A stretch of 32,000 nt of DNA from NCBI RefSeq assembly GCF_051097895.1, contig NZ_CP142525.1:1230001-1262000 (forward strand), written 5' to 3'. Position 1 is the stretch's first letter, and each line of letters begins with the position of its first letter. The position numbers were made by a program, and so were the translations under genes. Of this stretch, positions 1 to 32,000 are shown piece after piece. The notes under the pieces were generated by a model, which was not told where the DNA came from, did not search any database, and saw only the letters and a program-made list of their open reading frames with translations. This stretch comes from Psychrobacter sp. HD31. GTDB lineage: Bacteria; Pseudomonadota; Gammaproteobacteria; Pseudomonadales; Moraxellaceae.

Positions 1-910
1 TATCACAACCGTAATGCACACGCTCAGCAACACCAAGTTGATGTGCAAGTTGCGCAATATATTTACGGTAATCTCTATGCCCTCTATCAAGTGGATGATG
101 TTTAAAAACTAGATGATGACTTGCATCTGCATGGCTGGCAAAGCTACTTACCACCTCATTAATAAAATCTTTCACATCCGTGTAATCACTATGATGTGTG
201 ATTTGTGTATCTTTATGTACTTGCAGAGTACAGACAAAATACGCCTTTTTATGCTGCGCTATCATTTTTTCTAACAAACGTTGATCACGCGCATGGTCCC
301 GTATTTTACGATAAGGTGCTTTTATCCACGCTTTTGCTTCTTGAATGGCCGTTAATCCACGATAATGATAATAGTTTGGATACTTTTTTTTGTTTAGCCT
401 AACAACAATATAGTAAATAATCGCCGCCCAACACAAACGATAAAACCGATTATTGGTATAAAGTGGTTTGTCATGTGCTTTTGGCAAATTATGGATTTTA
501 TTAACATCTAGACGAGAAAAGCCGTTAATACCGTGCTCTTCAAAAGTGATATAGTCAGGTCTAAGATAGCCTTCTTCAAATACAAAAAAGCTGGTTTTAG
601 ATTGCTCACAGTATTCGGCAGCCTTTAAATGATGTGGACGACAATCACCAAAGCAGACGATCGCATCAATATCATGCGTTTCGACAAACTTAGCTAACCA
701 GCCATCAAACTCATCAACCGCTCCCTTATAGTCGTAAGCATTATCATGCTGATAAAAAAAGGCATCACCAGCATTAAAATTAATTTTACTAACCGCTATA
801 TTTTGATCTAATAAAAAAGAAGCAAACCGACTAAAGGATGACCCCATTTTGCCCTGTAGCAACAATACATGCTGATAGGTTAACAAGCGTTGCATAGAGG
901 TGGTTTTCAT
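1..910 (-). CDS. kpsS: Capsule biosynthesis protein KpsS (lipid-linked poly-Kdo linker initiation); N-terminal ~303 codons, C-terminus lies beyond the left window edge
   Basis: Not in the ORF track because it is open at the window edge. Hand translation of the minus strand from ATG at 910 gives MKTTSMQRLLTYQHVLLLQGKMGSSFSRFASFLLDQNIAVSKINFNAGDAFFYQHDNAYDY ... HHLVFKHHPLDRGHRDYRKYIAQLAHQLGVAERVHYGCD. The portions I translated by hand (about 781-910 and 1-481) had no stop. The sequence resembles KpsS/LipB family proteins and sits directly downstream of kpsC. Confidence 0.85.
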   Translation of the reverse strand, partial: MKTTSMQRLLTYQHVLLLQGKMGSSFSRFASFLLDQNIAVSKINFNAGDAFFYQHDNAYDYKGAVDEFDGWLAKFVETHDIDAIVCFGDCRPHHLKAAEYCEQSKTSFFVFEEGYLRPDYITFEEHGINGFSRLDVNKIHNLPKAHDKPLYTNNRFYRLCWAAIIYYIVVRLNKKKYPNYYHYRGLTAIQEAKAWIKAPYRKIRDHARDQRLLEKMIAQHKKAYFVCTLQVHKDTQITHHSDYTDVKDFINEVVSSFASHADASHHLVFKHHPLDRGHRDYRKYIAQLAHQLGVAERVHYGCD

Positions 911-1010
911 GGGTAATAATTGCCTAGAATTTCGCTATAAAAAGCATCTTAAGAAACGTCGCTATAATAGCATAAATGGCTGTATCTGTATTGTAACAAA
1001 GTTTTAATTT

Positions 1011-3290
1011 TTATTGGCTTCGGCTTTTAATGCGATTTCGTATTTGCATAAACCTTAACTTGCTTTGTCCAACAAGTTTACTGATTAACTTTTGTTTTTG
1101 CGGAGTTTGTTGGCTATTTTCGTTTTTATATAAATAATCTATCACTTGCTCTACTTGCGCAAGCCCATAGCCACCGGGTAAGCGGTATAAAGGATATTCA
1201 ATTAAGGTACAATAAATGAGTTGGTTTAAAGTTAAATCGACATGACGTTCTCGCCGTTTTAAAAAATTTGATTTAGGCATAATATCTGAGTCTATATCAT
1301 TTGTTAGCCCCCATCCAGCATAAAATGGCAACCCATAACAAGTTACCTTTTTTTCCCTCAATAAAGCTTCAAACCCTGTTAAGGAGCTGATTGTATGCAC
1401 CTCATCAATTAACGCTAAGCAATCTGGCATAGCAACATCATGGGCAACTGCATCTGCTAAACCTAATGTGGCTTTATCTACCTTGCCCGTTCGCAATCCT
1501 GCTTCTACATCCGGATGTGGTTTATACACAATATAGGCATTCGGGTTATCAACACAAACGCGTTTAATTAACTCAGCATTTTTTGTAATCATAGAACCAC
1601 AAAATTGGACCGACAAATCATCTTCTACTTGCCCAACGACTAATATTTTATGCTTTTTCGTTGTTTGTATTGCTTTTAGCCAATGTAATTTATCAGCATT
1701 TATTTGGTTGCCAACATTATACTTACTTACTTTATTGGCGAGCATATATTGATGTAATTTTTCTGCTCTGGCATTTTGTTGTTCAGTTAACGGAAGGCTG
1801 TTTTTTAACAAACCTTCTAAATCAGATGGTTCTGTTGCATTATAATAAATACCTTGTTTATCCAACACAACAGACAAAGGCGCAAGTAATGTTGCACCTA
1901 AGCCGTTTGAACGAATAAAGCCATCTTCCATACAATAAACGTGGTTACTTGTTTTGTGTTCACCGATTTGTAGGCGCTTTGCAAGCCCCCAAACTAAAAA
2001 TGGACTGTTATTATTTACAAAATAATGATTCGGGTTTGCTAAATTGTTTAGCTTTTGTTTTGGCTTAAAAAATAGTTGGGTTTTAGGAAAGCCAACAAAC
2101 GCTTTTACAAATGGAAACTTCCATTGGCTAAACTCATAAACCATTAAATTACCTTGTAGAAGGTTATGCCACCTACTGTTGGTAATCAGCCAATCCATCG
2201 CCGTATCAATGTCACAACTGACGCCACTGGCAGGATCAACATATTTGCTATAATCAATATATGCTGCAAAAAATAACTGCTCAATAGTAGGTAGCAATGC
2301 TTCTGAGTCATGTAAGTTATGACTACCTAATGAATCATTGTGACGTTGTTTAACCTTCTTTAATAGCTTCTTAGGTGCTTTACTATCGTCTGTTAAACCC
2401 CAGCCTGCGTACCAGTTAACGCCATAACAATGTACAACTTTATTTAATAATAATGCTTCAAATCCCATATGTGAACTCACTGTATAAACTGCTGCTACCT
2501 GCTGCAATAAAGCAATCGGGTTCATTTTTTCAGTTAATATGTGAATCCGTTTTATATGTTTTTTAGGTAAACTTAATTGAGTTAAATACCCTTTTTTGCC
2601 TGCAGGATGTGCTTTAATCCAAATATGAGCGTCAGGATGATTTTTACAGGCATCCTTTAGCATATTTTTAAACTGTTGTTTGTTTGCTCCCGCTCCTTTA
2701 ATTGAAGCGTCGTCTAATACTTGATCAATTAATAAAATATGAGGAGTGTCGGCATTTATGCCAGCTAGCATAGATAAAACTGGAGCCGTCAGTATTTCAT
2801 TATACTTTGAGAGTTTATGTGAGATAATTTTATCAATAAGATAACGTGCATAATCTTGATGTTGTTCAGACCAAATGCTGTCATCTTTTTTTTGAGTAAT
2901 TCTCTGTGTTACAAGTTGTTCTAATCTAGAAGGATTTTCCAGATCGAAATAAATGCCTAGATCATCAACGACCAGACTCACAGCATGACGACTATTTACC
3001 CCTGAGTCTAACGATCGCAAAAAACCATCTTCTATACTAAAGACCTTTACATTTAATTTTTTTGAGGCTTTAAGAGCTCTATAGTAACTCTTTTTTCGTC
3101 CCCAACCAATAAAAGCAGATGGTAAATAATCACGTTGCACTTTTAAAGACCAAGGATACCAACGCACAACGCCTGATTCCAATGTCGCTTCAAGCAAGTC
3201 ATTATTGGTAATCATACCTTTACCAACTACCGCTAAATTTGGCGGTAGTTTCAGCTGATTTTTATTAGGTACATTCAAATTTAAGGTCAT
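1011..3290 (-). CDS. kpsC: Capsule biosynthesis protein KpsC (two-domain beta-Kdo transferase extending the poly-Kdo linker)
   Basis: 759-aa ORF with a duplicated architecture. The motifs IGWGRK...EDGFLRS (N-terminal half) and VWGLAKR...EDGFIRS (C-terminal half) are typical of KpsC/LipA. It lies between kpsD and kpsS. Confidence 0.9.
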   Translation of the reverse strand: MTLNLNVPNKNQLKLPPNLAVVGKGMITNNDLLEATLESGVVRWYPWSLKVQRDYLPSAFIGWGRKKSYYRALKASKKLNVKVFSIEDGFLRSLDSGVNSRHAVSLVVDDLGIYFDLENPSRLEQLVTQRITQKKDDSIWSEQHQDYARYLIDKIISHKLSKYNEILTAPVLSMLAGINADTPHILLIDQVLDDASIKGAGANKQQFKNMLKDACKNHPDAHIWIKAHPAGKKGYLTQLSLPKKHIKRIHILTEKMNPIALLQQVAAVYTVSSHMGFEALLLNKVVHCYGVNWYAGWGLTDDSKAPKKLLKKVKQRHNDSLGSHNLHDSEALLPTIEQLFFAAYIDYSKYVDPASGVSCDIDTAMDWLITNSRWHNLLQGNLMVYEFSQWKFPFVKAFVGFPKTQLFFKPKQKLNNLANPNHYFVNNNSPFLVWGLAKRLQIGEHKTSNHVYCMEDGFIRSNGLGATLLAPLSVVLDKQGIYYNATEPSDLEGLLKNSLPLTEQQNARAEKLHQYMLANKVSKYNVGNQINADKLHWLKAIQTTKKHKILVVGQVEDDLSVQFCGSMITKNAELIKRVCVDNPNAYIVYKPHPDVEAGLRTGKVDKATLGLADAVAHDVAMPDCLALIDEVHTISSLTGFEALLREKKVTCYGLPFYAGWGLTNDIDSDIMPKSNFLKRRERHVDLTLNQLIYCTLIEYPLYRLPGGYGLAQVEQVIDYLYKNENSQQTPQKQKLISKLVGQSKLRFMQIRNRIKSRSQ

Positions 3291-3324
3291 TTATTATGTC
3301 ATATACAAAATTATTAGGCGACTT

Positions 3325-5061
3325 CTATAAGCCTAAAACAACCTTAGTGGCAATAGCAATTTGATAGAATATTTGCGATAAACCACGAGCAATTTCAACA
3401 TTTTTGGTTTTAATTTTAGGCAGTACCATAATTTCATCACCTTGCTGAATTCGGTATGCTGTATTAACAACCTGAGTCTCACCATTTTGATGTACAACTA
3501 AAATTTCTTCTTCATCTGCATTATTGTTGAAGCCCCCTGATTTAGCAACATAATCACCAACCGTTAAATCAGGATTAAAAGTAAGCGCGCCCTGTGCAAG
3601 TACCTGACCATTAACCGTAATCACAGAAGTTTTTTCTGGTATTTCAATGATATCACCCTGTTGTAAAATAATATCCTGCCAAGAGTCCTCGACTACAACA
3701 ATGCGTCCATCTGTTTTAACTTGTCTGGCTTTTGCGATAAATTGTTTTATTAAATTAGCATCATCTTGACGTAATTCCGCTTCTTCTCGTGTTGTTGATT
3801 GGCTCGCTAAAGTCATTTCTTCTAATCTATTTAATGACTCATTAATCAATTTTTTCTGCTTTTCAGCAACTGAAGCACGATAAATGGTTAAATTTTCTAA
3901 ATTAGCCAGCTCAGTCGGTTGTAACTGAGGAATCACATCTTTTAAATGTGTGCCATTTTTAACAATTAAAGCGCCATTGCCAGTATGGGCGCCTTTCACT
4001 TGTACAGCAATCGTACCTGCATAGCGATCTGATGATACCACCAAATGATCACCACGCGTAACTTGCATAGAACTTAGTCTTGAATCATTTAGTGGATAAT
4101 ATTCCGACACTTGCTCACGACCAGAAAAATCAACACCACGAGTGATACTCACATGCGTTGCATCTGTGTCAATCGCCGCCATTCTTAGCGCTTCTACAAC
4201 CGTTTTTGGGCGATCTTTATTAAACTCATAGGTATATTCATTTTTTACACTACCAGATACCGAATACGTATGTTGCTGTGGAGACACTTTAATGACATCG
4301 CCATCTCTAAATGCAAACGGTTGCAATGCACCAAATAATAAAAAGTCATACAAATTAACATCTATCATTTTGCGCCCGTGTCGTATAACTTGAATGCTAA
4401 TATAACTTCCGCTTTGCGGATCCACACCACCCGCCCTATCGAGATATGAAATAGCAGAGTCTGCTGCTAAACCACCATAATAACCTGGTTGATTAACAAA
4501 CCCAGTGACAAATACTTTAACCGGTTGTGCTTCTTCAAGCGCTGCATACACGCCAACATTCGCGCGGTAAACACTACGAACTGCGGCTTGGACTACATTC
4601 TGAAGTTTACCGTTTGATACACCTTGTAAACGAACTGGTCCAACGTTTGGTAAAAAGATATTGCCTTGTGGATCAACCGTCATAGTTGCAGCAAACTGAT
4701 AAGCGCCCCACATACGGACTTGGACGTTATCTCCTGGATTAATCACATAGCTTTGATTAAAACTAGAACCGGCACCTGTTGCAAATGCCCCTCGAAACAA
4801 TTGCGAACCAAACATGTTAGCATCTTGGCTATTTGAATCTTGATAGCCATTTTGATAAGCATTTGTTGAATTGTAAATAATTGAACTTGAAGGCATGCTT
4901 GCTGCCGCAACTGCTTCAGCTGTAGTAGTACTATCTGTATTTGCTAAGCCTTCATTATTAACACTCATATTTGCGTTGCTACCAAATGTGGTCGTTGCAG
5001 CGATTGATTGAGTAACCATCAGCGCACATATGGCAACGGTTAATGGATATTGCTTGTTCAT
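3325..5061 (-). CDS. kpsD: Outer-membrane/periplasmic polysaccharide export protein KpsD (OPX family)
   Basis: 578-aa ORF with an N-terminal signal peptide (MNKQYPLTVAICALMVTQSIAA). It has an FGSQLFRG...PGDNVQVRMWG Poly_export-like region followed by SLBB-like repeats. A Shine-Dalgarno AGGAAG precedes the ATG. It is located in the kps block. Confidence 0.9.
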   Translation of the reverse strand: MNKQYPLTVAICALMVTQSIAATTTFGSNANMSVNNEGLANTDSTTTAEAVAAASMPSSSIIYNSTNAYQNGYQDSNSQDANMFGSQLFRGAFATGAGSSFNQSYVINPGDNVQVRMWGAYQFAATMTVDPQGNIFLPNVGPVRLQGVSNGKLQNVVQAAVRSVYRANVGVYAALEEAQPVKVFVTGFVNQPGYYGGLAADSAISYLDRAGGVDPQSGSYISIQVIRHGRKMIDVNLYDFLLFGALQPFAFRDGDVIKVSPQQHTYSVSGSVKNEYTYEFNKDRPKTVVEALRMAAIDTDATHVSITRGVDFSGREQVSEYYPLNDSRLSSMQVTRGDHLVVSSDRYAGTIAVQVKGAHTGNGALIVKNGTHLKDVIPQLQPTELANLENLTIYRASVAEKQKKLINESLNRLEEMTLASQSTTREEAELRQDDANLIKQFIAKARQVKTDGRIVVVEDSWQDIILQQGDIIEIPEKTSVITVNGQVLAQGALTFNPDLTVGDYVAKSGGFNNNADEEEILVVHQNGETQVVNTAYRIQQGDEIMVLPKIKTKNVEIARGLSQIFYQIAIATKVVLGL

Positions 5062-5220
5062 AAGCAGCTTCCTGTCTATATTTATCTATCTCAGTATTTC
5101 AATCAAGATGCCAACCAATCTATACCAAAATATAAGTGTAAAATGTATACATTGTGTTGGAAAAATAATTTACTATCGTTTCATATTCTTAACGTTTAAC
5201 AAATTAATGGCTCTATTAAT

Positions 5221-6798
5221 TTAATTACTATGATCTTTAATAACAGCCATCACTAAACGGACAAAACCGTACAAAATAAGTAACAATGCTAATGATGTGC
5301 CGATAATGTACCCTTTTCTTGGATACAAAGCTTCTTCTGCTTGATAAGGCGCAGAGATCACCACCAGATTTTTCATTTTACGAAAAGCTTCAAGCTTTGC
5401 CTGTTCATAAGACGAAAGCGCAACTTTGTACATTTCTGAAGCAAATTCTACTTCAGACTTAATAGTCTCAAACTGAATTGTTTGTTGGCTTAATTTTACA
5501 TTGGAGTTAGAGGTTAATTTAGCACGTTCCTCTTGAATTTGTGTTTCAACAGCCCTTATCTGACTGGCAATAGAAACCAACTCTGGCGCATTATCATTTA
5601 AGTAACTTCGTTTTTGTCGTTGTTCTGTGCGTAAACTTGCCAGTTGCGCTTGCAAATTACCAATTAATTGATTAACCATAGCTGCATTAGTCTGCGGATC
5701 AAAAATTTGATTTTTATTTTGATATTGCAACATCCATGACTTTTTAGCATCTAAGTCTTTTTTTGATTCATCTAATTGTTTTTTTGCATACTGTAGTTGC
5801 TCAACTGCAATTTTATTAGACATCTGATTAATAAACTGCTCTGAAAGACCTAAAATAGCTTTATTAAGTTCCACACTATATTCAGCATCAAAACCTTCTG
5901 TCGTAACAGAAAGTACTTTTGTTTGCTCATCAAGATCGATATGCACACGTTTTTTAAAATACTCTAGAAGCTCTTCTTGACTGGCATCTTCAGACAATTC
6001 ATAAATAAAATCTTTGCCATTTATATAATATGCATTATGAAAATCAAATTTTGTGTCTAATCGTTTAACCATATCATTTGACAAAATAAATTGCGTCAAA
6101 TAATTGGCATCTTCACTACTTGTGTTATTAACGCCTAATAAAGCAGCAAATCCTCCATTGGGAGATACTTGTGTATCACTAACTTGCTTTACCACAACTT
6201 CAGAAGTCGATGTATAACGTGGTTGCGCAATAAACACCACGTAGAAAATCACTAATAACCACGGGATGATGACCAAAAAGGAAAATAAGCTAAAGCTTAC
6301 AAGATTTCTAGACCATTTATCTTTAAATCTTTTGTTCTTGATTGATTGCTCATTCTTTTTTGGTGCTTCTGCCTTTGGCTTTGGTGCTTCTGCCTTTGGC
6401 TTTGGTGCTTCTGCCTTTGGCTTTGGTGCTTCTGCCTTTGGCTTTGGTGCTTCTGCCTTTGGCTTTGGTGCTTCTGCCTTTGGCTTTGGTGCTTCTGCCT
6501 TTGGCTTTGGTGCTTCTGCCTTTGGCTTTGGTGCTTCTGCCTTTGGCTTTGGTGCTTCTGCCTTTGGCTTTGGTGCTTCTGCCTTTGGCTTTGGTGCTTC
6601 TGCCTTTGGCTTTGGTGCTTCTGCCTTTGGCTTTGGTGCTTCTGCCTTTGGCTTTGGTGCTTCTGCCTTTGGCTTTGGTGCTTCTGCCTTTGGCTTTGGT
6701 GCTTCTGCCTTTGGCTTTGGTGCTTCTGCCTTTGGCTTTGGTGCCGCTACAGATTCAGCTGATACATTATCTTTCACTATTTTTACCCCAGCAATCAA
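5221..6798 (-). CDS. kpsE: Capsule export inner-membrane adaptor KpsE (PCP-3 family) with a ~146-aa N-terminal extension containing 18 PKPKAEA heptads
   Basis: 525-aa ORF. Residues ~147-525 carry the KpsE hallmarks: a TM helix followed by AQPRYTSTSEVVVKQ (compare E. coli SQPRYMSESKVAIK), a long coiled-coil region, and a C-terminal TM/amphipathic helix. The ORF start is TTG at 6798, 2 nt after the kpsT stop. An alternative GTG at 6777 has GGGG 10 nt upstream. There is no in-frame ATG/GTG/TTG between the repeat and the first TM helix. Confidence 0.88.
   Translation of the reverse strand: MIAGVKIVKDNVSAESVAAPKPKAEAPKPKAEAPKPKAEAPKPKAEAPKPKAEAPKPKAEAPKPKAEAPKPKAEAPKPKAEAPKPKAEAPKPKAEAPKPKAEAPKPKAEAPKPKAEAPKPKAEAPKPKAEAPKPKAEAPKPKAEAPKKNEQSIKNKRFKDKWSRNLVSFSLFSFLVIIPWLLVIFYVVFIAQPRYTSTSEVVVKQVSDTQVSPNGGFAALLGVNNTSSEDANYLTQFILSNDMVKRLDTKFDFHNAYYINGKDFIYELSEDASQEELLEYFKKRVHIDLDEQTKVLSVTTEGFDAEYSVELNKAILGLSEQFINQMSNKIAVEQLQYAKKQLDESKKDLDAKKSWMLQYQNKNQIFDPQTNAAMVNQLIGNLQAQLASLRTEQRQKRSYLNDNAPELVSIASQIRAVETQIQEERAKLTSNSNVKLSQQTIQFETIKSEVEFASEMYKVALSSYEQAKLEAFRKMKNLVVISAPYQAEEALYPRKGYIIGTSLALLLILYGFVRLVMAVIKDHSN
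6361..6738 (-). repeat. 18 perfect tandem copies of a 21-bp unit (plus strand TGGTGCTTCTGCCTTTGGCTT; gene sense AAGCCAAAGGCAGAAGCACCA), in frame within kpsE, encoding (PKPKAEA)n
   Basis: I counted directly from the sequence: 378 bp equals 18 x 21 with no mismatch seen. Partial or degenerate units flank it at 6739-6746 and 6355-6360. All three plus-strand frames are also open across it, which is a repeat artefact. Confidence 0.95.
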
Positions 6799-6800
6799 AC

Positions 6801-7475
6801 TTAGTTTGCACGTGACTTATGGACATGCTCTTTATAAACCTCAATCGCTTCTTTTGTATTTGTAAACACTTTTGCTGATTGATTCATTAAAACAACCCCA
6901 ATATCACAGTTTCTTTCAATATCACCCAAATTATGTGACACCACTAAGAAACCGGCCTGTTTTCTCCGTGCTTCCAATATTTCTTCACTTCTTTTTCTAA
7001 ATGCCGCGTCTCCAACAGCACCCGCTTCATCCAACATATAATAGTCAAAATCAAAGGCCAAACTTAACCCAAAAGTTAAACGCGACTTCATACCTGATGA
7101 ATAACTTTTAACCGGCATATCAAAATATCGACCAATATCTGCAAATTCTTCTACAAAACGTATTTTTTCATCAATGAATGCGCCGCTTGAATATAAACGA
7201 CAAACAAAACGAACATTTTGGCGACCTGTTAAACTCCCTTGAAATCCACCGGCCACACCTACCGGCCAAGAGATCGTTGAGTCTGTCTCGACAACGCCAG
7301 AATCAGGTCGATCTAAACCGCAGATAATACGTAATAAAGTTGACTTACCGGCACCATTGCGTCCAAGTAAGCCAACACTTTGCTTATCTTCAATAGTTAA
7401 ATTTAAGTCTTTAAATAAATAATGCCTGCCCTTTGGTGTCATAAACGACTTAGTGACATTCTTAAGTGTAATCAT
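6801..7475 (-). CDS. kpsT: Capsule polysaccharide ABC exporter ATP-binding protein KpsT
   Basis: 224-aa ORF with Walker [13 protein letters not shown] signature YSSGMKSRL and Walker B YYMLDEA. It is adjacent to the ABC-2 permease gene. Confidence 0.92.
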
Positions 7476-7513
7476 CTGCTTATCTTCTAATCTTATTTAA
7501 ATAACCTTTAATA

Positions 7514-8326
7514 TTATTTTGCGCGTATTAAATCTCGCTCAAATGCTTTGTACATTAATAAGCCAATAAGATCAACTGTCAACATCCATTTAATAAAATA
7601 CATAAAATCAATATGATAATATGGATAAGAGGGTGCTAGTGAATGTCTAATCAGTTCTAAATTATGTACAAAAGGAATATATAACAAATAATTTATATAT
7701 GGTTCAGGAACAATTGTGATTGAATAAATAACCCCTGATGTAAAATATAAAATAGTAAAGATCAGACTCACTACTTTACCAATCTCCCCGCCATAATACC
7801 CAATCATCATCATAATCAGGGCAAACCCCAAACTAAATAAAAACATGGTGAGCCAGCACAGTAACACAACATCTAAATGTGAAAAACTAATCCCTATACC
7901 CAAAAATGCCAATAAAGTTAATAATAAAACAAAAGTGAAAAAATAAATAACCAACTCTAAAAAGGAACGCGCAAAAATCACATCAAAATGCCTAACAGAA
8001 CGATACATCAATAAACCTTTATTTGCTTCAACCGCACCTAAAGATCTATTGGCAATACGCCTAAACATTTGATATGGCACCAAGCCCGCTACCAAAAATA
8101 GCATATAATCAATACCTGGCATTACCCGATGCATAATTGCACCGAAAAAGATTAGATATACAGTAACCTGAAATAAAACTTCTAATGGCGCCCATAAATA
8201 ACCCAATCGAAAACTACCAAAACGTGTTTGTAACTCACGCATTAAAAGAGCATGAAAAGCTGCACCCATAACTTTTAAGCCACTGCGTCTTTTTACGGGT
8301 CGATAAGGAGGTAGTTCAATAGACAT
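7514..8326 (-). CDS. kpsM: Capsule polysaccharide ABC exporter permease KpsM (ABC-2 type)
   Basis: 270-aa polytopic membrane ORF with ABC-2/KpsM-like organisation. It is the first gene of the kpsMT pair. Confidence 0.88.
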   Translation of the reverse strand: MSIELPPYRPVKRRSGLKVMGAAFHALLMRELQTRFGSFRLGYLWAPLEVLFQVTVYLIFFGAIMHRVMPGIDYMLFLVAGLVPYQMFRRIANRSLGAVEANKGLLMYRSVRHFDVIFARSFLELVIYFFTFVLLLTLLAFLGIGISFSHLDVVLLCWLTMFLFSLGFALIMMMIGYYGGEIGKVVSLIFTILYFTSGVIYSITIVPEPYINYLLYIPFVHNLELIRHSLAPSYPYYHIDFMYFIKWMLTVDLIGLLMYKAFERDLIRAK

Positions 8327-8366
8327 ACTAAAATTCTATTTATAATTCATTTAGAAACATTTTAGG

Positions 8367-8375
8367 ATAATACCA
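8367..8375 (-). promoter_or_regulatory. Candidate extended -10 element (TGgTATTAT on the minus strand) for the kpsM operon
   Basis: The minus strand reads TGGTATTAT about 40 nt upstream of the kpsM ATG. No convincing -35 was seen. This is an AT-rich region, so chance matches are likely. Confidence 0.3.
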
Positions 8376-8407
8376 CAATCGCCAAAAGCATTGGATATTA
8401 AACGCTG

Positions 8408-8450
8408 AAAAGTTAATATTTGGTATAAAAAATAACAAATATTAACTTTT
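8408..8450. promoter_or_regulatory. Perfect 15-bp inverted repeat (AAAAGTTAATATTTG / CAAATATTAACTTTT) with a 13-nt spacer, upstream of the kps operon
   Basis: The arms at 8408-8422 and 8436-8450 are exact reverse complements. The repeat lies between the tRNA terminator and the putative kpsM promoter. Confidence 0.4.
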
Positions 8451-8452
8451 TA

Positions 8453-8492
8453 GTAAAAAAAAAGTCAGTAACTATTTAATTAGTTACTGACT
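8453..8492 (-). terminator. Rho-independent terminator downstream of tRNA(CAU)
   Basis: Perfect 12-bp stem AGTCAGTAACTA / TAGTTACTGACT (8463-8474 and 8481-8492) with a 6-nt loop. On the minus strand it is followed by a run of about 9 T (plus-strand A-run 8455-8463). Confidence 0.75.
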
Positions 8493-8501
8493 TTATAAAA
8501 A

Positions 8502-8578
8502 TGGTGGCGATGGAGAGACTTGAACTCTCGACCTCACGATTATGAGTCGTGCGCTCTAACCAGCTGAGCTACATCGCC
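8502..8578 (-). tRNA. tRNA with CAU anticodon (elongator tRNA-Met type; a lysidine-modified tRNA-Ile2 cannot be excluded by eye)
   Basis: The minus strand reads GGCGATGTAGCTCAGCTGGTTAGAGCGCACGACTCATAATCGTGAGGTCGAGAGTTCAAGTCTCTCCATCGCCACCA. It has a 7-bp acceptor stem, a canonical D-loop and T-loop, the anticodon loop CT-CAT-AA and an encoded CCA. The anticodon stem lacks the three G-C pairs of initiators. Confidence 0.9.
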
Positions 8579-8718
8579 AAATTTTGTGTTTTAAACAACA
8601 CACTGCATTTAGAGGTGCGTATTATGCCTAAGACTTATCACATCGTCAAGCCTAAATTAGCATTTTATTTAAAAAAGTTAACACAGACTAAATCTGGGGC
8701 ATTAAACAATTAATAATA

Positions 8719-9080
8719 TGGTAAACCGATAAGCCGGGTTCTGTCGTGGACGATCATTCATCTAGGCATATTATTGCTAATACGCTCGAGCAACCTACCC
8801 GTATCCAACGCGGGTCACGCCGTATGGATACCTATTTGGTCTTGCTACATGTGGAGTTTACCTTGCCACGGTCTGTTACCACCCGTGCGGTGGGCTCTTA
8901 CCCCACCCTTTCACCCTTACCTAAAGCTTGAAAAATCAAGACTCAGGCGGTTTCCTCTCTGCTGCACTTGTCGTCGGATTACTCCGCCCAGCTGTTAGCT
9001 GGCACATTACCCTGCGTAGCCCGGACTTTCCTCCTATTAGCTATTTAAAAAATAGCAACAGGCGATCGTCTGGTTTACCA
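8719..9080 (-). ncRNA. rnpB: RNase P RNA (bacterial type A, M1 RNA)
   Basis: The minus strand contains the universally conserved blocks GGAGGAAAGTCCGGGCT, GGTAAGGGTGAAAGGGTG, GGTAACAG.CCGTGGCA.GGTAAACTCCAC, AGCAAG.CCAAATAGG and CCTAGATGAATGA..GTCCACGACAGAACCCGGCTTATCGG. These appear in the same order as in E. coli M1 RNA. A P1 helix forms by pairing TGGTAAACC (5') with GGTTTACCA (3'). The ends are approximate, within +/-5 nt. Confidence 0.93.
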
Positions 9081-9130
9081 AGTGGCGAATTATAACAGAG
9101 ATTTATCTAAAAAAGGGAGCTTTCAAACAT

Positions 9131-9670
<540 letters not shown>

Positions 9671-9914
9671 CTAGCAAAAAATAACCATTTATAAAATAAA
9701 AGCATACATTCTATTCATAAACTGGTAATAAAAACTTAAAGCTTGGAGATTTAGTCAAATAATTAATAAAAAGCCCAATATAAAAAATATTCTTTTTTGG
9801 AATTTATATAAATCTTTTTATTGTTAAAAATAATTTAGCACTACTGATAGCATAATCCTCAATCTAGATTACCTTATTTCAATAGATATATATTCTCCTT
9901 AGAGGTCACTAATT

Positions 9915-11039
9915 ATGAAAGCTTTTAATAGTAAGTCGAACACAACATCAACAAAAAAACTGAGTCAATTTACAGGGCTTGGTATAACAGCAATCACCCT
10001 TGGTTTGGTGGGTTGTGGTGGTTCTAACTCTGATGCTAACACAGCAGCTAAAACAGAAGTTGAGGCAACAACATCAGAAACAAACAACGCAAGCTCTGCT
10101 GAAGGCAATATTGAGTTATTAAATGTCTCTTATGACGTGGCTCGTGACTTTTATAAAGACTATAACCCCAAGTTTATTGAACATTATAAAGCTGAACATC
10201 CAGAAGCTAACATTACCATTAAACAATCACATGGTGGCTCAAGTAAGCAGGCACTGTCTGTTGCCAATGGATTACAAGCCGATGTCGCTACCATGAACCA
10301 AGGTTCTGATATTGAGTTGTTAGAAGAAAAAGGCTTGGTTGCAAACGATTGGGAACAACAGTTCCCTGACCATGCTGTGCCCTTTACCAGTACCATCGTA
10401 TTTTTAGTGCGTAAAGACAATCCTAAAGCAATTACAGGTTGGGAAGACTTAACAAAAGACGGGCTAGAAATCGTGATGGCAAACCCAAAAGTGACAGGTA
10501 ATGGACGTTATGCCTTCTTGGGTGCTTATGGTTATGGCTTGCATAAATTTAATAACGATGAAACCAAAACCAATGAACTTGTTAAAGGGATTTTGGACAA
10601 CGTTAAAGTCTATGAAAATGGTGGTCGCGCAGCAACAACAACCTTTGCTCAACGTAACATTGGCGATGTGTTAATCACTTTTGAGAATGAATCAAACTTG
10701 GCTAAAAACAAATTTGCACAGGGTCAAGTCGACATCGTTTATCCAGACTACTCGATTAAATCAGAAAGCCCAGTTGCCATTGTAAACACAGTAACCGAGA
10801 AAAAAGGCACAACCGATGCCGCCAAAGCATACCTAGATTATCTATGGAGTGAGCCTGCTCAACAGTTAGCGGCTGATTTATACCTACGACCAAGCGTACA
10901 AGCCGTGCTTGAAAAAAATGCTGATAAATTACCACCGGTAGAAACCTTCCGCCCTGCCGATGTATTTGGTACTTGGGGTGAGATTATGCCAAAGTACTTT
11001 GCTGATGGCGGTGTTTTTGATGAGCTAACTAAAAAATAA
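9915..11039 (+). CDS. sbp: Sulfate/thiosulfate-binding protein (Sbp/CysP family), predicted lipoprotein with a long Ser/Thr/Asn/Ala-rich linker
   Basis: 374-aa ORF with a lipobox LVG-C at residues ~31-34, followed by a ~35-aa low-complexity linker and then an Sbp-like core (LLNVSYDVARDFYKD...SHGGSSKQA...NPKVTGNGRYAFL). A Shine-Dalgarno AGAGG precedes the start. It is the first gene of the cys transporter operon. Confidence 0.88.
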   Translation: MKAFNSKSNTTSTKKLSQFTGLGITAITLGLVGCGGSNSDANTAAKTEVEATTSETNNASSAEGNIELLNVSYDVARDFYKDYNPKFIEHYKAEHPEANITIKQSHGGSSKQALSVANGLQADVATMNQGSDIELLEEKGLVANDWEQQFPDHAVPFTSTIVFLVRKDNPKAITGWEDLTKDGLEIVMANPKVTGNGRYAFLGAYGYGLHKFNNDETKTNELVKGILDNVKVYENGGRAATTTFAQRNIGDVLITFENESNLAKNKFAQGQVDIVYPDYSIKSESPVAIVNTVTEKKGTTDAAKAYLDYLWSEPAQQLAADLYLRPSVQAVLEKNADKLPPVETFRPADVFGTWGEIMPKYFADGGVFDELTKK

Positions 11040-11092
11040 TTGAGTCCCCACGCGCTTGTAAATGAGTAAGCGCGTGGTGAAGGACGGATAAA

Positions 11093-11929
11093 ATGAAAAC
11101 TCAAAACAAAAAACGCCGTATCTTACCTGGTTTTGGGTTAAGCCTCGGTATTAGTATATTCAGTTTATCACTTTTGGTGGTTTTGCCCTTTGCCATGATG
11201 GCATATACCACCACACAAATGGGCTTTGATAAGTTCATTACCACCATTACTCAACCTCAAGTATTCCATGCTATTAAGCTGTCGATTCAGATGGCAGGGC
11301 TTGCGATGCTCACCAATATGGTATTTGGTACTTTGGTGGCGTGGGTATTGGTTCGCTATGATTTTGTTGGTAAATCGTTGATGAACGCTTTGGTTGATTT
11401 ACCATTTGCGTTGCCCACGGCAGTCACTGGTATTTCACTTGCAACGCTCTATGCGCCTAATGGATTGATTGGACAGTGGTTTGACAAAATTGGTATTAAA
11501 GTGGCATTTACTCCCGTGGGTATCTGGCTTGCCTTGGTTGTGGTTAGTTTTCCATTTATTGTGAGAGCCGTTCAACCAGTACTTGCCGAGCTATCGGTAG
11601 AATTTGAAGAAGCAGCAGCCGTTTTGGGGGCTAGTCGTCTCCAAACATTTTTTCAGGTGGTGTTCCCTGAACTACTCCCAGCTTTATTGATGGGTGCTGG
11701 CATGATGTTTGCTCGTGCCACAGGAGAATACGGCTCAGTGATTTTTATTGCAGGGAACATACCCATGCAGTCTGAGATTTTACCATTAATTATTATTGGT
11801 AAGCTTGAAATGTTTGATGTTGCTGGGGCATCAGCCGTTGCATTATTCATGCTATTAATTTCGTTTGTGATTTTATTGTCAATCAATATTATGCAGTGGC
11901 GATTGTCTCGACGAGTCGGTGCAAAGTAA
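11093..11929 (+). CDS. cysT: Sulfate ABC transporter permease CysT (CysU)
   Basis: 278-aa polytopic ORF with the EAA-loop-like motif FEEAAAVLGASRLQTFFQVVFP. It follows sbp. Confidence 0.9.
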   Translation: MKTQNKKRRILPGFGLSLGISIFSLSLLVVLPFAMMAYTTTQMGFDKFITTITQPQVFHAIKLSIQMAGLAMLTNMVFGTLVAWVLVRYDFVGKSLMNALVDLPFALPTAVTGISLATLYAPNGLIGQWFDKIGIKVAFTPVGIWLALVVVSFPFIVRAVQPVLAELSVEFEEAAAVLGASRLQTFFQVVFPELLPALLMGAGMMFARATGEYGSVIFIAGNIPMQSEILPLIIIGKLEMFDVAGASAVALFMLLISFVILLSINIMQWRLSRRVGAK

Positions 11930-12111
11930 TTTTGCTTTGCCTGACTGTCGTGAACAAAACGGGTGACCAAAATGCATAATTTACAGAAAAATTTAAACAA
12001 ACTAAAACAAAAATAGAACCCTGTTATCTGATTGTATGTTTGGCTCCAAGATTACGGAGCTGTCTGCCAGTCTGGTTTTATTTTAAATAAAGAATAAACA
12101 AGGTATTTAAT

Positions 12112-13341
12112 ATGACATCAAACTTAGTTCCGCCACATGGCAGCGATGTTCTTAAGCCACTTTTGTTAGAGGGTCAAGCACTACAAGACGCTCAAGCAAA
12201 AGCAGCCAATTTAACCAGCATCACCATCAGCTCTCGTGAGCGTGGCGATTTAATTATGCTTGGTATTGGTGGTTTTACCCCACTAGATGGTTTTATGAAC
12301 CAAGCCGACTGGCAAGGTGTTTGTGATGAAATGACATTACAAACTGGCAATAACAAAGGGCTTTTTTGGCCTATTCCAATCACCCTTTCTGCTTCAAGTG
12401 AAGAAGCCAGTCCACTTAACATTGGTGATGAGATTGCCCTAAAAGCCGAAGATGGCGAAGTCATGGGCGTGCTAACACTGTCAGAAAAATACAGTATTGA
12501 TAAAGCGCATGAGTGCCAGAGCGTGTTTGGAACAACCGAAACAGAACATCCTGGTGTGCAAAAAGTGATGGAACAAGGCGATGTCAATTTAGCTGGCTCA
12601 GTACAGGTGTTTAGTCAGGGTGAGTTTCCTAGCGAATATGCTGGCATTTATATGACACCGGCAGAAACTCGTGCCATTTTTGAAGAAAAAGGCTGGAAAA
12701 AGGTTGCTGCGTTTCAAACTCGCAACCCAATGCACCGTTCACATGAATATTTGGCAAAAATTGCCGTTGAAATTTGTGATGGCGTGATGATTCATTCATT
12801 ATTAGGTGCCTTGAAACCTGGTGATATCCCTGCCGAAGTTCGTCAACAAGCCATTGGTACACTCATTGACAACTACTTTAAAAAAGATACGGTCATTCAA
12901 TCTGGCTATCCATTAGATATGCGTTATGCAGGACCTCGTGAAGCGTTATTACATGCGTTATTCCGTCAAAATTATGGCTGTACTGATTTGATTGTTGGTC
13001 GTGACCACGCAGGCGTTGGTGATTACTACGGTGCATTTGATGCTCAGGATATTTTTGATGAAATCCCAGATAACGCCATGAAGACCAAACCGCTAAAAAT
13101 CGATTGGACTTTTTGGTGTAATGCTTGTGGCACCATGGCATCAACCAAAACTTGCCCTCATGACGCCAAGCATCATGTCAAAGTATCTGGCACCAAGCTG
13201 CGTAAGGCGCTATCAGAGGATGAACCAGTACCAGATAACTTTAGCCGCCCAGAAGTGTTGCAAATCTTACGGGATTATTATTCAACCATCGAAAAAGCAG
13301 ACCGTGCAAAAGTTGAGCTAAAAGGTCACTCGGCACAGTAA
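12112..13341 (+). CDS. sat: Sulfate adenylyltransferase, homo-oligomeric Sat type (ATP sulfurylase)
   Basis: 409-aa ORF with the Sat signature motifs [13 protein letters not shown] and VGRDHAGVG, an N-terminal PUA-like region, and a C-terminal C-x2-C-x8-C-x-H cluster ([15 protein letters not shown]). Confidence 0.9.
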
Positions 13342-13391
13342 TCGACTTTTTAAAAAAGCAAGCCTATCTAATATCGAAGGATAACAAGACA

Positions 13392-14018
13392 ATGACGACT
13401 GGACAAACAAACACCAAAGCAACCAATATTGTGTGGCATGATGCCGCTGTTTCGGCAGAAGAACGCTGGGAGCGACTATGCTCTAAACCTTGCGTACTAT
13501 GGTATACCGGCTTGTCAGGTTCTGGAAAATCTACGCTTGCCAATGCGGTTGACCGCCTGTTACATGACCAAGGCTATGCCACTTATTTATTAGATGGCGA
13601 CAACATCCGTCATGGCTTAAACAAAGACCTCGGTTTTACCGATGATGACCGCATTGAAAACATTCGTAGAATTACTGAAGTCAGCCAATTATTTAATGAT
13701 GCTGGGTTGATTGTTTCTACAGCGTTTATTTCCCCTTTTGTTTCTGACCGCCAATCAGCAAGAGAAATTGTGGGTAAAAACTTTATTGAGATATTTGTTG
13801 ATACGCCATTAGATGAATGTGAAAAACGAGACCCTAAAGGGCTTTATAAAAAAGCCCGTGCTGGTGAGATTCCAAACTTTACTGGTATTGATTCTCCCTA
13901 TGAGCCACCAGTCAACCCTGAACTCCATTTACAGACAACAGGGCTGACCATTGAGTCGGTAGCAAATCAAGTGGTTGATTACTTGGTTGCGCATGACTTC
14001 GTTCATAAAGCCAGTTAA
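13392..14018 (+). CDS. cysC: Adenylylsulfate (APS) kinase
   Basis: 208-aa ORF with the P-loop GLSGSGKST, LDGDNIRHGLNKDLGF and KGLYKKARAGEIPNFTGIDSPYE, all characteristic of CysC. Confidence 0.93.
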   Translation: MTTGQTNTKATNIVWHDAAVSAEERWERLCSKPCVLWYTGLSGSGKSTLANAVDRLLHDQGYATYLLDGDNIRHGLNKDLGFTDDDRIENIRRITEVSQLFNDAGLIVSTAFISPFVSDRQSAREIVGKNFIEIFVDTPLDECEKRDPKGLYKKARAGEIPNFTGIDSPYEPPVNPELHLQTTGLTIESVANQVVDYLVAHDFVHKAS

Positions 14019-14062
14019 TCAGTTAACCACCTCATATTCATAAACCAAAAAATAAGCCACTT

Positions 14063-14905
14063 ATGCAATCAGTTAATAACTACCCGTATCAAAATAATCC
14101 AGCCACAAAAGATAGCCCTTGGCTACGTTGGTTATTTATTGGGCTGGCAATGGCGTTTATGGGGCTCATGCTGCTGGTGCCTTTGTTTGCTGTTTTTTAT
14201 GAGGCGTTTAAAGAAGGCTGGCAATTGTATCTTGCCTCATTAATTGAGCCTGAAGCCCTTGCTGCCATTAAGTTAACCTTAATCACCGCAGCAATTGTGT
14301 TACCAATTAACATGATAATTGGTCTGGCAGTCGCATGGCTGGTCACGCGTTACAACTTTAAAGGCAAACAACTATTAACCACGATTTTGGATTTACCTTT
14401 TTCGGTATCACCAGTGGTGGCAGGTTTAATGTTTGTGCTGCTATTTGGTGCCAATTCATTGGTTGGCGGCTGGCTTGAATCTTTGGGTATGCAAGTGATA
14501 TTTGCCACGCCTGGCATTGTACTGGCGACCTTGTTTGTTACTTTTCCTTTTGTTGCCCGTGAGTTAATCCCTGTGATGCAATCACAAGGCGATAGCGAAG
14601 AACAAGCAGCACTGATTTTAGGCGCAAATGGTTGGCAAGTATTTTGGCATGTGACTCTGCCAAACATCAAATGGGCATTACTGTATGGACTGATTTTGAC
14701 CAATGCTCGTGCCATGGGAGAGTTTGGTGCCGTGAGTGTGGTGTCGGGACACATCCGTGGCGAAACCAACACCATGCCATTATTGGTAGAAATTGCCTAT
14801 AACGAATATCAATTTACCGCTGCCTTTGCATTATCGAGCCTGTTGGCGGTACTGGCATTAGTGACCTTGCTGCTACAGTATTTTATGAGTGATAAGCAAG
14901 ATTGA
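14063..14905 (+). CDS. cysW: Sulfate ABC transporter permease CysW
   Basis: 280-aa polytopic ORF, a paralogue of CysT, with an EAA-like loop EEQAALILGANGWQVFWHVTLP. Confidence 0.9.
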   Translation: MQSVNNYPYQNNPATKDSPWLRWLFIGLAMAFMGLMLLVPLFAVFYEAFKEGWQLYLASLIEPEALAAIKLTLITAAIVLPINMIIGLAVAWLVTRYNFKGKQLLTTILDLPFSVSPVVAGLMFVLLFGANSLVGGWLESLGMQVIFATPGIVLATLFVTFPFVARELIPVMQSQGDSEEQAALILGANGWQVFWHVTLPNIKWALLYGLILTNARAMGEFGAVSVVSGHIRGETNTMPLLVEIAYNEYQFTAAFALSSLLAVLALVTLLLQYFMSDKQD

Positions 14906-14982
14906 TTGTATCGCCCATTTTAAAATGACGATGAAAACAAAAAACTGGATATCCACAAAAGATTACAAATCTAGGTATTACA

Positions 14983-15702
14983 ATGAGTATAGACATTAAC
15001 CATGTACATAAGCAATTTGGCAGTTTTGTTGCCTTACAAGACATTAACCTAAGCGTACCCACAGGCAAAATGACCACATTACTGGGACCTTCAGGATGTG
15101 GAAAAACCACCTTGCTTCGTATCATTGCTGGGTTAGAGTATGCAGACAGTGGCAAAATTTTGTTTGATGGTGATGATGTGACCGATGTCCCTGTGCAGCA
15201 TCGTCATATTGGTTTTATGTTCCAACACTACGCCCTATTTCGTCATAAAACCATTGCCGAAAATATCGCGTTTGGTCTAAAAATGCTGCCTAAATCCAAA
15301 CGCCCGAGTAAAGCTGATATTCATAAAAAGGTAAGTGATTTATTAGAGTTAGTACAGCTGCCTCACTTAGCCGCATCGTATCCGCATCAATTATCTGGCG
15401 GACAACGTCAACGTATTGCATTGGCACGGGCACTGGCAGTAGAACCTAAGCTGCTGCTGCTTGATGAGCCTTTTGGCGCACTAGATGCAAAAGTACGTAA
15501 AGAGCTAAGAACATGGCTAAAAGACATCCATCATGAACTGGGTATCACCAGCATCATGGTAACCCACGACCAAGAGGAAGCAAGAGCGGTTGCGGATGAA
15601 ATTGTGGTAATGAACCATGGTGTGATTGAACAAATTGGTTCTCCTGATGAGCTGATTGCCAACCCAGCCAATGAATTTGTCGCAGACTTTTTAGATTTAT
15701 AA
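14983..15702 (+). CDS. cysA: Sulfate ABC transporter ATP-binding protein CysA, short form (ABC domain only)
   Basis: 239-aa ORF with Walker [11 protein letters not shown]-loop, signature LSGGQRQR, Walker B LLLLDEP and H-loop VTHD. It ends right after the [11 protein letters not shown] segment that normally precedes the C-terminal regulatory domain. Confidence 0.88.
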
Positions 15703-15765
15703 AATCTTCTGCCACAAATTCATCTCGTTAACTATATCATCATCTTAGGGTAATGCTGGTTTATT

Positions 15766-15774
15766 TGTTATAAT
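15766..15774 (+). promoter_or_regulatory. Candidate extended -10 promoter element (TGtTATAAT) upstream of smpB
   Basis: TGTTATAAT lies about 110 nt upstream of the smpB ATG. There is no good -35. It is followed by a 9-bp hairpin, CTTACCATA-ATTTTT-TATGGTAAG (approx 15786-15809). Confidence 0.35.
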
Positions 15775-15882
15775 AGCCTCTCGACTTACCATAATTTTTT
15801 ATGGTAAGAATTAACTCTTAAATGAGGTTGGTTTTTACACGTTTAAATAAACGATGTAAAAATAATGAGAGGTACCCTTACC

Positions 15883-16359
15883 ATGGCTAAAAAATCAAAA
15901 AAGCCTGAAAATCAAATCTGTGCCAATAAAAAGGCACGTCATGAATACTTTATTGAAGAAACCTTTGAAGCAGGGCTTGTTTTAGAAGGCTGGGAAGTCA
16001 AGTCTATCCGTGCAGGAAAAATGAGTATTACCGAAGCCTACGTCACCTTAAAAGATGGCGAGGCATTTTTGTTTGGCGCAACCATTCAGCCACTTATTAC
16101 CAGTTCAACGCATGTCAGTCCTGACAATATCCGAACCCGTAAATTACTGTTAAACCGCCGTGAAATTGACAAACTTTTTGGTGCCGTTAATCAAAAAGGC
16201 TTTGCCTGTGTTCCTTTATCTTGCTATTGGAATAAGTCGTTAGTGAAGTGCCAAATTGCCCTGGCTAAAGGTAAAAAACTACACGATAAACGCAAAACCG
16301 CACAAGATAGAGACTGGCAACGTGATAAAGAACGTGGGTTTAAACAAGATTTAAAGTAA
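15883..16359 (+). CDS. smpB: SsrA(tmRNA)-binding protein SmpB
   Basis: [31 protein letters not shown]...[12 protein letters not shown] is a near-canonical SmpB sequence. I prefer ATG 15883 (MAKKSKK, GAGAGG upstream) over the ORF-track start at 15865. Confidence 0.92.
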
Positions 16360-16437
16360 AACGCTTTAGGGTAAATAATAGATGCATACCCTAGTTTGCC
16401 AAACACTTTCTAAATATCATTAATACATGACATTGAT

Positions 16438-16477
16438 ACGCCATCTTTATTTACTTAGATGGCGTAGCCTTTTTTTA
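16438..16477 (+). terminator. Rho-independent terminator after smpB
   Basis: 9-bp stem ACGCCATCT / AGATGGCGT with a 10-nt loop, followed by AGCC and seven T. Confidence 0.75.
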
Positions 16478-16675
16478 TACCATATCAACAATCTACACTT
16501 AAAGATAGCATCATCAATGATGTCATAACTGTCATTCATCATAGACAGCCTTTAAACATTTAATCACAAAACCTATCAGCTTCCTTACTCAAAACCAACC
16601 CAATCCATGTTAAAATACCCACTAAATAACTCAACTTTATAAATTAGCCAATCTATCTACAGATGAGCCAAAATC

Positions 16676-19177
16676 ATGTCCGCCGAAACCTTTGCCAAAC
16701 AAGCCTTTAGACAAGGCATTCATCGCCCATTATTTGACTATGACAAGTACTGGGCAAGTTGCTTTGACCCTGCGCCATATCTACCAATGAGCCGAGCGGA
16801 GATGGACGCACTGGGCTGGGATGCCTGTGATGTGATTATCGTTACAGGCGATGCCTACGTCGACCACCCAAGTTTTGGCATGGCAATTATCGGACGCTTA
16901 CTAGAATCACAAGGGTTTAGAGTTGGCATTATTTCTCAGCCAGACTGGACAAGCAAAGACGACTTTATGAAGCTTGGCAAGCCTGTTTATGCTTATGGCG
17001 TAACCGCTGGCAACATGGATAGCATGATTAACCGCTACACCGCAGACCGTCGTATCCGTAGCGATGATGCGTACTCACCAGACAACGCACCAGATAAACG
17101 TCCTGACCGTGCTTCTATTGTGTACAGCCAACGTTGCCGTGAAGCATATTCTGACGTGCCTATTATTTTGGGTGGTATTGAGGGCAGTCTTAGACGCATC
17201 GCCCACTATGATTATTGGTCGGATAAAGTACGTCGCAGTATTTTGCTTGATAGCCGTGCTGACATTTTGTTATATGGTAATGCCGAACGAGCAATTGTCG
17301 ATGTGATGCATGGACTGTCAAAAGGCTATAGCCTAGAACAGCTAAGCAAAATCCGTGGCACAGCCTATCTATCAACTGCCAACAAACGCCACTGGCAAGC
17401 GGATATGACCGAAATAGCCAGTAATGATGTGGATACCATAGGACGAGTTGACCCCATCATCAACCCCTATGTGATGATGGAAGATGTAGACAACTGTAAT
17501 ATTGAGCAAGATAAATCCACAACCTCTCAGTATCAAGGCTTTAAACCCGAAAAGGTAGCGAATAAAGTCATCAACGCTGAGCAAGTAAATGATGACGTGC
17601 AAGTGGTGCAACTACAAGGTGGTAAAGACAGTCAAAACAACGCTTTTGTATCAGCAAATTCATCGCTTTCAACCATCGAAAACGGGGCGGATTTAAAAAC
17701 TACCAAATCAAAGACTGCCCTTAAACACAAACGCCCGATGCCAGCCAGAGACAAATCGGTCATCCGCTTGCCTGATTTTGAAGCAGTAAAAGCAGACCCT
17801 GTTTTATACGCCCATGCCAGCCGTATCTTACACATGGAAACCAACCCTGGTAACGCGCGTGCTTTGGTGCAACGTCATGGCGGTAGTTCATCTAATAAAA
17901 ATGATCAACACGCAATAGACGTGTGGCTCAACCCACCGCCAATTCCGCTATCAATGGAAGAGATGGATTATATTTTTGACTTGCCTTATGCTCGTCTGCC
18001 CCATCCAAGCTATGGCGATGCTAGAATCCCCGCTTATGACATGATTAAACTGTCGGTTAACATCATGCGTGGGTGTTTTGGTGGTTGTACGTTTTGCTCA
18101 ATTACCGAACACGAAGGGCGTATCATTCAAAACCGTTCAGAAGCATCCATTCTGGCAGAAGTGGAGCGTATCAAAGAAACTGAACCCAGCTTTACTGGGG
18201 TGATTTCTGACCTTGGTGGTCCTACTGCCAATATGTATCGCTTGCATTGTAAAGATGAAAACATCGAGAAAAACTGCCGTAAACCCTCTTGCGTCTATCC
18301 TGATATTTGTGGCAACTTACTGACTGACCACAGCCATTTAACCCAGCTATACCGAAAAGCCCGTGACATCGATGGTGTGAAAAAGATTTTAATTGCATCA
18401 GGGCTACGCTATGACTTAGCAGTAAAAGACCCAGAATATGTGAAAGAACTGGTGACTCACCATGTGGGTGGTTATCTAAAAATTGCCCCTGAGCATTCAG
18501 AAGAAAATACCTTAAGCAAAATGATGAAACCAGGTATGGGGACTTATGATGCGTTTAAAGAAATGTTTGACCAATTTAGTCGTGAAGCAGGCAAAGAGCA
18601 GTATTTAATCCCCTACTTTATTGCTGCCCATCCCGGCACAACCGATGAAGATATGATGAACCTAGCCATTTGGCTAAAGCGTCATGACTTCCGTGCTGAC
18701 CAAGTGCAAGCTTTTTATCCAAGCCCAATGGCAACTGCCACTGCCATGTACCACAGCCATAAAAATCCGTTAAAAAAGGTAACGCGTAGCAGTGAAGACT
18801 TGACCATTACCAAATCTGGCAAGCAACGCAAACTGCATAAAGCTTTTTTACGTTACCACGACCCAAAAAATTGGGGTATTTTGCGTGAGGCATTGAAGCG
18901 GATGGGACGTGAAGATTTAATTGGCAATAGTAGCCGTCATTTGATTCCTGAATTTAATGCGCGCCTTGAAGGTCAAGAAGGCTATCAATCTGCCCGTAAG
19001 AAAAACAGCTCAGCTTACTCATCTAAGAGTGGTGACTCAGTAAAACGTCGTAGCAATCAAAAAAATGGCAAGCCTTCAAGCAAGACCAAAAAGCCTTATG
19101 CCAATAAACGTAAACCTGTCAAAAAAGGCAACTTTCAGACACAACATACTGGTTTACCGCCAAGAAAAAGCAAATAG
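16676..19177 (+). CDS. ygiQ: YgiQ-family (UPF0313) radical SAM protein
   Basis: 833-aa ORF with an N-terminal YgiQ-type domain ([40 protein letters not shown]) and a radical SAM cluster motif [10 protein letters not shown]. The C-terminal tail is Lys/Arg/Ser-rich. Confidence 0.88.
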
Positions 19178-19192
19178 CTTACCATTAAAAAA

Positions 19193-19227
19193 AAGAAGAC
19201 TGATTCAGGATTGTCAGTCTTCTTTTG
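19193..19227 (+). terminator. Rho-independent terminator after ygiQ
   Basis: Perfect 11-bp stem AAGAAGACTGA / TCAGTCTTCTT with a 10-nt loop, running into TTTTG. Confidence 0.7.
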
Positions 19228-19334
19228 TCCCTGTTTAAAAGGCAAATAATATTATTGTTTAAAAACTTCAAACTTAACTATTAACCCTTATAATTTAAGA
19301 CACTCAATTATCATTACATTTAAAAGGATTTATC

Positions 19335-19991
19335 ATGTCTTCTCCTATCTTAAACAAAGCCACCATTGTTTTGCTAGCAATTAGCACTGCGGCTTGCACC
19401 AGTGTACAAGCGGTTAACCAAAATAACGCTTCTACCGCAAGTACAGCAACAGTAATAGACACCACATCACTCAGCACATACAATTTAGACCCACACCATA
19501 GTAATGTGCGCTTTGCCATCAACCACATGAATACCAGCACCATGACGGGTGGTTTTTATGAGCTAACAGGCACGGTAAAGTATAGTGCTAAAGCCCAAAC
19601 TGGCTATGTCAAAATAAACATACCAATGGAGAGCATGCACACCATTAGTAAACAATTTACCGAGCATCTAAAAGGTAAAGATTTTTTTGATACAACCACT
19701 TATCCAACGGCTACCTTTGAGTCTAACAAATGGTATTTTGATAACAAAACCCACCCAGAAAAAGTCACCCAAATTGATGGTAACCTAACCCTGCATGGTA
19801 TTACACAACCAATTACATTAACTGCAACCAGCTTTAATTGTTATTTTAACCCGATTGCTAAAAAAACGGCTTGCGGTGGTGACTTTACAACCACCATAGA
19901 TAGAACAAAATGGAAAATAGACAAATACGTATTACTGGGCATACCGAAAGAGGTTAAACTAGATATAGAAATAGAAGCCCTCAAGCAATAA
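19335..19991 (+). CDS. yceI: YceI-family periplasmic (polyisoprenoid-binding-like) protein
   Basis: 218-aa ORF with a signal peptide. The HSNVRFAINHMNTSTMTGGF...GNLTLHGITQPITL pattern is typical of the YceI lipocalin-like fold. Confidence 0.8.
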   Translation: MSSPILNKATIVLLAISTAACTSVQAVNQNNASTASTATVIDTTSLSTYNLDPHHSNVRFAINHMNTSTMTGGFYELTGTVKYSAKAQTGYVKINIPMESMHTISKQFTEHLKGKDFFDTTTYPTATFESNKWYFDNKTHPEKVTQIDGNLTLHGITQPITLTATSFNCYFNPIAKKTACGGDFTTTIDRTKWKIDKYVLLGIPKEVKLDIEIEALKQ

Positions 19992-20149
19992 AATGACAAT
20001 ACAGCCTGTCAAAAACAAATGAGACACTCAAGCAACACTCATTAACATAATGCCCAAACACCCCTTTACGTTTTTTGCTAAACTAAAAATCATGATCGAT
20101 GTTTAATAATAGATATTTGATAAACAGCAAAAACGTAAAGGACAACATC

Positions 20150-21811
20150 ATGCAAAAAAATAAACTGTATACCTCAATCAGTGCCACCCTACTTGTCAGC
20201 GCTATGCTGTCTGCCCTTACTGCCTGCAGCACTCAAAACACCAATGATACAAACAATACCTCGGCCAATACCAAACCTGTATTGTTAAAAGAAATAGCAA
20301 CTGCCGATATAGCAATGGGCACGCCGCAGGCTGCACCCTATACATCACGTATTGCACCACCAATCATGCCAGCGCCAATTTACTCAGTACCTAATAATAC
20401 CGAAAATTATCAAGATACTGAAACCAATCCCGTTCATCGCACCCGTGAGGATGCGATATCTACCTTTAGTATCGATACCGACACTGGCAGCTATGCCAAC
20501 GTCCGCCGCTTTTTAAATGATGGCACATTACCACCAAGCGATGCCATACGTTATGAGGAGTTAATCAACTATTTTAATTACGGCTTCACAAATGCGGTTC
20601 GTAAAAATAACGCACCTTTTAAAGTCAGCTTAGAAACGGTTAAAGCACCTTGGAAAACAACAAATAACATCATTAAAATCGCAATTAAATCGACTGATAA
20701 TATCTCAGAAAACAGCAAAAAATCTAACGCACTGCCTCCCTCAAATCTAGTATTTCTTGTCGATGTGTCCGGCTCGATGAATAGTAAAGATAAGCTAGAC
20801 ATGGCAAAATCAAGCCTAAAAATGCTTACCAAGCAATTACGTAAGCAAGATACAATCAGCTTAATTACCTATGCTGGTAACACCGAAATTGTGCTACCTG
20901 CCACCAATGGCAGTGAGCAAGCTAAAATTTTATCAGCTATCGACCGGTTAAATGCAGGTGGCTCGACCAATGGCGAAGCCGCCATAAAACTTGCCTACCA
21001 ACAAGCCAAACAAAACTTTAAAAAAGACGGCATTAACCGTATTTTGATGCTAACGGATGGTGACTTTAACGTAGGCGTATCAAACACAGATGAAATGTTA
21101 GACATCATCAAGCGTAACCGAGACGACGGCGTATCGCTATCCACCTTTGGTTTTGGTACTGGCAATTATAATGAATACATGATGGAGCAAGTTGCTGACA
21201 ATGGTAACGGTAACTACAGCTATATCGACAGCGTAAGCGAAGCAAAAAAAGCCTTGATTGATGAGATGAGTGCCACTTTTAACACAATAGCTAAAGACGT
21301 AAAAGTACAGGTAGAGTTTAACCCTGCTACCATTAGCGAGTGGCGATTAATTGGTTATGAAAACCGCATTTTAGCCGATGAAGACTTTAACAATGACAAG
21401 GTAGATGCAGGTGAATTAGGTGCTGGTAAATCGGTAGTTGCCCTGTTTGAGGTGACACCCGTTGGCAAGCAAGGCTATTTAAACGAAAGCCGTTATCAAG
21501 CTACTAATGCTAAAACAACGGATATGTCAAATGAGCTTGGCTATCTAAAAATCCGTTATAAAGCACCGCAAGGATCTTCATCAAAACTGTTAGAGTATCC
21601 AATCGTTAATAGTGTTACCACACCAAGTGATGATTTAAGGTTTGCTTTGGCGGTTGCTGGTTATGGACAGTTATTAAAGAATAGTAAATATACGGGCAGC
21701 TGGACATATGGCGACGTAACAAACTATGCCAAACAAGGTTATGGTAAAGACCCACTTGGCACACGTCACGAGTTTGTTAAATTGGTAGAGCTTGCCGATG
21801 CATTAGAATAA
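20150..21811 (+). CDS. von Willebrand factor type A domain lipoprotein (YfbK-like)
   Basis: I prefer the start at ATG 20150 (AAGGA Shine-Dalgarno) over 20099. It has a lipobox LTA-C and the MIDAS motif VDVSGSM within a vWA-like region. The flanking N- and C-terminal regions resemble YfbK-type proteins, judged from memory. Confidence 0.8.
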   Translation: MQKNKLYTSISATLLVSAMLSALTACSTQNTNDTNNTSANTKPVLLKEIATADIAMGTPQAAPYTSRIAPPIMPAPIYSVPNNTENYQDTETNPVHRTREDAISTFSIDTDTGSYANVRRFLNDGTLPPSDAIRYEELINYFNYGFTNAVRKNNAPFKVSLETVKAPWKTTNNIIKIAIKSTDNISENSKKSNALPPSNLVFLVDVSGSMNSKDKLDMAKSSLKMLTKQLRKQDTISLITYAGNTEIVLPATNGSEQAKILSAIDRLNAGGSTNGEAAIKLAYQQAKQNFKKDGINRILMLTDGDFNVGVSNTDEMLDIIKRNRDDGVSLSTFGFGTGNYNEYMMEQVADNGNGNYSYIDSVSEAKKALIDEMSATFNTIAKDVKVQVEFNPATISEWRLIGYENRILADEDFNNDKVDAGELGAGKSVVALFEVTPVGKQGYLNESRYQATNAKTTDMSNELGYLKIRYKAPQGSSSKLLEYPIVNSVTTPSDDLRFALAVAGYGQLLKNSKYTGSWTYGDVTNYAKQGYGKDPLGTRHEFVKLVELADALE

Positions 21812-21836
21812 CTTTGCATACTTAAGGTTTTACAGT

Positions 21837-21872
21837 AGGTCGTGTTAGCGAAGCGCTAGCGTAACACGACCT
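21837..21872. terminator. GC-rich hairpin between the convergent vWA gene and hemA (possible bidirectional terminator)
   Basis: Perfect 11-bp stem AGGTCGTGTTA / TAACACGACCT encloses a 14-nt segment that can itself fold (TAGCG-AAG-CGCTA). There are no strong T-runs on either side. Confidence 0.45.
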
Positions 21873-21925
21873 TCACACTTATTTAAAATAAGAATTTAAC
21901 TCATTCAAAATATAAAGCGTCAAAA

Positions 21926-23272
21926 CTATTTCCTTCTATACGCCTCATTCAGCGTATCAACCACCATATCCATGGTATCGGTATCACCATTACTAGCAAC
22001 TTTTCTCATCAACTTAGACGGAGCATGCGTTAAGGTTTGGGTTAACTTACGAGTTAGCTCTTCCATCACCAATTCAGTTGATTCATCACTAACCTGTAAT
22101 TGATGCAGCGCCTCAATAAGCAACTTTTGGGCATGCCTATGTGCTTCTTCTCGGTATGCCTGAATATCACCGCCCACTTGCCTTACCTGAAAACGCCGTT
22201 CAATATTCACCACCAGCTGACTCACCATCAACTCAGCATCTACCGCTGCCTGCCGACGTTGTTCAATATTGCCAGAAATCACATGTTGCAAATCATCAAT
22301 AGAATACAAATAAACTTCATCCAGCTTGTTTACTTTTTCTTCAATATCTCGTGGCACAGCCAAATCTACCAACAACATAGGGCGATAACGACGTTTTTTG
22401 ACCGCTTTTTTTGCCATTTTAAAATCAATCAACCGCTCCATACTACCACTACAGCTACTGACAATATCTGCTTGTGGTAAATATTCAGCTAATGCAGACA
22501 ATGGCACAACCTCGATACTGGCGTTTGGATTAATGTTTTTTAAATCGCTTGCTAGCTGATTTGCCCTTTCTGGGTTACGGTTAGCAATAATAATTCGCTT
22601 CACACCCAATCCAACAATATGATTGGCAACCAATCGGTTCATTTCACCTGCTGCTACCAATAAAAAAGTACAGTCCGTTAAGTCATCAAAAATTTGTGTG
22701 GCAAGTTTTGCTGTCGCAAACCCCAAAGTCACCGCCTGTGTGCCAACTTTGGTATCGTGCCTTACTTGTTTGGCTGCGCCAAATACTTGGTCTATCACCC
22801 AATTGAGCTTTTTACTAATACGCCCCTGACTAAGCGACTGAGCAACAGACTGTTTAATTTGCCCCAAAATTTGTGGTTCACCCAAAATCATCGAATCCAA
22901 GCCTGCAGCAACCCTTATCCAATGGGTTATTGCCTGTGATTCTTTATGATGATACAAATAAGGGGTGATAGCAGCATGGTCGATTGACTTAAAAGCAGCA
23001 AGCCAATGTGTAATTTGCTCAATTAAGCCATTAAGTGACGGTTTATGAGTCGGATGACTTTTTGTTTGAGGATTTTGTGTGTTGTCACTTTCGTCTTCAG
23101 GCGCCAATGCATAAATTTCTGTGCGGTTGCAGGTAGACACAATCACGCTACCATGAGTTATGTTGGCTAATTGTTCTAACGCTTTTGGCAATTCTTCAGC
23201 AGAAAACGCCAATTGCTCACGCAAAGCAATCGGTGCTGTTTTATGATTAACGCCAATAACTAACAACTTCAT
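21926..23272 (-). CDS. hemA: Glutamyl-tRNA reductase
   Basis: 448-aa ORF. MKLLVIGVNHKTAPIALREQLAF...STCNRTEIY...SMILGEPQILGQ are canonical HemA motifs. Confidence 0.93.
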   Translation of the reverse strand: MKLLVIGVNHKTAPIALREQLAFSAEELPKALEQLANITHGSVIVSTCNRTEIYALAPEDESDNTQNPQTKSHPTHKPSLNGLIEQITHWLAAFKSIDHAAITPYLYHHKESQAITHWIRVAAGLDSMILGEPQILGQIKQSVAQSLSQGRISKKLNWVIDQVFGAAKQVRHDTKVGTQAVTLGFATAKLATQIFDDLTDCTFLLVAAGEMNRLVANHIVGLGVKRIIIANRNPERANQLASDLKNINPNASIEVVPLSALAEYLPQADIVSSCSGSMERLIDFKMAKKAVKKRRYRPMLLVDLAVPRDIEEKVNKLDEVYLYSIDDLQHVISGNIEQRRQAAVDAELMVSQLVVNIERRFQVRQVGGDIQAYREEAHRHAQKLLIEALHQLQVSDESTELVMEELTRKLTQTLTHAPSKLMRKVASNGDTDTMDMVVDTLNEAYRRK

Positions 23273-23521
23273 GGAGGTTTTATTACCAAAAAATTACTAA
23301 GACAAAAGTAGTACCAATGTAAAAACTTGTCATTATAACACTGATAGCATCTTGAATTTTAGATTATTTTATAATCTTGTCAGCCCTCTTTTGCTATTTT
23401 ATCTACTCTATACAAGCCAAAGAACTTAACAAAACAACTATATACTGACACAACAAACTTATCTATAATTAAAGTAAAATCAGGTTATGTTTGCGATGAT
23501 ACCGCATCATCCAACAAAAGT

Positions 23522-25390
23522 ATGGAACACTCAACAAAAAACAGCCCTAACACATTATTTTTATCTCTTTTACAAATCACAAATAAAAGAGTTAAGTCTG
23601 TTTTTGCATTTAAAAAGTCAGTCACTGCTGTATTAACAGCCGCTTGCATTTGCGTAATACTGCCAAACCAAAGCTTTGCAACCGCGGAGCCTACCCTGAT
23701 GCCATTTACCGGCTTAACCACTCAACCACGCTACAAAAAAACCAGCTTAAACGAGGCAAGCCTTTACCAGTTAATGGATGCAGAATTTGCACTTGATAGA
23801 GGTGACATTAAAAAGGCACTCAAAATTTATAAAGAACAGGCCTTTTTAAACAATGCCACCGCTGTTTTTGAGCGCGCTTTAGCACTCTCACTAAAACATG
23901 AAGAGATACAAGATTCATTGAGTTTTGTCACCAGCTGGCAGCAAAAAAATCCACAGCATACCCCTGCTGTGTTTTACACCGCTTATTTGGCATTAAAGGC
24001 GCATGAATATAAAATCGCGGGCACAACACTTAATAAAATCTTAGAAAATAATCCACAATCTGATTTAAGTGGACTCTTAGAAGGTATCTATCCACAAAAC
24101 CGAGACGAACAAGAAGTCGTACTCTCAACATTACAACAATTACACATTAAGCATAATCCTTCATTACTGGTAATTCAGGCTGGTTTATTAATGCAGTTTG
24201 GCGAATATCAGCTCGCATTAAAAGATATCAATAAAGCCTTACAACAAAGCCCAACCAGTGTCCCCTACATTACTTTAAAAGCAGATATTTTAAAACAGCT
24301 TAAAAATCCTAACGCGGTTTTTCAGCATTTGGAGGCGTCAAGAAGCGGGCTAAAAACAAAAAATACCAAAAGCCTATATTTATATGAAATTCGTTATCTA
24401 CTCGAGTTACAACAAAACCAGCAAGCATGGAACAAGCTATTAGAAGCACATGATAAGTTTTCTGAAGACAATGAGATTACTCTACTGGCTGCGTTAGTAA
24501 GTTTAGATATCAAAAAGTATCAAACGGCAAATGGGTTATTAACAAAACTTACCAAAGATCGCGTTTATAAAGACAGAGCAAACTATTACTTAGGCATCAG
24601 TGCCGAGCGTCAAAACAATTATAAACAAGCAAGAGACTACTTAAAACAAGTAAAAGAAGAAAACTTAGCACTACAAGCCCAAGAAAAAATAGTGGCAACC
24701 CATTTGCTAGAAGATGACCCAGAGATGGCAATCAAAAGTTTAGAGCAGTTTCGCACTAACTATGACATTTTTGCACCTGAAAGCTATCTATTACAGGCAA
24801 AAGTTTTAAATGCGCACGGTAAAACCGAACAAACAAAAACTTTGCTCAGTAATGCCCACGATGACTACCCAAACCATGACGACATTACGTTTGCATTTGC
24901 CAATACATTAGATAACGACAATGATTATTTTAAAAAATACATTTTGGTAAGCCAGTTGTACGAAACAGATAAAGAAAATCCCAGTTATCAAGTTGCGTTT
25001 TCTGAGTTATTGCTCCATAAATCGCCTAACTCAGAGTATGGACTTCAGCTTGCTAAGCAGGTGGTTGCGATCCCTTTTGACGATGAAAAATTTAATAGCG
25101 ACATTTATATTAAAGGGCTTAATTTGTTAGCAACCTCAGCATATCAGCAAAATGAATACACAAAAGTGATTGACTACTTAGCAGATACTTATGAAGTGCT
25201 ACCAACACTTAACGCTGCCATGCTATTGTTAAAGTCATATCAAGCCTTAGAGCAGGAAGAACAAGCTGCCGCGCTACTTGCCGACATACAAGCACGTTTT
25301 AACATCAATCCGTTAGAAACTCAGGTGGATGATAGTAACTTGATTGGCAACAGTGATGCAGCCAAACAAGACGACATCTCAAGCCGCTAA
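23522..25390 (+). CDS. Tetratricopeptide-repeat protein (conserved gene upstream of lolB, divergent from hemA)
   Basis: 622-aa ORF with a signal-peptide-like segment (AVLTAACICVILPNQSFA) and an all-helical, TPR-like repeat composition. The synteny TPR-lolB-ispE matches Pseudomonas and Acinetobacter-type genomes, from memory. Confidence 0.7.
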   Translation: MEHSTKNSPNTLFLSLLQITNKRVKSVFAFKKSVTAVLTAACICVILPNQSFATAEPTLMPFTGLTTQPRYKKTSLNEASLYQLMDAEFALDRGDIKKALKIYKEQAFLNNATAVFERALALSLKHEEIQDSLSFVTSWQQKNPQHTPAVFYTAYLALKAHEYKIAGTTLNKILENNPQSDLSGLLEGIYPQNRDEQEVVLSTLQQLHIKHNPSLLVIQAGLLMQFGEYQLALKDINKALQQSPTSVPYITLKADILKQLKNPNAVFQHLEASRSGLKTKNTKSLYLYEIRYLLELQQNQQAWNKLLEAHDKFSEDNEITLLAALVSLDIKKYQTANGLLTKLTKDRVYKDRANYYLGISAERQNNYKQARDYLKQVKEENLALQAQEKIVATHLLEDDPEMAIKSLEQFRTNYDIFAPESYLLQAKVLNAHGKTEQTKTLLSNAHDDYPNHDDITFAFANTLDNDNDYFKKYILVSQLYETDKENPSYQVAFSELLLHKSPNSEYGLQLAKQVVAIPFDDEKFNSDIYIKGLNLLATSAYQQNEYTKVIDYLADTYEVLPTLNAAMLLLKSYQALEQEEQAAALLADIQARFNINPLETQVDDSNLIGNSDAAKQDDISSR

Positions 25391-25464
25391 CCTGCTAACT
25401 GAAACCAATAGCCAACCTTTAACGAACCATATAAATTATATTTAAACTTTTAAATGAGACAACC

Positions 25465-26064
25465 ATGAAGAAGCACTTAACTATTTTAAAAGCTTTATCT
25501 ACGCTAGCATTAGCCACAACATTACTGTCTGGTTGCCAAACCATGCATCAACAACCAACAGTCAATCCTATTAATACCAATAAAATGCTTACCCCAAAAA
25601 AACTAGCTGCTTTTAATATTGATGGCAAAATTGGCATTGTCAACACAGTCGCAAACCAAGCTGGTAGTGCTTTTTATGTTTGGGCTCAAGAAGATGAAAG
25701 ATTCACCATCGAGTTGCAAGGTGCTTTAGGTATTGGGTTTACGAGAATCCAATATAATGGTCAAACGGCCACACTAGAAAATGCCGATGTTGGTACAATT
25801 GCTGCAGACGACCCAGATGCCCTTTTATTACAAGCAACCGGATGGCAAGCCCCCATCTCTCAGTTGCCTTACTGGATTTCTGGTTCTCCTGCGCCAACGG
25901 ATAGTAGCCAAGCACTCGACAGCCAGTATCGTTTATTAACTGCCACCAATGGTGACTGGGCTGCAACCTTTAATTATACCGATGACAACAAACTACCAAG
26001 GAAAATCATTTCTACAAACACGAATGGTAGTAAAGTTACAATGATTATCAAACACCAACAATAA
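25465..26064 (+). CDS. lolB: Outer-membrane lipoprotein LolB
   Basis: 199-aa ORF with a lipobox LSG-C. Its size and its position immediately upstream of ispE are as in many gammaproteobacteria. Confidence 0.8.
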   Translation: MKKHLTILKALSTLALATTLLSGCQTMHQQPTVNPINTNKMLTPKKLAAFNIDGKIGIVNTVANQAGSAFYVWAQEDERFTIELQGALGIGFTRIQYNGQTATLENADVGTIAADDPDALLLQATGWQAPISQLPYWISGSPAPTDSSQALDSQYRLLTATNGDWAATFNYTDDNKLPRKIISTNTNGSKVTMIIKHQQ

Positions 26065-26088
26065 ACGGCAGAAGTGATTGACTCCAAG

Positions 26089-26982
26089 ATGCAAACCACC
26101 AACTATATCAACACCTTATCACCCGCCAAACTTAACTTGTTTTTGCACATTACTGGCAAACGCGAAGATGGCTATCACAATTTACAAACACTTTTCCGTT
26201 TATTAAATTGGGGCGACAAAATGCAATTTCGGCTAAGTCAGCAAACAATCAATGCTGATGAACCACCTATCAGATTACATTGTGACGTTGATTTAACTGC
26301 TAATTTACAAGATAACTTAATCATCAAAGCTGCGTATGCTTTGTTAAAGGACATACCTAACACTCAAAAAAAAACGCTCAATATCGTTGACATACACTTA
26401 ACTAAAATCATACCAACAGGTGCTGGTTTGGGGGGTGGCTCATCAAATGCTGCAACAACGTTATTGGCATTAAATGACCTATGGCAATTGGGGCTTAGCT
26501 CTCAACAACTACAAAAAATTGGGGTAACACTAGGTGCCGATGTGCCCATCTTTATTTATGGGCAAGATGCAATTGCAGAAGGTGTTGGTGATATTTTGAG
26601 CCCTATTAAATTGCCTAAGCAACAATTTTTACTGTTAACACCCTTAGCTCATATCTCAACCGCTCAGCTATTTGCACACCCTAAACTTAAAAGAGATATT
26701 AAAAAACTGCCCGTTGACGTGTTACAAGAAAATTCACAGGATTTTTTAGATACGTTAAGCTCGTCTTTTTATAATGTCTTTGAACCCGTTGTTTGCCAGC
26801 TTAGTACAGAAGTCACCGAAGCGTTAAACTATCTCAAACAATTTGAATCGGTTTGCAAAAGCACCGCAAGGATGACTGGTTCGGGTAGTTGTGTGTTTTT
26901 ACCAGTTACTAAGCAGACAGAGGATATAAATAGTTGGATAAAACAAGCACCCTGCCCTGCTTTTTTTGTTGAATCTGTATGA
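26089..26982 (+). CDS. ispE: 4-diphosphocytidyl-2-C-methyl-D-erythritol kinase
   Basis: SPAKLNLFLHITGKREDGYHNLQTLF...PTGAGLGGGSSNAA...GADVPIF...MTGSGSCVF are GHMP-kinase/IspE motifs. ATG 26089 gives an E. coli-like N-terminus. The ORF-track alternative is GTG 26074. Confidence 0.9.
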   Translation: MQTTNYINTLSPAKLNLFLHITGKREDGYHNLQTLFRLLNWGDKMQFRLSQQTINADEPPIRLHCDVDLTANLQDNLIIKAAYALLKDIPNTQKKTLNIVDIHLTKIIPTGAGLGGGSSNAATTLLALNDLWQLGLSSQQLQKIGVTLGADVPIFIYGQDAIAEGVGDILSPIKLPKQQFLLLTPLAHISTAQLFAHPKLKRDIKKLPVDVLQENSQDFLDTLSSSFYNVFEPVVCQLSTEVTEALNYLKQFESVCKSTARMTGSGSCVFLPVTKQTEDINSWIKQAPCPAFFVESV

Positions 26983-27018
26983 TTGATTTAATAAGCTGGT
27001 AAACAAAATAAAAAAAAC

Positions 27019-27046
27019 TTGCATTCCCAATTTTTTTTAGTATAAT
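27019..27046 (+). promoter_or_regulatory. Sigma70-type promoter for tRNA-Gln copy 1 (TTGCAT - 16 nt - TATAAT)
   Basis: -35 at 27019-27024 and -10 at 27041-27046. It is preceded by an A-tract (UP-like), and the tRNA starts 14 nt after the -10. Confidence 0.6.
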
Positions 27047-27059
27047 TGTTCGCCCATAT

Positions 27060-27135
27060 AGGGGTATCGCCAAGTTGGTAAGGCATCAGGTTTTGATCCT
27101 GACATGCGTAGGTTCGAGTCCTGCTACCCCTGCCA
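27060..27135 (+). tRNA. tRNA-Gln (UUG)
   Basis: AGGGGTATCGCCAAGTTGGTAAGGCATCAGGTTTTGATCCTGACATGCGTAGGTTCGAGTCCTGCTACCCCTGCCA. The cloverleaf is close to E. coli tRNA-Gln, with anticodon loop TT-TTG-AT and an encoded CCA. Confidence 0.93.
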
Positions 27136-27185
27136 TTTTATTAATGAGTTTTTTGTTAGTTTTGCCGTTTTAGGCAAGTTTTGGT

Positions 27186-27215
27186 TTGACAAAACACTCT
27201 GTTTTTCGGTATAGT
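27186..27215 (+). promoter_or_regulatory. Candidate sigma70 promoter between the two tRNA-Gln genes (TTGACA - 18 nt - TATAGT)
   Basis: -35 at 27186-27191 and -10 at 27210-27215. It would give a leader of about 65 nt before tRNA-Gln copy 2. Confidence 0.45.
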
Positions 27216-27288
27216 TCGCACTAATATTTGCATACTGAAAAACTGCTCGTTTAAGTGATTTTTCTTAATTAGTCACTGCACCTATTAC

Positions 27289-27364
27289 AGGGGTATCGCC
27301 AAGTTGGTAAGGCATCAGGTTTTGATCCTGACATGCGTAGGTTCGAGTCCTGCTACCCCTGCCA
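27289..27364 (+). tRNA. tRNA-Gln (UUG), second identical copy
   Basis: This 76-nt sequence is identical to 27060-27135. Confidence 0.93.
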
Positions 27365-27501
27365 TTTTCCTTTTTATTTATTTGCACCTATTTAGGCAGT
27401 ATAAATTTTAACTGCTATTCGCTTTGCATGTTTGCAAAGCTATAGTTGCTTGCAGTTATTCAATTTAAACACCTAAATCCTAAATCAATAGGACTTTTGT
27501 C

Positions 27502-28446
27502 ATGTCTTACTTGGCGATTTTTACGGGTAATGCCCATCCTGAACTAGCAAAAACTGTCGCAAACCACCTTCACATTCCTTTAGGAAAAGCAGATGTTAAT
27601 CGTTTTTCTGATGGTGAAATTGCCGTACAAATTAACGAACACGTGCGTGGTAAAGATGTTTTTTTACTACAACCAACTTGTGCTCCAACCAACGATAACT
27701 TGATGGAAGTTTTAGTAATGGCAGATGCCTTACGCCGTTCTAGCGCTGGTCGTATTACCGCCGTTATCCCTTATTTTGGCTATGCACGTCAAGACCGTCG
27801 TCCACGCTCAGCTCGTGTACCAATTACTGCAAAAGTGGTTGCCGATATGCTTGGCACAGCAGGTATTGATAGAGTCATGACTGTCGATTTACATGCTGAC
27901 CAGATTCAGGGCTTTTTTGACGTGCCTGTAGACAACTTATACGGTACTCCAGTATTGCTTGAAGAGCTAAAAAAACAAGGGTATGAGAACCTAATGGTTG
28001 TATCACCAGATGTTGGTGGTGTTGTGCGTGCCCGCGCGATGTCAAAAATGCTAGACGATGCCGACTTGGCAATCATCGACAAACGCCGTGCTAAAGCTAA
28101 CGAATCACAAGTGATGCACATTATTGGTGATGTTAAAGGGCGTGATTGCGTGATTGTGGATGACATGGTAGATACAGCAGGCACACTTTGTAAAGCCGCA
28201 GCTGCTATCAAAAACAAAGGCGCAAACCGTGTGGTAGCCTATGTAACACACGCTGTATTATCTGGTAATGCAATCGACAATATTAGCAATTCTGTACTAG
28301 ATGAGATTGTGGTTACCGATACAATCCCATTAACAGAAGAAGCCAAAGCTTGTAACAAAATTAGACAAGTTACCATTGCACCAATGCTAGCTGAGAGTTT
28401 ACGACGCATTAATAACGAAGAATCAATCAGTGCAATGTTTGATTAA
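27502..28446 (+). CDS. prs: Ribose-phosphate pyrophosphokinase (PRPP synthetase)
   Basis: The 314-aa ORF is nearly colinear with E. coli Prs ([63 protein letters not shown]). Confidence 0.95.
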
Positions 28447-28531
28447 TATTTGCTAGTCAATAAAAATTAGCATATAATACGCACCTGCTATTTTTATGTT
28501 AATTTTATTAGCTACTAAAATTAGCTTATAC

Positions 28532-28563
28532 AAAAGTGGGTTGGTCGCAAACCCACTTTTTTA
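28532..28563 (+). terminator. Rho-independent terminator after prs
   Basis: 11-bp stem AAAAGTGGGTT / AACCCACTTTT with a 7-nt loop, running into a T-run (TTTTTTATT). Confidence 0.75.
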
Positions 28564-28595
28564 TTCATCCATATTTTAAGTTTAAGGACATTACC

Positions 28596-29243
28596 ATGAG
28601 TAATTTTGAACTAAACGCCGTAGCGCGTGGCGAAGAGCTGCAGGGCAAAGGTGCGAGCCGCCGCCTGCGTAAGCAAAACCTAATCCCTGCTATTATTTAT
28701 GGCGGTAACGAAGAGCCAGTTGCGGTTTCTTTAAAAAACAATGAGCTAGTAAAAGCACTAGAAAGTGAAGCTTTCTTCTCTAGCATTATCACCATCACTA
28801 TTGAAGGTGGTGAAGACGAGCAAGGCATTATTAAAGCCCTACAACGTCACCCTGCTAAAGGCTTCCCAATGCACGCTGACTTCCAACGTATTGTTAAAGG
28901 TCAAAAGATTAGCATGAGTGTTCCTGTACGCTTTGAAGGTGAAGAAGAAGCACCAGGTGCTAAAGCTGGCGGTATTTTATCGACACAAGTTGTAGATTTA
29001 GACATCAACTGCTTACCATCTCAAATTCCTGAGTTTATTGCAATTGACGTATCAGCGCTAAACATTGGTGATTCTGTACACTTATCAGACATCGCTCTAC
29101 CAGAAGGTGTTGTACTAGCAGACCTAGAAGCTGGCACAGACCGTACAGTAGCAAACATGACAGCCGCTAAAGAAGAAAAAGTTGAAGATTCTGCAGCAGA
29201 AGGCGAAAGTGAAGAAGCTTCTGAAGAAAGTGGCGACGAATAG
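28596..29243 (+). CDS. rplY: 50S ribosomal protein L25 (long Ctc form) with acidic C-terminal tail
   Basis: MSNFELNAVARGEELQGKGASRRLRKQNLIPAIIYGG is a typical L25/Ctc N-terminus. AAGGA lies 8 nt upstream of ATG 28596. The ORF-track start at 28536 would overlap the prs terminator hairpin. Confidence 0.9.
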   Translation: MSNFELNAVARGEELQGKGASRRLRKQNLIPAIIYGGNEEPVAVSLKNNELVKALESEAFFSSIITITIEGGEDEQGIIKALQRHPAKGFPMHADFQRIVKGQKISMSVPVRFEGEEEAPGAKAGGILSTQVVDLDINCLPSQIPEFIAIDVSALNIGDSVHLSDIALPEGVVLADLEAGTDRTVANMTAAKEEKVEDSAAEGESEEASEESGDE

Positions 29244-29272
29244 TCCCCTTTTAATGCAATAGAGAGAACACC

Positions 29273-29860
29273 ATGACCCAGCTAAAACTTATCGTTGGGC
29301 TTGGCAATCCAGGCCAGCAATATGCCCAAACAAGGCATAATGCTGGTTTTTGGTTTGTAGAGCAAATAGCAAAACAGTTCAATATCCCCCTATCTGCCGA
29401 AAAAAAGTTTTTTGGTTTAACGGGGCGTGGACGAGTTTATGGGCATGATGTTCGCTTGTTATTACCCGAAACTTTTATGAACAAATCTGGGCAATCTGTT
29501 GTACCCATGGTTAATTTTTTTAACCTAGACAACAACCAACTATTAATAGCCCATGATGAGTTAGACATACCCGCTGGCAGTATTAAATTAAAAACGGGTG
29601 GTGGTCATGGTGGTCATAATGGTTTACGAGATATCGTGCCACATATTGGTAATGACTTTCATCGGTTGCGTGTTGGTATTGGACACCCTGGGCATAAATC
29701 TAAAGTAAGTGGGCATGTGTTATCTAAACCTACTAATGATGAACAAATTTCTATTGATAAAGCGTTAGAATGCGCACTTGATAATCTACCCTTACTGTTA
29801 GACGGTAATATAGAAAAAGCACGTGCTAACATCAATGGATTCAAGCTCCCTAATGCTTAA
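29273..29860 (+). CDS. pth: Peptidyl-tRNA hydrolase
   Basis: LIVGLGNPGQQYAQTRHNAGFWF...GGHGGHNGLRDI are canonical Pth motifs. Confidence 0.93.
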   Translation: MTQLKLIVGLGNPGQQYAQTRHNAGFWFVEQIAKQFNIPLSAEKKFFGLTGRGRVYGHDVRLLLPETFMNKSGQSVVPMVNFFNLDNNQLLIAHDELDIPAGSIKLKTGGGHGGHNGLRDIVPHIGNDFHRLRVGIGHPGHKSKVSGHVLSKPTNDEQISIDKALECALDNLPLLLDGNIEKARANINGFKLPNA

Positions 29861-29985
29861 TGTGTCATCAAACTGTTAAACAACTGAAATGAGTTAAGTT
29901 AGCAGGTTACAATACAAGTATTGACAGCTAACCTATTTAACCGCAAAATTTACATTAATTAATATTTTAATTCAGGAAATTAGCT

Positions 29986-30366
29986 ATGCTATTAAACATG
30001 CTAAAAGGCAAACTACACCGTGCTAGAGTCACTCATGCAGATTTGCATTATGAAGGTTCTTGCGGCATTGATAGTGACTTATTAGATTTAGCTGGTATTC
30101 GTGAAAACGAATCAATTGACATTTATAATGTCAGTAATGGCAAACGCTTCCGTACTTATGCAATCCGTGCAGAAGCTGGCTCTGGTATTATCTCTTTAAA
30201 TGGTGCTGCTGCCTATCAAGCTGATTTAGGTGATATCGTGATTATTTGTGCCTATGTTAATATGACAGAAGAAGAAGCAGATGCTCATAAGCCAAAATTG
30301 GTTTATTGCAATGAAGACAACACAGTTAAAGATACCGCTAACATCATCCCAGTTCAGGTTAAGTAA
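29986..30366 (+). CDS. panD: Aspartate 1-decarboxylase proenzyme
   Basis: [25 protein letters not shown] contains the Gly-Ser self-cleavage site. At 126 aa it is colinear with E. coli PanD. Confidence 0.93.
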
Positions 30367-30394
30367 CTTTAGCATCTATTAAGTCTCATTTTTT

Positions 30395-30419
30395 AGGGTG
30401 CATTTTATGCACCTTTTTA
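30395..30419 (+). terminator. Rho-independent terminator after panD
   Basis: Stem GGTGCAT / ATGCACC with a 3-nt loop, followed by TTTTT. Confidence 0.65.
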
Positions 30420-30496
30420 TTATATGAGTTGTTATATAAAATTAACTATATTCATAGTAAACAACGAAGAATATAAATAACTTAAGAGTTTTAATC

Positions 30497-31459
30497 ATGT
30501 CATTAGCTATCGCCATTGTTGCCGTTATTATTGGTCTTGCTGTTTTAGTTTGGAGCGCCGATACTTTTATTGACGGTGCAACCAACCTAGCCGTTAAGCT
30601 AAATATGCCCAGCTTTTTAATTGGTGTTATTATTTTGGGGGTTGGTACATCTGCGCCAGAAATGGTGGTATCTGCGCTGTCTGCACTTGATGGCAGTCCT
30701 GGCATTGCTTTAGGTAACGCATTTGGTTCAAATATCATGAACATTGCCTTGGTACTGGGCATGGCAGCTATTATTAGCCCAATTGCGATTAAAGCCAACG
30801 TAATTAAACAAGGCATGATGTTTTTGATAGCAGCAACTGCCTTAGTCGCCTTTCAATTATCGGATGGTAAACTAACGTTAACCGAAGGCATCATCATGCT
30901 AGTCGCACTCGCTATTGTGTTGTTTGCACAAATCGTTTTAAGTCTCAAAGGTCGGCAATCCGATGATATCCCGCATGAAAATGAAGGTATTAACACCCGT
31001 AAAGCCATTTTCTCGCTCATTGTTGGGTTGGTACTGTTAGTTTTAAGCTCTCGTGTGATTGTTTTTGGTGCCGTTGAATTAGCAAAACTTTGGGGGCTTA
31101 GTGAACTACTAATTGGGCTGACGATTGTTGCGATAGGTACGTCGCTACCAGAGCTGGTTGCCTCTATTGTTGCTGCACGCCGCGGCGAATCAGATATGGC
31201 GTTAGGCAATATTGTTGGGTCTAACCTTTTTAATACCCTAGGCGTGGTTGGTTTGGCTGCTATTATCTCGCCAATGAATGTAGAAGCCTCTATTTTAAAT
31301 AGAGATATGCTGATGGTGGGTATTATGACCACCATGTTATTTATTTTATCTTTAGTTGCACTAAGACAAAAAAGCAGTTTGTACCGTATGGCAGGTATTA
31401 TTTTACTAACCACCTTTGTTATTTATACTTTTTGGCTTATCCAAACTGCAACCATATAA
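30497..31459 (+). CDS. yrbG: Ca2+/Na+ (cation) antiporter, CaCA family (YrbG-like)
   Basis: 320-aa polytopic ORF with two alpha-repeat motifs (GTSAPEMVVS...GNAFGSNIMNI and GTSLPELVAS...GNIVGSNLFN). Confidence 0.85.
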   Translation: MSLAIAIVAVIIGLAVLVWSADTFIDGATNLAVKLNMPSFLIGVIILGVGTSAPEMVVSALSALDGSPGIALGNAFGSNIMNIALVLGMAAIISPIAIKANVIKQGMMFLIAATALVAFQLSDGKLTLTEGIIMLVALAIVLFAQIVLSLKGRQSDDIPHENEGINTRKAIFSLIVGLVLLVLSSRVIVFGAVELAKLWGLSELLIGLTIVAIGTSLPELVASIVAARRGESDMALGNIVGSNLFNTLGVVGLAAIISPMNVEASILNRDMLMVGIMTTMLFILSLVALRQKSSLYRMAGIILLTTFVIYTFWLIQTATI

Positions 31460-31508
31460 ATCAGCCCCTTCATATCTTGGTTAGTTTGTCAGTCAGTCTT
31501 CGTTTAAT

Positions 31509-31546
31509 AAAAACCAACGCGTTAATTTTTATCCGTTGGTTTTTAT
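31509..31546 (+). terminator. Rho-independent terminator after the CaCA gene
   Basis: 11-bp stem AAAAACCAACG / CGTTGGTTTTT with a 14-nt loop and a T-rich 3' side. Confidence 0.6.
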
Positions 31547-31812
31547 TAACTTGAATTTCTTCTTTTTGCCCCAACTTAATTGTAAAATAGCTTTACAATG
31601 GCTAACTTGCCATTGTGTTACATGCTATTATGTTACTTTGTAATAAATAAATTTTTATAAAAAAACATCATTTGAGCTTAAAGCTTTCTAATATTGAGTT
31701 ACATTTTTTATGTAGGTTTTGTTAAATATTTAAATCGGTAACTTGAAATATTTAACAGAATTTATATATTCTTTTTAAATTCTTATTTTAATAAATCACA
31801 TAGGATATTTTT

Positions 31813-32000
31813 ATGGATACTGCATTAATGCTATCAGGTATCGTTGGGTTAGGTATTGCTGCTCAATGGTTAGCTTGGTACCTCAAGCAACCATCCATTC
31901 TGTTTCTCTTATTAACTGGTATTATCATTGGGCCAGTTCTAGGCTATCTAAATCCCAATGAAATGCTTGGCGACTTGTTGTTCCCATTCATTTCTCTTGG
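31813..32000 (+). CDS. Cation/proton (Na+/H+) antiporter, CPA1-like, N-terminal fragment continuing beyond the right edge
   Basis: Hand translation from ATG 31813 gives MDTALMLSGIVGLGIAAQWLAWYLKQPSILFLLLTGIIIGPVLGYLNPNEMLGDLLFPFISL. This resembles the first two TM helices of CPA1/NhaP-type antiporters. It is open to the window end. Confidence 0.6.
   Translation, partial: MDTALMLSGIVGLGIAAQWLAWYLKQPSILFLLLTGIIIGPVLGYLNPNEMLGDLLFPFISL

What the first reader, a model, noticed from the sequence alone, without database searches (positions are those of the whole stretch)
6355..6798. KpsE carries 18 perfectly identical in-frame 21-bp repeats encoding a (PKPKAEA)18 cytoplasmic N-terminal extension
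Seen directly in the sequence:
- Positions 6361-6738 are 18 tandem copies of one 21-bp unit with no mismatch that I could find, all in the kpsE reading frame.
- The unit length is a multiple of 3, so gain or loss of copies changes protein length rather than switching the gene off.
- The part of the ORF after the repeat (about 379 aa) already covers everything expected of a complete KpsE: a short basic N-terminus, a TM helix, the QPRY motif, a periplasmic coiled coil and a C-terminal helix. E. coli KpsE is about 380 aa from memory. The repeat is therefore an add-on, not a replacement.
- I found no in-frame ATG, GTG or TTG between the repeat and the first TM helix. The ORF start (TTG 6798) sits 2 nt after the kpsT stop, which would allow translational coupling. 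The repeat therefore most likely has to be translated for KpsE to be made at all.

Inference:
- By KpsE topology the extension would be cytoplasmic. It is proline-rich with net charge +1 per heptad (2 K, 1 E), so probably extended and PPII-like. It is reminiscent of TonB (EP/KP), AlgP (KPAA) or TolA-like spacers.
- It could act as a tether or ruler, or as a polyanion- or phospholipid-binding arm that contacts the KpsMT exporter, the KpsC/KpsS linker-synthesis enzymes, or the nascent acidic polymer.
- Absolute identity between the units implies very recent expansion or ongoing homogenisation. The locus is a candidate slipped-strand, length-variable contingency locus for capsule export.

I am not aware of a described PCP-3 protein with such a module.
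Basis: partly seen in the sequence, partly recalled or inferred. Interest (0 to 1): 0.72.

Follow-up and report, generated by a model that had tools for sequence, protein, structure and literature searches.

The report
Repeat-built cytoplasmic tail on KpsE
A capsule-export protein (KpsE) of a Psychrobacter strain has recently grown a long, floppy, positively charged tail inside the cell by copying one 21-base unit 18 times; similar unstudied tails occur on the same protein in several unrelated bacteria, so the tail may do something.

Summary
Window 6359-6744 holds 18.4 perfect copies of a 21-bp unit, in frame with a complete kpsE (PCP-3) gene inside an intact kpsM-T-E-D-C-S cluster, most likely from Psychrobacter sp. 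HD31.

The array is very probably translated:
- No ATG/GTG/TTG lies between it and TM1.
- The closest relative (85-87% DNA identity) keeps the same start region, identical over 49 nt.
- That relative has an open, non-repetitive 79-codon extension with 2.6 imperfect copies of the same heptad. All indels between the two are multiples of 3.

The start is more likely GTG 6777 (GGGGT 7 nt upstream) than TTG 6798. AlphaFold2 gives a disordered tail in front of a KpsE fold that matches PDB 8TSH.

The novelty claim is overstated. Long P/K/A/E-rich N-terminal tails, some containing the literal sequence APKPKAEA, occur in Rhodobacterales KpsE and in a third clade. One member of that clade has a near-perfect 72-bp array at the same position. 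I found no paper describing them.

Length variation (the "contingency locus" idea) and any function are untested. My best guess is a flexible cationic tether or skirt on the cytosolic face of the exporter.

NCBI annotates this gene from inside TM1, which is almost certainly wrong.

The parts
6359..6744 (-). Perfect tandem array, 21-bp unit x 18.4. In the kpsE frame it encodes (PKPKAEA)18 at 6741..6364.
   Evidence: TRF result. 18 exact matches and none in shuffles. Translation. Coordinates checked.
5221..6798 (-). kpsE (PCP-3) ORF. It is 525 codons from TTG 6798 or 518 from GTG 6777. The stop codon is included.
   Evidence: TIGR01010 E=2.9e-87 over profile positions 6-362/362. 8tsh_E E=1.3e-62. 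Foldseek top hits are all KpsE chains.
6775..6798 (-). Translation-initiation region: TTG 6798-6796, SD-like GGGGT 6789-6785, GTG 6777-6775. This stretch is 100% identical to the relative L068 within a 49-nt conserved block.
   Evidence: A gene caller picked the GTG in the relative (P0238).
6745..6774 (-). Unique N-terminal peptide before the array (KDNVSAESVA). It aligns without gaps to KDNLSNKPAE of the relative; the next two residues (AP, against TS in the relative) already lie inside the array.
6304..6363 (-). Basic juxtamembrane segment PKKNEQSIKNKRFKDKWSRN. It follows the positive-inside rule, and the motif PKK..QSIK is shared with the relative.
6226..6303 (-). TM1 (LVSFSLFSFLVIIPWLLVIFYVVFIA), followed by QPRY at 6225-6214.
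   Evidence: Alignment A1. AF2 helix 147-183. Coordinates checked.
6235..6237 (-). GTG used as the start in the NCBI annotation (WP_434352646.1, 338 aa). It lies inside TM1, so this start would remove the tail, the basic segment and most of TM1.
   Evidence: P0002 sequence. Coordinates checked.
5227..5316 (-). C-terminal transmembrane helix (TM2) of KpsE.
   Evidence: AF2 helix 488-517. Aligned to TM2 of 8tsh_E.
6767..6826 (-). 19-codon upstream ORF ([19 protein letters not shown]). It starts at the ATG that is the kpsE start in other Psychrobacter species. Here that ATG is in a third frame, and the ORF ends at a TAA 5 nt downstream of the GTG 6777 codon.
   Evidence: Conserved in L068.
6801..7475 (-). 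kpsT (ABC ATPase). Its stop codon lies 2 nt before TTG 6798.
7514..8326 (-). kpsM (ABC-2 permease).
   Evidence: NF050053 E=8.9e-45. PF01061.
3325..5061 (-). kpsD-like OPX protein (Poly_export + SLBB domains).
1011..3290 (-). kpsC-like protein with two Capsule_synth domains.
   Evidence: PF05159 E=2.6e-91, 2 matched stretches.
1..910 (-). kpsS, from ATG 910, cut off by the window start.
   Evidence: NF050054 E=8.5e-74..

Best explanation
The array is a recent in-frame expansion of a heptad-coding unit, by replication slippage or unequal recombination. That unit already existed, in two to three imperfect copies, in a translated, intrinsically disordered N-terminal tail of KpsE.

Translation starts directly after kpsT, most likely at GTG 6777 and possibly at TTG 6798. 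It runs through the array into an otherwise ordinary, complete PCP-3 protein. The product is about 518 aa: a 158-residue Pro/Lys/Ala/Glu tail (net +23, extended, no fixed structure) attached to TM1 on the cytoplasmic side.

KpsE forms an octamer whose TM1 helices make the outer ring around KpsMT. Eight such tails would therefore hang as a cationic, flexible brush around the cytosolic mouth of the exporter.

Inferred, not shown: the tail works as a length-tolerant tether or electrostatic skirt. It would keep cytoplasmic partners (KpsC/KpsS, glycosyltransferases) or the anionic lipid-linked polymer near the transporter. Copy number would change its reach, not whether KpsE is made.

My confidence by step: the array is translated as part of KpsE, about 0.85; it is a recent expansion of an older proto-repeat, about 0.9; the tail has a selected tether or skirt role rather than being a tolerated passenger, about 0.45. 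The overall figure of 0.6 weights the anatomical and genetic part (well supported) against the functional part (inferred).
For: Translation:
- The only in-frame ATG/GTG/TTG codons upstream of TM1 are TTG 6798 and GTG 6777.
- The closest relative, L068 (core 90-92% aa, 85-87% nt identity), has a 49-nt identical block covering the kpsT stop, TTG, GGGGT and GTG.
- From that block L068 has a 79-codon non-repetitive extension. It is open only in the kpsE frame on the sense strand; the other two sense frames have 8 and 4 stops.
- The flanks are homologous at the amino-acid level (KDN.S..., PKK..QSIK). All length differences between the two are multiples of 3, for example one of 60 nt.
- A gene caller independently called the GTG start in the relative (P0238, 427 aa). 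That exact protein occurs on 4 contigs.
- No promoter-like site lies between kpsT and kpsE.

Origin:
- The L068 unit TCAAAACCAAAGGTAGAAGCA (SKPKVEA) matches the window unit at 18 of 21 positions, which equals the background divergence. It is present in 2.6 copies.

Structure:
- AF2 gives pLDDT 34-49 and no secondary structure for residues 1-146, and a folded core.
- Foldseek's best hits are KpsE chains of 8TSH/8TT3/8TUN, target-normalised TM-score about 0.8.
- Topology and the outer-ring position of TM1 come from PMC11041684. That paper also used an N-terminally S-tagged KpsE in its expression constructs.

Recurrence, which argues for function:
- With a tail-free profile, 21 of 150 family representatives have at least 80 extra N-terminal residues.
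- P/K/A/E repeat tails occur in Rhodobacterales inside a genuine ABC capsule locus (P0121, P0103, P0105, P0142).
- They also occur in the P0242 clade, with different 11-, 12- and 24-aa units and a 72-bp array at 94-98% identity.
- Two Rhodobacterales proteins fuse a GT2 glycosyltransferase to KpsE through such a Pro/Ala/Lys-rich linker (P0130, P0199).
- Two-hybrid KpsC-KpsE and NeuS-KpsE interactions are reported in PMC2408645.
Against: - There is no protein-level evidence: no mapped N-terminus and no size on a gel.
- NCBI's pipeline annotates a 338-aa product that skips the tail.
- The tail carries no recognisable domain or motif, so the proposed function rests on composition, analogy and recurrence.
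- Most Moraxellaceae KpsE do without any tail: median pre-TM length is 7 aa among 100 hits, and none of 67 species representatives has one. It is therefore dispensable for export as such.
- Low-complexity tails can spread by mutation bias alone.
- The Rhodobacterales sample was seeded with a tailed query and is biased towards tails.
- With one Glu per heptad the charge density (+0.15 per residue) is well below that of proven polyanion binders such as AlgP.
- The copy number rests on a single assembly that I cannot check against reads.
Confidence: 0.6

Rival explanations
1. Translated but functionless passenger. The tail is a tolerated low-complexity appendix. The N-terminus of KpsE faces the cytoplasm and is sterically free, so slippage-prone repeats inflate there by mutation pressure and drift. 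The 18-copy array would be a transient, neutral or slightly costly state.
For: - Most relatives have no tail.
- Tail sequences are not conserved between clades, and the repeat units differ.
- There is no Pfam or NCBIfam domain in the tails.
- Perfect identity of the copies means that selection has had little time to act on the array.
Against: - Tails with the same compositional bias (Pro, Lys, Ala, Glu/Val; net positive) arose independently in at least three clades, with different repeat units.
- A further roughly 14 of 150 representatives carry a conserved, apparently folded N-terminal domain at the same place.
- Two proteins use such a linker to fuse a glycosyltransferase to KpsE.
- The frame is preserved across several indels between the window and L068.
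Confidence: 0.3
2. Length-variable contingency locus. Frequent gain and loss of 21-bp units would create subpopulations with different tail lengths, and these would differ adaptively in capsule export.
For: - A perfect 18-copy array is the kind of substrate on which slippage is expected.
- The sister lineage differs in copy number, 2.6 versus 18.4.
- Copy-number variation of tandem repeats within clonal populations is documented in other bacteria (PMC12817950).
- The KPAA repeat region of AlgP is reported as a mutational hot spot (PMC9239181).
Against: - No polymorphism data exist for this array. A 32-nt probe spanning one and a half repeat units has no exact match in the metagenome collection, and the 518/525-aa protein is in no other assembly.
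- The unit is a multiple of 3, so there is no ON/OFF switch.
- The short proto-array is identical on 4 contigs.
- No phenotype is linked to length.
Confidence: 0.2
3. Not translated. The array would be a VNTR in a long kpsT-kpsE intergenic leader. KpsE would start downstream, either at a non-canonical codon near KKNEQSIK (for example ATC) or at the annotated GTG 6237, or the gene would be a pseudogene.
For: - The NCBI annotation starts at GTG 6237.
- All six frames are open through the repeat, so the ORF there is uninformative.
- The ancestral ATG start (6826) is now out of frame.
Against: - GTG 6237 lies inside TM1 and would delete the membrane anchor that all homologues and the solved structure possess.
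- No canonical start lies between the array and TM1.
- The relative keeps a non-repetitive extension open in this frame only, with an identical start region and indels that are all multiples of 3.
- The whole kpsMTEDCS cluster is intact.
Confidence: 0.07
4. Assembly artefact in copy number. The array is real, but 18 is a mis-estimate from the assembler.
For: - Perfect arrays longer than a short read cannot be sized from short reads.
- In the analogous locus L084 the scaffold breaks, with 100 N, inside the array.
Against: - The source contig is 2.17 Mb.
- The array has no frameshifting errors and joins both flanks in frame.
- I could not inspect reads.
Confidence: 0.1

Closest known systems
KpsE of Caldimonas (Schlegelella) thermodepolymerans, PDB 8TSH/8TT3/8TUN (PCP-3; Kuklewicz and Zimmer, Nature 2024, PMC11041684)
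   Same: It is homologous over the whole core (E=1.3e-62; query 164-517 aligned to chain 17-373). It has the same fold (Foldseek E=1.8e-18, target-normalised TM-score about 0.8). Both have N- and C-terminal TM helices and sit in an operon with kpsM and kpsT.
   Different: The alignment enters the solved protein at residue 17, at the start of TM1, so that protein has only about 16 residues ahead of it. Here about 158 residues precede TM1, 126 of them a perfect heptad array.
KpsE-like 'sugar transporter' proteins of Rhodobacterales/Paracoccaceae (e.g. P0121, P0103, P0105, P0142)
   Same: They show a full-length TIGR01010 match and sit in an ABC capsule locus. They have long, net-positive P/K/A/E-rich tails before TM1, which include the literal APKPKAEA and degenerate tandem units.
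   Different: Their cores are only 23-32% identical to this one. Their repeats are old and degenerate (59-86% matches), not perfect. Their genomes are GC-rich. The origin is independent.
P0242 clade (uncultured; locus L084, GCA_020047675.1)
   Same: The gene order is kpsM-kpsT-kpsE. A near-perfect in-frame tandem array (72-bp unit, at least 8 copies, 94-98% identity) encodes an A/K/P/V-rich tail at the same position. Relatives carry other AKP units.
   Different: The unit is different (24 aa) and so is the core clade (AKDRY motif). The start ATG overlaps kpsT. The array is interrupted by a scaffold gap.
AlgP/PhaF KPAA-repeat, histone-H1-like domains (PMC9239181)
   Same: These are Lys/Ala/Pro-rich, tandem-repeat-encoded, intrinsically disordered and cytoplasmic, and the repeat region is mutation-prone.
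   Different: They are C-terminal domains of soluble DNA/polyP-binding proteins. They have almost no acidic residues and a much higher charge density. No homology was tested or claimed.
TonB (EP)n(KP)n spacer and Ala/Pro-rich linkers of 2-oxo-acid dehydrogenase E2 (from my own knowledge, not tested here)
   Same: They are X-Pro-rich, extended, flexible segments attached to a membrane anchor or a core, and they act as spacers or swinging arms.
   Different: The TonB spacer is periplasmic. E2 linkers join folded domains. Here the tail ends free after about 12 unique residues.

Membership tests
KpsE / BexC / CtrB (PCP-3) | Sequence homology to the family profile over its full length | tested here: met
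   TIGR01010 E=2.9e-87; residues 171-525 match profile positions 6-362/362. 8tsh_E E=1.3e-62.
KpsE / BexC / CtrB (PCP-3) | Score above NCBIfam's curated cut-off for TIGR01010 (437.5 bits) | tested here: not met
   The score is 293.1 bits. The other Moraxellaceae and alphaproteobacterial homologues tested, including bona fide capsule-locus genes, also fall below the cut-off at 205-344 bits. I read this as a narrow cut-off, not as exclusion from the family.
KpsE / BexC / CtrB (PCP-3) | Fold: TM1, beta-sheet dome, long helical hairpin, C-terminal TM helix | tested here: met
   AF2 core pLDDT is mostly 72-94, with the expected elements. The top 25 Foldseek hits are KpsE chains.
KpsE / BexC / CtrB (PCP-3) | Genomic context with the KpsMT ABC transporter and a KpsD OPX protein | tested here: met
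   The cluster is kpsM-kpsT-kpsE-kpsD-kpsC-kpsS, all on the minus strand and all intact.
KpsE / BexC / CtrB (PCP-3) | Octameric cage around KpsMT; required for export | not testable with these tools
   This needs biochemistry or genetics.
Contingency (phase- or length-variable repeat) locus | Long, perfect tandem repeat within or next to a gene | tested here: met
   18.4 perfect copies.
Contingency (phase- or length-variable repeat) locus | Copy-number change switches the reading frame or promoter ON/OFF | tested here: not met
   The unit is 21 bp, a multiple of 3, and lies inside the ORF. Only protein length would change.
Contingency (phase- or length-variable repeat) locus | Observed copy-number polymorphism within or between populations | not testable with these tools
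   No other sequence carries the array. Only the between-lineage difference of 2.6 versus 18.4 copies is seen.
Histone-H1-like KPAA domain (AlgP/PhaF) | Lys/Ala/Pro-rich disordered repeat domain | tested here: met
   Tail composition is K 27%, A 25%, P 23%. AF2 predicts it disordered.
Histone-H1-like KPAA domain (AlgP/PhaF) | Very high net positive charge with almost no acidic residues | tested here: not met
   There is one Glu per heptad. Net charge is +0.15 per residue and the fraction of charged residues is 0.42.
Histone-H1-like KPAA domain (AlgP/PhaF) | Binds DNA or polyphosphate | not testable with these tools
   This needs binding assays.
TonB-type proline-rich spacer | Periplasmic location between a membrane anchor and a C-terminal domain | tested here: not met
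   The tail precedes TM1 on the cytoplasmic side (basic flank; PMC11041684). It has no terminal domain.

The most novel reading that the evidence does not exclude
Cationic, proline-rich N-terminal tails, and in other lineages a conserved small N-terminal domain or a fused glycosyltransferase, would form a previously unrecognised cytoplasmic module of PCP-3 proteins. This module would physically couple capsule synthesis to the KpsMT-KpsE exporter. It would do so by tethering KpsC/KpsS or polymerases, or by capturing the anionic lipid-linked polymer, so helping to form the protected cytoplasmic compartment inferred for group 2 capsules. In Psychrobacter sp. HD31 the reach of this tether would be tunable by slippage of a perfect 21-bp array, giving heritable but reversible variation in capsule amount or chain length.
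Probability: 0.15. Interest if true: 0.7.

Novelty: new variant of a known kind. Interest (0 to 1): 0.45.

Why it matters
PCP-3 proteins are currently described as periplasmic cages with two membrane anchors and no cytoplasmic part. How cytoplasmic synthesis is coupled to the KpsMT-KpsE exporter is still open.

About one in seven family representatives carries a substantial N-terminal cytoplasmic add-on: repeat tails, a conserved small domain, or a fused glycosyltransferase. This points to a neglected interface that can be tested by simple in-frame deletions and two-hybrid or pull-down experiments. The HD31 allele would be a convenient natural test case, because copy number could be varied cleanly in 7-residue steps.

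There is also a practical point. Automatic annotation mis-starts these genes: here the NCBI start is inside TM1, and in the relative it is an internal GTG. The tails are therefore hidden in protein databases.

If the tail proves to be a neutral passenger, the finding reduces to an ordinary coding VNTR.

Tried and rejected
- Other copies of the array. A 32-nt exact pattern in metagenome contigs gave 0 hits. An exact look-up of the 518- and 525-aa proteins among about 15 billion sequences found neither. The full-length protein search gave only P0001 and P0002 as close relatives.
- Encoding contigs for P0001 and P0002: not on record. The relative's DNA came from the metagenome scan instead.
- 67 Psychrobacter, Moraxella and Alkanindiges species representatives: none has a long tail or an array.
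- Domain searches on the tails (Pfam, NCBIfam): nothing. The weak PDB 'hits' to the tail (BLLF1, P14) reflect low complexity and were rejected.
- Internal promoter or terminator between kpsT and kpsE: none.
- An ops/JUMPStart element (GGCGGTAG) in the kps leader: no match on the coding strand there.
- The out-of-frame ATG inside 'aaGAATGAGc' just after the array: it opens only an 18-codon ORF in another frame. Rejected as a kpsE start.
- Literature searches for KpsE/PCP-3 N-terminal or proline-rich extensions and for strain HD31: nothing relevant.
- Reading the six-frame openness of the array as evidence of coding: rejected. The unit has no stop codon in any frame.
Full report
**1. What is in the sequence**

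Tandem Repeats Finder reports a single array in the 32-kb window: 6359-6744, period 21, 18.4 copies, 100% matches and no indels. A pattern search finds 18 exact copies of GCACCAAAGCCAAAGGCAGAA on the minus strand. It finds no further copy even with 3 mismatches, and none of 100 shuffles gave a match.

The array lies in ORF 5221-6798 (-), which is 525 codons from TTG and reads LIAGVKIVKDNVSAESVAA-(PKPKAEA)18-PKKNEQSIKNKRFKDKWSRN-TM1-QPRY.... The kpsT stop (6803-6801) is 2 nt upstream of the TTG.

The unit has no stop codon in any of the six frames. Openness of the array itself is therefore not evidence of coding.

**2. The gene and its neighbourhood**

- NCBIfam TIGR01010 (BexC/CtrB/KpsE) matches residues 171-525 to profile positions 6-362 of 362 at E=2.9e-87. 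The score of 293 bits is below the curated 437.5-bit cut-off, as it is for the other homologues tested.
- The solved KpsE (8tsh_E) aligns at E=1.3e-62 over its residues 17-373.
- An AlphaFold2 model (518 aa from GTG 6777, 32-sequence alignment) has pLDDT 34-49 and no secondary structure for residues 1-146. Its core is folded: a basic segment plus TM1 helix, a beta-sheet, long helical hairpins and a C-terminal TM helix.
- The model's best Foldseek matches are the KpsE chains of 8TSH, 8TT3 and 8TUN, with target-normalised TM-score about 0.8.
- The gene sits in kpsM (7514-8326), kpsT (6801-7475), kpsE, kpsD (3325-5061), kpsC (1011-3290) and kpsS (from 910, cut by the window edge). All are intact and on the minus strand.
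- The only decent promoter-like site on that strand lies upstream of kpsM, and there is none between kpsT and kpsE.
- The core is 100% identical to WP_434352646.1 of Psychrobacter sp. HD31, on a 2.17-Mb contig. That strain is the likely source of the window.

**3. Is the array translated?**

The in-frame start candidates are TTG 6798 and GTG 6777. The next ones lie inside TM1. NCBI's 338-aa product starts at GTG 6237, inside TM1. That start would remove the anchor which every homologue and the cryo-EM structure possess.

The decisive evidence is comparative. The closest relative is locus L068 (contig PDWJ01000436.1), 90-92% identical in the core protein and 85-87% in DNA.

- It has a 49-nt block identical to the window, covering the kpsT stop, TTG, GGGGT and GTG.
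- From there it has a 79-codon extension of ordinary, non-repetitive sequence up to TM1: LIAGVKIVKDNLSNKPAETSKPKVEAASKPKVEASKPKKQSIKKNVDKPVSSSSSGIATKPVKKEKSEKKWFKTF...
- On the sense strand only the kpsE frame is open there. The other two frames have 8 and 4 stops.
- Both flanks of the window's array align to this extension at the amino-acid level (KDN.S... and PKK..QSIK).
- Every length difference is a multiple of 3, including a 60-nt one.
- A gene caller independently called the GTG start in the relative (P0238, 427 aa). That exact protein is found on four contigs.

GTG 6777 has GGGGT 7 nt upstream, at least as good a Shine-Dalgarno site as those of other genes in the window. TTG 6798 has none. 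I therefore put translation of the array at about 0.85, and I prefer GTG 6777 as the start.

**4. Origin of the array**

L068 carries 2.6 imperfect copies of a 21-24-bp unit. Its sequence TCAAAACCAAAGGTAGAAGCA (SKPKVEA) matches the window unit CCAAAGCCAAAGGCAGAAGCA at 18 of 21 positions, which is the background divergence.

The tail and a proto-repeat therefore predate the split of the two lineages. HD31 then expanded one unit to 18 identical copies, very recently relative to the roughly 15% divergence between them.

Other Psychrobacter and Moraxella species start kpsE at an ATG that overlaps the 3' end of kpsT, and have only about 7 residues before TM1. In HD31 and L068 that ATG (6826) survives but is in a third frame. 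It opens a 19-codon ORF that ends 5 nt downstream of the GTG 6777 codon.

**5. How unusual is such a tail?**

*Within Moraxellaceae it is rare.* None of 67 species representatives has one. A few Psychrobacter sequences have 20-70-residue polar extensions (P0004, P0021, P0025, P0036, P0039).

*Outside Moraxellaceae it is not rare.* A tail-free KpsE profile searched against 1.84 billion representatives gave 21 of the best 150 with at least 80 extra N-terminal residues. These fall into groups:

- Three have P/K/A/Q repeat tails: P0242, P0251 and P0281 (the last from Pokkaliibacter sp. MBI-7).
- About 14 share a conserved, un-annotated N-terminal domain.

The P0242 locus (L084) is kpsM-kpsT-kpsE. 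It has a 72-bp in-frame array at 94-98% identity and at least 8 copies, broken by a scaffold gap. Its relatives carry other AKP(E/V) units of 11, 12 and 24 residues.

Among Rhodobacterales KpsE-like proteins, 39 of 124 hits have tails of at least 100 residues. This sample was seeded with a tailed query and is therefore biased. Several of these tails are PK/AE-rich, with the literal APKPKAEA or KPEAKPAPKPEA runs. One of them lies in a NeuB-containing ABC capsule locus. Two proteins (P0130, P0199) fuse a GT2 glycosyltransferase to KpsE through such a linker.

Searches of the held literature found no description of these tails.

**6. Likely mechanism**

*Shown or well supported.* The product is a complete KpsE with a 158-residue disordered tail: 43 K, 37 P, 39 A, 20 E, net +23, pI about 10, 16.7 kDa. 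The tail is on the cytoplasmic side of TM1.

*From the literature.*
- KpsE is an octamer, and TM1 forms the outer ring of the membrane 'carousel' around KpsMT. The constructs in that study encoded an N-terminally S-tagged KpsE (PMC11041684).
- Two-hybrid KpsC-KpsE and NeuS-KpsE interactions, and a protected cytoplasmic compartment for polymer synthesis, have been reported (PMC2408645).
- Lys/Ala/Pro repeat domains such as that of AlgP bind polyanions and are mutation-prone (PMC9239181).

*Inferred.* Eight tails form a flexible cationic brush around the cytosolic entrance. Each would have a coil radius of about 3.5 nm and up to about 40-50 nm contour length. They would act as tethers or an electrostatic skirt for biosynthetic partners or the anionic glycolipid substrate.

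Independent recurrence of the same compositional type, and the glycosyltransferase fusions, favour a selected role. Three things favour a tolerated passenger: the absence of tails in most relatives, the lack of any conserved motif, and the modest charge density. I rate a selected role at about 0.45 and a neutral passenger at about 0.3.

**7. The contingency-locus idea**

The array is a plausible slippage substrate, and copy number differs between the two lineages. However, the unit is a multiple of 3, so it cannot switch the gene ON or OFF. No polymorphism data exist, and the short proto-array is invariant on four contigs. This remains a hypothesis, which I rate at about 0.2.

The copy number itself rests on one assembly. 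The L084 case shows how such arrays break short-read assemblies.

**8. Verdict**

Function and variability remain open.

This is a new variant of a known kind: a PCP-3 protein with a VNTR-built cytoplasmic disordered tail. It belongs to a wider, apparently undescribed set of N-terminal add-ons in the family. Interest is moderate, 0.45.

Noticed in passing
window 6235-6237 (-); L068 2507-2509: Database annotations truncate these genes. NCBI's HD31 KpsE (WP_434352646.1, 338 aa) starts inside TM1. The relative's PIE46985.1 (373 aa) starts at an internal GTG. Both hide the N-terminal tail from protein databases.
   Followed up: yes
window 6767-6826 (-): The ATG that starts kpsE in other Psychrobacter species survives here, overlapping the kpsT 3' end, but in a third frame. 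It opens a 19-codon ORF ([19 protein letters not shown]) whose TAA lies 5 nt downstream of the GTG 6777 codon. It is conserved in L068. It might feed termination-reinitiation coupling, or it might simply be a relic.
   Followed up: partly
L084 1806-2502 (GCA_020047675.1, JAHZTH010019555.1): This is a second, independent, near-perfect in-frame array at the 5' end of a kpsE gene. The unit is 72 bp, with 2.9 + 5.4 copies at 98% and 94% identity, encoding AAAKPTEAVKPPAAKASDPVKPVV. A 100-N scaffold gap splits the array, so the true copy number is unknown.
   Followed up: partly
proteins P0329, P0331, P0334, P0340, P0342, P0343, P0348, P0357, P0361, P0365, P0373, P0381, P0383, P0388: About 14 of 150 KpsE representatives share a conserved N-terminal (presumably cytoplasmic) domain of roughly 60 residues. 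Its motif is F..W.D..FL...A......D..LA.R..QR..NL.P. It has no Pfam match and seems to be an undescribed domain of PCP-3 proteins.
   Followed up: partly
proteins P0130 (865 aa) and P0199 (833 aa): These are Rhodobacterales proteins in which a GT2 glycosyltransferase domain (PF13641/PF00535) is fused to the N-terminus of a KpsE-like protein through a Pro/Ala/Lys-rich linker of roughly 150 residues. This is a Rosetta-stone-type hint that such tails link synthesis to export.
   Followed up: no
window 9915-15702 (+): Directly beyond coaD, next to the capsule cluster, lies a sulfate-uptake operon (cysP, cysT, cysW, cysA). Sulfate adenylyltransferase (12112-13341) and APS kinase (13392-14018) are inserted between cysT and cysW. 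This is probably ordinary sulfur assimilation. A link to a sulfated capsule was not examined.
   Followed up: no
window 8461-8494 (-): A 14-bp-stem hairpin followed by a T-run (terminator-like) lies in the leader between the best promoter-like site (8649-8621) and the kpsM start (8326). It could be an attenuator or antitermination target. No ops (GGCGGTAG) element was found on that strand.
   Followed up: partly
L080 5335-5838: In the Psychrobacter locus encoding P0021, which has a 60-residue polar KpsE tail, an extra 167-aa ORF without a Pfam hit sits between kpsE and kpsD. It is absent from the window's cluster.
   Followed up: no
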